Source: Candidatus Yanofskybacteria bacterium CG10_big_fil_rev_8_21_14_0_10_36_16 | Lineage (GTDB): Bacteria; Patescibacteriota; Minisyncoccia; 2-02-FULL-40-12; IGHO2-01-FULL-4-A | Direction of reading: 5' to 3' | Assembly (NCBI GenBank): GCA_002794035.1 | Contig: PCXQ01000004.1 | Coordinates: forward strand, 17,842 to 81,841 | DNA: 64,000 nt | In this document: positions 1 to 64,000 of the stretch, one piece after another | Position numbering within the stretch: the stretch's first letter is position 1 | Layout: the number at the start of each line of letters is the position of its first letter | Position numbers and translations under genes: made by a program | The notes under the pieces: model-generated | The model's input: only the letters and a program-made list of their open reading frames with translations | Database searches by the model: none | Told to the model about the DNA's origin: nothing

Positions 1-42
1 ATAATTTATATATTTAAATATGAGCGTTTGTGATTACGGGTT

Positions 43-59
43 TTGAGCGGGATGCTCAA
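43..59. repeat. Palindromic hairpin TTGAGC-GGGAT-GCTCAA, copy 1 of 2. It is preceded by the AT-rich direct repeat AATAATTTATAT(A)TTTAA at 1-20.
   Basis: An exact 17-nt self-complementary motif seen directly in the sequence. The same motif recurs at 255-271. Confidence 0.6.
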
Positions 60-106
60 ATTTAAAGGACGATAAATAACATGTAGGTAGTAATAAAATG
101 GCTGCC

Positions 107-130
107 TAGAATTAATAAAATTAATTCTAG
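107..130. repeat. Perfect 24-nt palindrome CTAGAATTAAT-AA-ATTAATTCTAG in the rpmA upstream region
   Basis: Read directly from the sequence. Could be an operator or an RNA hairpin. Confidence 0.5.
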
Positions 131-254
131 ATGCTCATTTTTCTAATTACTCTCTACGTTCGTAAAGAGAGGCGTCCCGCTCCCAAAATTGTAGAGTTAA
201 GGGCTTCTGTCTAAATAATTTATATTTAATTTTTGTAGTGAACATTGGTAATTT

Positions 255-271
255 TTGAGCGGGATGCTCAA
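255..271. repeat. Palindromic hairpin TTGAGCGGGATGCTCAA, copy 2. It lies immediately upstream of the rpmA start and has an AT-rich direct-repeat partner at 214-230.
   Basis: Identical to the copy at 43-59. The flanking AATAATTTATATTTAAT repeat is also duplicated. Confidence 0.6.
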
Positions 272-294
272 GTTGTTACCCAATCGTTTCACTC

Positions 295-576
295 TTGGAC
301 AACTTGGCACATACAAAGGCTAAAGGCACTACAAAAGGAAATAGGGATTCAATTGGGAGGCGCTTAGGCGTTAAACTTTATGATGGTCAAAAAGCTCAAA
401 TTGGCAGTATTTTAATACGTCAAAGAGGTAGTAAATTCTGGCCTGGGGAAGGAGTTAAAAAGGGCAAGGACGACACTATTTTTGCTATGAAAGACGGTGT
501 TGTTAAATTTACAACCCGAAAGAAAATGAATTTTGACGGCAATAGACGCATTATTAAGATAATAAACGTAGTCTAA
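295..576 (+). CDS. rpmA: 50S ribosomal protein L27
   Basis: AHTKAKGTTKGNRDSIGRRLGVK...IRQRGSKFWPGEGVKKGKDDTIFA matches the L27 signature. The start is TTG per the ORF track. Confidence 0.9.
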   Translation: MDNLAHTKAKGTTKGNRDSIGRRLGVKLYDGQKAQIGSILIRQRGSKFWPGEGVKKGKDDTIFAMKDGVVKFTTRKKMNFDGNRRIIKIINVV

Positions 577-686
577 TTAGTAGTAAGTAGTTAGTATTAA
601 GTAGTATACATAAATCGCCAGTGGGCGATTTTTTGGTTGTGCCCAAGAGTTGAATAAAATTATATTTTAGTGCTAGTATCTTAACA

Positions 687-1091
687 ATGAAATTTATGAA
701 TTTTATCAAAACCTATCAGAGAGATGTTGTCTTTGCTGTAATTTTGGCGCTGGTTTTTGTGTCCGGATATAACATCGGAAAAATCAAAGGGGCAGGGGAG
801 GAGAAGCCCGACCTTACGGTAACTGCTCCCCGCCCAAATCTGCCTGAGGCAGACCTAAGCGGGCAAGCTTCTAAAGTTGAGGGTCTTGAGATCGGCTCTC
901 CCTCGTTACCTTCGACTACCCCGATTGATTTTAATAATATACAAGTGGTAGTTTCTAAAAATTCTGATAGGTATCATTTTCCATGGTGTCCGAGCATGGC
1001 AAAAATAAAAGAAGAAAATAAAATATTTTTCAAAAATGAAACAGAGGCGCAGAAGGCAGGGTATGTGCTTGCGGGCAATTGCACGAAATAA
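687..1091 (+). CDS. Membrane-anchored protein with a C-terminal Ada-like Zn-binding domain (YHxPxCP...C..C)
   Basis: N-terminal TM helix. The C-terminal RYHFPWCPSMAKIKEENKIFFKNETEAQKAGYVLAGNC resembles the Ada N-terminal Zn-binding fold. Confidence 0.45.
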   Translation: MKFMNFIKTYQRDVVFAVILALVFVSGYNIGKIKGAGEEKPDLTVTAPRPNLPEADLSGQASKVEGLEIGSPSLPSTTPIDFNNIQVVVSKNSDRYHFPWCPSMAKIKEENKIFFKNETEAQKAGYVLAGNCTK

Positions 1092-1118
1092 CCGACTTTC
1101 CTCCAAAGGCGGATAGGC

Positions 1119-1146
1119 AAAAACGGCTCATATGTGAGCCGTTTTT
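1119..1146. terminator. Bidirectional intrinsic terminator between convergent genes
   Basis: AAAAACGGCTCA-TATG-TGAGCCGTTTTT, a perfect stem with U-runs on both sides. Confidence 0.7.
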
Positions 1147-1148
1147 AT

Positions 1149-1901
1149 TTAAAAAATTTGCTTGAGCCAGAAGGAGTGTTCCCATTCCCAGAGAGTTTTG
1201 GATGCGAGGAAGGCTTTTATATCATGCTCAATGCCGTAAAGTTCTTTAAATTCTAAATCGCCTGTTGTTTCAGACCATACATGCTGGCACTTGCCGGCAT
1301 TTTTATTTTTCCAAGCGAGTCTTATTTTCTCATTGCCCCCTTTTTCTCGCAGGGTGGAGGAGCAGTTAAGGCATTTTTTTGATTGATCAAGACGAAGTAT
1401 CCATCGTGCAAGGGGTGGCATTGATGGATTTTCTCTGAGGGCCTCAACATAAGCTGCGGTTTGAATATTGTAATCTCTGTAAATCCCCGTTGATGTTTTA
1501 ATATCCAATACTCCGAGCTTGCCGTTTATTTCACAAAGGCAATCCATAGTTCCTGCATAGCGGTGTTTCTTGCTCACTAGTCTTTCTTCTATTTTGTAAG
1601 GAATTATTTCGTGTTGTTTCTTAAATTCTAAAAAAGAATTTATTGCCGGCTGAACCAACGAGGGGATAGGGGTCTCCTCTTCCTTTAAAATCGCTTCAAC
1701 CGTGTCATGGAGCAGGGTGCCTTCCTCGGCGGATTTTTCTTTTATTGCTTCACCAGCTTCAAAACTTTTTTGTTGAGCATAAAAACGATAGAGAGCCGGC
1801 TTGGCCTTTATAGATACAATCGATGTTACACGGGGATACCAAACGCCATCTATTTCATATCCGGTTGATTCTTTAAATTCTTGCAGGTTCTTGTACCACA
1901 T
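1149..1901 (-). CDS. PD-(D/E)XK family nuclease (RecB/Cas4-like fold) with C-terminal Cys cluster
   Basis: D..GVLDIKTS...QTAAY core motif, plus a CxxC...C cluster near the C-terminus. No cas genes or CRISPR array nearby. Confidence 0.45.
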   Translation of the reverse strand: MWYKNLQEFKESTGYEIDGVWYPRVTSIVSIKAKPALYRFYAQQKSFEAGEAIKEKSAEEGTLLHDTVEAILKEEETPIPSLVQPAINSFLEFKKQHEIIPYKIEERLVSKKHRYAGTMDCLCEINGKLGVLDIKTSTGIYRDYNIQTAAYVEALRENPSMPPLARWILRLDQSKKCLNCSSTLREKGGNEKIRLAWKNKNAGKCQHVWSETTGDLEFKELYGIEHDIKAFLASKTLWEWEHSFWLKQIF

Positions 1902-2622
1902 AATAATTTCTATATTAATTGAATTACAATAAAATCGCTAGGGGAATTAATTAATACCATGACGCACAATCATAGTTCTGCGACATGCTATATATTTCAA
2001 AATCATTGTTTTCATACATTTGATTATACTTTTTGAGATGCTTTGCTCAAGGTCGATACTTTTTTGTTGATTTATAGCCCCCCATATACTATATAGTGTT
2101 TTTTATACTGTTATTACCAATATACCATATTAAATAAGGAGGTATATTTATAATGCTATTTTAGGCCCCAGAATCGATTCTAAGGGGTTTTAGGGAGTCT
2201 TTGTGAGCATGAGGTTATGTTTTATATATTATTTTATATCTTTTATTAATTTTAAACAATTTCTCTAAATACAGAGATAAATAATTTAAATTTAAAACGT
2301 TTGATTCAAAAAATAAGCAGGAAAGTGGTCGGTTTAATCAGGGGAATTTACTAAAGCATTAGTCATTAATAAAAACATTCCTTCGGGGTGTTTTTTGGGG
2401 CTCTCCGATCATTTGGTTTATTCCCCCACCCTTTTGACAAAAAAAATATTAGACCACATATTATCAACCTTGTGTCAATAAAGTTATCCACAGGTGTTTA
2501 TCCTTGTTTTTCTGGGTCAGCGAAATCGTTGTTTATGTTTGGTCAACAAAGGCATGTTATCACTAAGATATAAAAAAAGTTCAAGCATATCCCCTGTTTA
2601 TTGTCCTGTTAAAGCACAAAAC

Positions 2623-2646
2623 AAATCCAGCCAAATGGCTGGATTT
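2623..2646 (-). terminator. Intrinsic terminator downstream of the CcdA-like gene
   Basis: AAATCCAGCC-AAAT-GGCTGGATTT followed by a T-run on the minus strand. Confidence 0.65.
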
Positions 2647-2670
2647 GTAAATATTTTGTGTGATGTTTTG

Positions 2671-3390
2671 TTAGAATATCGGTGGCAGTGAATTAAGCAT
2701 AAATACACCTAATGCAATTAAGAATAAACCGATCACTAATCTCATTAATCCCTTATGCTTTTGTCTCCAAGTTTCTAATTTGTCTGATTTTGTACCAAAA
2801 TAAGACACACCTATTACTACCAGCAACGGCAGAATGAATATTAAATTATAAAGCATAAGCAGGGGCACCGCTTCTGCATAAGAGCCTTTGGCTAATAATC
2901 CCAGGATTGCAAAATATGGCGCTCCAGTGCAAGGCAACTCAACCAAAACCACAAACACACCAAGAACAGCAGTGGTTAGATACAAGATAATAGGATTCTT
3001 TTTTTCAAGTGACTCTATTTTTTTTGTGTAATATTTAATTCGGCTTGCTGCACCAGGAATCATTTGAAGGGTAAACCCTCTTCCATACCAGAAAAAATCT
3101 TTAATTTCTAATAATCCAGCAATTATTGCAATTACGGCAACTATTAAATAGAAAAATCCGGCTATTCCTGTTCCTAATGTTAACCTCAATATGCCAAAAC
3201 CGAGAAATAAATATGTCGCGTACACAACTGCTGAATACAACAACCCTCCGATCAGCATTTTCTTTCTGCTCTTAAATACGCGGGTCATAAAGGCAATTAA
3301 GAAAATAAGTACTCCAAAAACGCACGGGTTAATACTGTCTATAAGTGCTGCACCTATTATAATTGGCAATGTAAGTTGTTCTCCCAACAT
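2671..3390 (-). CDS. DsbD/CcdA-family transmembrane thiol-disulfide electron transporter
   Basis: Polytopic membrane protein with SINPC in TM1 and LPCTG in a later TM, the CcdA/DsbD_2 signature. Confidence 0.6.
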   Translation of the reverse strand: MLGEQLTLPIIIGAALIDSINPCVFGVLIFLIAFMTRVFKSRKKMLIGGLLYSAVVYATYLFLGFGILRLTLGTGIAGFFYLIVAVIAIIAGLLEIKDFFWYGRGFTLQMIPGAASRIKYYTKKIESLEKKNPIILYLTTAVLGVFVVLVELPCTGAPYFAILGLLAKGSYAEAVPLLMLYNLIFILPLLVVIGVSYFGTKSDKLETWRQKHKGLMRLVIGLFLIALGVFMLNSLPPIF

Positions 3391-3465
3391 CTTGTTTCTA
3401 AAGCTTATAACACAAAAAATTTAAAGTTAGTAAAATAGTTACTTTAAATTTTTATAAACTTTTAA

Positions 3466-4281
3466 TTATTCAGGTAATTTGCAACCTGAAATTTCACTTA
3501 ATTTTTTGAACGATTGAACTCCTGGATCAAATCTATATATTTCACTACCATCTTCCCTCTCTTGTATCCATGTAGGTGTGTGTTCTATGTTTTTGGCCAC
3601 GCATCTTTCAACTTCCGGGTGGGGATTTCTAGGATCGCATTCTATTTCTTTTATATATTGAAAAGCATCTCCGAATAACCCCCGTTGTTTTAAGCAGAAG
3701 GAACATGTTATAGAGCCATACATCAAGAATCCTTTCTCATCAAGACATTGAGCAAATTCGTTGTATTTATCTCCTGGGCCTACAGATGAATGAACCCCCC
3801 ATGTTAAGAGTGCTAATAAAATAGCTACAACAACAGCAGACACAAAGTGGTTCTTTTTAAATTCTGTCCCGCTTCCCTTCCATGCGGTAATTGCTATCAA
3901 TGTCATGAGTATTTTGGATCCTTCACAAAAGACGCATATGCTTTTAATAACCGTGAGCTCTATAATTGTTAGGTAAAGTGATGGACCAAGGAAGGCGATG
4001 GTTATAAATGCTATCTTTTTTAGGGTTTTTTTGTCATATTTAAAAATTGATGTGAAAAATACTGCTATAAAGTAAAAGATTCCCAACATAGAAACAGGTA
4101 TGCCTGCGACCTCAGAATATTCACTTTTGTTAACTATGTCGCATGATAAACCCTTCCCAAGATCACAAAAAGACCCCTCTTCTTCAGAGAAGTGTAAGCT
4201 GACTAAGTATCCCATTATAAGAATACCCAGTATGGATAAGACGGCTAATGCTATTTGTTTTTTTTCGTGTTTTTTAGCCAT
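3466..4281 (-). CDS. Vitamin K epoxide reductase (VKOR) homolog fused to a thioredoxin-like domain (DsbB analog)
   Basis: N-terminal VKOR TM domain with loop Cys pair (FCDLGKGLSCD) and TM CVFC. C-terminal Trx-like domain with CSFC. Confidence 0.7.
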   Translation of the reverse strand: MAKKHEKKQIALAVLSILGILIMGYLVSLHFSEEEGSFCDLGKGLSCDIVNKSEYSEVAGIPVSMLGIFYFIAVFFTSIFKYDKKTLKKIAFITIAFLGPSLYLTIIELTVIKSICVFCEGSKILMTLIAITAWKGSGTEFKKNHFVSAVVVAILLALLTWGVHSSVGPGDKYNEFAQCLDEKGFLMYGSITCSFCLKQRGLFGDAFQYIKEIECDPRNPHPEVERCVAKNIEHTPTWIQEREDGSEIYRFDPGVQSFKKLSEISGCKLPE

Positions 4282-4310
4282 TTAAGTTTACTTACCGTAG
4301 TAGATAAGTA

Positions 4311-4496
4311 TTAGCAAAACTCGCATGCCTCTTTTGGTTTTTTGCCTCCCTTTTTGCAACACTTATTGCAACAAAAGGTTGTGCCTCCCCAAATAAATGA
4401 GCCCTCACTTTTTTTCTTGGACTTTCCGCATTTACCGCATTTAAAGGTATTGCCAGATGATGTTTTTTTATTTGTTGGTTTCTTTTTGGCTGGCAT
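4311..4496 (-). CDS. Cys/Lys-rich mini-protein (10 Cys in 61 aa: CGKCG...CCNKCCKK...CEFC), putative metal-binding or zinc-ribbon protein
   Basis: ORF-track translation. Sits between the P-type ATPase and VKOR genes on the same strand. Confidence 0.4.
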   Translation of the reverse strand: MPAKKKPTNKKTSSGNTFKCGKCGKSKKKSEGSFIWGGTTFCCNKCCKKGGKKPKEACEFC

Positions 4497-4599
4497 AAAG
4501 TTTTAATACAAATACTTGTGTAATTGTATGGTTAATTTATTTTACTTAATTATAACAAATAAACTGACAGCTTCTAAGAAAAGTTATCCCCAATTGTGT

Positions 4600-7251
4600 T
4601 TATAGTCCCGCGAAATGTCTGCGGTGAAGAAGTTTTACAAATTCAATTATAAATAATTTTGTAATACCAATACCCATAACAAGCAAAGCATGTTGCAATA
4701 AAAGAGGCGATGTTCGAAGAACATGGTTTAGTTGTGGTAGATAAACTGCTGACACCATCATTGCAAAGCCCAGTGCAATAGCAAACAATAAGTAGCGATT
4801 ATTAAATAGATTCATTTTAAATATTGATTTATCTAATGATTTTAATGAGAAAATAAAGAATAACGAATCAGTGCCTAAGGTAGCAAAGATTATTGTTCTT
4901 ATATAGCTTATGTCGTAATGAGAGTACTTTAAAAAGAAGAAGAACACAGAGAAAAGAATAATATCTGTCATTATACCAAGAGGATATGCAATAAATGATG
5001 CTTCTCTGTCTAAAATTGGCTTATTCCTTTCTATTGGTTTTCGTTTTAAAACATCGTCTTCCGGAGGTTCAAAAGCTAGCGCAAAATTTGGCAAGCCGTC
5101 CTCTACTAAGTTGGTCCAAAGAATTTGAACAGCTATCAACGGTAAGGGGATCTTAAATAGTAAGGCTCCTAAAATTAAAATTACCTCCGTAAAAGAATTT
5201 GAAAGCATAAAAACTGTGACTTTTTTTATGTTGTCAAAAGCAGTTCTCCCCTGCTTTATTGCTTCAACAATTGTTAAAAAACTATCGTCTAACAAAATCA
5301 AATCAGCGGCTTCTTTTGTAACATCTGTTCCAGATCCTACAGCAACTCCTACGTCAGCAACTTTTAATGCCGGAGCATCGTTTATGCCATCTCCTGTTAC
5401 CGCTACCACCTCCCCTACTTCTTTCCATGCTTTTACTATGCGAAGCTTATGTTCCGGGTTAACTCTGGCAAAAATATCAATCTCTCTAATTTTTGTCCTT
5501 AAATCCTCATCGGATATTTTGTCCATTTCCGCCCCCTCCATAATTGAGTCTTGGTCGGTGGGTAACCCAAGTTCTTTTCCTATCGCTAATGCAGTTAGTT
5601 TGTGATCGCCTGTTAACATAACAAGCCTAATTCCTGCATCGTTAACTTCTTTTATTATTTCTTTCACGCCTTCTCTGATGGGATCTTTTATTGCTGCAAG
5701 GCCTAAATAGGTTATATTTTTAACAGAATTGACCATTTCTTTTTCGTTATATTCCAATACTTCATTTTCGTTGTTTTGGATATCAACATATGCTGCTGCA
5801 ATCATTCTGAGGCCATCTTTTGCCATTTCTTCATATTTAAGCTCAGCCTCTTTTTTATACTCTTCTGTTATCTTTTGTGCCTCTCCGTTTTTGTCCACCG
5901 ACTCAGATAGCTCAATTATTTTTTCAGGTGTGCCAGTAATGTAAACTCGAATCCCTGAGTCCTTTTTATGAAAAGAAGCAATAAATTTATTTTTGGGGTC
6001 AAAAGGTAAAATGTTTAAACGAGGCATTGATAACATTAATTCGTTATATGTCATGTCAGAGTTTTCAAGGAATGCTTGCATTTTTGCCTGATCAGTTGAT
6101 TCTCCTTTTATGGCAGGACCTTCTGGGGTGTTCCCAGATTGTGAGACTGGTTTTTCTACTAATGCTTCATTTGCCAGTGCCAGTGCTAAGTAAAATTCTT
6201 TTTTATCTGATTCGCTAACAATTTTTTCTACTGACATTTTGCCTTCTGTTAAAGTTCCTGTTTTGTCAGAACAGATAACCGAGGTTGAACCGAGTGATTC
6301 TGCTGCGATGAGTTGTTTTACCAATCCTTTTTTTGTGAGAATTCTACGGCTTGATACAGCAAGAATAACAGCTATTGTCGCAGGGAGGCCTTCTGGGATT
6401 GCTGCTACAGCAACTGCTATTGAGGTTATAAATATCTCAGTAAATTCAATTTTTTCATACCACCCAACACCAACTATTAAAACCGAAGCAATGGTAACAA
6501 TTATTGCTATTATTTTGCCCAAATGACCCATTCTTTGTTGAAGAGGTGTTTGATCTTCTTCTGCTTTTTTTGTAAGCTCTGCAATTTTTCCAACTTCTGT
6601 ATTTCCACTTGTTTTTACTACTATCCCTATTCCTTCACCCTTTTCAATTATTGAGCCTGTAAATATCATATTCTTTCTGTCGCCAACCACGACGTCTTCT
6701 TTTATTGAATTTGTGTTCTTGTTAACTGCCGACGATTCTCCTGTAAGAAGTGATTCGTTTGCTTCAAGATTTTTTGCATAAATCAGCCGAGCATCTGCCG
6801 GTACCTTCATCCCTGCTTTTATATGGATTATGTCGCCTATTACTAATTTTTCTGAGTCTATTTCGCGCACATCACCATTTCTTTGGACTCGAGCTATTAC
6901 TTTTACGATTTGTGTTAGCTTTTCGAGTGTTTTACCCGAACTGTATTCTTGGTAAAATCCTATGCCTATGTTTACTGCAACGGCTGCAAAAATTATTATG
7001 GCGTCTAGGTTATGTTCGATGGCGATAGATATTGATCCTCCTATAATAAGTATGTAAATAAGCGGGCTTTTTAATTGACTCAACAAAAAAAGTCCTAATC
7101 GGAAACGTTTTTCTCTGGGGAGTCTGTTGGGGCCTTGTTCTTTAAGGCGTTTTTCTGCTTCTTCTTCCGTTAAGCCTTTTTTGCTTGAGTTAAGACGATT
7201 TAAAACATCATCAAATTCAAGTTGATACCATTTTGTTGCCTCGTTTTGCAT
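4600..7251 (-). CDS. P-type cation-transporting ATPase, P2 (Ca2+/Mg2+) type
   Basis: LTGES, CSDKTGTLT and TGDGINDAPALKVADVGVAVG motifs. PEGLP in the TM region indicates P2-type rather than a CPC heavy-metal pump. 883 aa. Confidence 0.85.
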   Translation of the reverse strand: MQNEATKWYQLEFDDVLNRLNSSKKGLTEEEAEKRLKEQGPNRLPREKRFRLGLFLLSQLKSPLIYILIIGGSISIAIEHNLDAIIIFAAVAVNIGIGFYQEYSSGKTLEKLTQIVKVIARVQRNGDVREIDSEKLVIGDIIHIKAGMKVPADARLIYAKNLEANESLLTGESSAVNKNTNSIKEDVVVGDRKNMIFTGSIIEKGEGIGIVVKTSGNTEVGKIAELTKKAEEDQTPLQQRMGHLGKIIAIIVTIASVLIVGVGWYEKIEFTEIFITSIAVAVAAIPEGLPATIAVILAVSSRRILTKKGLVKQLIAAESLGSTSVICSDKTGTLTEGKMSVEKIVSESDKKEFYLALALANEALVEKPVSQSGNTPEGPAIKGESTDQAKMQAFLENSDMTYNELMLSMPRLNILPFDPKNKFIASFHKKDSGIRVYITGTPEKIIELSESVDKNGEAQKITEEYKKEAELKYEEMAKDGLRMIAAAYVDIQNNENEVLEYNEKEMVNSVKNITYLGLAAIKDPIREGVKEIIKEVNDAGIRLVMLTGDHKLTALAIGKELGLPTDQDSIMEGAEMDKISDEDLRTKIREIDIFARVNPEHKLRIVKAWKEVGEVVAVTGDGINDAPALKVADVGVAVGSGTDVTKEAADLILLDDSFLTIVEAIKQGRTAFDNIKKVTVFMLSNSFTEVILILGALLFKIPLPLIAVQILWTNLVEDGLPNFALAFEPPEDDVLKRKPIERNKPILDREASFIAYPLGIMTDIILFSVFFFFLKYSHYDISYIRTIIFATLGTDSLFFIFSLKSLDKSIFKMNLFNNRYLLFAIALGFAMMVSAVYLPQLNHVLRTSPLLLQHALLVMGIGITKLFIIEFVKLLHRRHFAGL

Positions 7252-7288
7252 ATTTGTATTGTAGCAGAACTTAAACCGAGGAGCTAAA

Positions 7289-8575
7289 TTATGGAAGATA
7301 ATCTAACGGGTTTAAGGTGCCGTCAAAATAATTAAAGTAAATCTGCCCATTTTTTTCATTAATATATGTAAAGAAGTCGTGGTATAAACTTAAATGCAAG
7401 TGAGAGCCGGTTGAATTGCCGGTTGAGCCTTCGTACCCAACAATGCTTCCGCCATGAACCGGCGTGGTATTAGAAAGACCTGATGGAGATTGCATGTGCG
7501 CATAAACACTAACTAAGTTGTTGAAATATCGTATGGCTACCCAATTTCCAAAACCATCATTAAATCCGCTGGCAAGTATTGTCCCCTCCCCCATTGCATA
7601 AATAGGTGTTCCATAACCTCCAGCAAAATCAATACCGTTGTGCGGTGCTCCACCGTATGCCCCGCGTCTTGCATATGTTGTATAACCATATCCTTGTGTA
7701 AAGACATAATTATCTTCCGGCCACCTGAATATGTTGGCCTTGGGCGGAATGGGATCGGCTGTAACGTGAACTATAAAAGCCCCTTCTTCTAGTGCTGCTT
7801 TTTCAAGACTTTGCAATTCATTGAAGAATTCTTGTTCTTTTCTTTCAACTTCAGCAAGAAGGTCTCTATATCTTGCTTCCTCACCCTTTGTCTTTGTTAG
7901 TAGGTAGTCTTTGTTTTCTTTTGTGCTTTCGAGTGATATGTTCTGTCTTATTTGTTGTTCTTTTAGGCCTTCTAGTTCCCCCTTTTTTGTTTTTAAGGAA
8001 TTTAGTTGGCCGTCTAAAATTATTTTTTGAGTTTTTAGGGTTGATAATAGTTTCGTAAGTTGAGCACTAAGTTTTTCGTTTTCCTGAGTTTTGCCAAAGA
8101 AATCAGACAATCTTGCATTTTTTAATAACACTGCCAGCATGCTTTGTTTTTCGTTTTGGTGAATTTCAGAAATTAAATTTCCTATAGCTTTTTTTTCAAA
8201 ATTTAAAGCTTCTTGAGTATTAAAAATTTGTTCATTTAATTCTGTCATTTCGAGTTTTGTCGCATCAATACTTCTATCTGTGACAGCTAGCTGAACTCGT
8301 AGCTGGGACATTTGATTGTTTAAAATTGATATTTGTCGTGCCAGGGTATCGGCTTCCTTGCTTTTGGCTTTTATGGTTCCTTTATATTGTTCAGCTTCTT
8401 TTTCTAATTTCTCTATTTGTTCGCGGAGATCTAGAATTTTAAGATTTATATCTTCATCAGCACTGACAGTTTTAAAATTAAAAAATGTAAATATTAAAAT
8501 AAAAACAACAATAAGCACCCACAAATTTGAGGATTTACAGATCTTCAATAAGTTGTTATTATTTAGTAAGCTCAT
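7289..8575 (-). CDS. M23-family peptidoglycan metalloendopeptidase with N-terminal coiled coil (EnvC/LytM-like)
   Basis: C-terminal HNGIDFAG...GSTGNSTGSHLHLSLY matches the LytM/M23 domain. Long coiled-coil N-terminus. ATG at 8573-8575 chosen (MSLLNN...). Confidence 0.8.
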   Translation of the reverse strand: MSLLNNNNLLKICKSSNLWVLIVVFILIFTFFNFKTVSADEDINLKILDLREQIEKLEKEAEQYKGTIKAKSKEADTLARQISILNNQMSQLRVQLAVTDRSIDATKLEMTELNEQIFNTQEALNFEKKAIGNLISEIHQNEKQSMLAVLLKNARLSDFFGKTQENEKLSAQLTKLLSTLKTQKIILDGQLNSLKTKKGELEGLKEQQIRQNISLESTKENKDYLLTKTKGEEARYRDLLAEVERKEQEFFNELQSLEKAALEEGAFIVHVTADPIPPKANIFRWPEDNYVFTQGYGYTTYARRGAYGGAPHNGIDFAGGYGTPIYAMGEGTILASGFNDGFGNWVAIRYFNNLVSVYAHMQSPSGLSNTTPVHGGSIVGYEGSTGNSTGSHLHLSLYHDFFTYINEKNGQIYFNYFDGTLNPLDYLP

Positions 8576-8599
8576 TTTTTGAAACAAGGAGTTAGCAAG

Positions 8600-8926
8600 A
8601 TGAAAATTGAAAGCAATGTATATAAGACCTTAAAAAATTCTATACCAATTATGATTCAGGAATCAGAGGGAAATTTTACTTTGTTAAGCACGATGGGTAA
8701 TTTAGTCAAAAATTATTTGCCAGATATTTTAAATAGTTTCGAGGTTCAATTTAAAGTTAAAATTGTCTCAGTGGAAATTATGGAAGAAAAAGATATTGAA
8801 ATTGGCGGTACATATAATTTGCTTATATTGATTAGGCATGAATCTCAGCCAGATGATTCTAATATGGATTATTTGGTTGAAAAATTAAATTTAGATTTAG
8901 AAATATCTGAACTTGTATCTCATTGA
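8600..8926 (+). CDS. Hypothetical protein (108 aa)
   Basis: AAGGAG SD sits 8 nt upstream of the ATG at 8600. No recognisable domain. Confidence 0.45.
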   Translation: MKIESNVYKTLKNSIPIMIQESEGNFTLLSTMGNLVKNYLPDILNSFEVQFKVKIVSVEIMEEKDIEIGGTYNLLILIRHESQPDDSNMDYLVEKLNLDLEISELVSH

Positions 8927-8933
8927 TTCAATT

Positions 8934-8965
8934 AACTACGCTGTTTTGCGTAGTTTTTTTATTTT
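8934..8965. terminator. Bidirectional terminator hairpin
   Basis: AACTACGC-TGTTTT-GCGTAGTT followed by TTTTTTTATTTT. Confidence 0.65.
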
Positions 8966-10410
8966 AATTTTTGAATTGCTTTATTGATTCTTTTGATTAC
9001 TTCTTCTTGACCAAGCACAACTGCAATATCAACCGGGTCGGGCGAACCTTTTTGGCCTGAAAGGGATACTCTAAATGGCCAGTATACCAGTCCTCTGTCT
9101 GGCTTTGCATCAGGGTCAGTCTTAAGCTTTGAAGCAAGATCGTCTAGTTTTTCTCTGAGTGTGTCTGGTGCGCCTACGCCAATTTCGGTTACTAACTCTT
9201 TTACCATCTCAAGTGTTTTTTGTATATCTATCGTCTCATATTTTTTCCACATCAATAGATCTTTTTCATATTCCGGGTCTTTAAAGAAGAATAAAAATTC
9301 TTTAATATCAGATAATTTTTCCATTCTTTCTTTAATCATTGGTAGAATTTTTTTTATTGTATTCTCTTTGTTGCTTAATACTTGATACCTACTACTTAAT
9401 ACTAAAATCTTAGTGATTAATTCTTCGTCACTAAGATTTTTAATGTATTGGGAGTTAATCCAATTTAATTTATCTAAATTAAATACAGCCCCTGATTTAT
9501 GTACGTTTTTTAAATCAAAGTTTTTAATTATTTCATCCTTGTCCATTATTTCTTTTTCAGAATCTTTTGGAGTCCATCCCAAAAATGCCATGTAATTAAA
9601 CATTGCTTCTGGTAAATAACCTTCCTCATTGTATTCTGTTATGGATGTTGCCCCATGCCTTTTTGACATTTTTGATTTGTCTGAACCTAGAATAAGTGGA
9701 AGGTGGGCGTACTCTGGCATAACTTGTCCTAAGGGATTCGAAGGATTGTGAAATCCCAAAGCTTTCCCAATTAAAATTTGTTTCGGGGTATTGGGGATGT
9801 GGTCTTCACCTCTTATCACATGGCTAATTTTTGTTTCGTGATCATCTACCACGACTGCAAAATTATATAATGGAGTTTTTTCATTTTTGGCTATACTTAA
9901 GTCCCCTAGTAGTTTTTCTTCAAATTCTATTTCACCCCTGATAATATCATTAAATTTAATTTTCTCATCTGATTTTTCATCAACATTTAACCTTATTATT
10001 CCCCCTTCTTTATTTTGGGGAATTTTATATTTGTGGTCGCATATATGGCGCGGTGCTAATTTGTTTGCCATTTGCTCTTTCTGTTCTTGTTCTAATTCTT
10101 CTTTTGTATGATAGCACCAAAAAGCTTTGCCATCATTAAGTAATTTTTGGATATATTTTTCATAAATATCCATGCGCTCGCTTTGTTTGTAAAATTCATC
10201 CCACTCAAGCCCGAGCCATTTTAAGCCATCTAAAATATCTTTTTCGTATTTTGGATCAGAGCGTTCAAGATCGGTGTCTTCTATTCTTAAGACGAATGTG
10301 CCTTTTTTGTGTTTTGCAAAAAGCCAATTAAAAAGAGCAGTACGTGCGGTACCTATATGTAGGTTTCCCGTTGGACTAGGAGCTATTCTAACTCGTATTT
10401 CTTTTGACAT
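8959..10410 (-). CDS. gltX: Glutamyl-tRNA synthetase
   Basis: RIAPSPTGNLHIGTARTALFNWLFA...LRIEDTD..RS and KMSKRHG, the class I HIGH/KMSKS motifs. Confidence 0.95.
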   Translation of the reverse strand: MSKEIRVRIAPSPTGNLHIGTARTALFNWLFAKHKKGTFVLRIEDTDLERSDPKYEKDILDGLKWLGLEWDEFYKQSERMDIYEKYIQKLLNDGKAFWCYHTKEELEQEQKEQMANKLAPRHICDHKYKIPQNKEGGIIRLNVDEKSDEKIKFNDIIRGEIEFEEKLLGDLSIAKNEKTPLYNFAVVVDDHETKISHVIRGEDHIPNTPKQILIGKALGFHNPSNPLGQVMPEYAHLPLILGSDKSKMSKRHGATSITEYNEEGYLPEAMFNYMAFLGWTPKDSEKEIMDKDEIIKNFDLKNVHKSGAVFNLDKLNWINSQYIKNLSDEELITKILVLSSRYQVLSNKENTIKKILPMIKERMEKLSDIKEFLFFFKDPEYEKDLLMWKKYETIDIQKTLEMVKELVTEIGVGAPDTLREKLDDLASKLKTDPDAKPDRGLVYWPFRVSLSGQKGSPDPVDIAVVLGQEEVIKRINKAIQKLK

Positions 10411-10471
10411 AAAAATTAATTAATTGTTATTATATGGCTAGTTTTTTGATTTTTAAAAATATCGGTGTGCT

Positions 10472-11035
10472 ATGTTTATAGTTCTGGGCCTGCTTTTAAT
10501 GTGTGTTGTTTTATATATATCCGAGATTGCTTATAGGTTTATTTTTAGCATAATATTTAATTATAAGTTGTATATGTCATTGCCGTGTTATTATTTGCTT
10601 GATTGTTGGCCTGATATGCCAGAATGGCTTGGAAAATATAGAAAAACTTTAGTATTTCAGGATTTTGTGCCCTTTTTTTATGCATCTGCCTGGGTTATTA
10701 AGCCAAATCTTATTTACATAGGTTTAGACATAAGGGGGTTTGATATAGACAGATCCTCAGAAAAAAATTTGCGGATGTTTATTGTTTTACATGAATTAGG
10801 ACATATCATATTGCAGAGTAATTATTTCACCTTTGCTCCATTTATTAAACGGCATGTTGGGCACGAGATTGAAGCCGACAGGTTTGCTTCTGTTTTTATC
10901 GGCAAAAATAATGTTAGGAACTTTTTAGAAAAATTGGAACTTTTTTTAATTAAAAATTCTGCAGATTCTGTTGAAATGAAAATTAGGATACTAGCTCTTG
11001 ATATGCCCACTCTTTTTTACCGGTATGCTAATTAG
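10472..11035 (+). CDS. ImmA/IrrE-family (DUF955) HExxH metallopeptidase-like protein; start codon uncertain
   Basis: HELGHI followed by HEIEADRFA, the ImmA/IrrE motif pair. No Xre-type partner gene adjacent. Confidence 0.4.
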   Translation: MFIVLGLLLMCVVLYISEIAYRFIFSIIFNYKLYMSLPCYYLLDCWPDMPEWLGKYRKTLVFQDFVPFFYASAWVIKPNLIYIGLDIRGFDIDRSSEKNLRMFIVLHELGHIILQSNYFTFAPFIKRHVGHEIEADRFASVFIGKNNVRNFLEKLELFLIKNSADSVEMKIRILALDMPTLFYRYAN

Positions 11036-11105
11036 CTGCCGGTTTTTTAATTTTATCATATTTTCAATTGAAAAAAAGCTTGACCTGACGTATTCTAAAA
11101 TTGAA

Positions 11106-13085
11106 ATGTATATAATAGATATTATTCCTTTAGCCTTTATTCCACGCAATCAGGCGCAGATTTTAAGTTATTTTCATAAAGAACCCCTTAATCGCGGTGC
11201 GGTTGTCGAGGTTTTACTTGGTAGAAGAAAAATAAAAGGCGTGGTCGCAGGTTTTGATACTGTAAAAAATAGAAAATTCGCTTTTAGGAAAAGTGTAGAT
11301 TTTAGCTTAAAAAACATCGGTACGGTAATCGAGCCAGAACCCAGCGTTACCGAAGGGCAGTTTAAAATGGCAAAATATATTTCAGATTATTATTATGCTC
11401 CTCTCGGTGTTTGTTTAAAAACCGTTTTGCCTCCATTTTGGGGAAAGAAAAATTATAAATTGGAAATCGTAAATCATGAAAATGAAAGTTTAAAATTCAT
11501 GAATCCTAATTCTAGATTCATAAAAACAAATTTAAAAAAACACTACCTTGATTATGAAGATGATCTTAAAAAAACACTTAAGCAAGGGCATCAAGTTTTT
11601 CTAATGGTTGCAGAACAAACAGCAGGTAAATATTTTTTAGATAAATATAAAAAATTAAACCCTATTTACATATCGAGTAATCTTTCTAGCAAAAATCATT
11701 ATGAACTATGGCAAAGCGTTCAATCAGGAAAATCACAATTAATTATAGGTACTCGCATTGGTTTATTTTTGCCTTTTAACGATTTAAAATTAATTATTGT
11801 TGATGATGAAAGCCACGAATTTTATAAATCTGACATGATGCCAAGATATAATGGAGCAATGGTTGCCGAGTTTTTAGCAGGCTTATTCGGGGCCAACATC
11901 ATTAAAAGTGCTATTGTCCCAAGGGTGGAAAATTATGAATCAAAAATTAATGATATTAAATTAAATTCATTAAAAACCAAAACAATTATTGCTGATATGG
12001 TGCACGAGATTAAATCAGGCAACTTTTCTATATTTAGCAGAGATTTGAAAGAAGAAATGATGGACAGTGTTTCTAGGGGCGAAAATATTATTTTATATAT
12101 TCCTCGTAGGGGCTATTCTAATTTCTTGTATTGTGAAAAATGTTCGCATATTGTTAAGTGTCCCAACTGTACAGCATCTCTAATTTTACACAAACAAATT
12201 GTTGGTGGAGAAATCATAGATTCTTTATGGTGCCATAAATGCGGTTATAAAACCCCAAAGCTAAAAAGCTGTAATAATTGCGGAAGTTATAAATTGAAGC
12301 CTCACGGAGCGGGTGTTGAAAGAGTGGTTAGTGATATAAAAAAGTTTTTTGATTATCAAAACTTAACAGTTCCTCCAATTTTTTGCCTTGATAGTGATAC
12401 AACAAAAAATGATGACAAAAAAGAACTGGAAATAATCGATAATTTTTTCGCCGGAAGTAGATCTGCCCATGAAGGGAAAAAAGAAAAAGGCTCAATTCTT
12501 GTTGCTACACAGGTTTTGTTTAGTCATAAATATTACCTAGATAAAATAGCATTGGCAGGAATAATTAATGCTGATACACTGATAAATATACCAGATTTTA
12601 GAGCAGAAGAATCTCTTTTTAGACAAATATATACATTAAAAAATTTAACTCCAAAATTGATTGTACAAACGCATAACCCTGAAAATCCAACATTAAAATA
12701 CATTATGGATGGCGATATGTCGGGATTTATAAAGGAAGAGTTTGAGAATAGAAAGGTTTTCAGTTATCCCCCGTTTTCTCAGATTGTAAAGCTAACTTTT
12801 AAACATAGAGATAGAAACAAGGCAAGAAGCGAGTCCTATGTTTTGGCTGAAAAATTTAAGCAAATAATGAGACGCGAACAATACCCCGCGATAATCAGTG
12901 GGCCCTCCCCTGCTTTTATTAGCAGAGAGAGAGGTATGTATGTTTGGAATATTATATTGAAAATTAAAAACCCGCCTAAAATTTCCGATTTTGAAAAAAT
13001 TAAGCGGGTAAGAGAACGCAACGAATTTTTGCGACTGGTTCCTAATGGATGGCTTGTTGAAGCAGATCCGACAAGCACAATTTAA
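11106..13085 (+). CDS. priA: Primosomal protein N' (PriA helicase), with a degenerate P-loop
   Basis: 3'-BD (VVEVLLGRRKIKGVVAG), QFKMAKYISDYYYAPLGV, LMVAEQT (motif Ia), IIVDDESHEF (DExH) and the Cys-rich zinc region CPNC...CHKCG...CNNCG. ATG at 11106 chosen. Confidence 0.8.
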   Translation: MYIIDIIPLAFIPRNQAQILSYFHKEPLNRGAVVEVLLGRRKIKGVVAGFDTVKNRKFAFRKSVDFSLKNIGTVIEPEPSVTEGQFKMAKYISDYYYAPLGVCLKTVLPPFWGKKNYKLEIVNHENESLKFMNPNSRFIKTNLKKHYLDYEDDLKKTLKQGHQVFLMVAEQTAGKYFLDKYKKLNPIYISSNLSSKNHYELWQSVQSGKSQLIIGTRIGLFLPFNDLKLIIVDDESHEFYKSDMMPRYNGAMVAEFLAGLFGANIIKSAIVPRVENYESKINDIKLNSLKTKTIIADMVHEIKSGNFSIFSRDLKEEMMDSVSRGENIILYIPRRGYSNFLYCEKCSHIVKCPNCTASLILHKQIVGGEIIDSLWCHKCGYKTPKLKSCNNCGSYKLKPHGAGVERVVSDIKKFFDYQNLTVPPIFCLDSDTTKNDDKKELEIIDNFFAGSRSAHEGKKEKGSILVATQVLFSHKYYLDKIALAGIINADTLINIPDFRAEESLFRQIYTLKNLTPKLIVQTHNPENPTLKYIMDGDMSGFIKEEFENRKVFSYPPFSQIVKLTFKHRDRNKARSESYVLAEKFKQIMRREQYPAIISGPSPAFISRERGMYVWNIILKIKNPPKISDFEKIKRVRERNEFLRLVPNGWLVEADPTSTI

Positions 13086-13126
13086 TTTTAGGATAAATAT
13101 AGAGCAGATCCAATTATTTTTTAAAA

Positions 13127-13573
13127 ATGAAAATTACAAAAGAGCCTAATAAAATATTGCATAAAAAATTGGCTAAAGTCAAAACAATAACTCCTGAAAT
13201 AAAAGAGTTGATTTTAGATATGAAAAAAACAATGGTTGAAGCAGTCGGCGTTGGTTTAGCGGCAAATCAGGTAGGCAAAGATCTTCAGATTTTTGTAATT
13301 GATGAGGCGCTGGCAAAAGAAAATGAAGTTTCCGATGTTTACATAAATCCGGAAATAACAGAGTTTTCAAAAGACACAGGAGTAATGGAGGAGGGGTGTT
13401 TAAGTATCCCCGAGTACTGGGTTGATATTAAGCGTTCAAAAAAAGTAAAAATTAAATTCATGGATGAAAATGGAAATAAACAAAAAATAAAAGCACGAGG
13501 ATTTCTCGCGCGAGTTTTGCAACATGAGTATGACCATCTTCAGGGAGCTTTAATAAAGGACAGAGCTAAATAA
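13127..13573 (+). CDS. def: Peptide deformylase
   Basis: GVGLAANQVG, EGCLSIP and QHEYDHLQG motifs. Confidence 0.95.
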   Translation: MKITKEPNKILHKKLAKVKTITPEIKELILDMKKTMVEAVGVGLAANQVGKDLQIFVIDEALAKENEVSDVYINPEITEFSKDTGVMEEGCLSIPEYWVDIKRSKKVKIKFMDENGNKQKIKARGFLARVLQHEYDHLQGALIKDRAK

Positions 13574-13576
13574 AAG

Positions 13577-13599
13577 GGCACCGCCATTATTGCGGTGCC
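13577..13599. terminator. GC hairpin terminator (GGCACCGC-CATTATT-GCGGTGCC)
   Basis: Perfect 8-bp stem. The T-run lies on the minus-strand side. Confidence 0.55.
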
Positions 13600-13607
13600 A
13601 AAATTGT

Positions 13608-13820
13608 TTAATTCATATCGTCTAGAACGAATATCATTGCTACGCCAACCATTAAGCGCGTATCATCATCCATTTTTTTTGTTTGTCGTTGAACTTTTTC
13701 TGGATTCTCTTTAAAATCGCTGTGGCTTTTGATTCCCGCCCTATTTAAGATTTTGCGAGCTTTACCAATATATCTTTCTTGTTCCACAGGAGTTAGTTCG
13801 GACCATTTTTCAAGGTTCAT
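13608..13820 (-). CDS. Hypothetical small protein (70 aa) antisense between def and fmt
   Basis: ORF with its own downstream hairpin terminator. No recognised domain. Confidence 0.35.
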   Translation of the reverse strand: MNLEKWSELTPVEQERYIGKARKILNRAGIKSHSDFKENPEKVQRQTKKMDDDTRLMVGVAMIFVLDDMN

Positions 13821-13874
13821 TTTATTCCCTCCTTTTATTCCGGAATATGTTATTTATAAAATTACCACTAAATT

Positions 13875-14828
13875 ATGGATAAGTCAAATATAAAATTAAT
13901 ATTTTTTGGAACTAATGAATTCGCGGTTCCTGTATTAGAGGCTCTTGTGAAAGAGGGTTATGATATTGTCGGTGTAATTACAGAACCAAATAAACCTGTA
14001 GGCAGAAATCAAACCCTTACTCCCCCACCTGTGAAACTCAAGGCACAAAATGAAAAATTAAAAGTATTTCAACCAAAAAATAAATTAGAAATCAAGAATT
14101 TAATATCGGAGCTTCCTGCATCCACAGATGTCGGTGTGGTTGTTTATTATGGCAAAATCATTCCTCAAGAAATGGTAGACTTCCCTAAACGAGGATTGTT
14201 GAATATTCATCCGTCTTTATTGCCAAAATATCGAGGCGCTTCCCCTATTCAGACAGCTATTTTAAATGGTGATGTTGAAACGGGTGTTACCATTATGAAA
14301 ATAGATGATCTAATGGACCATGGAGAAATAATAACAAGTGTTGATTATCAAGTATCAAGCAAAGATTACCACTTTAAAATTTATGAGGATTTAACTGAGT
14401 TGGGCACAAAGCTTTTAATAAAAATTTTACCGGAGTATTTAAGCGAGGGCATAAAATTAATTCCTCAAAAGCATGATAAGGCAACTTATACAAAAAAATT
14501 TAAATTAGAGGACGGAGAAATAAAACCAGACGATAAAGCAAAAGATGCTTACAATAAAATTAGGGCTTTTAATCCGGAACCGGGTGCTTATTGGAAATTA
14601 TCAAATAATAAAATACTAAAAATATTAGAAGCTACCTTAGATTTGGAAACTAATATTAACAAAACGGGGCTAACCAGAATAAACAAAAATCCCCTCAGTA
14701 GCACTCAGGGCAGGCCTGCTCTAGCTTTAAAAGGAGGGGTGTTGATCTTAGACAAGGTTAAACCAGAAAGTAAAAAAGCAATGTCCGGTAAAGATTTTAT
14801 GAATGGACATGCGCAACTATTTAAATAA
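13875..14828 (+). CDS. fmt: Methionyl-tRNA formyltransferase
   Basis: IFFGT.EFAVP N-terminus and HPSLLPKYRGASPIQTAILNGD formyltransferase motif. Confidence 0.9.
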   Translation: MDKSNIKLIFFGTNEFAVPVLEALVKEGYDIVGVITEPNKPVGRNQTLTPPPVKLKAQNEKLKVFQPKNKLEIKNLISELPASTDVGVVVYYGKIIPQEMVDFPKRGLLNIHPSLLPKYRGASPIQTAILNGDVETGVTIMKIDDLMDHGEIITSVDYQVSSKDYHFKIYEDLTELGTKLLIKILPEYLSEGIKLIPQKHDKATYTKKFKLEDGEIKPDDKAKDAYNKIRAFNPEPGAYWKLSNNKILKILEATLDLETNINKTGLTRINKNPLSSTQGRPALALKGGVLILDKVKPESKKAMSGKDFMNGHAQLFK

Positions 14829-14836
14829 AAAACATT

Positions 14837-15085
14837 TTATTTATCTAACGCTTTGTCTATTTTTTCTATTATTTTATCTAACTGGATAAAATGCGATATT
14901 TTTTTGCCAAGCAATTGTTTTAATAGTCGGCGGGACCTTTTTTTACCAAAAACCCATACAAAACCCACGACTGCAAGCCATGATCCGGGTGTGAAAGGGG
15001 TTGCAAACGCCAAAATCCCAATAAATATTAAAAGTATGCCAAAGAAAAAATGCAGGTCATATTTTTTTTTAAATAAAAAAACCAT
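14837..15085 (-). CDS. Small membrane protein (82 aa), hypothetical
   Basis: Two hydrophobic helices. Convergent with fmt. Confidence 0.35.
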   Translation of the reverse strand: MVFLFKKKYDLHFFFGILLIFIGILAFATPFTPGSWLAVVGFVWVFGKKRSRRLLKQLLGKKISHFIQLDKIIEKIDKALDK

Positions 15086-15122
15086 ACTTTTATTTTAACC
15101 TATAATGAATTATTATTAAACT

Positions 15123-15842
15123 ATGAGTGATAATACAATGTTAAGTGTAAAAAAATTGTCAGTTTCTTTTGGAAAGAGCGTAATTTTAAACGAACTTTCT
15201 TTTGACGTCTTTAAGGGTGAGGCCATGGCAATTATTGGACCGAACGGTTCGGGCAAAAGCGTCTTGTTGAGGACACTTTTGGGGCTTGTCCATCACAAAG
15301 GAGAAATTATATGGGCGCCAAATATTAAGATAGGATATGTGCCTCAGCGTTTAGATATTGAAGAGGAGTTTCCATTAACAGTTAAAGAATTTTTACAGTT
15401 TAAGGCAGGTAATTACGCTGAAATTATAGAGGTATTAGAAAAAGTGGGAATCAAAACAGGTGAAACACATGAACATCATCTCGAGCATCACATATTAAAC
15501 CAGCGTTTAGGCGTGCTTTCCGGAGGAGAATTCCAAAGGGTAATTATTGCAAGGGCATTAATTGGCAGACCTGATGTTTTGCTTTTTGATGAACCAACAT
15601 CTGGCGTTGATATTTCCGGAGAACAAACAATTTATAATTTGTTATTTAGACTACAAAAAGAAATTGGATTAACTGTAATACTTGTATCGCATGATTTAAA
15701 TGTTGTTTATAAATATGCGAATAATGTTTTGTGTCTTAATAAAGAACAGGTTTGCTTTGGTCGCCCAGATGTTGTGTTAACTCCTGAAGAATTAAAATCA
15801 CTATATGGAGGTGGTGCAGAGTTTTATAAGCACTCTCATTAG
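15123..15842 (+). CDS. Metal (Zn/Mn-type) ABC transporter ATP-binding protein
   Basis: Walker A GPNGSGKS, signature LSGGEFQRV and Walker B LLFDEPTSGVD. ZnuC-like. Confidence 0.85.
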   Translation: MSDNTMLSVKKLSVSFGKSVILNELSFDVFKGEAMAIIGPNGSGKSVLLRTLLGLVHHKGEIIWAPNIKIGYVPQRLDIEEEFPLTVKEFLQFKAGNYAEIIEVLEKVGIKTGETHEHHLEHHILNQRLGVLSGGEFQRVIIARALIGRPDVLLFDEPTSGVDISGEQTIYNLLFRLQKEIGLTVILVSHDLNVVYKYANNVLCLNKEQVCFGRPDVVLTPEELKSLYGGGAEFYKHSH

Positions 15843-15851
15843 TGTAAAAAA

Positions 15852-16610
15852 ATGGATTATTTACCATTAATAACTGCTATATTTGTAGGAGCTTCAGCCG
15901 GTTATCTAGGCTCTTTTATGGTTCTTCGTCAGATGGCGCTTGTTGGTGATGCTCTTTCCCATGTGGCCTTACCGGGCGTTGCATTGGGTTTGGTCTTTAA
16001 TTTTAATCCTATTTTGGGTGCTTTTGGCGCACTTTTTGGAGGAATATTGATAGTTTGGTTTTTAGAATATAGAACCAAGATATCAACAGAAGCTTTAATA
16101 GGCCTTATTTTTACAGTAAGTTTATCGGTGGGATTGTTAATAACACCTGATGAAGAACTTCTTGAGGCGCTTTTTGGAGACATTTCAGCCATAACGTTAA
16201 TAGATGGTATTTTGGCAATATTATTATCTGTGTCGGTTATTTTAATAATGAGAGGATTGGCAAATAAATTTATTTTGTCCACGATCTCGGATGAATTGGC
16301 TCGTGCCGAAAAAATAAAGACTGCAAAATTAAATTTTGTTTACCTTGTATTGGTTGCGGTTATTGTTGCTCTAGGAATTAAAACCGTAGGCACCTTGCTT
16401 ATGGGTGCCTTAGTTATAATTCCGGCTATTGCTTCTAGGAATATCTCAAAAGGACTTTTGTCTTATATTAAAAACTCAGCCGCCATTGGCGCATTAAGCG
16501 GAGGGTTGGGTATATTTTTAGCAAACTCTTATTCTTTGGCGCCCGGCCCTGTTGTGGTTCTTGTCAGCGCAAGCATTTTTTTGGTAACTCTATTTTTTAA
16601 GAAGTCTTGA
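15852..16610 (+). CDS. Metal ABC transporter permease (ABC-3 family, ZnuB/MntB-like)
   Basis: Polytopic membrane protein with DALSHVALPGVALG typical of ZnuB. Confidence 0.8.
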   Translation: MDYLPLITAIFVGASAGYLGSFMVLRQMALVGDALSHVALPGVALGLVFNFNPILGAFGALFGGILIVWFLEYRTKISTEALIGLIFTVSLSVGLLITPDEELLEALFGDISAITLIDGILAILLSVSVILIMRGLANKFILSTISDELARAEKIKTAKLNFVYLVLVAVIVALGIKTVGTLLMGALVIIPAIASRNISKGLLSYIKNSAAIGALSGGLGIFLANSYSLAPGPVVVLVSASIFLVTLFFKKS

Positions 16611-16718
16611 CGTTTACTGTTTTATTTGATATAATTAAATAAGTAAGGTGGTTTGCGTGTTCTCTTTGGTTTTAAGACGGAACTCAAATATGCCGAATCC
16701 GTCGGCTAGGAGGACACC

Positions 16719-17117
16719 ATGAGCTGGATCAATCCCGCCAACGCCCAACCCACTGGATATAACCCCAAGGCGAGAGTCTCCGGGTTCATTCAGAAGTTCG
16801 GGCAACTCGGTGAGGTTGCTCTTGGGGCTTGGAACGCAGTGGACCCGCTTCGCTGCTGTCATTGCCCCGACGAATATCTTGGCTATGCCAGGCGATTCGT
16901 TGAAGGTGTCGTTAGGGTCATCCCTAGCGAGTGGCCGAACCACCCCGACCTTGTGGAGGAGCTCGTGCGTAGAAGCTTCTATCCAACCCAGGTTGTCAAC
17001 CACACCGGACTTGGTCATCCGTGGGTAACTGCGGAAGACATTAAGTCCATCGCCCAGCACATCGCTGGGAGAGTGGAACAACTAGGAGGGATGGAGGATC
17101 TCTTGCCAGAGAGCTAA
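16719..17117 (+). CDS. Hypothetical 132-aa protein encoded inside a GC-rich island
   Basis: AGGAGG sits 5 nt upstream of the ATG. G/C-rich codons are unlike the neighbouring genes. No recognisable family (CCHCPDEY, HTGLGHPW). Confidence 0.45.
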   Translation: MSWINPANAQPTGYNPKARVSGFIQKFGQLGEVALGAWNAVDPLRCCHCPDEYLGYARRFVEGVVRVIPSEWPNHPDLVEELVRRSFYPTQVVNHTGLGHPWVTAEDIKSIAQHIAGRVEQLGGMEDLLPES

Positions 17118-17268
17118 ACCCACGGGTCAAGACCGCTTAGTAGCTAACGCGAACGGCGGTTTTTCTTTTGCCTACGCATCACAAATTTTGCGAGGTTATA
17201 TAATCCGAATTAAAGTTTGTATGACTACACAAAAAAGATGTTTTATGCTAGTATGTATTAATAAATTT

Positions 17269-17838
17269 ATGATCGGTGTTAATGAATTAAAATCAAAGGT
17301 TTACTTTATTTTTGACGGACAGCCGTGGGTGGTTTTGGAGTCCAATCATCTTAAAATGCAACAAAGACGCCCGGTAGTTCAGACTCGTATTCAAAACCTT
17401 TTAAACGGTAAAATAATTGAGAGAAATTTTCAGCAATCAGATACTTTTGAGGTGGCTGATGTTAGCAAAAAGACAGTAAAATTCATTTATGAACATAGGG
17501 GTGAATACTGGTTTTCTGATTCTAAAAATCCATCTGACAGATTTCAATTAAGCAAGGAGATTTTGGGAGATAGTGCAAAATTCTTAAAGCCTAACCTTGA
17601 GATTGACGCAGTAATGTTTAATGATGATGTTATAAATATAGAATTGCCTGTTAAGATTGAATATAAAGTTAAAGAAGCTCCACCAGCTGTAAAGGGAGAT
17701 ACTGCCCAAGGCGGGGTTAAACAAATAACACTTGAGGGCGGTGCTGTAATAAGCGCTCCCCTTTTTATTAATGCAGGAGACATAGTAAGAGTTAATACAG
17801 AGACTGGACAATATGTAGAGAGGGTAGATAAAAAATAA
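17269..17838 (+). CDS. efp: Elongation factor P
   Basis: MIGVNELKSKVYFIFDGQPWVVLESNHLK...TRIQNLLNGKIIERNF aligns to the EF-P N-terminus. ATG at 17269 chosen. Confidence 0.9.
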   Translation: MIGVNELKSKVYFIFDGQPWVVLESNHLKMQQRRPVVQTRIQNLLNGKIIERNFQQSDTFEVADVSKKTVKFIYEHRGEYWFSDSKNPSDRFQLSKEILGDSAKFLKPNLEIDAVMFNDDVINIELPVKIEYKVKEAPPAVKGDTAQGGVKQITLEGGAVISAPLFINAGDIVRVNTETGQYVERVDKK

Positions 17839-17857
17839 TTTTATAATTACTTTATTT

Positions 17858-17884
17858 AAAAAACTCGCACTTGCGAGTTTTTTT
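17858..17884. terminator. Bidirectional terminator AAAAAACTCGCA-CTT-GCGAGTTTTTTT
   Basis: Perfect stem flanked by A-runs and T-runs between convergent genes. Confidence 0.7.
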
Positions 17885-17901
17885 ATTCGATTATTTTTTA
17901 A

Positions 17902-18480
17902 TTAATCGTCTTTTCTTTTTTGGCGCAATGTTAATGCTGTAACAACAGGAAGTACGGCCCACCAAAATCTTGCTAAATCTCCTGCAAAATAAGTTTTTAA
18001 TTTTGCTAGTTGAGGTGCTAACTCATCTGGCAAATATGAAAACGCTACGCTTGTCAAAAACCCAAACTTTATCAACGCTATTAAAAGCAAGGGGCCTAGA
18101 GTAAATTCTTTTAGTGTAAATCGGGTTTTTAGAGAAGAGAAACTTAAAATAGAGAATGTTAGGAAGTAAAGCACAAAAAATAATATTAGATGTACCATGT
18201 ATGATTCAAGACCGCCGGTAAAAGATTTTACGTAATCAAAATAAGGGAAAAGCGGTTCAATAAAAGCAGCTAAATATAAGCTTATAAGGCTTAAAAAAAG
18301 TCTAGATTTTCCATAACTGAATCCTGATAAAAATATTACAAATATAACAAAAAATGCCATCCACCACTCCCAGCTTATTTCAGAAAATTTAAAACCGCCA
18401 AAACCGTCTAATAGGCCGTTGAAAACGCTAGAGAAATTAGCAAGCGTAGATATGAAACTGTTAAATATATTGTTTAACAA
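17902..18480 (-). CDS. Polytopic membrane protein (possibly CvpA-like)
   Basis: Hydrophobic multi-TM profile. Weak resemblance only. Confidence 0.3.
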   Translation of the reverse strand: MLNNIFNSFISTLANFSSVFNGLLDGFGGFKFSEISWEWWMAFFVIFVIFLSGFSYGKSRLFLSLISLYLAAFIEPLFPYFDYVKSFTGGLESYMVHLILFFVLYFLTFSILSFSSLKTRFTLKEFTLGPLLLIALIKFGFLTSVAFSYLPDELAPQLAKLKTYFAGDLARFWWAVLPVVTALTLRQKRKDD

Positions 18481-18499
18481 AATTATTTATAATTTTATA

Positions 18500-19549
18500 T
18501 TATTTCTTGGTTAGTATGGTTTCAAATGTTTGTTTTATACCTTCATAATTACCATCCTTTGGTAATAATTTATATACCCCGTCATCTACTATTTGATCTA
18601 AGAGATTTTCAGTTGATATCACGTAGGTTTCCGGCAATGATTCTGACATTGATTTCAGAAGATCTATCATATCCCCAATGTTTAATATGCTTATATCAGT
18701 GCGTAAATTATCTTTAAATTCAGAAATAATCCCAGAAAGTTTAATTGGGTTTAAGAGTGTGCCGATAGACAAAACTTTGTCTTTTGTGGCAAGCAATACT
18801 TGTTGTTGCCTGCGAGATCTATCAAAATCATTAGTTGAATAACGCGACCTAACATAATATAGGGCTTCCTGAGCTTCAAGGTGGTTTTCACCTTCCGGCA
18901 GATAAAATTCATAGCCCCATTGCTGGGTTTCTTTGAATTCTTTTTCAAGAGTTACATCGATACCTCCTACTTTATCTATTATACCTAAAAATCCTTCAAA
19001 ATCTAAGACTGCCATTTTGTCTATGTAAATTCCTGTTAAACGAGATATGGTTTCCTTTGTGTAATTAAAGGTATCACCTTTTGCCAGTCCTCGTTCATAA
19101 ACTTCATTTAGCTTACCTTCAAAGTCTCCCACTTTTATATATAAATCGCGAGGCAGTGATATAATGCTAACCGTTTTGTCTGATTTGTTTATGCTCAAAA
19201 CCTGGATGCTATCAGTTAAGAGGCCGCCATTTGCAAGATCTCCCTCTCCTCTTATGCCAAGCATTAAAATGTCTAAACGCTCCGATTCTTTTTCGGGTAG
19301 TGGGTTTAGGTCAGGCGTTGGCTCAGGTACTTTGCCGTTCACAAATGGAAGAACATTGGCTGCCCTTTTCCACCAAGGTTCTTTGTCGCTGTTGTCTACC
19401 ACTATAGTGTTGTAAGCAAGGCCCAATTTAAAAGTAATAAAACCCACAAGAATTATGGCTCCAACAAAAATCAAAACCTCCCTTCTTTTCCACCAAGGAG
19501 GGGGCATTTTAATATAATCTGGATTGTAGTTTATTGAAATTTTATCCAT
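18500..19549 (-). CDS. LytR-CpsA-Psr (LCP) family cell-envelope glycopolymer transferase
   Basis: N-terminal TM helix. DSIQVLSIN..ISLPRDLYI and YVRSRY...DFDRSRRQQQVL match LCP motifs. Confidence 0.8.
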   Translation of the reverse strand: MDKISINYNPDYIKMPPPWWKRREVLIFVGAIILVGFITFKLGLAYNTIVVDNSDKEPWWKRAANVLPFVNGKVPEPTPDLNPLPEKESERLDILMLGIRGEGDLANGGLLTDSIQVLSINKSDKTVSIISLPRDLYIKVGDFEGKLNEVYERGLAKGDTFNYTKETISRLTGIYIDKMAVLDFEGFLGIIDKVGGIDVTLEKEFKETQQWGYEFYLPEGENHLEAQEALYYVRSRYSTNDFDRSRRQQQVLLATKDKVLSIGTLLNPIKLSGIISEFKDNLRTDISILNIGDMIDLLKSMSESLPETYVISTENLLDQIVDDGVYKLLPKDGNYEGIKQTFETILTKK

Positions 19550-19562
19550 GTTTAAAAAGGGT

Positions 19563-20657
19563 TTATTTAAACCATTTTCTTATATCTTTGGGAGTTATTT
19601 TTGCTTTCTTAATTACCTCCCTTCTTCTTTTTAACATTTTTGGTATACCCTTGACAATATGCGGCATTTCTAGGAACATCCAAGGTTCAAATATTAAGAA
19701 ATATGACCAAAGCATGATTTGTCTTTTTAATATGCGGGGTAAGTCGTGTAAAAAATTAGAGAGGTAGTCGTTTTTTATAACAGCAAAGAACCAATTTCTA
19801 TAATCTAACCTGCGCTTGAATTGGGGAATCGTTTTTCTTATTTTAATAAAATTTTTCAATTTGCCTCCAGCCAGAGTTTTTGTAGTTTGTCTATCGTGCC
19901 AAGCAATAACATTGGGTGCATAAATTTGTTTCCACCCGAACACGTTCATTCTCCATGCTAAATCTAAATCATCCCCATACCAAAAGAAGTCAGGATCAAT
20001 AATGTACCCATCTATCTTTATATTTTTTAAAGCTTCATGCCTAAATAAGGGCACAGCCCCTTCTACGCCAAAAATTTCGGTTGATTTGCTGTACTGTCCC
20101 TCGTCCTTTTCACCGTGTGCTATATTTACTGACCGTCTTGATTTGTAAATCTCAAAACCTAGCGTATCTATCGTGTTTGTTTTTTTGAGCTTTAGATTTC
20201 CACCCATCGTGATTGGCTCTGCTCTGTATATTTTTGCCTGTAGTGCGCCAATTTTATTATCAGCTTCTATTATCTCAATGGCATTTTTAATAAAGTTACT
20301 ATCAAGCAAAACATCTACTGAAAGCGCTATGATGTATTTTCCGTTACTTTTTTCAAGTAGCCATTCTTGTCCTGGCCACATTCCCAAATTTTCTTCTTTT
20401 TCAAATAAAGAAAATTTTGTAATACTCAAATCTTCATTTCCTGTCTTTAGGTTATTTATGATCTCCTTCGTGTTATCTGTTGAATTATTATCTAGGATAT
20501 TTAATTCAATTTTTTCGTGAGGATATGATTGCTTTAAAACTGAATCAAGACACCATGGTATATATTTTTCACCATTTCTAACCGCTATATTTATTGTTAC
20601 TAAAGGCTGTGCCATTTTATATATTAAAAAATTTACTAAACCAATTTTTACCAGCAC
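19563..20657 (-). CDS. Glycosyltransferase family 2
   Basis: VTINIAVRNGEKYI...ILDNNSTDNT GT-A fold N-terminus with the DxD region. Confidence 0.75.
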   Translation of the reverse strand: MLVKIGLVNFLIYKMAQPLVTINIAVRNGEKYIPWCLDSVLKQSYPHEKIELNILDNNSTDNTKEIINNLKTGNEDLSITKFSLFEKEENLGMWPGQEWLLEKSNGKYIIALSVDVLLDSNFIKNAIEIIEADNKIGALQAKIYRAEPITMGGNLKLKKTNTIDTLGFEIYKSRRSVNIAHGEKDEGQYSKSTEIFGVEGAVPLFRHEALKNIKIDGYIIDPDFFWYGDDLDLAWRMNVFGWKQIYAPNVIAWHDRQTTKTLAGGKLKNFIKIRKTIPQFKRRLDYRNWFFAVIKNDYLSNFLHDLPRILKRQIMLWSYFLIFEPWMFLEMPHIVKGIPKMLKRRREVIKKAKITPKDIRKWFK

Positions 20658-22275
20658 TGTTTGAATTATTAATACCTAGCGTTAATGCAACAATTGAGGA
20701 AAAAATAAGAAATGCTCTTTCATCAAACAGGACAATGTCTGTCATTAGATAAAGAAGTCCCCACATGACAAACAAAAGTGTTGAAGCAAAGTATGTTTTT
20801 ATAAACCAGTCAGATTCTTTTATGTAATTATTATACATTTTTACAAGCATTAAGAATAAGAATAAAAGCGATGCCATAAATGCAATCATGCCCATTTCAG
20901 CAAAAATATTTAAATATAAATTGTGGGCCGAAGATCCTGCTCTGGCTAGAGTTACATCCTGTTCTAGTACTACAGGAAAATTCCCGATGCCCACGCCTAA
21001 CCATGGACGTTTTTTTATTGACTCAAAAGTTTTTTGCCAAATTTCTAACCGTAAACTGTTTGAGGTTTCTCCAAAATCAATAATTGACCTAACCCTGTTG
21101 CTTAAAAGGTCTGAGTTGTCTTTGTTGAGTAAAAATTGAGGAGAGGCAAATATTGGATAAGCCACCATAAATAACAAAACGAAAATTAAAATATAAGATG
21201 ATAAATATTTAAATACATTTTTTTCATGCATATGGTTTCTTAAAAATATAGTAGCAAAAATAAAAGATCCTATTAACGTTGAAATGCCTGCCAGCCACAT
21301 TCCACGAGTTCCGCTTAATATTATTGCTAACAGTATTACTGGAACCCACAACACAAACCATTTGGCCCTGGTTTTAAATAATGCTTTAGTGCTGTGGCCT
21401 GTTTTGGATGTGGCCCTTGTTAAGGCGATTGCAAATATTGAAGGCAGACCAAAAAGTATAAATAAAGGGAAAGAATGAGAGTCGGGGAAAATAGAAAACA
21501 CTCTCAAAGATAGCTGTTCACCAAAATAGGCAAACCAAGTATTGCCAACCCATGATGCGATGTAGCACCATTCTTCACCAAATAGCTTGCACTCTATCCC
21601 CTCACCCCAAACACGCATAAACCCATAAATGTCCATTAAATAAGTCATGCTCAATTGAACGAACCCGAGTACTGTAACTATTATAGTCGGTATGGCCAAG
21701 TTTTTAATAATTCTTTGAGAATAATCTTTGTTTTTTAAAATTAAGGAATATAAAACTATCCCTACTAATGAAAGATTAATAAAGTAAATTACTCTTTTTA
21801 TTCCTGATGTTAAATCTTGTGTCTGGGTTAATGATAAGGTTGCCATAAAAAGCAAAAGACCAGATAAAAATATAAATTCATGTTTTGTTAAAAATCTAAT
21901 TGGTTTTTTGAAAAAATTAATAAACCCTGGCCACATATCTGCCAATCCACCCACAAAAAACCATTTTAAAAATATTACTGCAGAAAGTATCCGCCACATA
22001 TTAAATTGATCAAAACTTGGCGTTAATGGTATGGCCATAAAAAAAGGAATTGAGCGAACAAAATATGCACCCGAATCTTCAAGTGGAGCCCAGATAAAAT
22101 AAAAAACCAACCAAATGGTTAAAATAGTAACAATATCGCGCGATAAAACACCGGTTATTACTAAACCAAAAAGAACAAGATGAATAATAAAAATTGTATT
22201 TAGTAAGGAAGGTCTTTTGGTAGACATTTTATTATAAGTGATATATTGTATTAAGGGTTGTTTATTCTTTAACAA
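20617..22275 (-). CDS. O-antigen ligase/polymerase (Wzy_C) family membrane protein
   Basis: 12+ TM helices with SSAHNLYLNIFAEMGMIAF, the Wzy_C HN.YL..E.G motif. Confidence 0.65.
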   Translation of the reverse strand: MLKNKQPLIQYITYNKMSTKRPSLLNTIFIIHLVLFGLVITGVLSRDIVTILTIWLVFYFIWAPLEDSGAYFVRSIPFFMAIPLTPSFDQFNMWRILSAVIFLKWFFVGGLADMWPGFINFFKKPIRFLTKHEFIFLSGLLLFMATLSLTQTQDLTSGIKRVIYFINLSLVGIVLYSLILKNKDYSQRIIKNLAIPTIIVTVLGFVQLSMTYLMDIYGFMRVWGEGIECKLFGEEWCYIASWVGNTWFAYFGEQLSLRVFSIFPDSHSFPLFILFGLPSIFAIALTRATSKTGHSTKALFKTRAKWFVLWVPVILLAIILSGTRGMWLAGISTLIGSFIFATIFLRNHMHEKNVFKYLSSYILIFVLLFMVAYPIFASPQFLLNKDNSDLLSNRVRSIIDFGETSNSLRLEIWQKTFESIKKRPWLGVGIGNFPVVLEQDVTLARAGSSAHNLYLNIFAEMGMIAFMASLLFLFLMLVKMYNNYIKESDWFIKTYFASTLLFVMWGLLYLMTDIVLFDERAFLIFSSIVALTLGINNSNSAGKNWFSKFFNI

Positions 22276-22286
22276 GGAGGCCTATC

Positions 22287-22475
22287 ATGTTTGGATTAGC
22301 CTTGGCAATTTTTCTATATGGAATAGTTTTTGAGTTACAAACTATTAATATAATAATGGGCAACCAGATAAATTATAGGCGTGCTGAAGCACTTTTTTGT
22401 GCTATAATTGTGGGGATTTTAGCTGAATTAGGTCTTCGTGCCGCTATTCAGGGTTGTTGTTGGCCAACTTTCTAA
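22287..22475 (+). CDS. Small hydrophobic protein (62 aa) with a strong SD
   Basis: AAGGAGG sits 9 nt upstream of the ATG. Antisense between two minus-strand GT genes and overlaps the 3' end of the GT4 gene by about 30 nt. Confidence 0.35.
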   Translation: MFGLALAIFLYGIVFELQTINIIMGNQINYRRAEALFCAIIVGILAELGLRAAIQGCCWPTF

Positions 22476-23607
22476 ATATTTTCAAAGTTTTATCGGTGTG
22501 TTTTTCCCAAGCATACTTTTCTGTTATTTCTGGGGCAGCATTTATTATTTGCTGCCTTTTTTGTTTGTTTGTAAGGGATTCTTTTATTGCTTGTGTGATT
22601 TTATCTGAATCGGCAGGGAGTTTAACCTTAAAAGCATTTTGTCCGTATATTTCATCATTAAGCTTAACATCTGCCACTACAGGCACAGAACCTGCAGTTA
22701 GTGCTTCAAGTGTTGGTAAACCAAATGCTTCACTTGATGATATATAAACAAAGGATTTTGCATTTTGATAAAGCGCTATCAACTCATCTTCAGAGACGTA
22801 CTCTTTATATATTATAACTTCTTTTGCATGTTTTTTATTTATTTTTTCAACTAAACTTTTAATAAATGGCGCTTGTCCTGAGTTTACCGAAGGATATTTG
22901 TCTTTACCGATAGCTACTAATTTTAAATTAGGAAATTCCGATTGCAATTTATCAATTGCTAAAATGGTTTCCTTAAGATGTCTTCTTGGAAATGCTTGGG
23001 CAACAAATAATACAAAATCACCTTGAACGATAGACGGTTTCGTATTTTTTGGGGTTTTAAATTTTGATGCATCAACTCCTAATGGTGTGGCAAATATCTT
23101 TTTTGTTTTTATATCTGAATGGCTTCTTAATTCTTCAACTGCTGTTTCAGAAACACTATTTAGTGCTGTGGCGTGTTTAATGGCATGGCCTGTAAATATC
23201 TTATAGGCCAATCTATATTTAAAGGGCATACTAGTGCTGTGCATTTCTTTTAAAATATCAGGCGTTACAGTAACGATAGATTTGCCTTTAAAAATTAATG
23301 GAAGCATGTAGTTTGGGAAATACATCAAATCTAAATTTTCAAACCAAAGTTTTATGGGTAAATAAACGTAATAATATAAACTGAATGAAGAAGGAACAAG
23401 AAGCGGCTTAACTATTTTTTTAACAAAAATTGGATTTTTCAAATAAGAGTAATCTGGTATCTGAGATTTAAAATAAAGATAAAAACGGAACTCGTGAGAG
23501 AGTTCCGGCTTTTTAGATATCTCTTCAAGGAGTTTGCTTATTATTCTACCCACCCCCCATTGCTCACTATCTTCAATTGATTCGCATTCAATGCCTATTT
23601 TATACAT
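22444..23607 (-). CDS. Glycosyltransferase family 4 (GT-B)
   Basis: SEAFGLPTLEALTAGSVPVVAD, the GT1/GT4 EX7E region. Confidence 0.8.
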   Translation of the reverse strand: MYKIGIECESIEDSEQWGVGRIISKLLEEISKKPELSHEFRFYLYFKSQIPDYSYLKNPIFVKKIVKPLLVPSSFSLYYYVYLPIKLWFENLDLMYFPNYMLPLIFKGKSIVTVTPDILKEMHSTSMPFKYRLAYKIFTGHAIKHATALNSVSETAVEELRSHSDIKTKKIFATPLGVDASKFKTPKNTKPSIVQGDFVLFVAQAFPRRHLKETILAIDKLQSEFPNLKLVAIGKDKYPSVNSGQAPFIKSLVEKINKKHAKEVIIYKEYVSEDELIALYQNAKSFVYISSSEAFGLPTLEALTAGSVPVVADVKLNDEIYGQNAFKVKLPADSDKITQAIKESLTNKQKRQQIINAAPEITEKYAWEKHTDKTLKIFRKLANNNPE

Positions 23608-24494
23608 TAGATTTTGCCGAATCGGCCCATATAAAAATCAGTTACACCTTTTAAGATCATCCTCGAAACTTCACGTCTTTTTGGCACCAAGATGATCTTG
23701 GCTAGTTGTTTTAGAATAACATAAAATGACCAAAACGGCAATAATATTTTAGACCAAAAAGGCCCATTTTTAAAGTTAAAAAGGTGGGAGTTGCGATAAT
23801 GGTAATATAGGAGTATTGGAGAGCCGAGTTGTGATGTTGAAGATGAGACTTTGTGATCTACTATAGCAGTAGGTTCAATGCTAAGTTTAAAACCTGCCAT
23901 TTTAGCTCTTGCTGAAAAATCGGCATCTTCAAAATAAAGGAAATATTTTTCATCTAAAAAACCTATTTTTTCAAAAACTTCTTTTTTGATGAGCATGCTT
24001 GAGCCGATTATATAATCTACTTTTTGCATAGAGCTGTGGCTAAGTTCTGGTCTTAACCATTTAATCTTTCCTCCATAAACCGTTTTACCTCCCTCGTTTA
24101 TGGCTGGCCCAACTATTCCTATTTTAGAGTCAGATTCAGCTTTTTTAATTAATTTATCCAACAAATTTGGCTTAACAACTGTGTCTGGATTCAATATTAA
24201 AATATAATCAGCTCCTTGTTTTAGTGCGGTATTTATACCCACATTGTTACCACCAGAATAACCAATATTGTCTGAAAGTTTTGAGTAGGTGTATTTAGTG
24301 TTGGGCGTTTCATTTTTAAGGTATGATTCAATTTTGTTCTTGTGCACAGACCCTGATGCGTTATCTACAATAATGATATTAATGTTTTCGTTTTGTAATT
24401 CTTTTACACTTTCAAGGCAACAAATAGTGTCCCCCGAGTTATTAAATTGGAGTATGATTATAAAGCATTTAGGTAAATTAGTCATATTAAGCAA
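23607..24494 (-). CDS. Glycosyltransferase family 2
   Basis: CFIIILQFNNSGDTICCLESV...IIVDNAS GT2 N-terminal pattern. Confidence 0.75.
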   Translation of the reverse strand: MLNMTNLPKCFIIILQFNNSGDTICCLESVKELQNENINIIIVDNASGSVHKNKIESYLKNETPNTKYTYSKLSDNIGYSGGNNVGINTALKQGADYILILNPDTVVKPNLLDKLIKKAESDSKIGIVGPAINEGGKTVYGGKIKWLRPELSHSSMQKVDYIIGSSMLIKKEVFEKIGFLDEKYFLYFEDADFSARAKMAGFKLSIEPTAIVDHKVSSSTSQLGSPILLYYHYRNSHLFNFKNGPFWSKILLPFWSFYVILKQLAKIILVPKRREVSRMILKGVTDFYMGRFGKI

Positions 24495-24500
24495 GTTTGT

Positions 24501-25577
24501 TTAGGTTTGGACTGTTTGTTTTATGATGTTTAGTATGTGGTTTTTAAATATTTCTTGGGTAAAAATACTAGTGCTATTTTTAATTTCATCTGAATTATAA
24601 TTTTCAATATTTTTTTTCATAAGCATAGCATGGTATGCAAGTACATCGGGATGGGAATCATCAAAAAATTCACCATTTATCCCCTCTTTTATATATTCTA
24701 ACGCACCTCCTCGTCTTAATGCCAGTACTGGTTTGCCATAACTCATGGCTTCAATCGGAGTTATGCCAAAATCTTCTTCTTGTGGCATGACAAAAGCAAG
24801 ACAATTTTCATAATACTGAGACAGCTCATCATCAGGCACAAATCCTAATATCGTTACATTTTTTTCTGCTATTTTTTCAAGGCGTTTTTTCTCCGGACCG
24901 TTACCTATAACAACAAGAGGCCAGCCAAGCTTGCTAAATGCTTTTACAGCAATGTCTACATTTTTATGTTTGTATAAACGACTAACAATCAAAAAGTATT
25001 TTTCAGATACAGATGTTTTGTGGTTGGCCTTTGTTGTGCCATTTGTATAGGTCTTTATTGGAGGGTAAATTACGGAAGAGTCTTGCTGATAGTATTTTTT
25101 AATTCTTTTGCGGACATTTTCTGAATTGGCAATAAAATGATCAACCCTTAAAGAAGCATGCCTGTCCCAGATGCGCATAAAATGTTGGAGCAAGGACGCT
25201 GCCCACTTCGGAGTTATTTTAACTTCCTTTCTATATTCGGATTGCCAGTCCCACCATTGTCTCGTGGGGCTGTGGCAATAACAAATATGCGTTGTGTGCG
25301 GTCTTAAAATGAGACCCTTGCAAAAATATGCAGATGAAGAAATAACTAAATCAAACTCGCTTAAATCAAACGATTCAGCGGCAGAGGGCATTAGGGGCAA
25401 GAGCAATTTGTGGCTTCCGAGTCTTTTGTAATATTTTTGTAAAAAAGACGGCCGGATATCAGCGCCGGGTATAAATTTGCTAGTAAAATTTTCATCATGA
25501 AAAAAGGTGTAAATGGGTGAAGACGGAAAAATTTTATGAAATTCTTTGGCTACATTTTCTGCTCCGCCAACTCCCAA
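24501..25577 (-). CDS. Glycosyltransferase family 4; true start probably a few codons upstream at a non-canonical codon
   Basis: EDFGITPIEAMSYGKPVLALRRGGALEYI. The conserved N-terminus KIALIHDW-F-LGVGGAE continues in frame upstream of the first TTG with no ATG/GTG/TTG. Confidence 0.75.
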   Translation of the reverse strand: MGVGGAENVAKEFHKIFPSSPIYTFFHDENFTSKFIPGADIRPSFLQKYYKRLGSHKLLLPLMPSAAESFDLSEFDLVISSSAYFCKGLILRPHTTHICYCHSPTRQWWDWQSEYRKEVKITPKWAASLLQHFMRIWDRHASLRVDHFIANSENVRKRIKKYYQQDSSVIYPPIKTYTNGTTKANHKTSVSEKYFLIVSRLYKHKNVDIAVKAFSKLGWPLVVIGNGPEKKRLEKIAEKNVTILGFVPDDELSQYYENCLAFVMPQEEDFGITPIEAMSYGKPVLALRRGGALEYIKEGINGEFFDDSHPDVLAYHAMLMKKNIENYNSDEIKNSTSIFTQEIFKNHILNIIKQTVQT

Positions 25578-25684
25578 AAACCAATCATGAATTAGTGCAA
25601 TTTTGATAATTTTTAGCTTTCCAGCATTACAACCCCTTAGATAATACTTGGGTTTTCCAAAAAGCTGATAGTTGGTAGCTATTT

Positions 25685-26692
25685 TTATCTTTTAGCCAAT
25701 ACATTTTTTTTATAAATGTTTAAATTTTGCAATACTACTCCTGTTCCTTTGGCAACACAAAACAAAGGATCATCCGCTATGTGTGCGGGTACGCCTGTTA
25801 CTGAAGTTACTAATTCGTCTATGTTTTTTAATAATGCACCGCCTCCGGAAATGGTAATTCCCTTTTCCATAATATCTGAACAAAGCTCAGGCGGTGTTTC
25901 ATGGAGAACATTTTTCACTGTTTGTATAATTTCTACCAATTGTTCTTGCATGGCATCCGTTATTTCATTTGTGGTTAGTTCTATTGTTTTTGGATATCCA
26001 CTAGCTAAATTTCTTCCTCTTACATTAAGGCGTTCCTGAGTTTCCTGTTTTACTGCACTTCCTATAGCTTTTTTGATAAGTTCGGCTGTTCTTTCACCAA
26101 TAGCCAACCCGTGTTTCTTTTTTACATAACTGACTATTGACTGGTCAATTTTGTTGCCTCCCACCCTAACTGAAGACCAGCTAACTATGCCCCCAAGGCT
26201 TATTACTGCAATCTCAGTCGTTCCACCTCCTATATTTAATATCATATTGCCTGAGGCGCTGTTTATGGGTATTTTTGCTCCTATAGCAGCCAATACGGGC
26301 TCTTTAACAAGATAAACCATCTTGGCGCCAGCATTTAAGGATGCCTCTATAACGGCCCTTCTTTCTGTTGAAGTAATCCCTGCAGGTACTGAAATTAAAA
26401 CCTCGGGCTTTAAAAAGGCCATATTGCCTATGGCTTTGTTTATAAAATACTTGAGCATTGCTTCGGTTATCCTATAATCGGCGATAGCACCTTCCTTTAA
26501 GGGACGTGACACCATAATGCTGTCAGGGGCTCTTCCTATCATGTTTTTGGCGTCATTCCCGACAGTCATTATTTTATTATCTACCACCGATATTGCCACA
26601 ACAGAGGGCTCATTAATTACGATTCCTTTGTTAGGTATATAAACAAGAGTATTGGTAGTACCCAAGTCTATTCCTATTTTTTTTATAAACAT
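25685..26692 (-). CDS. mreB: Rod-shape-determining protein MreB
   Basis: IGIDLGTTNTLVY...INEPSVVAI and actin-fold motifs throughout. Confidence 0.9.
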   Translation of the reverse strand: MFIKKIGIDLGTTNTLVYIPNKGIVINEPSVVAISVVDNKIMTVGNDAKNMIGRAPDSIMVSRPLKEGAIADYRITEAMLKYFINKAIGNMAFLKPEVLISVPAGITSTERRAVIEASLNAGAKMVYLVKEPVLAAIGAKIPINSASGNMILNIGGGTTEIAVISLGGIVSWSSVRVGGNKIDQSIVSYVKKKHGLAIGERTAELIKKAIGSAVKQETQERLNVRGRNLASGYPKTIELTTNEITDAMQEQLVEIIQTVKNVLHETPPELCSDIMEKGITISGGGALLKNIDELVTSVTGVPAHIADDPLFCVAKGTGVVLQNLNIYKKNVLAKR

Positions 26693-26789
26693 TTATGGGG
26701 TTGTGTATTCTGCTTTAAATATCACGTTATTGTTACCTAATTCAATATTAACAAATGTAGCTCATAATGGTATAGTGTATATTATAAGA

Positions 26790-28037
26790 ATGCAAAAAAA
26801 GACTCGTACAATTCTATTTTATTCATCTGTTATATTTTTCACCCTATTAAGCATAGTGGTTGTTTTGTATTCTCTTGGATATAAATACGATTTTATTGAT
26901 AATAAATTTGTTAAAACTGGATCTCTTAGGGTGGCCACTAACTTATCCAACGCAGAAGTTTATATTAATTCAGAGTTAAAAGGAAAAACATCTTTTATAA
27001 CAGGAAATTTTTCAAAAGGCAGATTTCTCCCCCGCATTTATAATGTCAGGGTTGAGAAAGAGGGATATCAAACATGGGAGAAAAACATTGATATTGAAAG
27101 AGGTTTATTTTCCGATTTCCCTGTTGTTGTACTCTTGCCTGATAAATTTGAAATCACAATTACCGCATCTTCTTCTTTGTCAGTTCCCTATTTTTCGTTT
27201 GATAAAAGTTTAAGACGTGCCTATCTTGAAGACGGAGTATCTGAGGATGGATTATCGGCAATAAGCGTCTTAGCTCTCGATAACGGTCAACTGGTTGATG
27301 TTTTTGAGGTGCCAAAAAAAGTTTTATCAGAAAATCCAATAGTCGCTGATGCCAAGTTTTATTATTTAAATGACAATAATTTAATGCAATTTGATCCAAA
27401 AAAAGAAACTTATATCATTTTATCTGAAACGGTTAAGTCTTTTTATGTTAGTCAGGAACATGCTTACTTTACTAAGTTTTCTGATAATACTCTCTATATA
27501 GTGAATACTAGCTCAGACCAAATTAAAAATTTACTTAATGATTTACAAAATGAAACTGATTTAATTATTAAAGCTGAGCAAGTTGGAAATGAATATTATC
27601 TGTTATTGAGCTTCTTAAATTCTAGCAATAAATTATTTAAATTTAATGAAAATGATTTGGAACCAGAAACAATAGCTAGTAACGTCCTTGGTTTTGAGGT
27701 TTCTCCAGACAGGAAAAAATTATCTTATTTTACCAGAAATGAGTTGTGGACGATCTGGCTTAATGACACAACATCACAACCTCTTAGGAAGGCAGGAGAA
27801 AAAGAACTAATAACTAGATATTCTCATGAAATTAAGAATGTTAAATGGTATAGAAACTCCGAACATTTAATTGTGCAAGTTGGAGGCGGACTAGTCTTTG
27901 TTGAAATAGATGGTCGTGGCAAGAAAAGAAATCAATACGACATAACATATTTTGATGGCATTTTTAATTATGAAGGCTCAAGCAATAACATGTGGATTTT
28001 TGGAGGAAAGGAGCTAGCTAATTTTAAACTGGAATAA
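26790..28037 (+). CDS. PEGA-domain membrane protein with C-terminal beta-rich domain
   Basis: N-terminal TM helix. SLRVATNLSNAEVYINSELKGKT...YNVRVEKEGYQTWEKNIDIE matches the PEGA pattern. ATG at 26790 chosen. Confidence 0.5.
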   Translation: MQKKTRTILFYSSVIFFTLLSIVVVLYSLGYKYDFIDNKFVKTGSLRVATNLSNAEVYINSELKGKTSFITGNFSKGRFLPRIYNVRVEKEGYQTWEKNIDIERGLFSDFPVVVLLPDKFEITITASSSLSVPYFSFDKSLRRAYLEDGVSEDGLSAISVLALDNGQLVDVFEVPKKVLSENPIVADAKFYYLNDNNLMQFDPKKETYIILSETVKSFYVSQEHAYFTKFSDNTLYIVNTSSDQIKNLLNDLQNETDLIIKAEQVGNEYYLLLSFLNSSNKLFKFNENDLEPETIASNVLGFEVSPDRKKLSYFTRNELWTIWLNDTTSQPLRKAGEKELITRYSHEIKNVKWYRNSEHLIVQVGGGLVFVEIDGRGKKRNQYDITYFDGIFNYEGSSNNMWIFGGKELANFKLE

Positions 28038-28053
28038 ATTTTTTTAAATTAAA

Positions 28054-28082
28054 AACCCGACTTATTTTTTAAGGTCGGGTTT
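28054..28082. terminator. Bidirectional terminator AACCCGAC-TTATTTTTTAAG-GTCGGGTT
   Basis: Inverted repeat flanked by A/T runs between convergent genes. Confidence 0.6.
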
Positions 28083-28094
28083 TAAATTAATTTT

Positions 28095-28511
28095 TTAAGC
28101 AACTCTTTCTGTTAAGGTCAGAGATTCACAGCATAGGGTATGTTTTGGAGCGGGTGACATATTAGATTTAAAATTTGGATCTTCTTTTAATTTATCCCAA
28201 AAATATTTAAGCGATGATTGGTTGGACCACAGAAGCATAGAACTCAAGACCTTATCCATTTTTACTGGATTTGTAGCAATTCCTTTCCAAATTTCTAACG
28301 AAGGCGATCTAAAAGAAAGAGGTTTGCCTACAAAAACTTTTGCCGCCTCAAGATTTTCAAAAACAAATAACAGGCCCAATTCTGGAGTTGTTATTTCGCT
28401 TGGAATATAAACAACCAAATGTTCATGTGCAATTGCAGACATTAAACTATCTCCCACTCTCGCAACAACTTTGTATACAATCTGCTCAGTAAGCTCAGTT
28501 TGGAGTCCCAT
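28095..28511 (-). CDS. Hypothetical protein (138 aa)
   Basis: ORF only. No recognised motif. Confidence 0.35.
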   Translation of the reverse strand: MGLQTELTEQIVYKVVARVGDSLMSAIAHEHLVVYIPSEITTPELGLLFVFENLEAAKVFVGKPLSFRSPSLEIWKGIATNPVKMDKVLSSMLLWSNQSSLKYFWDKLKEDPNFKSNMSPAPKHTLCCESLTLTERVA

Positions 28512-28596
28512 GTGTTTCCTTTATCTTTTTAATATTAAAAAACTAAAATCATATTATAATGAAATTTATTATTTATCAATTAAATTTTTATATTAA

Positions 28597-28627
28597 AAAA
28601 CATCCCGCTTTGATGGGATGTTTTTTT
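28597..28627 (-). terminator. Intrinsic terminator downstream of rpsI
   Basis: AAACATCCC-GCTTTGAT-GGGATGTTTTTTT. Confidence 0.65.
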
Positions 28628-28635
28628 GATTGAGT

Positions 28636-29247
28636 TTATCTCTTTGACCACTGTGGGGATTTTCTTGCTTTCTTGAGGCCATATTTCTTTCGTTCTTTTA
28701 CCCTTGAGTCAACAGTGATGTATCCTGCTCGTTTTAGTTTTTTAGAAAAATTATTATCAAACTTTATTAATGCTCGTGCTATACCTAGCCTACATGCATC
28801 TGCTTGACCGCTTGTACCGCCACCTTTAACAAGAATATTGGCCTTAAATCTGTTTAGAGATTTTAATTTTTTTAAAGGCGATTCAACTATTTCAATTAAG
28901 TAATCTTTAGGGAAATATTCCGAATGAAGTTTTTCATTCACTGTTATCATTGCAACATCTTCTCCATCTTGTTTATCTACTGATTTTTTTGTATATAACC
29001 TAACTCTAGCAACAGATTGCTTGCGCCTCCCAACTGATTCATAGTATTTTTCTATTGCTGATGCAGACTTCTTTGTTTCTGATTCTTCTTCAGATTCTTT
29101 TGGTGTTGTTTCAGATTTTGCTTTTGGTTTTTCTTCCTTTTTTGTGGTCTTTTTAGCTTTTTGAACCTTAACAGAATCGGCATCTTTTTTTGGTGTTGTT
29201 TCAGATTTTGCTTTTGGTTTTTCTTCCTTTTTTGTTTTTGTAGCCAT
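28636..29247 (-). CDS. rpsI: 30S ribosomal protein S9 with a roughly 70-aa K/E-rich N-terminal extension containing a tandem duplication
   Basis: C-terminal GGGTSGQADACRLGIARAL...KKARKSPQWSKR is canonical S9. The N-terminus carries the KKEEKPKAKSETTPK repeat, and the corresponding DNA is duplicated at about 29100-29147 and 29190-29237. Confidence 0.9.
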   Translation of the reverse strand: MATKTKKEEKPKAKSETTPKKDADSVKVQKAKKTTKKEEKPKAKSETTPKESEEESETKKSASAIEKYYESVGRRKQSVARVRLYTKKSVDKQDGEDVAMITVNEKLHSEYFPKDYLIEIVESPLKKLKSLNRFKANILVKGGGTSGQADACRLGIARALIKFDNNFSKKLKRAGYITVDSRVKERKKYGLKKARKSPQWSKR

Positions 29248-29269
29248 TTTAGTTATTTTTTAATTAGGT

Positions 29270-29611
29270 TTATTTAGAAAATCTTAAATTTTTAATAATT
29301 TTAGCTCTTAATTTGTTCTTTGGCAACATACCATAAACAACCCTCTTTAAAAGACTTTCTGGATTTTCTTCAAACATATCTCCAAAATTTATTTCTCTGA
29401 TTCCACCGGGGTATCCAGAATGTCTGTAATATTTTTTTTGATCTAATTTTTGACCAGTAATCTTAACTTTAGAAACATTTTCAACTGTAACTTGAACATC
29501 GGGCGTAATATTATATTGAAAATCAGGACTATCTTTTCCACGCAAAAGCACAGCAATTTTACTTGCTAGTCTTCCTAATGATTGGTTTGTTGCGTCTATG
29601 CGTTTTTCCAT
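29270..29611 (-). CDS. rplM: 50S ribosomal protein L13 (compact, 113 aa)
   Basis: LGRLASKIAVLLRGKDSPDF...ITGQKLDQKKYYRHSGYPGG L13 pattern. Confidence 0.85.
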   Translation of the reverse strand: MEKRIDATNQSLGRLASKIAVLLRGKDSPDFQYNITPDVQVTVENVSKVKITGQKLDQKKYYRHSGYPGGIREINFGDMFEENPESLLKRVVYGMLPKNKLRAKIIKNLRFSK

Positions 29612-29628
29612 AATTTTTTATTAAAATT

Positions 29629-29979
29629 TTATTTTATAAATTCTAAAATTGCCATCTTGGCTCCGTCACCCTCTCTTCGTGGTAATTTTACAATTCTAGT
29701 ATAACCACCTTCTCTTTCACTGAATTTTGGTGCTATTTCATCTATTAATTTATCAGCTGCTTTTTTACCTGCTATTTCAATAAGAGCTCTTCTTTTTGCT
29801 AAATTTTCATTTTTTGCTTTTGTCACCATTTTTTCTACAAAAGGTTTTAAACTCTTTAGCTTTACTTCAGTGCTTGTAATTTTACCGGATAAAATGAAAG
29901 ACATGGCCAAATTATTCCTTAGGGCATTTCTTTGTTTTTTAACTCTACCGAATTTTTTGATTTTATTTTTGTGTCTCAT
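29629..29979 (-). CDS. rplQ: 50S ribosomal protein L17
   Basis: MRHKNKIKKFGR...ENLAKRRALIE...REGGYTRIVKLPRREGDGAKMAILEFI. Confidence 0.9.
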   Translation of the reverse strand: MRHKNKIKKFGRVKKQRNALRNNLAMSFILSGKITSTEVKLKSLKPFVEKMVTKAKNENLAKRRALIEIAGKKAADKLIDEIAPKFSEREGGYTRIVKLPRREGDGAKMAILEFIK

Positions 29980-30000
29980 GTCAGTTTATTTAAATAAAAG

Positions 30001-30762
30001 TTATTTTTTCTTTGACTTCGTTTCTTTCTTGGTGGACTCTTTTTTCTTAGAGGTTTTTGTAGTCGCTTCTTTTTCTTTCGGAACTTCCAGTTGGTTCACT
30101 TGTTCAAAGTAGTCTATCAATGTTTTGGATGCTCTTATTAGAGTTTCTTCTGGAGAAACTGAGCCATCGGTTTCTATTTCTAAAATGATTTTATTATAGT
30201 CAGTTCTTTGACCTACGCGCATATTTTCTACCTTGTAGTTAATGTTTTTAACTGGTGAGAAGATGGCATCAACGGCTATGCTTCCAACGCCTAGCTTTTC
30301 TTTTTGTCTTTGCTCTACTGGGACATATCCCATGCCTTTTTCTATCTTTAATTCCATTTCTATTTCGGCTTTCTTATCTGTTATAGTAGCTATTTCTTGA
30401 TCTTTATTTATTACTTCTACATCAGAGTTGGGCTCTATGTCATTTGCTGTAATTTTATTAGCTCCTTTCTTTTTAAGGTTCAAAACTACAGGCTCGTCTG
30501 AAAAAAGTCTAAATCTAACCTTTTTAAGATTTAATATGACATCAATTGCATCTTCCATAACACCTTCTATGGTTGAAAATTCATGGTCAACACCTTTTAT
30601 TTTTACTGAGGTAATTGCAGCACCTTCAATAGAAGATATCAGAACTCTTCTAAGGGCATTGCCGATCGTTAATCCATATCCGGGATAAAGTGGTGAAATT
30701 TCAAAAACCGCTTTGTTGCCATCATGGGATACGACCTTTGGTTTTTCTGGTAATTGTATCAT
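30001..30762 (-). CDS. rpoA: DNA-directed RNA polymerase alpha subunit, N-terminal domain only; no alpha-CTD, ends in a Lys-rich tail
   Basis: GYGLTIGNALRRVLISSIEGAAITSVKIKGVDHEFSTIEGVMEDAIDVILNLK matches the alpha-NTD. The protein is 253 aa and ends KEKEATTKTSKKKESTKKETKSKKK. rplQ follows 22 nt later. Confidence 0.85.
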   Translation of the reverse strand: MIQLPEKPKVVSHDGNKAVFEISPLYPGYGLTIGNALRRVLISSIEGAAITSVKIKGVDHEFSTIEGVMEDAIDVILNLKKVRFRLFSDEPVVLNLKKKGANKITANDIEPNSDVEVINKDQEIATITDKKAEIEMELKIEKGMGYVPVEQRQKEKLGVGSIAVDAIFSPVKNINYKVENMRVGQRTDYNKIILEIETDGSVSPEETLIRASKTLIDYFEQVNQLEVPKEKEATTKTSKKKESTKKETKSKKK

Positions 30763-30843
30763 GTTTACTTTATAAAATTTATAAAGTTATAAGTTTTCTG
30801 TTCCTTGCAACTTTATAAATTTAATTACTTTTTATCCGACATA

Positions 30844-31515
30844 TTATCTAGAATAATATTCCACGATGGCTCTTAGGTCTGAAGTGTTTAAACCACTATC
30901 TTCCATGCTTGGTGTTCCTATTATTTTTGAGGAAATCTTGCCCTTGTCCAATGATATCCATCCTGGAGCTTCATATTTTTCAAACCATTGTGGCATTAAA
31001 GAAGAAAAATAAGGTATTTTCTTACTTTCTTCTCTTATTGAAATTGTATCGTTTTTTCTGACTTTGTAAGATGGGATGTCTACTCTTTTGCTGTTTACGG
31101 TAATATGACCATGGTTAACCAATTGTCTTGCTTGATCTCTTGATTGAGCAAAACCTGATCTAAAAACAATATTGTCCAAACGTTTTTCTAGTTTTTCCAT
31201 TATTTTAGAACCTGTTTCACTCTTGGATTTCATAGAGTCTTTTACGATGGCTTTAAATTGCTTTTCTAGTATTCTGTAGGTATTTCTAACTCTTTGTTTT
31301 GATTGAAGTTGCAATCCGTATTCAGACAACCTTCTTTGGCCCTTGCTTCCATGTGTTCCTGGGGGATATGGCCTTTTGGTTAGAGCTGATTTTGGAGAAT
31401 ATGAACGTTCGCCCTTTAAGAAGAGTTTAGTTCCCAAGCGTCTTTCTATTTTTTCTTTTGGACCTCTATATCTTGCCAATTCTATTAATCGCTTATTGTT
31501 AGGAAACGATAGCAA
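30844..31515 (-). CDS. rpsD: 30S ribosomal protein S4
   Basis: ARYRGPKEKIERRLGTKLFLKGERS...KRPYPPGTHG...LSEYGLQLQSKQRVR. Confidence 0.9.
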   Translation of the reverse strand: MLSFPNNKRLIELARYRGPKEKIERRLGTKLFLKGERSYSPKSALTKRPYPPGTHGSKGQRRLSEYGLQLQSKQRVRNTYRILEKQFKAIVKDSMKSKSETGSKIMEKLEKRLDNIVFRSGFAQSRDQARQLVNHGHITVNSKRVDIPSYKVRKNDTISIREESKKIPYFSSLMPQWFEKYEAPGWISLDKGKISSKIIGTPSMEDSGLNTSDLRAIVEYYSR

Positions 31516-31547
31516 CTTGCTGTAGTTACCTAATCATAGGCGGTTTA

Positions 31548-31994
31548 TTATACCCTCCTTGGTTTTGGTGGTTTTACGCCGTTGTGTGGCATTGGTGTAG
31601 TGTCAACAACCGATGTTATATTTATACCGGTTCCTGCAACTCCTCTAATTGCTGCCTCTCTGCCTGAACCGATACCTTTAACTGTGATTTCAGCTTCAAC
31701 CATTCCTAATGCTTTAGCTTTTTCAGCAACATCTTTTGCAACAATGGTTGCAGCGTATGGTGTTGATTTCCTAGAGCCCTTAAATCCCAAGCTTCCAGCT
31801 GAAGACCAAAGTAAAACTTCTCCTTTGCTGTCTGCAACATTAACCAAGGTGTTATTAAACGAAACGGATATGTTTATAATGCCTTTTGCAATTTTTTTGT
31901 TCCTTGCTTTTTTGCTCAATTTTAAAAGCACAGATTTGCTTTCATCTGCTGGTCCTAGTCCGTCACTTTTTGATATTACTCTTTTCTGTCCCAT
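31548..31994 (-). CDS. rpsK: 30S ribosomal protein S11
   Basis: WSSAGSLGFKGSRKSTPYAA...VKGIGSGREAAIRG...TPMPHNGVKPPKPRRV. Confidence 0.9.
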   Translation of the reverse strand: MGQKRVISKSDGLGPADESKSVLLKLSKKARNKKIAKGIINISVSFNNTLVNVADSKGEVLLWSSAGSLGFKGSRKSTPYAATIVAKDVAEKAKALGMVEAEITVKGIGSGREAAIRGVAGTGINITSVVDTTPMPHNGVKPPKPRRV

Positions 31995-32059
31995 TTTTAT
32001 TTAAGTCATGCCCTTAGCCAATTAATATTTAAGAGACATTGTCGGACATGTGTTATACA

Positions 32060-32443
32060 TTATGTTTTTTGTGCTGATGGTTTTTTACCGGAACCCATTG
32101 TCTTTCTTACGTTTCCTCTAAGGGTTCTTGAATTTGTCTTGGTTCTTCCATGTATTGGAAGTTTTCTTGCATGTCTTGTTCCTCTCCATGCGCCCACCTC
32201 TCTTAAATGCTTTATGTTTTCTCCAACCTCACGCCTTAAGTCACCCTCTGTTTTATAGTTTTTTTCAATAATGCCTTGAATTCGAGCTGACTCATCTTTC
32301 GTGAGTTCATTGGTTCTTTTATCAGGACTTACGTTGGCCGACTTCAAAATTATGGAGCTTGTGGTTGTTCCTATTCCGTAAATATAAGTTAGCGAATAAA
32401 GTATTTTTTTGTTGTCAGGTATGTCTATACCACTTATTCTCAT
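32060..32443 (-). CDS. rpsM: 30S ribosomal protein S13
   Basis: MRISGIDIPDNKKILYSLTYIYGIG...HGRTKTNSRT. Confidence 0.9.
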   Translation of the reverse strand: MRISGIDIPDNKKILYSLTYIYGIGTTTSSIILKSANVSPDKRTNELTKDESARIQGIIEKNYKTEGDLRREVGENIKHLREVGAWRGTRHARKLPIHGRTKTNSRTLRGNVRKTMGSGKKPSAQKT

Positions 32444-32486
32444 AAATAATAGCTTATAGCTAAGAGGCCATAGAAACCATCTATTG

Positions 32487-32600
32487 CCGCCAAGTTTATA
32501 GGCAAACTAACCCTGTCTTTGTTTATGTTTAGGGTTTTTACAAATACAATAAACCTTACCCTTTCTGCGCACTAGCTTGCAATTATTACAAATTTTTTTA
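32487..32600 (-). CDS. rpmJ: 50S ribosomal protein L36 (37 aa; below the ORF-track cutoff, found by manual translation)
   Basis: The reverse complement translates to [37 protein letters not shown], the canonical L36, in the expected infA-rpmJ-rpsM position. Confidence 0.85.
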
Positions 32601-32659
32601 ACTGATGAACGTACTTTCATAATTTATTTTTCAAATTCAATAATAATATATTTAGAATA

Positions 32660-32869
32660 TTATTTTCTAAACACTATTCTGCCTTTGTCTCCTTCAGGGC
32701 TTAATTCCAGGGTTACTTTGTCTCCTGGTATTACCTTTATATAATTCATCCTCATTTTGCCCGAAAGGTACGCCAAAATTTCTTTGCCGTCTTCTAATTT
32801 TACTCTGAATTTTGTATCAGGCAATGTTTCTGTTATCTCGCCTTCAACTTTTATTTTATCGTCTGGCAT
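32660..32869 (-). CDS. infA: Translation initiation factor IF-1
   Basis: VEGEITETLPDTKFRVKLEDGKEILAYLSGKMRMNYIKVIPGDKVTLELSP..KGRIVFR. Confidence 0.9.
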   Translation of the reverse strand: MPDDKIKVEGEITETLPDTKFRVKLEDGKEILAYLSGKMRMNYIKVIPGDKVTLELSPEGDKGRIVFRK

Positions 32870-33019
32870 TTAAAATATAGATAAAAAACACCGCATAACA
32901 AATATGCAGAGCTATCTTCAGTACTTTTTACCTATGGTTTATGATAACAAATAAATTAAATAAATGCAATAGAAAATACCAACTGTTAATATATGTAAAT
33001 AAAAACCTATAAATATGCC

Positions 33020-35182
33020 CTACTTATTATTATCTATTACAATTTCTATCTTTTCCTCTTCCGTGGGTATTTCGTTAACCCAGAAAGGAGAAAGTGTTAT
33101 TTTGGCCTTCTCAATCTCATTAAAATTTGAGAAATAATCCCTAACTTGACTTTCTTTCATGCCTTTTATTTCTTCAAGTATTTCATTTTTATCAATGACA
33201 TATGCTGATTCTCCGTTAACTTTTACAGTAAAACCAATCTTATTTTCATCTTTCTCAGACTCGTGTTCAGTATAAGATATTAGTGTTTTATCTTCTAACA
33301 ATTTAAAATTATCTTCTCCTATCTTGGAAGTTTCTATGATTTTAACAATATCATCTTCTCTAAAGGCAATGACAGATGCTGTGCCAGAAACTGACATTTC
33401 AAAGGTTGCTACTGCCGTTCCTGATTCAACAAGCGTATCAGGTTCACTAATTTTTATTGATATCATTCCTGCTGTTTTTAGATCTCCAATTTTATTTTTT
33501 ATAGAATCTTCTAACTCATTTTTTAACTTTGTCGAAAGTTCAATTTGCGCTTCTGCAAGATCTGTCTCTGTGACGACAGGAGATGGGCCTATCATTCCTC
33601 CGATCATAGGCTTTTCTGATTCCGCGTAAAATTCAGTAAATTTAGATTTTCCTTCAAAGCCCGGTATCGTAAATCTGGCTGGACCTATGTTGTAATTATT
33701 ACCTGCCTTATCAGCTACTATCTCAACTTTTATAGACCCGGGTGTATCTCCTTCTCTCGCCGGGACAACAATACTAACAGGAATTCTAAATATTAGTCCC
33801 TCAGGTGATTCAAAACGAGTTGTTGCTACAAGGCGTTGGGAGGTGCCCGAGGTATTGTATATAGTTATTTCTCCGCGTGCCTTTTGAGCAACTTCTTTGT
33901 TTCCACTTGAAGTAAAGGCACCTTTGACTTCTTTGGTTTCTTCAAACTTTTGTCCAGGAACTTGATCAAGGGCATAGTTTGTTGCTGATATATCAGTTAA
34001 CGCAGATGCTTTAAATTCAAAATCCAAAGGTTGTTTTTTAGGGTTAATAACAATTTTTACACTTCCTAGTTTTATATATAAAACGGTACCGAGTGCTAGA
34101 ACGGCAATAGTGACTGCAATTGCAGAAATCTTTCTTATCAGATTTGTCTTTTGCAGGGTTGGCTTGTTTGGCTTTTGAAAATTAAATTTTTTCATTTTGT
34201 CACCAAATTTTTCAGTACCATAAGTTTTACTGCCTCCAGTAAGCCACAACTTTGATATTTCATCATCTCTAGACGAAGGCTTGGGTTTAAGTTCTGAATT
34301 AATAATCACGCTCTCTTTTTTGGGGCGCGGACTCTCTGGTTTTACTTTTTCACCAGAATATTTTTGTTCAGGAGGTATGATGTCTGTTATGACTTTGTTA
34401 TGAAGAGGATTACCTTTAAATGCTACGAGTGTTGCCATGGCTTGTGGTATGGTTTCACTTATAGCATCTTCTTCTGTTTCTGCATGATCAACTTCGATTG
34501 GGGTAAAACTCGCAGCTCTCCCCCAATAGTTTAATTCGTCTTCCTCATCAGATTTTGCCGGTTTTTTCTCTAGTGTTTGTTCGGGTTCTTTTGCTAGTTC
34601 ATTCAGATCTTCATTTTTTTCTTTGGCATCTTCTTCAGTTTGTTCAGATTCATCTTCTTCATCCTCCTCCCCTTCTTGATCTTCAGCATTCTCATTTTCT
34701 TCAGACGCCACATCTTCATCTTTAAAACGCCCTGCACCGCGACTTACAATTCGCTCAAGGGGATCTTCGGAATTTTCTTCATTGTCTTCTTGTTCTGAGT
34801 CTTCGGATTCAAAATCTTCCTTTTCTTGTTCTTCTCCTTGATTCTCATTGTCTGTCTCCTGAGGAATTTCGGGGCTAGCAATCGATGCCTCTCTAATTGT
34901 GTAATTTGGAGATTTTTTTTGGGTAAACATAACTTCAACGCCCGTTTCCATAGCTAATTGTGCTGTTTGCTGTTCCCCAGTCATTATAGTAAGCTGAACA
35001 TTTGTTTTATCAGCATAATCTTTAATCATTGCCATTCTTGTTTCATCCTGAAGAACCGTCAGCCCTTTAGGCAAAATTAAAATCACCTCATCGGCGTCAC
35101 CGTGGGTGCTATCTTTTAGAGCGCTTATAATTTCCTCAAAGGTATCCCCTGCGGAAACATTTATGACTTTGGTACCTGACAT
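33020..35182 (-). CDS. Large hypothetical protein with a long acidic (D/E-rich) low-complexity region, one TM helix and a C-terminal extracytoplasmic domain
   Basis: ATG at 35180-35182 (MSGTKVINV...). Central EDEEDESEQTEED-type acidic tract, TM ISAIAVTIAVLALGTVLYI, then a roughly 370-aa beta-rich domain. Confidence 0.5.
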   Translation of the reverse strand: MSGTKVINVSAGDTFEEIISALKDSTHGDADEVILILPKGLTVLQDETRMAMIKDYADKTNVQLTIMTGEQQTAQLAMETGVEVMFTQKKSPNYTIREASIASPEIPQETDNENQGEEQEKEDFESEDSEQEDNEENSEDPLERIVSRGAGRFKDEDVASEENENAEDQEGEEDEEDESEQTEEDAKEKNEDLNELAKEPEQTLEKKPAKSDEEDELNYWGRAASFTPIEVDHAETEEDAISETIPQAMATLVAFKGNPLHNKVITDIIPPEQKYSGEKVKPESPRPKKESVIINSELKPKPSSRDDEISKLWLTGGSKTYGTEKFGDKMKKFNFQKPNKPTLQKTNLIRKISAIAVTIAVLALGTVLYIKLGSVKIVINPKKQPLDFEFKASALTDISATNYALDQVPGQKFEETKEVKGAFTSSGNKEVAQKARGEITIYNTSGTSQRLVATTRFESPEGLIFRIPVSIVVPAREGDTPGSIKVEIVADKAGNNYNIGPARFTIPGFEGKSKFTEFYAESEKPMIGGMIGPSPVVTETDLAEAQIELSTKLKNELEDSIKNKIGDLKTAGMISIKISEPDTLVESGTAVATFEMSVSGTASVIAFREDDIVKIIETSKIGEDNFKLLEDKTLISYTEHESEKDENKIGFTVKVNGESAYVIDKNEILEEIKGMKESQVRDYFSNFNEIEKAKITLSPFWVNEIPTEEEKIEIVIDNNK

Positions 35183-35224
35183 TGATAAAATTATATCATA
35201 TTTCAAGTAGAGATATATCAACAC

Positions 35225-35246
35225 AAAAACCGCTAAGGCGGTTTTT
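35225..35246 (-). terminator. Terminator hairpin downstream of alaS
   Basis: AAAAACCGC-TAA-GGCGGTTTTT. Confidence 0.6.
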
Positions 35247-35275
35247 GTTATTTACAAAATTTAAAACCAGAAAAA

Positions 35276-37039
35276 TTATTCTACAATGGCTCTTATTCTC
35301 CTTATACCAGTACCCACCGACTGTTCTTTTTTAATAGTTATACGGCCTATCTCCCCCGTTTGTTCTACATGCGGACCCCCGCAAAGCTCCCGGCTAAATG
35401 GCTTATCCCAGTCACCTACTGTATAGACTTTTACAGTAGATGGATATTTTTCTTTAAAGAAGGACAACGCGCCAAGCTTTACGGCCTCCTCATAAGGCAT
35501 CTCGCGCATTGTAACCAACAAATCATCATCCACTGCCTTGTTAGCAAGATTTTCAATTTCTTTTTTTTCTTCATCTGTTAGCTTGCGGTTAAAATTAAAA
35601 TCAAATCTCAGCCGTTCGGCTGTAATATCAGAACCAGCTTGATGAACTTCTTCGCCTAAAACCTTGCGCAATGCAGCATGCAAAAGGTGAGTAGCCGTAT
35701 GTAATCTTGTAACTTTTTTTAATTCTTCTTCGTTACCAGCTTTGAGTTCCCCTGTATCTAATATAAGTCCATGGCCTCCGAATTTCTTTTCTTGCCCAGC
35801 CTTTGATAATTCTTTATGCTTTTCCATTTCTGCCTCAAAACTTTTGGTATCTAACTCGACCCCTTTTTCTTCAGCAAGCTCTTTGGTAAGTTCAACTGGA
35901 AATCCAAAGGTTGTATATAAGTCAAAAACATCTTTACCAGATATCACATTAGTTCCAGAACTTATTCTCTCAAATTCTTTTATGCCATTGCTTAGTGCCT
36001 TGCTAAATTTATATCTTTCGTTTTCTATTACTTCCAATATTTCGTCCTGTTTTTTTGAGAGTTCAGGATATACACCGACATAAATATCATGAGAAACAAC
36101 ATGCAGTATTCTTTTGTAAATATCATCGGGCAAATCAAGAGATTTAACATATCTTATTGCCCTTCTTAATAGACGTCTCAAAACATATCCTTGTTCTGAG
36201 TTTGACGGCAAAACACCGTCTGAAATCATAAAAATTGCCGCTTTCATGTGATCAGCAATTATTCTTTCTGCTTTTCTATTATTCTCATGATCATACAATT
36301 CTTTTCCCCTAATCTCTGTTATTACCGGCAAAGAAAGGTCTGTTTCATAAACATTGTTTTTTCCTTGAAGCATAACTGCCAAACGCTCAAGACCCATACC
36401 AGTATCTATGCCCTTTATTTCTAAAGGTAAATATTTTTTATGTTCATCACAGAAAAATTCATTAAAGACAATATTCCATATCTCAACACCATCTATATAA
36501 ATCTCCGTTGTGGGTCCGCATGGGCCCTTGCTTCCTGTCGGACCCCAAAAATTATCTTCTTTATCTCCAAAAATTATTTTATCATCAGGCACACCAAATG
36601 ATTTCCATATTTCTAGAGACTCTCTGTCTTCAGGGATATTGTTTTCATGATCACCCTTAAATATAGAAACAACTACTCTTTCTGGTGATATCCCCAAATC
36701 TTTTATCATAAAATCATACCCATATTGTATTGCTTCTTTTTTCCAGTACCCACCGAATGAAAAATTGCCCAACATTTCAAAAAAGGTTGCGTGAGTGTTG
36801 TCTCCAACCTCTTCTATGTCTACTGTCCTCACTGACTTTTGAATAGATGCGGTATTTTTAGAACCAAAGTCTTTAATTGGATCTGCCTCGCCTGTATAGT
36901 ATTTTTTAAACTGTTGCATACCTGCGGTTGTAAAAAGCACCGACGGGTCATCGGGCAAAAGAGAGCTTGATGGCACAACCGCGTGACCTCGCTCTTTAAA
37001 AAAGTTTAGGAATTTTTCACGAATTTCTTGATGTGTCAT
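35276..37039 (-). CDS. alaS: Alanyl-tRNA synthetase (catalytic plus editing domains; C-Ala domain absent)
   Basis: MTHQEIREKFLNFFKERGHAVVPSSSLLP...FTTAGMQQFK...FFEMLGNFSFGGYWK, and editing-site HTATHLLHAAL...CGGPHVEQTG. 587 aa from the ATG at 37039. Confidence 0.85.
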   Translation of the reverse strand: MTHQEIREKFLNFFKERGHAVVPSSSLLPDDPSVLFTTAGMQQFKKYYTGEADPIKDFGSKNTASIQKSVRTVDIEEVGDNTHATFFEMLGNFSFGGYWKKEAIQYGYDFMIKDLGISPERVVVSIFKGDHENNIPEDRESLEIWKSFGVPDDKIIFGDKEDNFWGPTGSKGPCGPTTEIYIDGVEIWNIVFNEFFCDEHKKYLPLEIKGIDTGMGLERLAVMLQGKNNVYETDLSLPVITEIRGKELYDHENNRKAERIIADHMKAAIFMISDGVLPSNSEQGYVLRRLLRRAIRYVKSLDLPDDIYKRILHVVSHDIYVGVYPELSKKQDEILEVIENERYKFSKALSNGIKEFERISSGTNVISGKDVFDLYTTFGFPVELTKELAEEKGVELDTKSFEAEMEKHKELSKAGQEKKFGGHGLILDTGELKAGNEEELKKVTRLHTATHLLHAALRKVLGEEVHQAGSDITAERLRFDFNFNRKLTDEEKKEIENLANKAVDDDLLVTMREMPYEEAVKLGALSFFKEKYPSTVKVYTVGDWDKPFSRELCGGPHVEQTGEIGRITIKKEQSVGTGIRRIRAIVE

Positions 37040-37074
37040 ATCACCATAATAAAATAAAAGCCCCAAAAGGGCAA

Positions 37075-37614
37075 TTATGTATATTCATTTTTTGTAACCA
37101 AAAGAGAAATACTGCAACAATCTAAACAAAGAGAAAACCAGCTTCTTGACCAAACATCACCCTCTGCACTATCAAATTCTTGTGCATATCTATAAACGAT
37201 AATACTTCTGTTTTTACAATTCGGACAATCCGTCTTCCACAAACCTGAATCATCTTCAACAACCTTAACATTTTTAAGACCAATTTCTAGTGTTTCTTTT
37301 TTTCCTATTTCCATTAATTGTTTCATAAAGACGTATTGCCTTGGACTTAGAGGATTTTTTGGATCAAAATTTGTGACAGAATCATTTATAAAACAACAAA
37401 ATGCCTCATATTTACCGGGATAATGACCCGGAGGGTTCCAGCTCCGCTTTAAAGATTTAATTAATCCCAAAACCCGACTATTGCCTTTCTGGTCTTTTTT
37501 AAGTTGATCAATCTTGGAGCTTAATTCTTGAATTAGTTCATTTGTTTTTAAAACAATCTCCTTTGTTCCAGTTTCTATGTTTTCAATTTTTCTTGCAAGT
37601 TCATTTCCCTGCAC
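37075..37614 (-). CDS. Hypothetical Cys-containing protein (179 aa)
   Basis: ORF immediately upstream of alaS. Carries CPNC...CLDCC motifs. Confidence 0.4.
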   Translation of the reverse strand: MQGNELARKIENIETGTKEIVLKTNELIQELSSKIDQLKKDQKGNSRVLGLIKSLKRSWNPPGHYPGKYEAFCCFINDSVTNFDPKNPLSPRQYVFMKQLMEIGKKETLEIGLKNVKVVEDDSGLWKTDCPNCKNRSIIVYRYAQEFDSAEGDVWSRSWFSLCLDCCSISLLVTKNEYT

Positions 37615-37733
37615 GATCTTCTCCTTTAAAATTATTAAGAACTAAATATTTTGTAACAAATTGTCTTAATAATGTCAAATTAAAACCCCGTCCTTAGAGG
37701 CAGGATTTTAATTTGATTTAAGTAATTTCTAAT

Positions 37734-38033
37734 TTAATTCTCTTTAACTTCTCCCCGGTTTAATTTGTGGAATTTACGTTTTTTATTAAGAAGATAAATG
37801 CCAAATGCTATTAGTAAAATGGGCCAGAATGCATCACTAAAAATACCTAGTTCGCGAGCTAAAAAATAAACTCCCAGAATTACAAAAAACCAGCCCCAAA
37901 ATAAACCCTTGCCTCCATGGCAGTAACGACAACCAGAATCCATGCATTTTTGGTGCCAATTTTTTATTTCCTCTTTGTTGTTTTGTTTATTATTTTCCTT
38001 TTCCATAATTAAATAATACATTAATTTTGACAT
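37734..38033 (-). CDS. Small membrane protein with an N-terminal CxxGCxxC motif (99 aa)
   Basis: CMDSGCRYCHGG followed by two TM helices. Confidence 0.35.
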   Translation of the reverse strand: MSKLMYYLIMEKENNKQNNKEEIKNWHQKCMDSGCRYCHGGKGLFWGWFFVILGVYFLARELGIFSDAFWPILLIAFGIYLLNKKRKFHKLNRGEVKEN

Positions 38034-38126
38034 TTTAGCAAATAGTATTTACTTTAAAAAGGTTGAAAATTTGACCTAAATATGTCATTATGTTCCTAGT
38101 TTATTTACAAAATAAGGAATAGAAAA

Positions 38127-39152
38127 ATGAGAACAATAGATTTGTCCCATGAAAAACTCTTGAGGTTAACGGGTCATTACAATGAAAGAATAGGAAATAG
38201 AGGTATTAAGGAATTTGTTAAAAGATATTTGGCTATGAGTTTTACAGAGGTTATTGATGAATTTGATCAAAAATTATATAAAGCCTCTGAAGAAATAAAA
38301 AACCGCCTATTATATGAATTTAAGGAACCAATTCATTTTAAGACCGCTTGGGATCTTGCCAACATGCGCAGACCTCTTAAGTGCTATGATTTTCTTTCTT
38401 ATACTAACCCGGAAAAAATTGGAATTTTATGCGGAATAAATAGAAGCAAGGCAACATCGCTTTCTACAGATTTGAATTTATTTAATTTAGAAGGTTGTAA
38501 TGTTCTTGAACTAAACTTTTCTCTTTACTGGTGGAATAACACCGTACGCCATATTTGGTCTGTCATAATTTTAAATTATCTTATATCAACAACTTCTAGG
38601 AATGGAAAAAAATTACTGGGAGGAGATTTTTCTTCAGATAGAAAATTTGAGGCAGAATCAATTTCGTTTGGACAGCCCTTAGAAAAGCTAGTTGAAATTA
38701 AAAGTGTTGATACAAAAGAAGCCGACAGTTTGCATTCCTTATATTATAAAGCGCATTTAGGATCTAGGTTTTGTGAATTTGAAGCAGGAAATTCATTTAA
38801 AGAGTGGTTGAAAAATATTAATCTTGGAGATTTGCAAAAGCATGGCTTAACATTTCAAGAAGCCCACCTTGTACTTCTTGCAGGCAGTCAGGTTAATCCA
38901 GAAATTGAGATAGAAATGAGGTGGGACCAAACTATTAAATTTTATAGATTTGTTTGTTTTGTTAAAAATTTAAACACTCATGGATTTAAAGATGAGGACA
39001 GGACGGTGCATATTCAGGAAAGTTTATTATTAGCTTTTTTTGAAAACTCAAAACCAGAAATACAAGCATCAATGGTGCGACTTTTAATCAGTGCTGGATT
39101 CAATAAAGCTCGCGATCTTTTATTTAAATCCATAAATCACGATGCTGTATAA
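38127..39152 (+). CDS. Hypothetical protein (341 aa), no recognised domain
   Basis: Clean ORF on the + strand within a minus-strand neighbourhood. Confidence 0.4.
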   Translation: MRTIDLSHEKLLRLTGHYNERIGNRGIKEFVKRYLAMSFTEVIDEFDQKLYKASEEIKNRLLYEFKEPIHFKTAWDLANMRRPLKCYDFLSYTNPEKIGILCGINRSKATSLSTDLNLFNLEGCNVLELNFSLYWWNNTVRHIWSVIILNYLISTTSRNGKKLLGGDFSSDRKFEAESISFGQPLEKLVEIKSVDTKEADSLHSLYYKAHLGSRFCEFEAGNSFKEWLKNINLGDLQKHGLTFQEAHLVLLAGSQVNPEIEIEMRWDQTIKFYRFVCFVKNLNTHGFKDEDRTVHIQESLLLAFFENSKPEIQASMVRLLISAGFNKARDLLFKSINHDAV

Positions 39153-39198
39153 GTTTATTCAAAAACTGCCCAATTTTGGACAGTTTTTTATTTTTATA

Positions 39199-39561
39199 TT
39201 ATTTATTAGATTTTTTATCCATCAAATAATATAAGGCAAGCGGAGCAGCCCAGTTAGCCCATCTCTCAAAGAAATCCCATACAGGATCGGGTCCGAAGGG
39301 CCATCTGAGAAGCGCAGTCCATAGCCCCCAAAAGGCCATCCACAAAATTGCAGGGCGCAACGGCTTAACGAGTATTAAGATTGCGAGTGTAATATCCATT
39401 ATACCGACTATCAACAATAAGCTTGTCATCATTGATGGGTCTGTAATTCCAAACGGTTCAAAATACTTAAACCACCCCTCTTTGCCCTGAAGAGCAAATA
39501 CGCCATGGCCTAGAAATTCTCCGAAAAGACCAAGACGCAAAATCCACATAATTTTATTCAT
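39199..39561 (-). CDS. Small polytopic membrane protein (120 aa), hypothetical
   Basis: Three or four hydrophobic helices. Confidence 0.35.
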   Translation of the reverse strand: MNKIMWILRLGLFGEFLGHGVFALQGKEGWFKYFEPFGITDPSMMTSLLLIVGIMDITLAILILVKPLRPAILWMAFWGLWTALLRWPFGPDPVWDFFERWANWAAPLALYYLMDKKSNK

Positions 39562-39704
39562 AAATTTAAATAATTATTTAAAAAGTTGTTTTATAATTCG
39601 GCCTGATTTAATTATACTCTAATTTAAATTTACGATATCCACCTGTTATAAATTTAAATACAAAGAACAGGCCATTGTAATTATTTTGCAATGAGATTAG
39701 TAAA

Positions 39705-40457
39705 TTAAAGAAATCCATTTACAAAATTTTGAAATCCATCAAACTGGAAGAAGAATCCTTGTAATTGTGCAAATACGTTTGAAAATTGGTCAGTAATCAA
39801 AAGGAATCCTAAGAAAATTAAGAATACGCCAGCAATAATATTTATTATTCTCATTATTCTATCCATTTTACTGAAGGTAGTGAATGATTTACCTATTAAA
39901 AGAGCGGTCAGAAGGAAAGGGATAGCAAGACCCGCTGAAAATAAGGCTAGCAAATAAATCCCCTGAAAAACTTGCCCTTGCGTTGAAGCAATCAAAAGCA
40001 CCGAACCAAGAATGGGACCTACGCAGGGTGACCAACCGAGGGCAAAAAGTGAACCAAGAAAAAAAGAATTGCCTTTTGTGGGCTTTTGGAAAAATACCGG
40101 TATATAAATCTTTTTTTCTGCATTTAAAAAGTTAACTTTAAGAACTCCCATTATAAACAATCCGAAAAGCACAATAAGAATACCACCTATGCGTTGAAGC
40201 CATATCTTAACTCCTATGATTTGTCCCAAAAAAGAAAAAGCTACACCGAAAAGAATAAATACAATAGAAAATCCAAGGACATAAAAAAACGCATTGCTAA
40301 ATATTTTCCACCTAACAAGTTTTAATTTTGCAGGATCACTCAACTCCTCTTGTGGAACTCCTGAAATCAAACCCAAAAACGCCGGCACTAAAGGCAATGT
40401 GCATGGAGCAAAAAAAGTAAAGAAACCTGCAACAAAAGATGAAAAGGCTAATCCCAT
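39705..40457 (-). CDS. ccdA: Cytochrome c-type biogenesis protein CcdA (DsbD family thiol-disulfide transporter)
   Basis: FFAPCTLPLVPAFLG and GWSPCVGPILGS, the two conserved TM cysteines of CcdA. Confidence 0.75.
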   Translation of the reverse strand: MGLAFSSFVAGFFTFFAPCTLPLVPAFLGLISGVPQEELSDPAKLKLVRWKIFSNAFFYVLGFSIVFILFGVAFSFLGQIIGVKIWLQRIGGILIVLFGLFIMGVLKVNFLNAEKKIYIPVFFQKPTKGNSFFLGSLFALGWSPCVGPILGSVLLIASTQGQVFQGIYLLALFSAGLAIPFLLTALLIGKSFTTFSKMDRIMRIINIIAGVFLIFLGFLLITDQFSNVFAQLQGFFFQFDGFQNFVNGFL

Positions 40458-40526
40458 AAAACAATATTGTGCCGGTAATTATTAATTATTAATTAAGAAA
40501 TAAACGATAATTACACGGCCCCTAAT

Positions 40527-41108
40527 TTAATTGATAATTTCCCCAATTCTCTCCACTAACTCTTCTTCTGCTAGTGGTCCCAGTTTTAAGCTTTTAATAA
40601 TTCCGTCTTTATCTATAAAAATAGAATAAGGCATTGAGAAACCGTTATATCTTTTGTAAATGTCATCTCCATCATCCCAAGCTACAATATATTTGTTCGT
40701 AACACCAAGATCATCCGTATATTGTTTGGCGGTTTTAAGACCTTCGTTTCTGTTTATGGCAATTGTTACATAAGCATCGCCGAATTGTTCCTGAATCCTG
40801 CCCATTAAGAGCATTTCGTCCAGACAAAATGGACACCATGAAGCCCAAAAATTAACAAACACTGGTTTACTACCTTTAAAATCAGACAGCTTAACTGTAT
40901 TACCTTGATAGTCCACAACTTCAAAATCAGGCGCCAAATCCCCAACACGAGTGCCGACTTTTAAATTATTGCCGGCATCTTGTTCGCTTTGCGAATTTGC
41001 TTGGTTATTATCCGAATTTAATTCAACTTTATTACCCCTATCCATAGTTAAAAAATAACCCAGAATAATAACAGCTAAAATAATAATTGAGGATAATATT
41101 TTTTTCAT
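40527..41108 (-). CDS. TlpA/ResA-family extracytoplasmic thioredoxin-like oxidoreductase
   Basis: N-terminal signal/TM. VFVNFWASWCPFC active site. Confidence 0.8.
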   Translation of the reverse strand: MKKILSSIIILAVIILGYFLTMDRGNKVELNSDNNQANSQSEQDAGNNLKVGTRVGDLAPDFEVVDYQGNTVKLSDFKGSKPVFVNFWASWCPFCLDEMLLMGRIQEQFGDAYVTIAINRNEGLKTAKQYTDDLGVTNKYIVAWDDGDDIYKRYNGFSMPYSIFIDKDGIIKSLKLGPLAEEELVERIGEIIN

Positions 41109-41114
41109 AATATT

Positions 41115-42194
41115 TTACTGAAATAATTCTGTTTTAGGGTGGGCTACTAGCCAGCTAAACCAAAACCCTCCTATGAAAGGCAGTTCATCGCTATTTGCAA
41201 TTATGCTGATTTCGTCTTTGCCACTTTTTGTAATAATAATTTCCTTATTAGCAAAAGAATCGTTAGTTGTTCCTACCTTTAATGATTCAACATTGTAAGC
41301 CTTAAACTGCCCATTTATTTCTATGCCAACAACATATGCTTTTGGGTGTAGTTGATCATCGTTAAAATCAGCACCGAAACCCACCTGGCTACTTGTATAA
41401 TAATCTCCGTAAGGATCACGTCCATATGTTCTAAAATGTCCCGTATCTCTAGATAGAACCCTAGTATCTGGGTGTAACTTTTTCCAATCACCATATTTTA
41501 CGGTGTCAGAACGGATTATTTTAAGTTTTATTCCAGTATGAGGGCCAACAATTGCCTCTCCCAACACCTGCGACCAAAGAGACTCATTGTCTTCGCCTTC
41601 TGACCTGTTGTACATGACTAAATTTGACTTCCAAAGGCGTCCTGATGTGCCAAAGTCAAAGTGTTTGCCGCCAACCACAGGATCAAAAACTATACCGGTA
41701 AAACAAAGCGGGCAATAAGTAACTAACGCAGGTTTACCACCCACGGTGTCATTAACTATTTCGTGCCATACTAAAATTTGGTAAGGATAAAAACGGCAAT
41801 CATCGCCATTGCATAATCCTTGCCCTACATCTTCATCAGTCAAATAATCAACTTCATTCGGTGATATGAATTTAGGATTATCAATTGAAGGTATGCCATC
41901 TTTGGAAGGACCTCCGGATAATATCTCGTCTAAAGGCACAGAGTGCTTAACTCCATCTGTGACAAATATTTGTCTTGAGGTTTGAAAATCTGAACCATTC
42001 CTAAGAGTATTTTGCGCATCAGAACCCCCTCCTGCGTTTTTGTTGTTTTGTTCTATAAACTCTTCAAGTGGAACAGAATCACCTTTTGGCAGCTTTCTTT
42101 GACCAAAATAAAATCTATCCAAGGCAAGCCAACCGACCCCAAGTGTAAGAATTGCTAATACTAAAATTTTTATTTTAAAACTATTATTCATCAC
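41115..42194 (-). CDS. DUF3179-family protein (secreted or membrane-anchored)
   Basis: GIPSIDNPKF...HEIVNDTVGGKPALVTYCPLCFTG...SGRLWKSNLVMYNRS...LWSQV.GEA matches the DUF3179 pattern. Confidence 0.6.
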   Translation of the reverse strand: MMNNSFKIKILVLAILTLGVGWLALDRFYFGQRKLPKGDSVPLEEFIEQNNKNAGGGSDAQNTLRNGSDFQTSRQIFVTDGVKHSVPLDEILSGGPSKDGIPSIDNPKFISPNEVDYLTDEDVGQGLCNGDDCRFYPYQILVWHEIVNDTVGGKPALVTYCPLCFTGIVFDPVVGGKHFDFGTSGRLWKSNLVMYNRSEGEDNESLWSQVLGEAIVGPHTGIKLKIIRSDTVKYGDWKKLHPDTRVLSRDTGHFRTYGRDPYGDYYTSSQVGFGADFNDDQLHPKAYVVGIEINGQFKAYNVESLKVGTTNDSFANKEIIITKSGKDEISIIANSDELPFIGGFWFSWLVAHPKTELFQ

Positions 42195-42197
42195 TTA

Positions 42198-42461
42198 TTA
42201 TTCATTATTGATTCCAGCCCATTCAACTAGCGCTTCATAGGGCGCAGCTCCGCAAATTGCCTGTTTGGTTTCTGTATTAAAGAAAAAAGGTACACCAGCA
42301 CAAACACCATCAGCATATTCGGCCATTTTTTTGGCATTTTCCTCATTATGCCAAACCTCATATTTCTCAACTTTTATACCATGTTCTTTTTCAAGACGCT
42401 CAACAAAAGGAACCATTTTGTGGCACCACCCGCATTCAAGGCCATAAAATTGTAAAAGCAT
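42198..42461 (-). CDS. Small thioredoxin/glutaredoxin-like protein (CGWC active site)
   Basis: 87 aa with LLQFYGLECGWCHKMVP, a Trx-fold pattern. Confidence 0.65.
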   Translation of the reverse strand: MLLQFYGLECGWCHKMVPFVERLEKEHGIKVEKYEVWHNEENAKKMAEYADGVCAGVPFFFNTETKQAICGAAPYEALVEWAGINNE

Positions 42462-42556
42462 ATAAATTTATTCAAGAACAAAACGACTGGACAACAAGTA
42501 TATTTTTCAGTTGCCAGTATCCAACTCATTTCACTCGTATGCTCTTGAATAACCGA

Positions 42557-42922
42557 TTAAATTATTTTCAATATCCTTAATATTTTTTTCGCAATTGGAT
42601 TTTTCTTGTTAATACAGTAGCAAATCGTTCTGCCATACCTGCATTTTTCCACAATACACCTCGCTTCAAGCATTGACAGCTGATGAGATACTGCTGATAA
42701 AGTAACGTCTGTTTCTGATTGTATTTCCGACACGCACATTTCCTTTGTTTTTGACAAGGTTTGAATAATTTTTAACCGTGTTGGATCTGAAAGTAAATAA
42801 AAAACCTCAGGTGCTTGAAGCACCTTTGGATTATATGTTTCTATCCCCTGCTTTCTTGTTGTTTGCATTAAAATAAAAATAACAACACTTGAACATTTGT
42901 TCAAGTGTTCACTTATCCACAA
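42557..42922 (-). CDS. ArsR/SmtB-family HTH transcriptional regulator
   Basis: FYLLSDPTRLKIIQTL...MCVSEI...LSAVSHQLSML..ARCIV...YGRTICYCI. Confidence 0.7.
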   Translation of the reverse strand: MWISEHLNKCSSVVIFILMQTTRKQGIETYNPKVLQAPEVFYLLSDPTRLKIIQTLSKTKEMCVSEIQSETDVTLSAVSHQLSMLEARCIVEKCRYGRTICYCINKKNPIAKKILRILKII

Positions 42923-42949
42923 ACTGCGTCAGTGGCTTAAATTTAATAA

Positions 42950-43927
42950 TTAATCTTTTATCATTTTCTTAAAATCTTCTACCATCGGCACTTCTGATGC
43001 GCTTAACCCATAACTTTCGGCGGTGTAGTATGCATGCCAACCAGCCAAAACTACGGTAGAAAATATTTTATAAAATATACCCTTGTTACTTTCTAGTTTT
43101 ATAACTTCAACAGGCATATTTCGATCTTCAAAAAGTTTTTTAGCCACTTCCATCCTTTTTTGAATTCTTGGGTGATCACTTGAGTCGCTTAAAAATATAA
43201 AATTGAATCTATCTTTCATTTCGTCTATAGAATCAAATCCTGTCATTTCATTATGGTTAAGCTCTGGAAAAACATTCCAAAAAGATGGGATCTTTCCGCT
43301 TTCATTAAGATTTATTTTCCAAACCCTAGACAAAGGCTTGTTTTTTGTAGAGGAATAAATCACGGGCACTCTGCCTTTTGTTTTTTCTGATAATTCCTTG
43401 CCCGTTTTCTCATAATCTTCAACTTGTAACTCATCTTTTAATTTACCTGATTCCAAAAGTGCATCTTCATCGCCCATAACTTTTAACATAGCTCTTAAAC
43501 TAAATCCCAAAGCAACTCTTGGCTCAATGCCCGTGTTCGGCAATTCTATATAAGGCGTTTTGTCGTTTTTAGCTAATTCCAAAAGTTTACCGCCCCCCGT
43601 CACAGCAATTAATGACATGCCGGACTCCTTGGCTTTTGTATAAGCATCTATCAACTCTTCGGTGCCTCCTGAATATGAACTTGCTATTAATGTATGCTCT
43701 GAAAGCGAGTCAAAAGAAGGTAGAGACGGCAACCCATAATTTCTATGGACATGCAAATCTAAGTCGGGTTTGTACATTTTCAAAAAATCAGTTCCTAAAT
43801 TTGAACCACCCATTCCAGCAATAATAAATCTATCTTTTTTTTGAAAATTTTCTTCATTCTCAATTTTAGGTTCATATTCAAATTGAAAAGAAAATTCTTT
43901 GATTGAAGAAAGCATATCTTTGGACAT
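42950..43927 (-). CDS. SIS-domain bifunctional phosphoglucose/phosphomannose isomerase-like protein
   Basis: IIAGMGGSNLG and overall length of about 320 aa match the archaeal-type PGI/PMI family. Confidence 0.5.
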   Translation of the reverse strand: MSKDMLSSIKEFSFQFEYEPKIENEENFQKKDRFIIAGMGGSNLGTDFLKMYKPDLDLHVHRNYGLPSLPSFDSLSEHTLIASSYSGGTEELIDAYTKAKESGMSLIAVTGGGKLLELAKNDKTPYIELPNTGIEPRVALGFSLRAMLKVMGDEDALLESGKLKDELQVEDYEKTGKELSEKTKGRVPVIYSSTKNKPLSRVWKINLNESGKIPSFWNVFPELNHNEMTGFDSIDEMKDRFNFIFLSDSSDHPRIQKRMEVAKKLFEDRNMPVEVIKLESNKGIFYKIFSTVVLAGWHAYYTAESYGLSASEVPMVEDFKKMIKD

Positions 43928-44061
43928 AATAAAAATAACTGCTAGTTTTTGACCTCCTAATCTATTTGGTTAAAAAGCCAATAATCTGGCAGGTTGCTTT
44001 GTTAATATTTTAACTCTTTTTAAAATAAAAAACATCCACTATTTTTTATTAAAATTAAAAG

Positions 44062-44082
44062 CCCCGCTAAGGCGGGGCCAAT
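44062..44082 (-). terminator. GC hairpin terminator (GCCCCGC-TAA-GGCGGGGC)
   Basis: Seen between the PGI/PMI and SPFH genes. Confidence 0.55.
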
Positions 44083-44092
44083 ATCCTCACAA

Positions 44093-46096
44093 TTATTTAC
44101 CGAGCATTTTGCTAATAGCTGTTAATGCTCCTGAAAAATCTAGTGAACCAGATGCAATTAGTTTTTGAACAGATGCTGCAATCTGTCCTTCGCCCTCTCT
44201 GGTCACTTCATTTAAGGCTCTGCCTCTTTCTTTTATTCTAGCGGCATCAGCAAGGCCTCTTTGCTTCATTACTTCAATTCTTTTCCCCTCTGTTAGAGCT
44301 TCCTGCTCAAGAACAGGAATTTCCCGCTTGGCACTAACCTCCCTTGTAAAAAGGGCTAGGTACTCTTGGGCATTGGGATCTTTCTTGAAATCAATTTCGG
44401 AAATTTCCAAATAAATAATAGAAGCAAATCTTCCCTCAACTGCTTTATCAAGCGCTTTTTTAATGTGCTTTTTAAATGCGCTGATATTATTCATTATCCT
44501 ATCAATATTTGTTTTAAGCGCGATATCCACGAGGGTACTATTTAATCTGGGATGTATTGTATCCCTAATGAGCTCTTCTTCACTGTCTGAAATTGCAATC
44601 ATCTTGGCAGCATTTTTGCCTTCAATAATGATTCCGATTTCAACAGAAATTTCTAAATAAAACCTATCTTTTGTTGTGATCCTTACTGGATCAAAATTGT
44701 AAATAGGCTGCCTTTCTTTAGTCCACTTTAAATTAATTGGGGTAGTATCAACTATTTGAACTTGATTAGCAACGGGGTGTATAAAATGGAATCCAACCGA
44801 TAAAACCTTTTCTGTGATTCCTCGCTTATACTCAGGTTTTCCTGTTTGGGAGTCTGTTTTTTTCTTAATTACGGGTACTCGCATTTCTTTACCGTCAATC
44901 TGTACCCATTCTTCAATATAGTCACTGCCATCTGCGGCAGGAGACTCTCCAATGTTTGAGATTACAACACCTACTTGGCCTTCTTTAATATATGTGGCCC
45001 AAGTTTTTTCTAACTCAATGGCATAGGGGTGCAAATAGTAGCCTCCAGGTTCCACAAGCTGTGGCTGGATACCCATTTCTCCACCCATCTTTTGCCAAGT
45101 TACTAGATCTTGAAAGTTGTCATGAGTTTTATAGTCGCCAACAGGTTCCGGCTTTAAAGCGATAACTCTATCTTCTTCATCTGGGATTTCACTTCCTATT
45201 TTAACTGTTACGATACCAATCTGAGACCAATCAACCTCTTCTTCATGATGATGTCCTAGCTTTGGTCTTTTAACTATTCCGATTTCAGTTTTTTCAAATA
45301 GTTCAATTTTGAAAAGTTTTTCATTAATTAATTTACGGCCATGCGACAATGTTTCAATTTGGGGGCCTGTTTCTCCACCGCCCTCCAGAAATGCTTCAGC
45401 GTTCGTAAAGTGATTACACTCTACATGAATACGCGTCATAACCCCACGCCTAAGGTGTATTCCGTCTTTCGCAATAACGACACCTCTTTTATCTTCAGGG
45501 ATTTCCGGCATATCGCGGAATTCAACCTTGCCAAAGACATTGATAAGGAATGGGAAATTCCATCCGGGCCTTAAAATCTGCGCCTGAGTTCCCTGGCGCC
45601 GGAATTTAATCCTCAGCCACCTCGGCCACGGCTTCCACCTACAACAATAATGATATTTTGTTTTCCAAACCTCCTGTTTCATGTCTTCATTGTAAAACCA
45701 GGGAAATCCAATTGAAAAATCTATGCGAAGTTTTTTGAGTGGTTCGCTATAGTTATATAGATCTCTTTTTATTGTAGGAATGACTTTAAAATTCGGCCAC
45801 TCAATACGCGTAGCAATGTTTCTGCCTTCAGGCAGTTTTGGAGAAAGCGGAAAATGCCACTCCATAATGCCGTATTTATCGGCGGGAACCTTAACAGCGC
45901 TTGAAATCACAAGGTATGTTAACCCAAGCAATAAACCGCCCCCAAAAACAACCCATTTGGATATCATTTCCCAGAATTCTTCCTGAGACATTCCTGAAGC
46001 ATCAAGGCTTTTGCCCCAAGGCCATACGACATAATAAATAAACAGTCCCAAGACTAACAATATCAGTATTTGCAACAATTCATTTTTATTTTGCAT
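44093..46096 (-). CDS. SPFH/Band-7 (flotillin/YqiK-like) membrane protein with long N-terminal region
   Basis: AGGAGG SD sits 6 nt upstream of the ATG at 46096. N-terminal TM helices. C-terminal E/A/R-rich coiled coil (EALTEGKRIEVMKQRGLADAARIKERGRAL). Confidence 0.4.
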   Translation of the reverse strand: MQNKNELLQILILLVLGLFIYYVVWPWGKSLDASGMSQEEFWEMISKWVVFGGGLLLGLTYLVISSAVKVPADKYGIMEWHFPLSPKLPEGRNIATRIEWPNFKVIPTIKRDLYNYSEPLKKLRIDFSIGFPWFYNEDMKQEVWKTKYHYCCRWKPWPRWLRIKFRRQGTQAQILRPGWNFPFLINVFGKVEFRDMPEIPEDKRGVVIAKDGIHLRRGVMTRIHVECNHFTNAEAFLEGGGETGPQIETLSHGRKLINEKLFKIELFEKTEIGIVKRPKLGHHHEEEVDWSQIGIVTVKIGSEIPDEEDRVIALKPEPVGDYKTHDNFQDLVTWQKMGGEMGIQPQLVEPGGYYLHPYAIELEKTWATYIKEGQVGVVISNIGESPAADGSDYIEEWVQIDGKEMRVPVIKKKTDSQTGKPEYKRGITEKVLSVGFHFIHPVANQVQIVDTTPINLKWTKERQPIYNFDPVRITTKDRFYLEISVEIGIIIEGKNAAKMIAISDSEEELIRDTIHPRLNSTLVDIALKTNIDRIMNNISAFKKHIKKALDKAVEGRFASIIYLEISEIDFKKDPNAQEYLALFTREVSAKREIPVLEQEALTEGKRIEVMKQRGLADAARIKERGRALNEVTREGEGQIAASVQKLIASGSLDFSGALTAISKMLGK

Positions 46097-46229
46097 TTCT
46101 AACCTCCTATTGGCATATTTTAAAGAACAAAATGCGCTGACTATATTATACATAAAAATAAGTCCTCAGTCAATAACAAAACAACCCCACTGTGGTGGGC
46201 TGTTTGTGCGAAGTTTTGTATTGTTTTAT

Positions 46230-46643
46230 TTATTTTTCAGGATTCCCTTCTTTGTTTTCAAAATCCAGTGCACAAGAGTTTATGCAATATCTTTTGCCTG
46301 TGAGGTTGGGGCCATCGTCAAAAACATGGCCTAAATGACCTCTGCATTTTTTACATTTTACCTCGATCCTTTTCATTCCTAAACTATTATCCTCCACTAA
46401 TTCAACCTTGCCGTTGTCTATCGCCTCGTAAAAACTTGGCCATCCTGATCCGGAATCAAATTTTGTATCAGACGAGAAAAGATCCTCTCCACAGGCAGCA
46501 CATTTATACATCCCTTTTTCTTTATTTATATTATATTTTCCTGAAAAAGGAGTTTCGGTACCGCTCTCCCTCATAATCTTGTACTGCTCAGGAGTAAGCT
46601 TATCTCTCCAATATTCATCTGATTTTATATTTTCATTAGTCAT
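46230..46643 (-). CDS. msrB: Peptide-methionine (R)-S-oxide reductase MsrB
   Basis: CAACGEDLFSSDTKFDSGSGWPSF...CKKCRGHLGHVFDDGP...RYCINS. Confidence 0.9.
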   Translation of the reverse strand: MTNENIKSDEYWRDKLTPEQYKIMRESGTETPFSGKYNINKEKGMYKCAACGEDLFSSDTKFDSGSGWPSFYEAIDNGKVELVEDNSLGMKRIEVKCKKCRGHLGHVFDDGPNLTGKRYCINSCALDFENKEGNPEK

Positions 46644-46669
46644 GTACTTATTATAGATGATTATTAAAT

Positions 46670-47797
46670 TTATTTAAAATACTTCTTGTTTTTTAATTTT
46701 TCGGGCAAATAACTTTCCTTGTCGTATTTAGAATAATCCTTCCCATAATTTAATTCTTTCATAAGATTTGTGGGGGCATTTCTTATTTTTAACGGCACTG
46801 GTAAGTTGCCATGTTTTTTAACATCTGCTGTAGCTAGTTTATATGCATCATAAGAACTCCTGTCTTTTTTGCATTGGCAAAGATACGCCACGCCATGAGC
46901 TAAATTTATTCCGCATTCAGGCAGGCCTATTGTCTCAACTGCTCTAAACACCTCATTTGCAACAACAAGGGCTGTGGGCTGAGCCAATCCAATATCTTCA
47001 CTGGCAAAAATAACCATCCTGCGCGCTATGAACTTAGGATCTTCACCCGAATCAATCATTCGCGCTAAATAATACATAGCCGCATTAACCTGACTTGCTC
47101 TCATGCTTTTTATAAAAGCACTTATGGTATTATAATGTTCTTCTCCTTTTTTATCATATCTCAAATATTTTGATTGAAGGGTTTTTTTAAAATTGTCTAC
47201 CGTTAATTTGCCGTAAAATTTAGAAGTGTTTTCAATCATTGTTATTCCCTGCCTCGCATCACCATTAGCCATTGCCACCAACCAACTAGTTGCTTCTTTA
47301 TCCATTTTGGTACCGGCTCTATTTATAATTTTAATCATCTCATCATCAGAAAATTCATTTAAAACAAAAACTCTGCATCTAGAAAGCAACGCTGGGATAA
47401 CTTCAAAACTAGGATTTTCTGTTGTTGCTCCTATTAATGTTAATTGCCCTGTTTCAACAAACGGCAAAAGGTAGTCTTGCTGGGCTTTGTTAAATCTGTG
47501 TATTTCATCCAAAAACAAAATTTTAGGCTTGTCTCCTGTATCAAAATTAACAACCTTTTTAACATCTTCTTTACCGGCAGATACCGCAGATAGCTCAAAC
47601 AAACGAGCAACTAAAGATGAGGCATAAATGCGAGCAAGCGTTGTTTTGCCTACTCCCGGCGGACCCCACATAATAAAAGAAAAAAGCAGCCCTTTTTCAA
47701 TGGCTACTTTGATTGGCTTTCCTTTGCCTACCAAATGGTCTTGGCCAATAAATTCATCCAGAGATTTTGGTCTAATTTTAGATGCCAAAGGTTCCAT
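46670..47797 (-). CDS. rarA: Replication-associated recombination protein A (AAA+ ATPase RarA/MgsA)
   Basis: WGPPGVGKTTLARI Walker A, ILFLDEIHRFNKAQQD Walker B/sensor, and the C-terminal MgsA helical domain. Confidence 0.85.
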   Translation of the reverse strand: MEPLASKIRPKSLDEFIGQDHLVGKGKPIKVAIEKGLLFSFIMWGPPGVGKTTLARIYASSLVARLFELSAVSAGKEDVKKVVNFDTGDKPKILFLDEIHRFNKAQQDYLLPFVETGQLTLIGATTENPSFEVIPALLSRCRVFVLNEFSDDEMIKIINRAGTKMDKEATSWLVAMANGDARQGITMIENTSKFYGKLTVDNFKKTLQSKYLRYDKKGEEHYNTISAFIKSMRASQVNAAMYYLARMIDSGEDPKFIARRMVIFASEDIGLAQPTALVVANEVFRAVETIGLPECGINLAHGVAYLCQCKKDRSSYDAYKLATADVKKHGNLPVPLKIRNAPTNLMKELNYGKDYSKYDKESYLPEKLKNKKYFK

Positions 47798-47886
47798 ATA
47801 AAGAGTTTAGGATACTGTCTATTAAAAATCAAACCTCCGGAAGATTAGAAATCGCCCGGAGGTAAACTAGCAGTACAAAAAATTGT

Positions 47887-48138
47887 TTATTCGGCTTTTC
47901 TTTCTATCACAAGAATATAATCTGTGGCTAGCGCAGCCAATGCCCCAACAGCAGCTAAAACAGGGGCCAACACAACACCCACTACAGCCAAGGTAAGAGG
48001 GATTTCAAGAAGAGATTCACCGCTTTCTTTTTTTATTATAATCTTTCTTACATTACCTTCATGAACTAACTCCTTGACCTTTTTAACAATTGATTCGCTG
48101 GCAACTTTTATTTCTTCCTTTATTATTTTTTCTTCCAT
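47887..48138 (-). CDS. DUF4342-like small protein
   Basis: GNVRKIIIKKESGESLLEIPLTLAVVGVVLAPVLAAVGALAAL pattern. Confidence 0.45.
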   Translation of the reverse strand: MEEKIIKEEIKVASESIVKKVKELVHEGNVRKIIIKKESGESLLEIPLTLAVVGVVLAPVLAAVGALAALATDYILVIERKAE

Positions 48139-48322
48139 TTTTTGATATCCCTGTGTCTAACATGATCGTCATGTATAATGAGTGCGAAACACAATCAGAC
48201 ACAAGATAAAATTTATTATTTAAATTAAGACCTCTATTTATATTTTTACATAACCATTATATTTAAGCAACCTGTAAAAACAATGAAAAAAGACCGTCAA
48301 TTATGACAGCCCTAAAAATCAT

Positions 48323-48949
48323 TTAGTCCATGCTTAATATCATATTCTGATTACGTCTTAATGATTCCAAAAAACTATTCATTTTTACTGCAAACTCATA
48401 TGCCAAATCTGTTCCTAGAATTAAATCTATTACCCAAACAAAACCATAACTCATTGCGGCTACTACCGAAGTGTCTACAGCCAAATTTCCCAAAGAACTT
48501 GTTTGGCACTTTTTAATATTGCCACGCATTGTGTTAATTGATATTAAAACTTCGGATTTAATATCATCAATTCTTTCTTTTGGGAAATCTTCTTTAAAGC
48601 TAGGACTAGCATTTAAGGAATCATAATTATCATAGATGTAATTAATTCCTTCTTCCCAATAATCACAAAGGAGAGATAAATCACTTATGATTTTTCTTAA
48701 AATTTCTTCTGGTAAATCACATGCGTTTAACATTAAAATGGTTTCAAGAAATAGAATTGTTGCCTTAGCATCAATCATTTTATGCATCATTGCCTTATCT
48801 TTTGCAGATAAATTAAGGTTAGAATTTTTAATAATTCCTTCCAATAATTCTTTGCCAGCTTCTTTGTATGAAAGAATAAGCGCTTCATTTAATTCCCTTT
48901 CTCCATCAAAATTGTTAAAGAATATTTCATTCATTCTTGTTTCGGTCAT
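48323..48949 (-). CDS. Hypothetical protein (208 aa)
   Basis: ORF only. Confidence 0.35.
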   Translation of the reverse strand: MTETRMNEIFFNNFDGERELNEALILSYKEAGKELLEGIIKNSNLNLSAKDKAMMHKMIDAKATILFLETILMLNACDLPEEILRKIISDLSLLCDYWEEGINYIYDNYDSLNASPSFKEDFPKERIDDIKSEVLISINTMRGNIKKCQTSSLGNLAVDTSVVAAMSYGFVWVIDLILGTDLAYEFAVKMNSFLESLRRNQNMILSMD

Positions 48950-49071
48950 GGCTTATCCCGCCTTATTATTATAAAGTTCCTGCTCTTACAATACAGATAG
49001 TTCTGTATAAATTCAAGTCATTGAAAATTATTGTTATAATAAATTTATGGAGTATAATTTTTAAATTAGGC

Positions 49072-50238
49072 ATGGATAATTTTATAAACAAAATAAAAAA
49101 GGTTCGCCCCAGTGAAATTAAAGGGTTTGTAATAAAATATGAAAAACCCCTTTCTTTCAGCGCTATGGTTTTAGGTTTTGTTATTGATGTCCTTACATTA
49201 ACAAGGGTTGATCTTTGGTTGGATAACCTTATCTTGCTTTCATACTTAGCGCTTTCAGGCATTATAATAATCCTTCTTAACAGTTTTTATGTTGGCAAAC
49301 TAAGACATTGGATATGGCAAAAATTAATTCCATGGGCACCTATTGGTCTTCAATTTGCCTTCGGCGGACTATTCAGCGGATTTGTTGTTCTTTATTCAAG
49401 AAGCGCTTCTCTTTCGGCGAGCTGGCTCTTCTTAGCAATAATGGCATTTCTTCTAATTGCCAATGAATTTTTTGAAAAAAGATATCATAAACCAACCTTC
49501 CAGCTCTCAATTTATTTCATAGCTATATTTTCTTATCTTATTTTTGCTGTCCCTGTTTTGATAAATAAAGTAGGAGCACTAACCTTTTTATTAAGTGGCT
49601 TTACTTCTCTATTCATTATTACCATAATTTTGCGTTTAATAGCTATATTTTCAGGACAAAAATTTTTCCCAAACCTTCGCAAAAATTCGGGAGTTTTAGA
49701 CATCAACTCACTAAACTCAACGAGCTGGCGCTCAGCATGGGTATCGGTTTTTTCTATTTATGTAGCATTTAATATCTTCTATTTCACAAGCATAATACCG
49801 CCAATTCCTCTATCTCTTAAAGATAAGGTTGTGGCCCATAGCATTCAAAGAACAAGCGAAGGCTATAGAGTTGTATATGAACCAGCTCCTTGGTATATGT
49901 TTTTTAAGGGTTTTAATAATGAATTTAATTATACAGAAGGTAATCCAGTATATATATTTAACTCTATCTTTGCACCAGCAGACATAGAAACAGAAGTTAT
50001 ACACGAGTGGCAAAATTACAATAAAGAAACAGGCAAATGGGAAACAGCCGGCAAAATTCAATATCACATATCTGGAGGACGCGATAAGGGATACCGAGGA
50101 TTTTCATTAAAAACAGGGGTTTGGCCCGGCAAGTGGCGCGTAAATGTAAAAACAAAAAACGGCCTCCTCTTGGGACGCATTAAATTTAAAATTGTTGAGG
50201 CAAAAGGACCGTTTGATTTAATTTCTGAAATAAGATAA
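49072..50238 (+). CDS. Polytopic membrane protein with a C-terminal soluble beta-rich domain, hypothetical
   Basis: ATG at 49072 (MDNFINK...). Six or seven TM helices followed by a roughly 130-aa domain. Confidence 0.45.
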   Translation: MDNFINKIKKVRPSEIKGFVIKYEKPLSFSAMVLGFVIDVLTLTRVDLWLDNLILLSYLALSGIIIILLNSFYVGKLRHWIWQKLIPWAPIGLQFAFGGLFSGFVVLYSRSASLSASWLFLAIMAFLLIANEFFEKRYHKPTFQLSIYFIAIFSYLIFAVPVLINKVGALTFLLSGFTSLFIITIILRLIAIFSGQKFFPNLRKNSGVLDINSLNSTSWRSAWVSVFSIYVAFNIFYFTSIIPPIPLSLKDKVVAHSIQRTSEGYRVVYEPAPWYMFFKGFNNEFNYTEGNPVYIFNSIFAPADIETEVIHEWQNYNKETGKWETAGKIQYHISGGRDKGYRGFSLKTGVWPGKWRVNVKTKNGLLLGRIKFKIVEAKGPFDLISEIR

Positions 50239-50275
50239 AAAACAGACCCCTTATTACACAACCTGCTTGGTAATA

Positions 50276-50303
50276 AAAACCCCCGCCAAGGCGGGAGTTT
50301 TTT
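50276..50303 (+). terminator. Intrinsic terminator AAAACCCCCGCC-AA-GGCGGGAGTTTTTT
   Basis: GC stem plus a T-run after the 49072..50238 gene. Confidence 0.7.
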
Positions 50304-50319
50304 ACATTTAGTTTATTTT

Positions 50320-50859
50320 TTAATTAAAAACTCTTGCTAACAAATCAAATAATTTAGTACTCTCAACTCCTGATGCTTGCACAAGAATTGCAACTGTATA
50401 TCCCGCGGCAACAGATAAAAGGGTTCCTAAACGAAAAACTTCTGAGGATGCGGATTTTTTGGCGGCAGGATTGTCATACATATCTCCATGGCTATCCGTT
50501 ACCTTGAAACCGCCAAGCGCCTTAACCACAAGCCAGGCAGCAAGAAGAATCATTTGATTAAAAACAAAAACAAAAGCGTAAAATAAAATTTCAAAAAGTC
50601 CCACAAGACGCTTTAATTTGCTATAACTTGGGTGTTCACTGACAAAACTCTCCCCTGTGCCTGACTCTCTGTGCCACTTATCTGTTAATGCGGCAATAAT
50701 CCAATTCACAGACAAGGCAAGGGCAATAGCTGAACCCAGCAAATAAAGACGATCGTAAAAATAAGCCAAAGCCAAAAACAAACTAAATAAGTGAAATGAT
50801 ACCAAAATAGTAATCAACCACATTATGTAATTTTGAATTGTTTTTTCATTATTAGACAT
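50320..50859 (-). CDS. Membrane protein (179 aa), hypothetical
   Basis: Multiple hydrophobic helices. Confidence 0.4.
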   Translation of the reverse strand: MSNNEKTIQNYIMWLITILVSFHLFSLFLALAYFYDRLYLLGSAIALALSVNWIIAALTDKWHRESGTGESFVSEHPSYSKLKRLVGLFEILFYAFVFVFNQMILLAAWLVVKALGGFKVTDSHGDMYDNPAAKKSASSEVFRLGTLLSVAAGYTVAILVQASGVESTKLFDLLARVFN

Positions 50860-50964
50860 GACTATACAGACTTATCACTTATATTTTTTTAAGTCAAATA
50901 AAAATATGTTGACACCAAAATTAAAAAATGTTCACCATAATAAACATCCATTACCATTCCTGCA

Positions 50965-51000
50965 TTTCGTACTTATGTGCGGTCGCACATAAGTACGAAA
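50965..51000. terminator. Perfect 17-bp inverted repeat TTTCGTACTTATGTGCG-GT-CGCACATAAGTACGAAA (terminator or operator)
   Basis: Seen directly. Sits between two minus-strand genes. Confidence 0.5.
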
Positions 51001-51003
51001 ACA

Positions 51004-52674
51004 TTAGAGTGTTTTTGAAAATTCAATTTTGTTTAAACGTCTAGGAGCAAAATACATCATGGCAACAACGGCAACAAAAGACATACTTACAAATATCCAA
51101 AACGGCATGACCGAACCATTCAAAAGATCAAACAGCACTCTTGCTCCAAAAGCACCATAACCTAATGATACAAAAATAAACCCAAGACCTGGTGCTGAAG
51201 TGCTTAATGATTCAGCATCATCTGTTTCAAAATTAGGGAAAATTGCTCCAAGCGATAAACCCAGGGTAGTCAGAAAAACGATAGCCAAAATAGCCAAACC
51301 AAAAAAGAAAATCTCTCCAGAAATCGGTAAATCAATTATGGATAGATTTATAAACGCCCCCACTGTTCCCACAACACTAAAACTTACTGTATAAAAAAGC
51401 CACTTAGCCTTAAATAAACTCTTTAAATTTAAAGGAGAAGAAGCTAGGATCCAAGCAGTTTTTCTTTCAGTACTAAATGAAGGAAAGGCAAAACGTAAGA
51501 CAAAAGCTGCTACAAAAAACATTGCCGTAGCAAATTGTATAACCTGCAAAAACTCAGGGGTAATATCTAAACGTCCGCCAAATTTTAATGCTTCTTTGGC
51601 AACAAAATTATTAAGTCCAGTTTGTAAAAAAAACAAAACCGCAAAAAACCCAAACCATAAAACATTTTTCATAGTACGAGCATTAACTAAAACTTCTTTT
51701 TCAAAAACAGCACCTAGAGGACTCTTGAAAAATCTTGGAAATTTTGCAGGTTTATTTCTTGAGTGCCCTGATGAACTTGCTACATAATTGCCTTCCTGAA
51801 GTTTCTGCCACAACTCCAAATGCCACCTTGAGAAAATCAAGAATAAACCTCCAGATATTGTAGCAATAAATGCAGTCGCCAAAAGCCAAATAAAAGAATT
51901 TGCGGTTTCACCATATTGAGACATCCATACCGAAAGCGCCGGCAAATGACTGGGTAGAACCTGAAATGTTTCCTTAATTACCCCTGTGCCAACTTCCTGT
52001 TCAATATCCGCAACTTGAAAATAATCCCTAACACTAAAGTCTGTTATATGCTGCCAACTAACCCAGAGACTAAATACAAAAAATATAGCTATTAGCCCAA
52101 TAAGGATACCAAATTTAATTTTACCCTTTGCAAAAAAATTATAAATTTTAGCTAACAACATCACAGAAGCCAAAGCCAAGCCTGCAACAAAAGCCACAAA
52201 TAGCAAAATAGCAAGCCCTGCAACAAAAACACTAAAAAACCCGATGGTGGGAAAGGATGTTTTCATAGCTAAAAGCACCGGCAAGCCAATTATAAAAAAG
52301 GGCCACAAAGATGTCAGAATCGTTCTTAAATAAGAATACTCGGGAACAATATCATAATGAGGCGATGCCATAATCCACCGGTTGTCACGGCTTGATTTAA
52401 ACAGTAAATATGTTCCGCTTATTAATGAGCTGAAGAATACAAGGTATCCTATAAAAAGCAGGAACATTTCATAAACATAAAGAGTGAGCGCAGAAGTGAG
52501 CAAAGAATCATGCAAGGTAAATCTAAAAATTTCTTTTAAAAACGAATAAATACCAAAACCGACACCGGCAAAAAGCAACAAAAACAAAAAAACAGTTGCT
52601 AATTTTGCAAAACGATTTTTTTCAAAATGCCGCTTTATACGATTTATGTGGTAAGAAAATAGTACGGTTAACAT
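51004..52674 (-). CDS. Large polytopic membrane protein, probable ABC-2-type exporter permease partner of the adjacent ATPase
   Basis: About 12 TM helices. Gene is immediately downstream of the ABC ATPase on the same strand. Confidence 0.45.
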   Translation of the reverse strand: MLTVLFSYHINRIKRHFEKNRFAKLATVFLFLLLFAGVGFGIYSFLKEIFRFTLHDSLLTSALTLYVYEMFLLFIGYLVFFSSLISGTYLLFKSSRDNRWIMASPHYDIVPEYSYLRTILTSLWPFFIIGLPVLLAMKTSFPTIGFFSVFVAGLAILLFVAFVAGLALASVMLLAKIYNFFAKGKIKFGILIGLIAIFFVFSLWVSWQHITDFSVRDYFQVADIEQEVGTGVIKETFQVLPSHLPALSVWMSQYGETANSFIWLLATAFIATISGGLFLIFSRWHLELWQKLQEGNYVASSSGHSRNKPAKFPRFFKSPLGAVFEKEVLVNARTMKNVLWFGFFAVLFFLQTGLNNFVAKEALKFGGRLDITPEFLQVIQFATAMFFVAAFVLRFAFPSFSTERKTAWILASSPLNLKSLFKAKWLFYTVSFSVVGTVGAFINLSIIDLPISGEIFFFGLAILAIVFLTTLGLSLGAIFPNFETDDAESLSTSAPGLGFIFVSLGYGAFGARVLFDLLNGSVMPFWIFVSMSFVAVVAMMYFAPRRLNKIEFSKTL

Positions 52675-52694
52675 TATATTTTTTATTTAACTTT

Positions 52695-52821
52695 AAAATC
52701 CAAAACTCAAAATCCAAAATCTAAACCAATTATTAAATCCCGATAATTAAAAGGAATTTATTTTTTTAAAAATTTTTGGCTTTAGATTTGGTTGGAATTT
52801 TGGGCTTTGAATTTTGGATTT
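52695..52821. repeat. About 40-bp imperfect inverted repeat built from tandem AAAATCCAAAA(C/T)TC units, flanking a 50-nt A/T spacer between the ABC ATPase and permease genes
   Basis: Left arm at 52695-52727, right arm at 52778-52821. The reverse complement of the right arm aligns to the left arm. Confidence 0.5.
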
Positions 52822-52831
52822 ATAGCCAAAT

Positions 52832-53554
52832 CTATTTTGTCAACCTACTATAAACATCTTCCAGAGTTGCCTCTTCCCCCAAAACAGCCTTGCTTCTTAA
52901 TTCAGACATTGTTCCAACTTCAAGCAATTTTCCTTCTTTTAATACCCCTATTCTAGAAGCAATATTTTGAGCTACAGTCAACGTGTGAGTAACCACAAGA
53001 ACAGAACCTCCTTTGTCAGCATATTCTTTTAATTTTTGTTGCGCTATTTTGGCGCTTTCAGGATCTAAGCCCACAATTGGCTCATCAATTAGTAAAAGTT
53101 TTGGATTATGAAGCAATGCAGCAAGCACTGTAAATTTTTGTTTGTTCCCTCTTGAGTAATTCTCAAAATAATCACCCTCTATCCCCTCAAGATTAAAAAT
53201 TGATAATAATTCAGGTATCTTAGCTTCCTGTTCATGTTCGGGTACTCCGTATAAAGTCCCTATAAAATACAAAAACTCCTCACCAGTAATAGAAGGCCAG
53301 ACAGAAGGCTCATCGGGTATATAACCCTCTAATGATTTTGCTTCCTCCGGCTCCGCAACTATATTGTGTTCTCCCACCAAGATGTTCCCAGAGTCAGGCC
53401 TTAAAAGACCTGCGATACATTTAGTAATAGTAGTTTTTCCGGAACCATTTGGACCAATAAGCGCAAATATTTCTCCTTCTTTTATTTCAAAGTCTATATT
53501 GCCCACGGCAATTTTTTCCCCAAATTTTTTAGTTAAGTTTTTTACTTTAAGCAT
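52832..53554 (-). CDS. ABC transporter ATP-binding protein (ABC-2 exporter type)
   Basis: Walker A GPNGSGKTT, Q-loop, signature YSRGNKQK, Walker B LLLIDEPIVGLD. Confidence 0.85.
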   Translation of the reverse strand: MLKVKNLTKKFGEKIAVGNIDFEIKEGEIFALIGPNGSGKTTITKCIAGLLRPDSGNILVGEHNIVAEPEEAKSLEGYIPDEPSVWPSITGEEFLYFIGTLYGVPEHEQEAKIPELLSIFNLEGIEGDYFENYSRGNKQKFTVLAALLHNPKLLLIDEPIVGLDPESAKIAQQKLKEYADKGGSVLVVTHTLTVAQNIASRIGVLKEGKLLEVGTMSELRSKAVLGEEATLEDVYSRLTK

Positions 53555-53648
53555 AAGCTAAATAATAACACATTAACCCGATATATAATATCAACAAAAA
53601 CAGCTCCGCAAAACGGAGCCGTTTTAATACTTATTCAAAAATATTTCC

Positions 53649-53894
53649 TTATTGGTCGCTATTTCTTATAGCAGCAAATATCAAATCAGCCAATTCTTGA
53701 GGAGTGGTGCTATCTGTGTAATCAACATCGTATTTATCTGCTATTTCCCTTAGTGTATTTATTGACTCTGTACTTCCTGACTCTACTAATTCGCTTATAT
53801 AATCTTGGCTGGGTTCGCCAAACTCATCAAGCCATTCACTTGCCTCCTCAATTGGTTTTTCTGTTTCTTCAATTGTTTTATTATTTTCGTCCAT
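53649..53894 (-). CDS. Small acidic protein (81 aa) with a Rho-N/SAP-like C-terminal helix-extended-helix
   Basis: INTLREIADKYDVDYTDSTTPQELADLIFAAI. Weak resemblance only. Confidence 0.3.
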   Translation of the reverse strand: MDENNKTIEETEKPIEEASEWLDEFGEPSQDYISELVESGSTESINTLREIADKYDVDYTDSTTPQELADLIFAAIRNSDQ

Positions 53895-53960
53895 AATTTA
53901 ATGATAACAAACCTTATTTTAAATTCAAGAGATGAATCTGTGATGAAAATTTAAAAAGTT

Positions 53961-55268
53961 TTATAAACTGTTTGCAAAGTCCCTAATCCAATTCTCGTTT
54001 GTTGCACCTGTTGGATATGAATTAATTTCAGTCCAGTTAACAGGGGCAATTTGTTTTTCTGCAAGACCAATCTGGCTTAGTAATTGATCAGATACAAAAT
54101 ATTTTATTCCGCCATCCAAAAAGTAAATCTTGCGAGGCCATATACCCTCAAGATAAATAAATTTATTATCAGGAAAACTATAAACAGAACCCGTAGCGCC
54201 AGGTGGTACAACCAAAACGTCTCCCCACTCATTTCCGTATGAAAGAAAAACTTGTTCGTTAGGAACATGACGTTTTAATCCTTTTTCGGTAACATAATAA
54301 ACCTTATAATCATTTTGAACTCTAACTAAGCTACCCAATGGTATGTCCACAGTTAAAGAACCCTTGATGGCAGAAGCCGAAACTGATTGCTCAACGCCCA
54401 AAACCTTACAATAAACAGGATCATTGCAATTTATTGGCCCCCAAACGCCGTCTGTGTCCCTCTCTAAATCTCTTCTGTCAGGATTTTCTAATTGTACCGC
54501 TAATATATATCCAAATCCTCTAATGTTTTCTAAGGCGCCTGTAACACTTTTATAATCATAATCAATTATTGACCCGTCTATGGCAGGAATTGAGGCAGGC
54601 ATTTTACTAATATATTGTCTGCCTGAACTATTTTTTCTTGTTAAAACATTTCCTAATTCTCTCCATCTAATATCCGGATTTACCCCGTTAACTATCGGGT
54701 AATTTCCCTTATCATTAAAGTAATATCTCAATGCTGAAGCAACCTTATTAAGGTCTGAAATTCTCCTGCTGTCATTTTTGTCTTTAAGGCGGTCTCCACC
54801 TTCTCTAAAATTTAAGGTTATAGATTCAATAAAAGGACTTTGACTATCATTTGAAGGTCTGGTTAAAACAGCAGCCCACCTAAGCTCTCTGCCTGATGTT
54901 TGAAATTGACTTAAATATCCCGGGATAAGCTGTATCCAGGAATCTCCCCCGTCATTGCTAGCAAAGTAAACTATTCTAGAACCTCCGGGCAATGAATGTG
55001 CCGCACTCATAGAAATATTGGTGATATCATAACTTGTACGTCTAACATTTCTAGACTCAACACGGGAAGCCGAGGATTCATCTGCAATAAAAATACGCCC
55101 GCTTCTTATTTCTGCAGTAGTAACATCAGGGTTAATATTTCGTGTGCTATCAAAAGTATCAGTAAACACAAAGCTTTCCGCAACTAAAGAAAGCGGGAAA
55201 AAGCTTAAAAAAGCCAATGAGATCAATAATGTTGTAGATAAAATCTTGTTCATAATCTTATTATACAT
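53961..55268 (-). CDS. Secreted/cell-surface hypothetical protein with an internal pilin-like motif
   Basis: Signal peptide/TM at the N-terminus. Internal RISDLNKVASALRYYFNDKGNYP resembles the conserved post-helix region of CPR type IV pilin-like proteins. Confidence 0.4.
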   Translation of the reverse strand: MYNKIMNKILSTTLLISLAFLSFFPLSLVAESFVFTDTFDSTRNINPDVTTAEIRSGRIFIADESSASRVESRNVRRTSYDITNISMSAAHSLPGGSRIVYFASNDGGDSWIQLIPGYLSQFQTSGRELRWAAVLTRPSNDSQSPFIESITLNFREGGDRLKDKNDSRRISDLNKVASALRYYFNDKGNYPIVNGVNPDIRWRELGNVLTRKNSSGRQYISKMPASIPAIDGSIIDYDYKSVTGALENIRGFGYILAVQLENPDRRDLERDTDGVWGPINCNDPVYCKVLGVEQSVSASAIKGSLTVDIPLGSLVRVQNDYKVYYVTEKGLKRHVPNEQVFLSYGNEWGDVLVVPPGATGSVYSFPDNKFIYLEGIWPRKIYFLDGGIKYFVSDQLLSQIGLAEKQIAPVNWTEINSYPTGATNENWIRDFANSL

Positions 55269-55425
55269 CTTAAATTATATTTAGTCAATATAGAGATAAT
55301 AATATTTTTTTTAAAAACATTTTAAAAAATCCGCACTTTTGATGCGAATTTGGGTAGCATTCTTTAATAATGGGACATATCGTATAAACTCATTAATCCC
55401 AAATAACTTAAATTGTGTTTTTAAA

Positions 55426-56601
55426 TCAGTAAGCCGCTACAAGAGGAACATCGTCTCCCGATGGATAATAATCTAACTCTTCTTGAGTAACTGTATAAAT
55501 TTCATCCGAATCCCAACCAAAATAACCCCAAGCACTTAAACAATTTGAAACAGAACAATTCATCCTGTGTTTAACCCATTGATTATCTATTTCATAAACC
55601 GTTCCATTTATATTGTTATCCCCCGGCGGCAAAACAACCCATTTAGATTTTAAATACCCATCAAGAATTCCATCGGATACAATTTTTATACCTTCTTGAG
55701 AAATATTCGGATACCATTGGCTTATTTTTTCAACAGGTACTTTCCGTCTATACTTTTTATCCGAAACATTTTTGATTATATAGACATCTGAGCTTGAATT
55801 TTCTCTGACCAAATCCCCGCTCTTTAAATCGCTCTCGGATATCAGTGGCGTAGAATGCACGGCAAACTGTGTGCCTATTTCAGCAAAATCATAAACCTTT
55901 TTTGAATCTCCTTCATAAAGGCGGATACATCCTCCTGAGTATTTAGTTTCAATACGTTTTCCACCCGGCCAATAAGGCCACTCGTGTATAAAGTAATCCC
56001 CCTCAAATTGCATACTCCAAGGCATCCAAACATGTGATAAACTAGAAAAATGATTTGTTTCTTTTGTTTTAATACTAAAATTTCCCTGAATTGTAGGTGA
56101 AGTAGCTGGATTACCCTTGCCGGCAATTTTAAAAGTTTCAACTACTTTACCGTTTTGATACAAAGTCATAGTCATTGTTTGAAGATTTGCTTCTATAAAC
56201 TTGCCTTCAAGGGGAATGCCGTTAATCTTATTAGGCAATGGAATATTTTCATCAACCATCACAAAATATTCTTTTGCTATCGGCATAATAAGACCAAGGC
56301 CATATGTGGGCAACCCAACATTAACCTTATAGCTCATTCCGGGTTCAAATCCTTTTCGGGGCAAAAAGTGTAATTCCCTAAAATCATCTATCCAAACCAG
56401 TTCTCCATCAATAACAGGATTGATACTAAAAGAATTAATCGCCATATCTTTGTCTATCCACTTTGGCAACTTAATAATAATTTGATCACCTGTTTCAGGC
56501 GAAGAAAAATAATCAACTCTAACAAAGCTGTCAAAAAACAAAACTCCCACCGCAACGGCGGAGAATACCACAACCACAATTACTATCAAACCCTTGTACA
56601 T
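55426..56601 (-). CDS. L,D-transpeptidase (YkuD) domain protein
   Basis: N-terminal TM helix. Catalytic HVWMPWSMQF...SGGCIRL, the conserved His and Cys motifs. Confidence 0.65.
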   Translation of the reverse strand: MYKGLIVIVVVVFSAVAVGVLFFDSFVRVDYFSSPETGDQIIIKLPKWIDKDMAINSFSINPVIDGELVWIDDFRELHFLPRKGFEPGMSYKVNVGLPTYGLGLIMPIAKEYFVMVDENIPLPNKINGIPLEGKFIEANLQTMTMTLYQNGKVVETFKIAGKGNPATSPTIQGNFSIKTKETNHFSSLSHVWMPWSMQFEGDYFIHEWPYWPGGKRIETKYSGGCIRLYEGDSKKVYDFAEIGTQFAVHSTPLISESDLKSGDLVRENSSSDVYIIKNVSDKKYRRKVPVEKISQWYPNISQEGIKIVSDGILDGYLKSKWVVLPPGDNNINGTVYEIDNQWVKHRMNCSVSNCLSAWGYFGWDSDEIYTVTQEELDYYPSGDDVPLVAAY

Positions 56602-56671
56602 ATCGTTATAATAACAAAAAAACCCTCATCTTTTAAGACAAGGGTTTTCTTTTGATTAGTAAACTATATTC

Positions 56672-57430
56672 TTAAAAATATATTTCTATATCTGCTCCTT
56701 CTTCCAACTGGTCAATTGTTGAAGCCAATATTTGATTTAATTTCTGATTTTCTATGTATCGGACTATATCTTCTCTTACATCTTCAAGAGGCGGGGCTTC
56801 AGCACCTTGGGCTTTCAACTGTTCATAAAAAGCGTTTACCTCTTCTTCTGAAGCAGTTAGCTCTTCTCCTGAAATCTGTTTTATATACTCTTGAGCAGTT
56901 AGCTGGTTTTTAATATTTGACTTAAACTGTTCTTCGCTTACGTTATTATCTGAAAGGAGTTTATTGAATGCTTCTTCACCGCCGGCGTTTTCCATGGCAT
57001 CGTTAAAAAATGTATCTACATCTTCCTGAGAAATTTCAATTCCTTTTTTTTCTGCTTCCTGCAAAACCAAACGTTCTCTTATTAGTCCTCTCAAGGTCTT
57101 ATCCTTAGCTTCTTTAACTTGCTCTTCATTTGTTGTATCTAAACCTTGGCTTTCTAGCGTGGCTAGAGACTGGCCATATCTTAACTCAAGTTCGCTAATT
57201 TTTATTTTTTCTCCATTAATCTCGGCTGCCACTCCTGATATTTTGTTAACAAAGTTGGATATATCGCCAAGATTGTCTGCCTGGGTATAAGCCAATGCAC
57301 CAGCAATAAGAATCACCACAAGAACTAGCGTATAAACCCAAGGCTTTGCCCTCTTCTTCTTAGATTTTTTTTGAGGCTCATCTTCCTCTAATTCTTCTGT
57401 TTCTTCTAATGTTTTTTCTTCATCTGACAT
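56672..57430 (-). CDS. SurA N-terminal-domain (PpiD/PrsA-like chaperone) membrane-anchored protein
   Basis: Acidic N-terminus, TM helix, then AAEINGEKIKISELELRY, typical of the SurA_N chaperone domain. Confidence 0.5.
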   Translation of the reverse strand: MSDEEKTLEETEELEEDEPQKKSKKKRAKPWVYTLVLVVILIAGALAYTQADNLGDISNFVNKISGVAAEINGEKIKISELELRYGQSLATLESQGLDTTNEEQVKEAKDKTLRGLIRERLVLQEAEKKGIEISQEDVDTFFNDAMENAGGEEAFNKLLSDNNVSEEQFKSNIKNQLTAQEYIKQISGEELTASEEEVNAFYEQLKAQGAEAPPLEDVREDIVRYIENQKLNQILASTIDQLEEGADIEIYF

Positions 57431-57552
57431 AATTTATAGATTAAATTTGAACACAAATTTAATAATTAAATTGTTTATTAGTTTTCAAATTATTTCACAA
57501 AACAAAAACAAATGCAAACGCCAGAAATGCTCACCCTGTGCATAATTAAATC

Positions 57553-57611
57553 CCCACACTCATCCGCAACAACTCAAAGTTGAGTGTCGGGACTAATACA
57601 TGAGTGTGGGG
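57553..57611. promoter_or_regulatory. Structured inverted-repeat element CCCCACACTCAT...ATGAGTGTGGGG with a nested ACTCAAAGTTGAGT palindrome
   Basis: A 12-bp perfect inverted repeat separated by 35 nt containing a second palindrome. Intergenic between two minus-strand genes. Confidence 0.45.
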
Positions 57612-57638
57612 ATAAAAGGTCCAGTCAAGGCTGGGCCA

Positions 57639-58082
57639 TTAGTCCAAAATCACATCTTTCGGAAAATTTCTCATTTTTTCAAGTAATTCCCTTGCCTTGC
57701 CGCACTGTATAAGATCGCTAGGGTCTATCCTTGTTCTTCCTGTTGAATCAATATAAATAGGTGCGAAAGGCGGTATATCTCCTCTTTTTATGTCTTTTGC
57801 AAACTCTTCTCTATCTAACTGATATTCATGGAATCTAACCTTCTCTTGAATTTCTGAATCAATTAATCCAACCCCAAAAATAATAAAAATTATTAAACCA
57901 GCAAGAAATATGGACCCTGCTTCTTTAAACAAATGAATACACAAAAAAACAAATAACAACGCAATAAAATACAACATCAATAATGAACCGAAGGATTTAA
58001 GATGATAAACAATCCTTCTTTTTAATGAACGTCTTTTCCGCCAATATTCAAATGCGTCAATGCTCTTCTTTTTTTTGCCCAT
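57639..58082 (-). CDS. Membrane protein (147 aa from the ATG at 58082), hypothetical
   Basis: MGKKKKSIDAFEYW... with two TM helices. Confidence 0.4.
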   Translation of the reverse strand: MGKKKKSIDAFEYWRKRRSLKRRIVYHLKSFGSLLMLYFIALLFVFLCIHLFKEAGSIFLAGLIIFIIFGVGLIDSEIQEKVRFHEYQLDREEFAKDIKRGDIPPFAPIYIDSTGRTRIDPSDLIQCGKARELLEKMRNFPKDVILD

Positions 58083-58200
58083 ATCTGCCTCCAAAATTCT
58101 AAATTTTATCAACGAACTAAAGACATAGTAACACAATATCAGCATTTTTATAAAGAGTTCGGAAAATTAAAAGCCCCTAATAAAACGAGGCTCAGAAATA

Positions 58201-58458
58201 TTATTCAGAGCAAATCCACCCCACACGAGGCTCATAACAATCTGGATTAACAATTGGGTTTTCAAAATTGACTGACAGCTGTGCAAAACTTAGTGCGATA
58301 GCTGCCAGAAAAAAAATAATGATAATGCCTACTACAGGACCATAATCATCGGATTCATTTATATTTTCCTTTGATTCTGGATTCTTTAAATCACAGAGTG
58401 CCTTTATGCCACCCCCAAAACGTGTTGGGTTATTCATCACAGCAAACATCCTTTTCAA
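58201..58458 (-). CDS. Small membrane protein (85 aa), hypothetical
   Basis: One TM helix. Confidence 0.3.
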   Translation of the reverse strand: MKRMFAVMNNPTRFGGGIKALCDLKNPESKENINESDDYGPVVGIIIIFFLAAIALSFAQLSVNFENPIVNPDCYEPRVGWICSE

Positions 58459-58594
58459 ATAATTAAAATAACTAAAAACAGTATAACATGGTTATACTGT
58501 TTTGTCTATCCCGCTCTTGAAATTTTCAAGAGTTTTACATTATCTTGCACATTCGCGCTACTGCGCTCAGTACTTCCTCGCCTTCGTTCGTCAG

Positions 58595-58667
58595 GGTGAC
58601 CGACGGGATTTGAACCCGTAACCCCCGCCTCCACAAAGCGGTGCTCTGCCGTTGAGCTACGATCACC
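58595..58667 (-). tRNA. tRNA-His (anticodon GUG) with encoded G-1
   Basis: Reverse complement is G-GTGATCG-TA-GCTC-AACGGCA-GAGC-A-CCGCT-TTGTGGA-GGCGG-GGGTT-ACGGG-TTCAAAT-CCCGT-CGGTCAC-C. A G-1:C73 pair is present. CCA is not encoded. Confidence 0.85.
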
Positions 58668-58743
58668 ATATTATGGTTTAATTTTCACAAAACCATCTTT
58701 ACAATTCCCAACACCAAAGTCGTCGGGACTACGATCACCATAT

Positions 58744-59112
58744 TTAATTTACAGACCTATCTGTTTCTAACTTATCTTCTTCATCCAAAAACCTGTCCAC
58801 TCCTTCAATATCAAAATAAGCAAGAATCTCATTGTTTGATTTGTCTCTTATCTCTAGTTTACCAACGGAACCGTCTTCTGTTTTTACTTCTTTTACATCA
58901 ACCGCCACAACTCCGAAAATTTGAGCAACTTTTCTATTAAACTCATCTTGGTTAATATTTCCCTCTAATTTTTCCATAAATATTTTTGATATGGCTCCTT
59001 CTATAATTTCTGCACCTATTACATCCGCTCTACCAGCTTGCGTATCCAATTCTTTTACCGATGATTCTTCTTCGTCGCTTCTTTCTTCAATTTTTTCAAA
59101 TTTTTCTGTCAT
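58744..59112 (-). CDS. Acidic hypothetical protein (122 aa)
   Basis: ORF only. Confidence 0.35.
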   Translation of the reverse strand: MTEKFEKIEERSDEEESSVKELDTQAGRADVIGAEIIEGAISKIFMEKLEGNINQDEFNRKVAQIFGVVAVDVKEVKTEDGSVGKLEIRDKSNNEILAYFDIEGVDRFLDEEDKLETDRSVN

Positions 59113-59306
59113 GTTTTTATAATTCTACAACAAAACAAACATAAAGTGAAGCCCTGTGGGCTAAAAAATAAATTATCTCTTAATATTAACTAAATCTTAA
59201 ATTTTTTAGCCCACAGGGCGGAATCCCACCCAAAAGACCTTATTGCTCTCAAGCCATTTGTATCCAAGTCACAACTTGGGGTTTTGAGGGCGCGGATAAA
59301 CAGTCA

Positions 59307-60770
59307 TTACTTAACCCACCTTGCTTTTGACTCGCCCAGGGCAGACTTAACTTTTTTAACTAAAGCATTGAATTGTTCCCCGCGGTCAAACTCATGCTTA
59401 AACTTCTCAAAACTCTTAGCTCCGGGCGAAAATAGAATAATATTTCTTTTATCACCCTTGCCAATTGATTTCATTGCCTGAAAAAAGCAAACATCAAGCA
59501 TTTTATAAACACGGGGATTTTTAAAATTTAATTCTTTTAGCATTTTATCTGTGGCGCTTCCTTCAATAAAAACAACATCTTTTTCTGGCAATGTTTTTTT
59601 AATCTCAACAGCCCAGCCTTTATAATCCAGATCTGCATCAGTACCTCCGGTAATTAAAATCAACTTAGCATTCTTCCTTCTAAATCTTTGCACAGCAGCA
59701 ATTGAAGCATCCGGAGAAGTTGCTGTCGTATCATTTATAATTTCCAACTTACGATTTTTAAATACAACCTCTTGCCTAAAAGGTACTTGGGGCAAAGATT
59801 CTATTTTTTTAATAATTTTAGGCAAAGGAACTCCAAAAGAACTAGCGGCAAGAGTAGAAGCTAAAAGGTTTTCCAGATTATGCCTACCCCATCTTTCAAT
59901 AAATATCTGGGCATCATAAAATAATTTTTCATTTTTGCCCTTTTTAACATATATAGATAAATTCTTATCTATATAAATGCCGTTTTGATTATCGCTAAAT
60001 GGAGTCAAAGAAAAAAATAATATTTTTGATTTAGGTTTTTTTTCTTTAAAAAATTTAGTCCAGTTATTGTTTTCATTTAAAATTAATGTCTGGTCCTTAT
60101 TTTGATATCTAAAAATATTAGCTTTAGTTTCCGCATAATCCTTAATACCCCTATACCTGTTAAGGTGGTCTTTATATATGTTTGTTATTACTGCCACATC
60201 AGGACTTATTTTTACAAAAGATAAAAACTCCAGCAAAAAAGATGGCAACTCCAAAACAATAGGGGCATTGCCTTTATACTTATCGACCATCTCCAATAAA
60301 GGATGTTTCGTAAAGTTTCCCGCGAGGGTGGCTTTGGGATGTTTCGCTTGTAAAAAATGACGTAGCCAATGCACAGTAGTTGTCTTGCCTCTTGTTCCCG
60401 TAACACCAAGGGTTCGGGCAGGACATATTTTATAAAACAAAGTTAATTCGTTCTCTATTTGTTTCCCATGTTTTTTGGCCAAAATTAAAAATTTATTTCT
60501 AAAAGAAACCCCGGGGTTAACCACTATTATGTCGTTTTGTAAAAAATCTTCTTTTTTGTGTTCTCCTAAAACATATTTAATCGGTTTTTTTATTTTTTTT
60601 AGATTATCTAATGTATTTTTTAATTTGCTCGAATCTCTAAGATCAGTTATTGTAAGAATTGCACCATGCTTTAAAAGCCACTTTGCAGTTGCCAAACCAC
60701 CCCCGAGTGTTCCGAGACCCATTAGCAATACTTTTTTATTCTTAATGAAATTATTAGATTCTTTTAGCAT
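59307..60770 (-). CDS. murD: UDP-N-acetylmuramoyl-L-alanine--D-glutamate ligase
   Basis: VLLMGLGTLGGGLATAKWLLKHGA N-terminal Rossmann fold and GVTGTRGKTTT P-loop of Mur ligases. Confidence 0.85.
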   Translation of the reverse strand: MLKESNNFIKNKKVLLMGLGTLGGGLATAKWLLKHGAILTITDLRDSSKLKNTLDNLKKIKKPIKYVLGEHKKEDFLQNDIIVVNPGVSFRNKFLILAKKHGKQIENELTLFYKICPARTLGVTGTRGKTTTVHWLRHFLQAKHPKATLAGNFTKHPLLEMVDKYKGNAPIVLELPSFLLEFLSFVKISPDVAVITNIYKDHLNRYRGIKDYAETKANIFRYQNKDQTLILNENNNWTKFFKEKKPKSKILFFSLTPFSDNQNGIYIDKNLSIYVKKGKNEKLFYDAQIFIERWGRHNLENLLASTLAASSFGVPLPKIIKKIESLPQVPFRQEVVFKNRKLEIINDTTATSPDASIAAVQRFRRKNAKLILITGGTDADLDYKGWAVEIKKTLPEKDVVFIEGSATDKMLKELNFKNPRVYKMLDVCFFQAMKSIGKGDKRNIILFSPGAKSFEKFKHEFDRGEQFNALVKKVKSALGESKARWVK

Positions 60771-60821
60771 TTGCCGCTAAATTACCATAAAAAAAGAATT
60801 ATTCCAATTTAGTTATCCAAA

Positions 60822-61664
60822 ATGAAGAAAAAAATCAAAACAGTTCACCTATTTTATTATACCGAAAATAAAAGGGCTGTTTTATGGAAAAATAAAATAC
60901 AAAAATGGCTCAATAAAAATCATGCAGGCATTGAATTGGTAGAGGATGATGCTGACGTAGTTATGGTTCTGGGCGGTGATGGAACCATCCTTGAAGCTGC
61001 GAACAAATTCGGAGCTACAGGTTCTTTGATTATAGGCTTAAATCTTGGCAATGTCGGTTTTTTGGCATCAGTAAGAAAACCAGCCAATTTTATGAAAAAC
61101 ATAAAAAGATTATTTAGCGGTCAATACAAGGTAGCCGAAAGAATGATGGCCAATGCAGAAATAATAAGAAAAGGCAAAAAAATATTTTCACTAAACGCAT
61201 TTAATGACATAGCAGTACAAAGCCCCCTTGGCATGGTAGAGCTTGAAGTAAAAATAGAAGATCATCCTCTGCAATTTATACGAGGCACAGGCGTTTTGGT
61301 ATCAACCTCAACCGGCTCTACTGCAATGAATCTTTCTTACCACGGCCCCATAGTAACACCAGACATAAAAAGTTTTATAATAACAGAGCTGGCTGACCAC
61401 AATACACCCACACCAAGTATAGTTATAGAAAAAAACAGAATGATCACTATTAATGTTTTAGACTTTAGAGAGATGGGCTTATTGATGTTAAGCAAAAACA
61501 GCCAAAAAATTGACACCGTGCTTACTGTTGATGGAAGTGTAATTCAACCATTAAAAAAGAAAGACAAAGTAATAATCCAGCACTCTCCTCAACTTATAAA
61601 ATTTGTGGAATTTGAAGATCATTACTTTTTCAAATCCCTTCAAGAAAAATTTGCTTTTAAATAA
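60822..61664 (+). CDS. nadK: NAD(+) kinase
   Basis: VVMVLGGDGTILEAA (GGDGT), NDIAV and the downstream NAD-kinase pattern. Confidence 0.8.
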   Translation: MKKKIKTVHLFYYTENKRAVLWKNKIQKWLNKNHAGIELVEDDADVVMVLGGDGTILEAANKFGATGSLIIGLNLGNVGFLASVRKPANFMKNIKRLFSGQYKVAERMMANAEIIRKGKKIFSLNAFNDIAVQSPLGMVELEVKIEDHPLQFIRGTGVLVSTSTGSTAMNLSYHGPIVTPDIKSFIITELADHNTPTPSIVIEKNRMITINVLDFREMGLLMLSKNSQKIDTVLTVDGSVIQPLKKKDKVIIQHSPQLIKFVEFEDHYFFKSLQEKFAFK

Positions 61665-61726
61665 AAACCCCGCCATTGGCGGGGCCACTTTCAATCTTTA
61701 TCCCGCCTCAGCGGGACTTTTATTTT
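61664..61726. terminator. Pair of back-to-back GC hairpins serving the convergent nadK (+) and 61720..62598 (-) genes
   Basis: AAAAACCCCGCC-ATTG-GCGGGGCC then TCCCGC-CTCA-GCGGGA-CTTTTATTTT. One T-run per strand. Confidence 0.65.
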
Positions 61727-62598
61727 GAATGAGTAATACGAAAATCTACTGATGCAAAAACACCCATTTTATTTTTACTTGATATTGATGCAGAGGTCCC
61801 AGGAGCAACACCCGAAAATTCGTTCTTTACAGGAACAAAACCAACGGAAAATCCCACATGAGGGTTCCCCAACCTTACGCCAAAATAATATGATCTCCTT
61901 GCATTAACTGATCCAAAATCCTCAACCTTATATTTCTGAAGTGTATTCCAGCGATCCCAGCCTCGTTCTAATTTAAGTCCATATTTTTGTTCAGACTTAT
62001 TATAACCTGTAAAAACTGACAAAAATTTATAAGCCCTGCATTCAACTTCAATAAACGGAGTGACTTCATCATGACCGTAGGAATCATTCCAGTATATTGA
62101 ATAGTAAACCAGACTAGTGCCTGTTCCACGCTTCTCTTCTCCGTACTGATTTACGGCTCTATAAGTGCTAAAATCTCCTGCTTTTGGACGTTGAGAGGAC
62201 AAAGTGCCCTCAATAAAATCAAAACTTGCTCCGCCTCTGAGGGTAACACGATCAAAAGAATACTGAGGGGCAACCCTAAAAGAAAAGGATTCCAGCCCAG
62301 AGGACGCTGGATCTTTAACTTTGAAATCGTTAAAAGGCACAGTGCGCAAAGCACCCGGCCTTCCAAACCAGCCGTCACCGCTATGAGTAGGGACTTGCCG
62401 TAAACTCGTCGGAATATTCGAAAAAGAAACAGCGCCCGGATTAGAACCTGGGATATTGTAAAGGCCTTTTACCTCAATCCCTAAACCCGAAGCATCTTTT
62501 CCTTTAGCAAAAGTTTTGTTTCCAAAAAATACAAACAGAGCAAAAACAACTGACAAACTGAGTACTTTTTTCAAGATAACCCCCTTATGTGTTTTCAA
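61720..62598 (-). CDS. Secreted beta-strand-rich protein (possible beta-barrel or surface protein), hypothetical
   Basis: Signal peptide (LSLSVVFALFVFFGNKTFA) followed by many alternating-hydrophobic segments (SFSFRV, LVYYSIYW, VGFSVGFVPV, GVFASVDFRI). Confidence 0.45.
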   Translation of the reverse strand: MKTHKGVILKKVLSLSVVFALFVFFGNKTFAKGKDASGLGIEVKGLYNIPGSNPGAVSFSNIPTSLRQVPTHSGDGWFGRPGALRTVPFNDFKVKDPASSGLESFSFRVAPQYSFDRVTLRGGASFDFIEGTLSSQRPKAGDFSTYRAVNQYGEEKRGTGTSLVYYSIYWNDSYGHDEVTPFIEVECRAYKFLSVFTGYNKSEQKYGLKLERGWDRWNTLQKYKVEDFGSVNARRSYYFGVRLGNPHVGFSVGFVPVKNEFSGVAPGTSASISSKNKMGVFASVDFRITHSK

Positions 62599-62725
62599 TA
62601 AATACCAAAATTTAGGATACCACTAAATTTAAAGAGCGTCAAACCGAACGAAAAGACTGTTTTTGATGACAGTCCTACCTAATATAAAGACGACAAAACA
62701 CAACTTGGAGTTTATTTCTATTAAA

Positions 62726-63483
62726 TCAACTAACCGAAAGACGCTTTCTCTCCACCACGGCAATACCCCATATAGTGGCAAATATTATAATCAAAAATCC
62801 TATCACATTAATAATTGTACCTATAATTTCAGCCTGGTATAAAAGATTAAGGTGGTCCAACATATAATACCAATCATGAATCTCTCCACCAACAAGAGGA
62901 AGAGCTCTTGTTGGTGCGTCCAAGACCTGTAGAATTCAAACAAAATAACCTTGAGCGGATTGAATTTGAGCTGGATTCAAGGCATGAGGAGCGATATGTA
63001 CTTGATTGTACATGAGCGACAAGTAACGCAGAAGACGGTCCAAATTCAATCAGCCCGAAGGGAAGCTAAGAAATGGCTGATTTTTTTGTTGCTCCTCCTT
63101 GGAGTAGAATCTACACCTTCGTCGTTGCGCCGCAAAATCACCTCATTTTTCAGCTTCTCAAGATTGTTTGTGTTTGGATTCTACAGGTCCACATATACTG
63201 AAACATTAATAAAACTTTGGCCAAGCCACATAGTAACAAGAGATGCCGAATAAAACTGATCTTTTTTGAAAAAATAAAAAACAAATAAAGCTGGCATTAA
63301 TAATTGTAAAAGTGTACCACCGGCAATATAAATAAATTCTCCAAATGGCAAAAACACAAAATGTCCCGCTTCATGTATTATCAAATCAACGCCATCAAAA
63401 AAATGCCAGCCATCAAGACCGGCATATATAAAATAAAAGGCCACAATCATTAATGCCCCAAGTTTTATATAATGTTTTGACAT
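62726..63483 (-). pseudogene. Membrane HExxH metalloprotease-like gene split into two ORFs (63181..63483 and 62726..62923) by a 266-bp inverted-repeat insertion
   Basis: The N-fragment ends at a TAG supplied by the element's terminal repeat. Removing 62924..63189 joins ...INVSVYV to LDAPTRALPLVGGEIHDWYY... in frame. HEAGH lies in a TM segment. Confidence 0.55.
62924..63189. mobile_element. MITE-like 266-bp element with about 22-bp terminal inverted repeats (GACCTGTAGAATYCAAACAMAA)
   Basis: The left terminal inverted repeat at 62924-62945 and the reverse complement of 63168-63189 match 20 of 22 positions. Internal secondary inverted repeats (GATTGAATTTG). No ORF of transposase size. GC content is higher than the flanks. 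Confidence 0.5.
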
Positions 63484-63585
63484 CTCACTAATATAAAAAT
63501 ACCAGATTACAAATTTTTATAAAAGAAAAGACTCGCCGTGGCGGGACATATTCTTATCGCCCCGCCTGCGGGTCTATAATAAAAC

Positions 63586-63613
63586 AAAAAACGTCTATTA
63601 AAAGACGTTTTTT
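63586..63613. terminator. Bidirectional terminator AAAAAACGTCT-ATTAAA-AGACGTTTTTT downstream of tRNA-Pro
   Basis: Perfect 10-bp stem with flanking A-runs and T-runs. Confidence 0.7.
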
Positions 63614-63625
63614 GTTTTATTGTTG

Positions 63626-63696
63626 TCGGGCCGCCGAGATTCGAACTCGAACTAGATCCTCCCAAAGGACCCGTGCTACCGTTACACCACGGCCCG
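63626..63696 (-). tRNA. tRNA-Pro (anticodon UGG)
   Basis: Reverse complement is CGGGCCG-TG-GTGT-AACGGTA-GCAC-G-GGTCC-TTTGGGA-GGATC-TAGT-TCGAG-TTCGAAT-CTCGG-CGGCCCG-A. The C1-G72 pair and A73 are typical of bacterial tRNA-Pro. Confidence 0.85.
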
Positions 63697-63725
63697 AGCA
63701 TATATAGAACAATATCATTTTTATA

Positions 63726-63753
63726 TTGAAAAATAAAGGATTTGAGGTATAAT
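63726..63753 (+). promoter_or_regulatory. Sigma70-like promoter for tRNA-Arg (TTGAAA, 16-nt spacer, TATAAT)
   Basis: Consensus-like -35 and -10 hexamers. The tRNA 5' end is 13 nt downstream of the -10. Confidence 0.6.
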
Positions 63754-63766
63754 GTGATTATAAAAT

Positions 63767-63838
63767 GCCCCGGTAGTTCAACGGATAGAACAAGGGACTT
63801 CTAATCCCTAAATGAGGGTTCGATTCCTTCCCGGGGTA
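63767..63838 (+). tRNA. tRNA-Arg (anticodon UCU)
   Basis: GCCCCGG-TA-GTTC-AACGGATA-GAAC-A-AGGGA-CTTCTAA-TCCCT-AAAT-GAGGG-TTCGATT-CCTTC-CCGGGGT-A cloverleaf. Confidence 0.85.
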
Positions 63839-63852
63839 CTAAAAACAGGTTG

Positions 63853-63868
63853 CCCCGCCTTGGCGGGG
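63853..63868 (+). other. GC hairpin CCCCGCC-TT-GGCGGGG immediately 3' of tRNA-Arg (processing or terminator stem; no clear T-run)
   Basis: Seen directly. It is the same hairpin family used at other terminators in this window. Confidence 0.4.
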
Positions 63869-64000
63869 CCGAGCATGCTGACAAATAACGATGAAGAAGT
63901 ACTGAGGCCAGTAGGCTGAATGTGCTAATAAAAAACACCCCACGAGTGAGGCGTTTTTAGTTATAAGAACTAAATATTATTTCTCCGCTAAAACATCTAA

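What the first reader, a model, noticed from the sequence alone, without database searches (positions are those of the whole stretch)
39705..42922. Five-gene thiol-disulfide operon: ArsR, Trx-like, DUF3179, TlpA, CcdA
All five genes are on the minus strand with short gaps. They are an ArsR/SmtB regulator, a CGWC thioredoxin-like protein, a DUF3179 protein with a conserved YCPLC motif, a TlpA/ResA extracytoplasmic reductase (WCPFC) and the CcdA membrane electron shuttle. TlpA-CcdA normally feeds reducing power to cytochrome c maturation, but no ccm/ccs genes or cytochromes are in sight. DUF3179 has no known function. Its placement between a cytoplasmic Trx and the periplasmic TlpA suggests it is the substrate or another redox component of this pathway.
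Basis: partly seen in the sequence, partly recalled or inferred. Interest (0 to 1): 0.55.

Follow-up and report, generated by a model that had tools for sequence, protein, structure and literature searches.

The report
DUF3179 joins CcdA–TlpA reducing pathway
A small regulated operon in a candidate-phyla-radiation bacterium couples a membrane electron shuttle (CcdA) and a surface thioredoxin (TlpA-like) to DUF3179, a large uncharacterised protein family, and comparative evidence shows that DUF3179 is the real partner of this pathway in microbes that have no cytochromes to mature.

Summary
Five minus-strand genes (ArsR/SmtB, a truncated CGWC thioredoxin, DUF3179, a WCPFC TlpA/ResA-like protein, CcdA) lie 3–95 bp apart with no terminator between them. 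A perfect 12-2-12 SmtB/ArsR-type operator sits in front, and a terminator-like hairpin lies one ORF downstream.

- In 80 species-representative loci, DUF3179 lies beside TlpA and/or CcdA in 34 of 40 CPR-like and 8 of 9 DPANN-like loci, in different gene orders.
- Natural fusions exist in three architectures (TlpA–DUF3179, DUF3179–TlpA, DsbD_TM–DUF3179). Of the 150 top family representatives, 24 carry a fused Redoxin domain.
- CPLC is near-universal. In one Dehalococcoidia locus its first Cys is a UGA codon, matching the published UxxC/T selenoprotein form.
- No cytochrome c or ccs/ccm signature is present.
- The confident AlphaFold model has no PDB fold neighbour.

Best reading: Trx → CcdA → TlpA → DUF3179, with DUF3179 a surface-anchored Cys/Sec-dependent terminal reductase of unknown substrate. 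This parallels the CcdA–Etrx–MsrAB2 and ScsB–TlpA–peroxiredoxin systems. A thiophilic-metal role is the main rival. It is a new variant of a known kind and apparently unreported.

The parts
42884..42909 (.). Perfect 12-2-12 inverted repeat AACACTTGAACA-AA-TGTTCAAGTGTT, 15 nt upstream of the arsR ATG. Probable ArsR/SmtB operator. It could also act as a weak terminator for the upstream PGI gene.
   Evidence: it is the only perfect copy in the window. It closely matches published SmtB/ArsR 12-2-12 operators such as AATACCTGAACA-GA-TGTTCAAGTATT (PMC8790569). Similar N2-spaced sites lie at the arsR start in L002, L011, L012 and L016.
42557..42868 (-). arsR: ArsR/SmtB-family winged-helix repressor (103 aa from the ATG at 42868; the ORF lister extends it to a TTG at 42922). 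It has two conserved Cys (alpha3 'CV' and wing 'CY') and no canonical alpha3 CxC or alpha5 metal site.
   Evidence: searches (HTH_5 9e-12; HTH_metalloreg 72.3 bits, above the cutoff of 55), and the alignment of 24 operon-linked ArsRs.
42198..42461 (-). Small N-terminally truncated thioredoxin-like protein (87 aa, CGWC, no export signal). Presumed cytoplasmic electron donor to CcdA.
   Evidence: Thioredoxin 1.2e-4, just under the gathering score; only thioredoxins hit in the PDB, best 1.2e-6, aligned to Trx residues about 25-102. The equivalent slot in 21 of 40 CPR-like loci holds a 78-aa glutaredoxin-like protein.
41115..42194 (-). DUF3179 protein (359 aa; the database protein starts one codon later, at the ATG at 42191). 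It has an N-terminal membrane anchor (residues about 4-30), a variable linker, and a beta-rich conserved domain with invariant C161-P-L-C164 and W-H144-E-x-x-N-D.
   Evidence: PF11376, 6e-77; 100% identical to a Candidatus Yanofskybacteria protein; conservation; AF2 pLDDT 90, pTM 0.86; no PDB fold neighbour.
40527..41108 (-). TlpA/ResA/Etrx-like membrane-anchored extracytoplasmic thioredoxin-fold reductase (193 aa, WCPFC).
   Evidence: AhpC-TSA 9e-20, Redoxin 3e-18; ResA subfamily model 9e-25 but below its cutoff. ResA 4nmu 1.6e-17; pneumococcal Etrx1/2 structures 4hqs, 2yp6 and 4hqz; TlpA 1jfu; PilB N-domain.
39705..40457 (-). CcdA: six-TM thiol-disulfide electron transporter, with both signature cysteines (FAPCTLP and WSPCVGP).
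   Evidence: searches (DsbD_TM 57.8 bits, above 27.1; solved CcdA 5vkv, 5.8e-26), sequence.
39199..39561 (-). 120-aa small membrane protein, possibly a co-transcribed sixth gene (143-bp AT-rich gap, no terminator before it). The DoxX label is weak.
   Evidence: DoxX 5.5e-4, below the gathering score; hhalign shows no similarity to the DoxX genes that accompany DUF3179 elsewhere. One search gives the sequence.
39161..39188 (-). Terminator-like element (A-run, hairpin CTGTCCA-AAAT-TGGGCAG, T-run) between convergent genes. Probable 3' end of the transcription unit.
   Evidence: Read directly from the sequence. The scan did not list it (7-bp stem including one G-U pair).

Best explanation
The locus is an autoregulated operon for an extracytoplasmic reducing pathway that has nothing to do with cytochrome c.

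Proposed electron path: NAD(P)H-derived electrons pass from the small cytoplasmic thioredoxin (CGWC) to the two cysteines of CcdA in the membrane. They then pass to the membrane-anchored TlpA-like thioredoxin (WCPFC) on the outer face, and from there to DUF3179, which is also anchored on the outer face.

Proposed role of DUF3179: it is the terminal client, most likely an enzyme. Its first CPLC cysteine (C161, selenocysteine in some lineages) attacks an oxidised substrate and becomes oxidised, probably as a C161-C164 disulfide. TlpA then reduces it again. The substrate is unknown. A cell-surface oxidant or oxidised sulfur compound (peroxide, sulfoxide or disulfide) is the working guess, by analogy with CcdA-Etrx-MsrAB2 and ScsB-TlpA-PprX.

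Proposed regulation: the ArsR-family repressor, with two conserved cysteines instead of a metal site, binds the 12-2-12 operator and is probably released by thiol oxidation or a thiophilic ligand.

Shown: gene content, synteny, fusions, the Sec/Cys position, export signals, the operator, and the absence of cytochrome c machinery.
Inferred: direction of electron flow, catalytic role, substrate class and the regulator's signal.
For: Operon anatomy.

Conserved synteny in 80 GTDB species-representative loci:
- CPR-like loci: TlpA 33/40, CcdA 27/40, ArsR 25/40, Grx-like 21/40, TrxB-like 13/40.
- DPANN-like loci: TlpA 8/9, CcdA 7/9, in a different gene order.
- The same trio occurs in a spirochaete and an actinomycete locus.

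Rosetta-stone fusions confirmed by Pfam:
- L036 and L043, TlpA-DUF3179; L053, DUF3179-TlpA; L032, DsbD_TM-DUF3179.
- Of the 150 best 50%-identity representatives, 24 carry Redoxin/AhpC-TSA and 4 carry DsbD_TM.
- All 23 fusions detected by phmmer keep both W-CxxC and CPLC.

Active site:
- CPLC is conserved across bacteria and archaea.
- L067 has TGA at the first Cys.
- The literature lists DUF3179 as a UxxC/T selenoprotein (PMC9312934 and PMC13188914).
- CPLT variants exist, which suggests the first residue is the essential one.

Extracytoplasmic location:
- 74 of 77 full-length proteins have an N-terminal hydrophobic segment, and 9 have a lipobox-like match.
- Some representatives are fused to SLH, fn3 or CarboxypepD_reg modules.

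Sustained electron supply encoded in cis in other CPR loci: GDH, TrxB, FMN reductase, Grx.

No cytochrome c machinery: no CxxCH cytochromes or WWD proteins nearby, and electron transport chains are absent in Patescibacteria and DPANN (PMC7507113).

Known analogous pathways: PMC3914529 and PMC3322552.
Against: - No biochemical data exist for any DUF3179 protein.
- The CPLC lies in a predicted beta-hairpin turn (a CPxC 'knuckle'). That geometry is more typical of metal sites than of thioredoxin-type redox centres.
- The regulator belongs to a metalloregulator family.
- Sec also replaces Cys in some metal-binding proteins listed in the same selenoprotein tables.
- 21 of 24 thaumarchaeal loci lack TlpA and CcdA. 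They pair DUF3179 with an unrelated Cys-Cys membrane protein instead, so the TlpA/CcdA coupling is not universal.
- Co-transcription in the window is inferred from spacing, not measured.
- No model coordinates were available to measure the C161-C164-H144 geometry.
Confidence: 0.6

Rival explanations
1. DUF3179 is a thiophilic-metal (for example Cu, Hg or Zn) binding or transfer protein on the cell surface. It would be analogous to Sco or MerP, with its CxxC (plus H144) as ligands kept reduced by TlpA/CcdA. The ArsR/SmtB repressor would then act as a metal sensor.
For: - The ArsR/SmtB family regulator has a canonical 12-2-12 operator.
- The CPxC motif lies at a beta-hairpin turn, with an invariant His predicted across the hairpin (the register is my inference).
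- Selenoprotein tables include metal-binding UxxC proteins.
- A weak MerC-like membrane protein, with its own CPLC, lies in four CPR loci.
- Thaumarchaeal DUF3179 is followed by a membrane protein with a vicinal CC pair, reminiscent of MerT/MerF (the resemblance is from memory).
- A cupredoxin lies nearby in L080.
- TlpA is known to reduce Sco and CoxB (from memory).
Against: - The operon-linked ArsRs lack both canonical metal sites.
- No metal transporter or ATPase recurs in the neighbourhoods.
- Frequent covalent fusion to TlpA in both orders, and whole electron-supply chains in cis, fit a client that is oxidised on every turnover better than one needing occasional reduction.
- CPLT variants keep only one ligand.
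- About 35 further near-invariant residues suggest a substrate pocket.
Confidence: 0.2
2. DUF3179 is not a terminal enzyme. It would be an electron hub or disulfide isomerase-like carrier, playing the part of the DsbD alpha domain, that passes electrons from TlpA to other envelope proteins such as the DsbA-like proteins encoded nearby.
For: - The CcdA + TlpA + DUF3179 set mimics the beta-gamma-alpha modules of DsbD (knowledge of DsbD is from memory).
- DsbA/Thioredoxin_4 genes occur in 11 of 40 CPR-like loci.
- A DsbD_TM-DUF3179 fusion exists.
Against: - The domain is large (about 280 aa) and unusually conserved (40-45% identity between bacteria and archaea), which is more than expected for a simple carrier.
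- A Sec form exists.
- The window itself encodes no further candidate acceptor.
Confidence: 0.12
3. TlpA-CcdA here serve cytochrome c maturation or another unrelated client encoded elsewhere, and DUF3179 is an accidental neighbour or independently transcribed.
For: - TlpA/ResA/CcmG and CcdA are classically tied to cytochrome c maturation.
- Only 64 kb of the genome was available, so cytochromes elsewhere cannot be excluded directly.
Against: - Synteny is conserved across phyla, with shuffled gene order and domain fusions.
- No ccs/ccm or CxxCH genes occur in the window or the 80 loci.
- Electron transport chains are generally absent in Patescibacteria and DPANN.
- There are no internal terminators.
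Confidence: 0.03

Closest known systems
CcdA1/2-Etrx1/2-MsrAB2 surface reducing system of Streptococcus pneumoniae (PMC3914529); similar msrAB operons in S. gordonii and Fusobacterium nucleatum
   Same: A cytochrome-independent operon that couples CcdA and a membrane- or lipid-anchored TlpA-like thioredoxin to a surface-exposed terminal reductase, fed by cytoplasmic Trx. The window's TlpA-like protein hits the Etrx structures 4hqs, 2yp6 and 4hqz.
   Different: The terminal client is DUF3179, which is unrelated in sequence and predicted fold to MsrA or MsrB. The operon is controlled by an ArsR-family repressor and carries its own small cytoplasmic Trx. The host is a CPR bacterium.
ScsB/DsbD -> TlpA -> PprX cell-envelope peroxiredoxin pathway (Caulobacter; PMC3322552)
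   Same: A DsbD-family membrane transporter passes electrons through TlpA to a thiol-dependent detoxifying enzyme in the envelope. That client was also identified through gene context.
   Different: The transporter here is the minimal six-TM CcdA. The client is not a peroxiredoxin fold. No activity is known.
PilB of Neisseria (TlpA-like Trx domain fused to MsrA-MsrB, reduced by DsbD)
   Same: The architecture [anchor]-[TlpA-like Trx]-[catalytic reductase] matches the natural TlpA-DUF3179 fusions. The PilB N-domain structures are among the hits of the window's TlpA.
   Different: In the window the two parts are separate genes. The catalytic module belongs to a different, uncharacterised family.
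System II cytochrome c maturation (ResA/CcdA with ResB/ResC, i.e. CcsBA)
   Same: It uses CcdA plus a ResA/TlpA-like thioredoxin with a WCxxC motif.
   Different: No ResB/ResC (WWD motif) or apocytochromes are present in the window or in the related loci. The ResA and TlpA equivalog models are not reached.
TlpA-ScoI/CoxB copper-site reduction (Bradyrhizobium; from memory)
   Same: TlpA keeps the cysteines of an extracytoplasmic CxxxC/CxxC protein reduced.
   Different: Sco is itself a thioredoxin fold and serves cytochrome oxidase, which these organisms lack. DUF3179 shows no similarity to Sco.

Membership tests
DUF3179 (PF11376) | Significant match to the Pfam model over the conserved domain | tested here: met
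   259.3 bits against a gathering score of 27, E 6e-77.
DUF3179 (PF11376) | CxxC motif at the position that is UxxC/T in the selenoprotein forms | tested here: met
   C161-P-L-C164 is invariant in 70 CPR homologues. L067 has TGA at the first Cys. The literature lists UxxC/T.
CcdA / DsbD_TM thiol-disulfide transporter | Pfam DsbD_TM match above threshold and similarity to solved CcdA | tested here: met
   57.8 bits against 27.1; 5vkv at 5.8e-26.
CcdA / DsbD_TM thiol-disulfide transporter | Two essential cysteines in the proline-containing TM motifs | tested here: met
   FAPCTLP and WSPCVGP are seen in the translation. That these are the functional pair is established knowledge (from memory).
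TlpA/ResA/CcmG-type extracytoplasmic thioredoxins | Redoxin/AhpC-TSA thioredoxin fold with W-CxxC and an N-terminal membrane anchor | tested here: met
   AhpC-TSA 9e-20, Redoxin 3e-18. WCPFC and the hydrophobic N-terminus MKKILSSIIILAVIILGYFL are in the translation. ResA 4nmu at 1.6e-17.
TlpA/ResA/CcmG-type extracytoplasmic thioredoxins | Equivalog-level identity with ResA or TlpA (that is, a cytochrome c or Sco-specific reductase) | tested here: not met
   ResA model 87.6 bits against a cutoff of 170. TlpA equivalog 47.7 against 230.
ArsR/SmtB metalloregulators | Winged-helix HTH_5 / HTH_metalloreg domain | tested here: met
   NF033788 72.3 bits against a cutoff of 55; HTH_5 9e-12.
ArsR/SmtB metalloregulators | 12-2-12 inverted-repeat operator near the regulated promoter | tested here: met
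   AACACTTGAACA-AA-TGTTCAAGTGTT at 42884-42909. Compare the published operators in PMC8790569.
ArsR/SmtB metalloregulators | Canonical metal-sensing site (alpha3 CxC / alpha3N, or alpha5 Asp/His/His/Glu) | tested here: not met
   The alignment of 24 operon-linked ArsRs conserves only one alpha3 Cys ('CV') and one wing Cys ('CY'). Site definitions are from memory.
Thioredoxin | Pfam Thioredoxin match above threshold and a full-length fold with WCGPC | tested here: inconclusive
   22.5 bits against 23.5. PDB hits are all thioredoxins (1.2e-6), but the alignment starts at Trx residue 25 and the motif is CGWC.
System I/II cytochrome c maturation | CcsBA/ResBC or CcmF (WWD motif) and CxxCH apocytochromes in the locus | tested here: not met
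   No WWD motif and no plausible cytochrome in the window or in 1,127 neighbour genes. The whole genome was not available.
CcdA-dependent extracytoplasmic reductase systems (Etrx-Msr type) | Electron transfer Trx -> CcdA -> surface Trx -> client | not testable with these tools
   Supported only by context, fusions and topology. It needs biochemistry.

The most novel reading that the evidence does not exclude
DUF3179 is a previously unrecognised class of cell-surface Cys/Sec-dependent reductase with a fold that has no solved relative. It would be the principal reason why cytochrome-less CPR bacteria and DPANN archaea retain the CcdA-TlpA pathway. It would serve as a dedicated extracellular antioxidant or repair enzyme (peroxide, sulfoxide or disulfide reductase) for ultra-small, catalase-poor cells. 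In ammonia-oxidising archaea it would be coupled instead to a different, novel Cys-Cys membrane partner.
Probability: 0.4. Interest if true: 0.75.

Novelty: new variant of a known kind. Interest (0 to 1): 0.6.

Why it matters
DUF3179 is a very large orphan family: 11,142 representatives at 50% identity with E ≤ 1e-3. It is strikingly conserved between bacteria and archaea and is abundant in CPR, DPANN and ammonia-oxidising archaea. The only published annotation is that some members are selenoproteins.

Placing it as the client of the CcdA–TlpA pathway gives it a concrete, testable biochemical context: an electron donor, an active-site residue, a topology and a regulator. It also explains why organisms without cytochromes keep 'cytochrome c biogenesis' genes, which are routinely mis-annotated in these genomes. 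If DUF3179 proves to be an extracellular antioxidant enzyme, that bears on how obligately fermentative ultra-small microbes tolerate oxic habitats.

Tried and rejected
- **Fold assignment.** Foldseek against the PDB found nothing at E ≤ 1e-3 (best E 9.5e-3, TM about 0.1). A profile search against PDB sequences found nothing. A permissive Pfam scan of the domain returned only DUF3179.
- **Viral library.** It gave one real structural match, to an uncharacterised Indivirus protein. This says nothing about function.
- **SECIS test.** Folding the RNA downstream of the L067 UGA gave z = 0.25, so the result is inconclusive. The Sec call rests on the codon position, the intact downstream frame and the literature.
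- **Thaumarchaeal membrane partner as a cryptic CcdA or MerC relative.** hhalign probabilities were 1% or lower, so this was rejected.
- **Window's downstream 120-aa ORF as a match to the DoxX genes that accompany DUF3179 elsewhere.** There was no phmmer hit and no hhalign similarity, so the DoxX label stays weak.
- **PGI as part of the operon.** No PGI homologue occurs in any related locus, and the operator separates it from arsR.
- **Accessory genes elsewhere in the window (TrxB, Grx, DsbA, DUF3105, GDH).** None were found.
- **Palindrome as a mere terminator of PGI.** This was not fully excluded. It is disfavoured by the match to published operators and by equivalent sites in front of arsR where the upstream gene is divergent.
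- **Residue distances.** Model coordinates were not exposed, so distances could not be measured.

Full report
**1. Observation**

The window is low-GC DNA, about 35%. Its DUF3179 protein is 100% identical to a protein of Candidatus Yanofskybacteria (CG10_big_fil_rev_8), a member of the Patescibacteria/CPR.

Family assignments hold:
- ArsR/SmtB: NCBIfam HTH_metalloreg, 72.3 bits against a cutoff of 55.
- DUF3179: PF11376, 6e-77.
- TlpA/ResA-like thioredoxin-fold protein with WCPFC: AhpC-TSA 9e-20, Redoxin 3e-18.
- CcdA: DsbD_TM, 57.8 bits against 27.1.
- The 87-aa CGWC protein falls just below the Pfam thioredoxin threshold. It matches only thioredoxins among solved structures (best 1.2e-6) and lacks the first 20 or so residues of the fold.

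The TlpA-like protein's best solved relatives are ResA (4nmu, 1.6e-17) and the pneumococcal surface thioredoxins Etrx1/2 (4hqs, 2yp6, 4hqz). It also hits TlpA and the PilB N-domain (PDB codes verified in PMC3914529). CcdA matches the solved CcdA 5vkv at 5.8e-26. Both signature cysteines are visible (FAPCTLP, WSPCVGP).

**2. Transcription unit**

No terminator-like site falls in the four intergenic gaps. The 'terminator' flagged at 42884-42909 is a perfect 12-2-12 palindrome, AACACTTGAACA-AA-TGTTCAAGTGTT. It lies between the stop of the upstream phosphoglucose/phosphomannose isomerase gene and an in-frame ATG at 42868. That ATG gives a 103-aa ArsR, comparable in length to its homologues.

The palindrome is nearly the same as published SmtB/ArsR operators, for example AATACCTGAACA-GA-TGTTCAAGTATT (PMC8790569). 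It is the only perfect copy in the window.

Similar N2-spaced sites sit at the arsR start in L002, L011, L012 and L016. The background is 0.066 sites per 220 bp. In L002, L012 and L016 the upstream gene is divergent, which excludes a terminator reading at those loci.

Downstream of ccdA there is a 143-bp AT-rich gap and then a 120-aa membrane-protein ORF. After that comes a hairpin with a T-run at 39161-39188, between convergent genes.

I therefore read the unit as operator-arsR-trx-DUF3179-tlpA-ccdA, possibly with the small membrane protein as a sixth gene. PGI is not part of it, because no PGI homologue occurs in any related locus.

**3. Is the linkage real?**

A pattern scan of GTDB species representatives returned 80 loci that encode DUF3179. 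They come from CPR bacteria, Thaumarchaeota, DPANN archaea, Spirochaetota, Dehalococcoidia, Actinomycetes and Nitrospinales. Some automated record titles look unreliable, so I grouped the loci by title together with similarity and context.

I searched the neighbours with the window's own proteins and also clustered them without labels.

| Lineage group | Loci | TlpA-like | CcdA | TlpA or CcdA | Other recurrent genes |
|---|---|---|---|---|---|
| CPR-like | 40 | 33 | 27 | 34 | ArsR 25, Grx-like (78 aa) 21, TrxB-like 13, DsbA-like 11 |
| DPANN-like | 9 | 8 | 7 | 8 | – |
| Thaumarchaeota | 24 | 3 | 1 | 3 | Cys-Cys membrane protein 21, DoxX 10 |
| Other | 7 | 3 | 2 | 3 | – |

- Several of the CPR-like exceptions (for example L012, L015, L028, L040) are contigs that end close to the DUF3179 gene.
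- Gene order differs between lineages. In CPR it is ArsR-(Grx/Trx)-DUF3179-...-TlpA-CcdA. In DPANN and one actinomycete it is TlpA-CcdA-DUF3179. In a spirochaete it is DUF3179-TlpA-CcdA. This argues for selection on the association rather than inherited synteny.
- Other recurrent CPR inserts are DUF3105, DoxX, glutamate dehydrogenase and an NADPH-dependent FMN reductase. Some loci therefore encode the whole electron supply chain in cis.

As a rough expectation (my estimate), a 12-kb window of a 1-Mb genome with one to three TlpA-like genes would contain one by chance only about 1-4% of the time.

**4. Fusions**

Pfam confirms four natural fusion proteins in the loci:
- TlpA(Redoxin)-DUF3179 in L036 and L043.
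- The reverse order, DUF3179-TlpA, in L053.
- DsbD_TM-DUF3179 in L032 (30.5 bits against 27.1).

L037 looks like a TlpA-DUF3179 fusion interrupted by a frameshift.

An exhaustive HMM search found 11,142 representatives at 50% identity with E ≤ 1e-3. Among the best 150:
- 24 carry a Redoxin/AhpC-TSA domain and 4 carry DsbD_TM.
- Others carry SLH, fn3 or CarboxypepD_reg modules, which are typical of surface proteins.
- All 23 TlpA fusions detected by phmmer keep both the W-CxxC motif (mostly WCPFC, as in the window) and CPLC. All but one truncated sequence (P0182) begin with a membrane anchor or signal/lipoprotein-like hydrophobic segment.

**5. The DUF3179 protein**

Homologues share an N-terminal hydrophobic anchor, present in 74 of 77 full-length proteins. 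After it come a variable linker and a domain of about 280 residues that is 40-45% identical between bacteria and archaea. Conserved motifs in that domain:
- C161-P-L-C164 (invariant in the CPR homologues, ≥90% in the 150 diverse representatives)
- GGPxKDGIP
- W-H144-E-x-x-N-D
- FGxSG
- DPYxxY
- FWFxW

CPLC is present in all loci where the motif region was retrieved (one search printed no line for L032 and L061; the L032 protein sequence does contain CPLC). The exception is L067 (Dehalococcoidia), where the first Cys codon is TGA and the frame continues intact through all conserved motifs. This matches the published listing of DUF3179 as a UxxC/T selenoprotein family (PMC9312934 and PMC13188914). 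A few representatives have CPLT, so the first position is the essential one.

AlphaFold2 gives a confident, mostly beta model (pLDDT 90, pTM 0.86). CPLC lies in the turn between strands 154-161 and 166-171. If strands 146-151 and 154-161 form a hairpin, H144 would face C161. That register is my inference, because no coordinates were available.

Foldseek finds no PDB neighbour (no hit at E ≤ 1e-3). The only convincing structural match is an uncharacterised Indivirus protein in the viral library.

**6. Not cytochrome c maturation**

The only CxxCH strings in the window are the Trx active site (CGWCH) and a LiaF-like 99-aa protein. No CcsA/CcmF WWD motif occurs in the window or in the 1,127 neighbour genes. 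Patescibacteria and DPANN generally lack electron transport chains (PMC7507113). The whole genome could not be inspected.

**7. Mechanism**

The best-supported model is a cytochrome-independent extracytoplasmic reducing pathway: cytoplasmic Trx (or Grx in most relatives) → CcdA → TlpA-like thioredoxin → DUF3179.

DUF3179 is most likely a terminal thiol/selenol-dependent reductase that TlpA recycles on each turnover. Four observations support this:
- It is fused to TlpA in the same way that MsrA/B is fused to a TlpA-like domain in PilB.
- A Cys/Sec pair marks the nucleophile.
- Full electron-supply chains are encoded in cis.
- Many residues beyond the CxxC are invariant.

The closest characterised systems are CcdA-Etrx-MsrAB2 (PMC3914529) and ScsB-TlpA-PprX (PMC3322552). 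The substrate is unknown.

The ArsR carries two conserved cysteines (alpha3 and wing) and lacks canonical metal sites. A thiol-based signal is therefore plausible but unproven.

**8. Rivals**

- *Thiophilic-metal role.* This is the main rival. For it: the CPxC knuckle geometry, the regulator family, metal-binding selenoproteins in the same tables, a weak MerC-like neighbour that has its own CPLC, and the thaumarchaeal Cys-Cys membrane partner. Against it: the ArsR site analysis, the absence of metal transporters in the neighbourhoods, the CPLT variants, and the fusion pattern.
- *Carrier or isomerase role.* An electron hub like the DsbD alpha domain is possible but less likely.
- *Coincidental adjacency or cytochrome maturation.* This is effectively excluded.

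**9. Novelty**

Full-text searches for DUF3179, PF11376 and IPR021516 returned four distinct papers: two selenoprotein reviews, one gene-list mention (Idiomarina) and an unrelated macroalgal genomics preprint. None links the family to CcdA or TlpA.

The pathway type is known. The client, its fold and its prevalence in CPR and DPANN are not. I therefore rate this a new variant of a known kind, with moderate-to-good interest.

Noticed in passing
L039-L080 thaumarchaeal loci, e.g. L055:7041-7520 (+): In 21 of 24 thaumarchaeal loci DUF3179 is followed immediately by a conserved membrane protein of about 160 aa with invariant LGC and PLGCCGWW motifs. It has no Pfam family and no detectable relation to CcdA or to the MerC-like cluster. 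DoxX is often divergent upstream. It may be an alternative membrane partner for DUF3179 in ammonia-oxidising archaea.
   Followed up: partly
L067:3570-4412 (+), TGA at 3822: A Dehalococcoidia DUF3179 has an in-frame TGA exactly at the first Cys of CPLC, and the frame is intact downstream, so it is a likely selenoprotein form. A simple fold test of the downstream RNA was not distinguishable from shuffles (z = 0.25).
   Followed up: partly
L020:5516-5896, L025:5833-6240, L027:10093-10629, L033:8627-8848: A small membrane protein with a weak MerC match (24.8 bits against 27.6) carries its own CPLC motif inside the first TM helix (GVCPLCW). It occurs in four CPR DUF3179 loci.
   Followed up: partly
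CPR loci L001, L003, L007, L008, L010, L013, L022: DUF3105, another uncharacterised family, recurs inside the DUF3179-TlpA-CcdA operons, often next to a DsbA/Thioredoxin_4 gene. A DSP-type phosphatase (HCx5R) recurs in six loci.
   Followed up: no
BFVD entry A0A1V0SD44 (Indivirus ILV1): An uncharacterised giant-virus protein is the only convincing structural neighbour of the DUF3179 model (E 2.9e-11, TM 0.70 on the target, 12% identity).
   Followed up: no
window 46230-46643 (-): A cytoplasmic-type MsrB (SelR, 6.7e-52) lies about 3 kb upstream of the operon on the same strand. It has no export signal and is separated from the operon by two unrelated genes.
   Followed up: no
window 44093-46153 (-): A 686-aa protein with N-terminal TM segments has no NCBIfam match. 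Its function is unknown.
   Followed up: no
window 35276-37066 (-): The alanyl-tRNA synthetase-like ORF is only 596 aa with a TTG start, which is shorter than typical bacterial AlaRS (from memory).
   Followed up: no
window 37734-38033 (-) and 37075-37614 (-): A LiaF-TM-like 99-aa membrane protein has a CRYCH motif. Next to it is a 179-aa protein with two CxxC pairs (CPNC, CLDC). Both lie just downstream of the operon region and were not examined.
   Followed up: no

Follow-up and report, generated by a model that had tools for sequence, protein, structure and literature searches.

Bacterial MITEs, as reviewed by Delihas, are bounded by terminal inverted repeats (TIRs), carry a terminal 5'-TA-3' motif and lie mostly between genes, occasionally within protein or RNA genes (PMC2229807). 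The Correia/NEMIS elements of Neisseria, the RUP elements of the pneumococcus and the ERIC/IRU elements of enterobacteria are non-coding, TIR-bounded repeats whose ends pair in a long stem; they have TA at their ends or target, are mostly intergenic, often inside operons, and occur in either orientation (PMC2229807). Rickettsia palindromic elements (RPEs) are palindromic and mobile, lie inside conserved protein genes and in tmRNA and RNase P RNA, and do not all have TA ends (PMC2229807). In the CerM-associated intergenic repeats (CIRs) of Caulobacter, 5' and 3' sections separately form long stem-loop arms with linkers between them (PMC2229807).

In the CPR bacteria, Tsurumaki et al. (2024) found many rRNA-gene insertions that have neither an ORF nor a match to an intron model and left them unclassified, suggesting that some are intervening sequences cleaved by RNase III (PMC11270868). 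The main text of a 2024 survey of MITEs in 183,232 prokaryotic genomes makes no mention of CPR/Patescibacteria (PMC11602168), and our literature searches found no report of mobile repeats or MITEs in these bacteria.

Here we describe a family of ~265-bp elements across Parcubacteria (CPR bacteria), of which no description was found in the literature. It shares with the Correia, RUP and ERIC elements all of the properties listed above. Unlike them, it measures ~265 bp rather than <200 bp, forms two hairpin arms in place of one simple stem-loop, is least conserved at its ends, is hosted by CPR/Parcubacteria and includes a copy, copy A, without a TA duplication. RUP has a matching IS, IS630-Spn1, whereas none was identified for the Parcubacteria family. 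Its palindromy, mobility, partial association with TA and copies in a protein gene and a 23S rRNA gene recall the RPEs, without sequence similarity to them; RPEs, however, are read through in frame into the protein, whereas copy A stops translation after two codons (its TAG is the third) and no open frame runs through the element fused to its host. The stem-loop arms and linkers resemble those of the CIRs, which are only partly MITE-like, have so far not been found inside genes and have no sequence relationship to the Parcubacteria family. Finally, one copy (J59) forms an extended stem-loop within a 23S rRNA gene, like 23S intervening sequences and the ORF-less insertions of CPR rRNA genes; unlike these, the family lies mainly outside rRNA genes and in either orientation. 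We consider it probable, at roughly 0.68, that these elements are a new MITE-like family of Parcubacteria that disrupted an HExxH membrane-protein gene.

An inverted repeat within a conserved gene

Copy A lies near the end of the window, the 64,000-nucleotide stretch of a Candidatus Yanofskybacteria contig that was analysed (Table 1). The family polarity, labelled E+, is defined by the plus strand of the window, on which the family profile scores copy A at 236 bits, against 38 bits on the minus strand (nhmmer). Its boundaries fit the rule for the family, by which the element starts 27 nt ahead of TTGAGCGG and ends 28 nt past CTTCTCAA.

The original prediction had described terminal inverted repeats of about 22 bp enclosing a segment with nested inverted repeats and a higher GC content, and each of these features is present. 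The two 22-nt cores are complementary at 20 of 22 positions (91%), and pairing of the ends reaches ~31 nt, with 28 consensus pairs. Two nested inverted repeats (62955-62968/63041-63054 and 63062-63075/63144-63157) form two internal arms, and the GC content, at 42.9%, exceeds that of the window (35.1%) and of the flanking gene (34.1%). An 18-mer of the copy A end matches just two sites in the 64-kb window, the two terminal repeats themselves, where 0.06 are expected, and at least two matches were obtained in 0 of 100 shuffles. In the RNA-fold check proposed with the prediction, both strands fold far better than shuffled sequences (z = -6.1 and -7.2). Furthermore, 1,000 bp containing the insertion are 100% identical across five independent assemblies, which excludes an assembly artefact.

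Table 1. Features of copy A and of the gene that it interrupts, in window coordinates.
Feature	Position	Strand	Description
Copy A	62924..63189	+	266 bp; family polarity E+ is the window plus strand, antisense to the host gene
Left terminal inverted repeat (5' strand of terminal stem)	62924..62954	+	22-nt core 62924-62945
Right terminal inverted repeat (3' strand of terminal stem)	63158..63189	+	core 63168-63189
Arm 1	62955..63054	+	covarying basal stem 62955-62978 / 63031-63054; apical hairpin about 62995-63013
Conserved internal loop of arm 1			GGCAUGAGGAGCGAU ... UGAGCGACAAGUAACGCAGAAG
Junction mini-hairpin	63055..63061	+	two bp, CC-CGAA-GG
Arm 2	63062..63157	+	basal stem 63062-63084 / 63134-63157; apical hairpin 63104-63114
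Conserved loops of arm 2			UUGUUGCUCCUCCUUGGA ... CCUUCGUCGUUGCGCC
N-terminal half of host gene	63190..63483	-	98 codons, MSKHY...INVSVYV, contains HEAGH
C-terminal half of host gene	62726..62923	-	65 codons plus stop, LDAPTRALPLVGGEIHDW...; invariant D100, H114, D115, W116
Empty site expected at the copy A locus			GTATATGTG joined directly to TTGGACGCA

Copy A sits in a conserved gene for a 163-aa HExxH membrane protein, which is now divided into halves of 98 and 65 codons. As predicted, the upstream reading frame is terminated by a TAG from the terminal repeat of the element: the minus-strand ORF 63181-63483 ends in ...VSVYV-D-L-stop, its GAC CTG TAG comes from copy A, and the reverse complement of the right terminal repeat gives this D-L-TAG. 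The second ORF, 62726-62923, does begin at the opposite boundary of copy A, with TTG. Removing copy A leaves an open frame of 174 codons in which ...INVSVYV continues into LDAPTRALPLVGGEIHDWYY, so that the in-frame fusion anticipated from the sequence holds, and the fused protein without the insert has 163 aa. The frame is therefore restored on deletion, as the description of a "frame-register" insertion implied, although no special coincidence is involved, because the frame returns whenever a clean insertion, one with no target sequence duplicated or lost, is deleted.

Searches with the fused 163-aa query returned 535 homologues, of which those listed are ~165 aa long and cover 71-99% of the query. 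Among the listed homologues the sole protein confined to the N-terminal half is the 100-aa ORF of Candidatus Yanofskybacteria CG10_big_fil_rev_8 itself, and all others are single junction-spanning proteins of 142-282 aa. An alignment of 23 sequences has no gap at the junction and keeps the spacing of the invariant Y97..D100. Conserved residues flank the junction on both sides, with HExxH in the N-terminal half and D100 and H114-D115-W116 in the C-terminal half, and both halves keep every conserved residue of the alignment. An AlphaFold2 model of the fusion forms one six-helix domain (pLDDT 94.2, pTM 0.88), in which the junction maps to the end of helix 77-99. A formerly intact gene of about 160 aa, as first proposed, is thus upheld by homologues of ~165 aa, the gap-free junction and the single domain at pLDDT 94. 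No informative match to the host protein was found in Pfam, NCBIfam, PDB sequences or PDB folds; it belongs to a family of HExxH-containing membrane proteins that is widespread and uncharacterised.

Public annotations give the two halves as separate hypothetical proteins, the N-terminal one as the 100-aa COV29_01840 and the C-terminal one as a separate 65-aa gene call in JGI assemblies, which would be expected if there had been no insertion at all and the two ORFs were separate genes or the repeat arose by chance or misassembly. We give this next to no credence. That the two ORFs are normally separate genes is refuted by the single junction-spanning homologues and the single-domain fold of the fusion, and a chance repeat or assembly artefact is refuted by a family of 13 copies and five base-identical assemblies. 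The split HExxH gene is most likely inactivated. There is a small probability that it is still in use, given that all conserved residues are retained although copy A looks degenerate.

A dispersed family in Parcubacteria

Gene callers often place spurious ORFs across repeats, and other members of the family were accordingly found through the translated element. Searches with this spurious-ORF protein returned nine cluster representatives by translation and 17 proteins by profile; their sources are groundwater metagenomes and NCBI MAGs labelled Parcubacteria group or Candidatus Yanofskybacteria. Each matched contig bears one copy (nhmmer), either full length or, in one case, a 212-nt deletion derivative. 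The family totals 13 distinct copies, 12 of full length (266-275 nt) together with the 212-nt H67, which has an internal deletion.

Copy B lies ~4.1 kb past the end of the window (L050:5897-6163), between rny (RNase Y) and hup (HU), which places two copies within 74 kb of the source genome. It is 74% identical to copy A over a 213-nt core (BLAST) and 67% identical overall. Its terminal stem is perfect, at 21/21, with a sequence unlike that of copy A; this differing but perfect stem was the earliest hint of compensatory evolution. The 11 further distinct copies occupy unrelated loci on other Parcubacteria contigs, among them ComEC-AAA, upstream of infA, T2SSE/nusA, fusA-tuf, the end of a PHP gene and a 23S rRNA gene. 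The last of these, J59, is ~267 nt long and lies in sense orientation in domain III of the 23S gene, near positions 1455-1590 of the LSU model; the same gene, in L059, also carries homing-endonuclease introns. The check for other copies proposed with the prediction was thus positive and defines a family, through copy B (67-74% identical) and the 11 copies beyond it.

Using nhmmer with the family profile, we found no further copy inside the 64-kb window. Scans of GTDB genomes, JGI metagenomes and IMG/VR for the copy A TIR, a repeat whose sequence varies between copies and whose source genome is absent from these collections, gave only single chance matches of 18-20 nt, and accordingly no autonomous partner. 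Scans of IMG/VR for the conserved-loop motifs likewise gave chance matches only, and blastn of one copy against plasmid and phage collections found no match.

These copies fit the size of MITEs (50-800 bp, with no coding capacity) at 266-275 bp, their TIRs (at least 10-15 bp) at 22 nt in copy A and 21/21 in copy B, and their dispersal with evidence of movement, with 13 copies at different loci. The only long frame of the element is broken, by stops in copy B and by the internal deletion in H67, in agreement with its description as non-coding. It encodes no transposase, as the prediction had stated; the element carries no gene, and the 10 transposase-sized ORFs of the window include no transposase, being ordinary genes apart from one without a Pfam match. 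The proposal of a MITE family therefore stands as regards dispersed, non-coding, TIR-bounded copies, and is at variance with the lack of a target-site duplication at copy A and with the combination of conserved loops and variable ends.

A conserved fold with variable ends

All copies share one fold, a three-way junction composed of a ~29-bp terminal stem, arm 1, a 2-bp mini-hairpin and arm 2. In each arm, ~100 nt long, a basal stem of ~20 bp leads through a large internal loop to a small apical hairpin, and arm 2 repeats arm 1 imperfectly in inverted form. Reverse-strand nhmmer matches with E from 1e-9 to 1e-20 show the whole element to be pseudo-palindromic, and despite this palindromy its polarity is clear (225-286 bits versus 13-71; nhmmer).

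Across an alignment of nine copies, pairing is kept in 95% of cells, and 61 of the 101 pairs have changed on both sides; column shuffling gives 25.7 +/- 3.3 such pairs (0/500 reach 61), and sliding the partners gives no more than 18. The terminal helix, present in all aligned copies, has compensatory changes in 24 of its 29 pairs, with 96% of cells paired, and the mini-hairpin pair 145/151 is CG in six copies and UA in three. Column identity, on the other hand, is highest in the internal loops (0.86-0.91; 0.89-0.90 in the loop of arm 1) and lowest at the element ends (0.73). The family is therefore unusually well conserved in fold for a MITE, and its conservation pattern is the reverse of that of a textbook MITE, the ends being least and the loops most conserved. 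At least 11 of the 12 copies retain a helix between the arms, GGCGCGA/UCGCGCC, and as a separate feature it is indistinguishable from the palindromic origin of the two arms. The ends (GTTCGAATCC) have a tRNA-like appearance, for which no T-arm fold was apparent on inspection.

Very strong covariation together with highly conserved loops is the usual signature of a functional RNA. The element might then act as a structured RNA, be it an intervening sequence that is mobile or an ncRNA with a function, which is removed, processed or bypassed at the level of RNA or of translation and leaves the split gene and the 23S gene with J59 functional. The scar-free, intron-like insertion of copy A and the retention of all invariant residues in both gene halves are consistent with this, as is the sense orientation of J59 in 23S, given the many uncharacterised ORF-less insertions in CPR rRNA genes (PMC11270868). 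In addition, if the boundaries are moved by 3 nt, the junction stays synonymous, the base preceding the 5' site is U and the intron ends in G. Group I introns in particular insert without a scar, have a comparable size and are frequent in CPR genomes; unlike them, the element pairs its ends over 30 bp, and copy A is antisense to the polarity that is sense in J59. The same conflict faces any RNA acting from one strand, as copy A would require the RNA strand to be E- and the 23S copy would require E+, against a polarity resolved at 236 versus 38 bits.

Searches for known RNAs also speak against such a reading. Neither copy A (E up to 1) nor D64 (E up to 10) matched any family in Rfam 15, whose group I, group II and small-ribozyme models were among those searched, and a group I core (P3-P9 by covariance model, in sense orientation) was found in neither of the two; yet the true group I intron in L059 was detected, at 59.9 bits. 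At the Rfam gathering thresholds, eight related loci contained only rRNA, group I intron and tRNA, and the element was unmatched. No exon-exon or exon-intron pairing was found at the junction, and neither a bulge-helix-bulge nor another exon pairing could be seen there by eye.

As for translational bypass, GAC codons occur immediately within the 5' end and immediately beyond the 3' end of copy A, and these resemble the codons used for take-off and landing in phage T4 gene 60. We estimate, however, that matching codons near both junctions occur by chance in ~20% of cases, and a translational bypass of 266-269 nt would be, to our knowledge, about five times the longest known example.

The strand tests bear on the same question. 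Orientation relative to the neighbouring genes is mixed, about five sense (G55, F68, K89, M87 and, in rRNA, J59) and four antisense (A, B, D64 and H67). The robust helices contain 23 G-U and 19 A-C pairs, without strand asymmetry and thus without the excess of G-U over A-C expected of an RNA, and the alifold energies of the two strands are -123.7 and -122.9. Because of the mixed orientation, the balanced G-U and A-C pairs and the equal strand energies, selection on a DNA-level or either-strand structure fits better than selection on a one-strand RNA. The enrichment of TA at the flanks described below likewise indicates DNA transposition. We therefore regard a structured RNA as improbable, and as highly improbable that the element is a structured CPR intervening sequence removed, processed or bypassed after transcription, with the HExxH gene functional and the fold kept for the RNA machinery.

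Flanks and target sites

TA is present on both flanks of 6 of the 13 copies (C63, D64, E61, F68, G55 and K89; P = 2e-11) and on the left flank only of H67, I60 and M87, which brings the left flank to 9/13 (P = 2e-8) and the right to 6/13 (P = 1e-4), tested against a background TA frequency of 0.070. Neither flank is TA in copy A (AA..CA), copy B (TG..TT, in E+ orientation), J59 or L88. In C63 and M87 the flanking TA belongs to the TAA stop codon of the neighbouring gene, and for C63 a TA-duplication model keeps this stop. Strongly enriched though not universal, the TA flanks suggest an IS630/Tc1-like or similar mechanism for most copies; MITEs derived from IS630/Tc1-mariner elements duplicate a strict TA target when they insert.

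Copy A is a clean insertion without duplication, at odds with the TA-flanked copies. It has no target-site duplication, and no direct repeat occurs at an offset of 266. A mutated TA duplication was rejected, as it would throw the gene halves out of frame. The 5-bp direct repeat GTCCA (62917-21 / 63186-90) was rejected as a target duplication too: it gives asymmetric ends, in conflict with the family boundaries, and the ancestral protein would lack one residue between the invariant Y97 and D100.

Insertion without target duplication comes naturally to single-strand mechanisms such as those of IS200/IS605-type elements and integron attC sites. In the manner of these systems, the family could in principle transpose in single-stranded form by means of a structure-specific enzyme, of HUH or another type; the absence of a duplication at copy A, compensatory changes that keep the hairpins rather than the terminal sequence, and G-T and A-C pairs without strand bias are all consistent with such movement. 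IS200/IS605 elements and their miniature derivatives, however, have no long TIRs, carry subterminal hairpins and choose sites 3' to a tetra- or pentanucleotide that is fixed, whereas the family ends pair over ~30 bp, TA is enriched on both flanks and the left flanks are not one fixed tetranucleotide, so that the missing duplication of copy A is the only feature that fits an IS200/IS605 derivation. Nor does a TnpA-like or integrase gene lie beside any copy. We consider movement by this route unlikely.

Age of the insertion

The family has been mobile in the recent past. G55 and K89, from one sample, are 94% identical and lie at different loci, which indicates that the family moved recently in at least one lineage. 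Copy A itself had been proposed as a recent insertion, and for this the evidence falls short. The nearest known copy is only 71% identical to it; its fold is the weakest of the 12 full-length copies and its count of unpaired stem positions (12/95) the highest. Copies A and B, in one genome, are at 67% as distant as copies from different organisms, and are thus unlike the product of a recent burst. Database searches retrieved neither the empty-site allele that had been named as a check nor a near-identical source copy for copy A, and among the listed matches the nearest uninterrupted homologue of the host protein is only 53-55% identical. Because copy A is the most degenerate copy, with no empty site and no close relative found in the databases, the term recent is unsupported for this insertion. 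The full preservation of both gene halves, for its part, mildly conflicts with an old one.

Discussion

The elements usually settle at TA in intergenic DNA, often at stop codons, and occasionally in genes, most copies perhaps by the IS630/Tc1-like or similar TA-targeting mechanism to which their flanks point. Copy A landed cleanly in the HExxH gene, the stop being supplied two codons into the element. Movement probably relies on an enzyme encoded elsewhere and acting in trans, for which the folded hairpins and the conserved loops may serve as recognition sites. Recognition of hairpins would in turn suggest a single-stranded or cruciform intermediate, and we propose that the compensatory changes arose because only lineages that kept the fold would go on spreading.

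At the locus itself, the two annotated hypothetical proteins are the halves of one disrupted gene. CPR genomes are tiny and streamlined, which makes a 265-bp family kept intact by compensatory evolution noteworthy, and the family occupies core operons (fusA-tuf, infA, nusA and rny-hup) and even a 23S rRNA gene. It is a candidate identity for some of the ORF-less, non-intron insertions in CPR rRNA genes, of which J59 is a concrete case. The alignment and fold of the family are ready for a covariance model for use in annotation, and in uncultured lineages the family also marks recent genome change.

Copies of the element in related loci

The element occurs in a range of genomic settings (see table below). 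The genome of copy A (the copy that splits the membrane-protein gene) carries a second copy, B, which is closed by a perfect terminal stem of 21 bp. Copies G55 and K89, which lie at separate loci in one sample, share 94% identity, and the differences between them are single transitions in the stems that are left uncompensated. Copy H67 is a deletion derivative in which the arm-1 loop is fused directly to the left end of the element. The same locus holds a further insertion, a PDDEXK_3 gene located between rpsG and fusA.

Copy J59 resides in a 23S rRNA gene that carries, besides a group I intron, one GIY-YIG and two LAGLIDADG open reading frames (ORFs). The outermost bases of the J59 stem, CAAGGC, match conserved rRNA sequence (E. 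coli CCAGGCAAAUCC). Among the related contigs, L061 and L062 differ at ~5377-6600: L061 encodes nusA as one 405-aa ORF, whereas in L062 it is divided into ORFs of 232 and 176 aa. The two are collinear apart from this split, for which a frameshift or a discrepancy between the assemblies may be responsible.

Coordinates of element copies, neighbouring genes, repeats and conserved loops
Feature	Position	Strand	Remarks
Copy B	L050:5897-6163		~4.1 kb past the window end; between, and antisense to, the RNase Y and HU genes
Copy G55	L055:5014-5282		TA..TA flanks
Copy K89	L089:1168-1436		TA..TA flanks
Copy J59	L059:4998-5264		Domain III of 23S rRNA gene
CPR 23S rRNA gene	L059:2710-8070		Host of J59
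Group I intron	L059:7262-7949		Inside 23S rRNA gene
Copy H67	L067:9979-10190		212-nt deletion derivative; between tuf and fusA; Candidatus Yanofskybacteria MAG
tRNA gene	window 63626-63696	-	Directly upstream of interrupted gene
tRNA gene	window 63767-63838	+	Directly upstream of interrupted gene
Inverted repeat	window 62887-62898 / 62905-62916		12 bp, perfect; 6-nt loop
Direct repeat	window 62917-62921 and 63186-63190		GTCCA (sense TGGAC), 5 nt
Arm-1 loop, copy A	window 62979-62994		Conserved
Arm-2 loop, copy A	window 63085-63103		Conserved

The interrupted gene and its insertion site

The fused protein (window 62726-63483), read with copy A removed, belongs to a widespread uncharacterised family of 165-aa membrane proteins (535 matches), with named members in CPR, Gemmatimonadota, Acidobacteriota and Poribacteria. 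HExxH, D and HDW motifs are invariant across the family, for which neither a structural nor a family match was found; the AlphaFold model of the fused protein is confident.

The C-terminal half of the gene contains, within its coding sequence, the inverted repeat near copy A, which lies 8 nt away from the point of insertion. Regions of dyad symmetry are targets for some mobile elements; no consistent hairpin was found in the flanks of the other copies. The direct repeat straddling the copy A insertion places a GAC codon just ahead of the stop codon supplied by the element and a second GAC just past the element. The pair is reminiscent of translational bypassing with its take-off and landing codons, a likeness that we judge to be chance.

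Conserved ends and loops

The element ends (GTTCGAATCC...) resemble a tRNA T-loop sequence but show no T-arm fold. The conserved loop of arm 1 carries a Shine-Dalgarno-like GAGGAG and that of arm 2 an anti-Shine-Dalgarno-like CUCCUCC, and the two are mutually complementary. At least 11 of the 12 copies retain an additional inter-arm helix, GGCGCGA/UCGCGCC, which could be a pseudoknot or just a remnant of the arms' palindromic origin.
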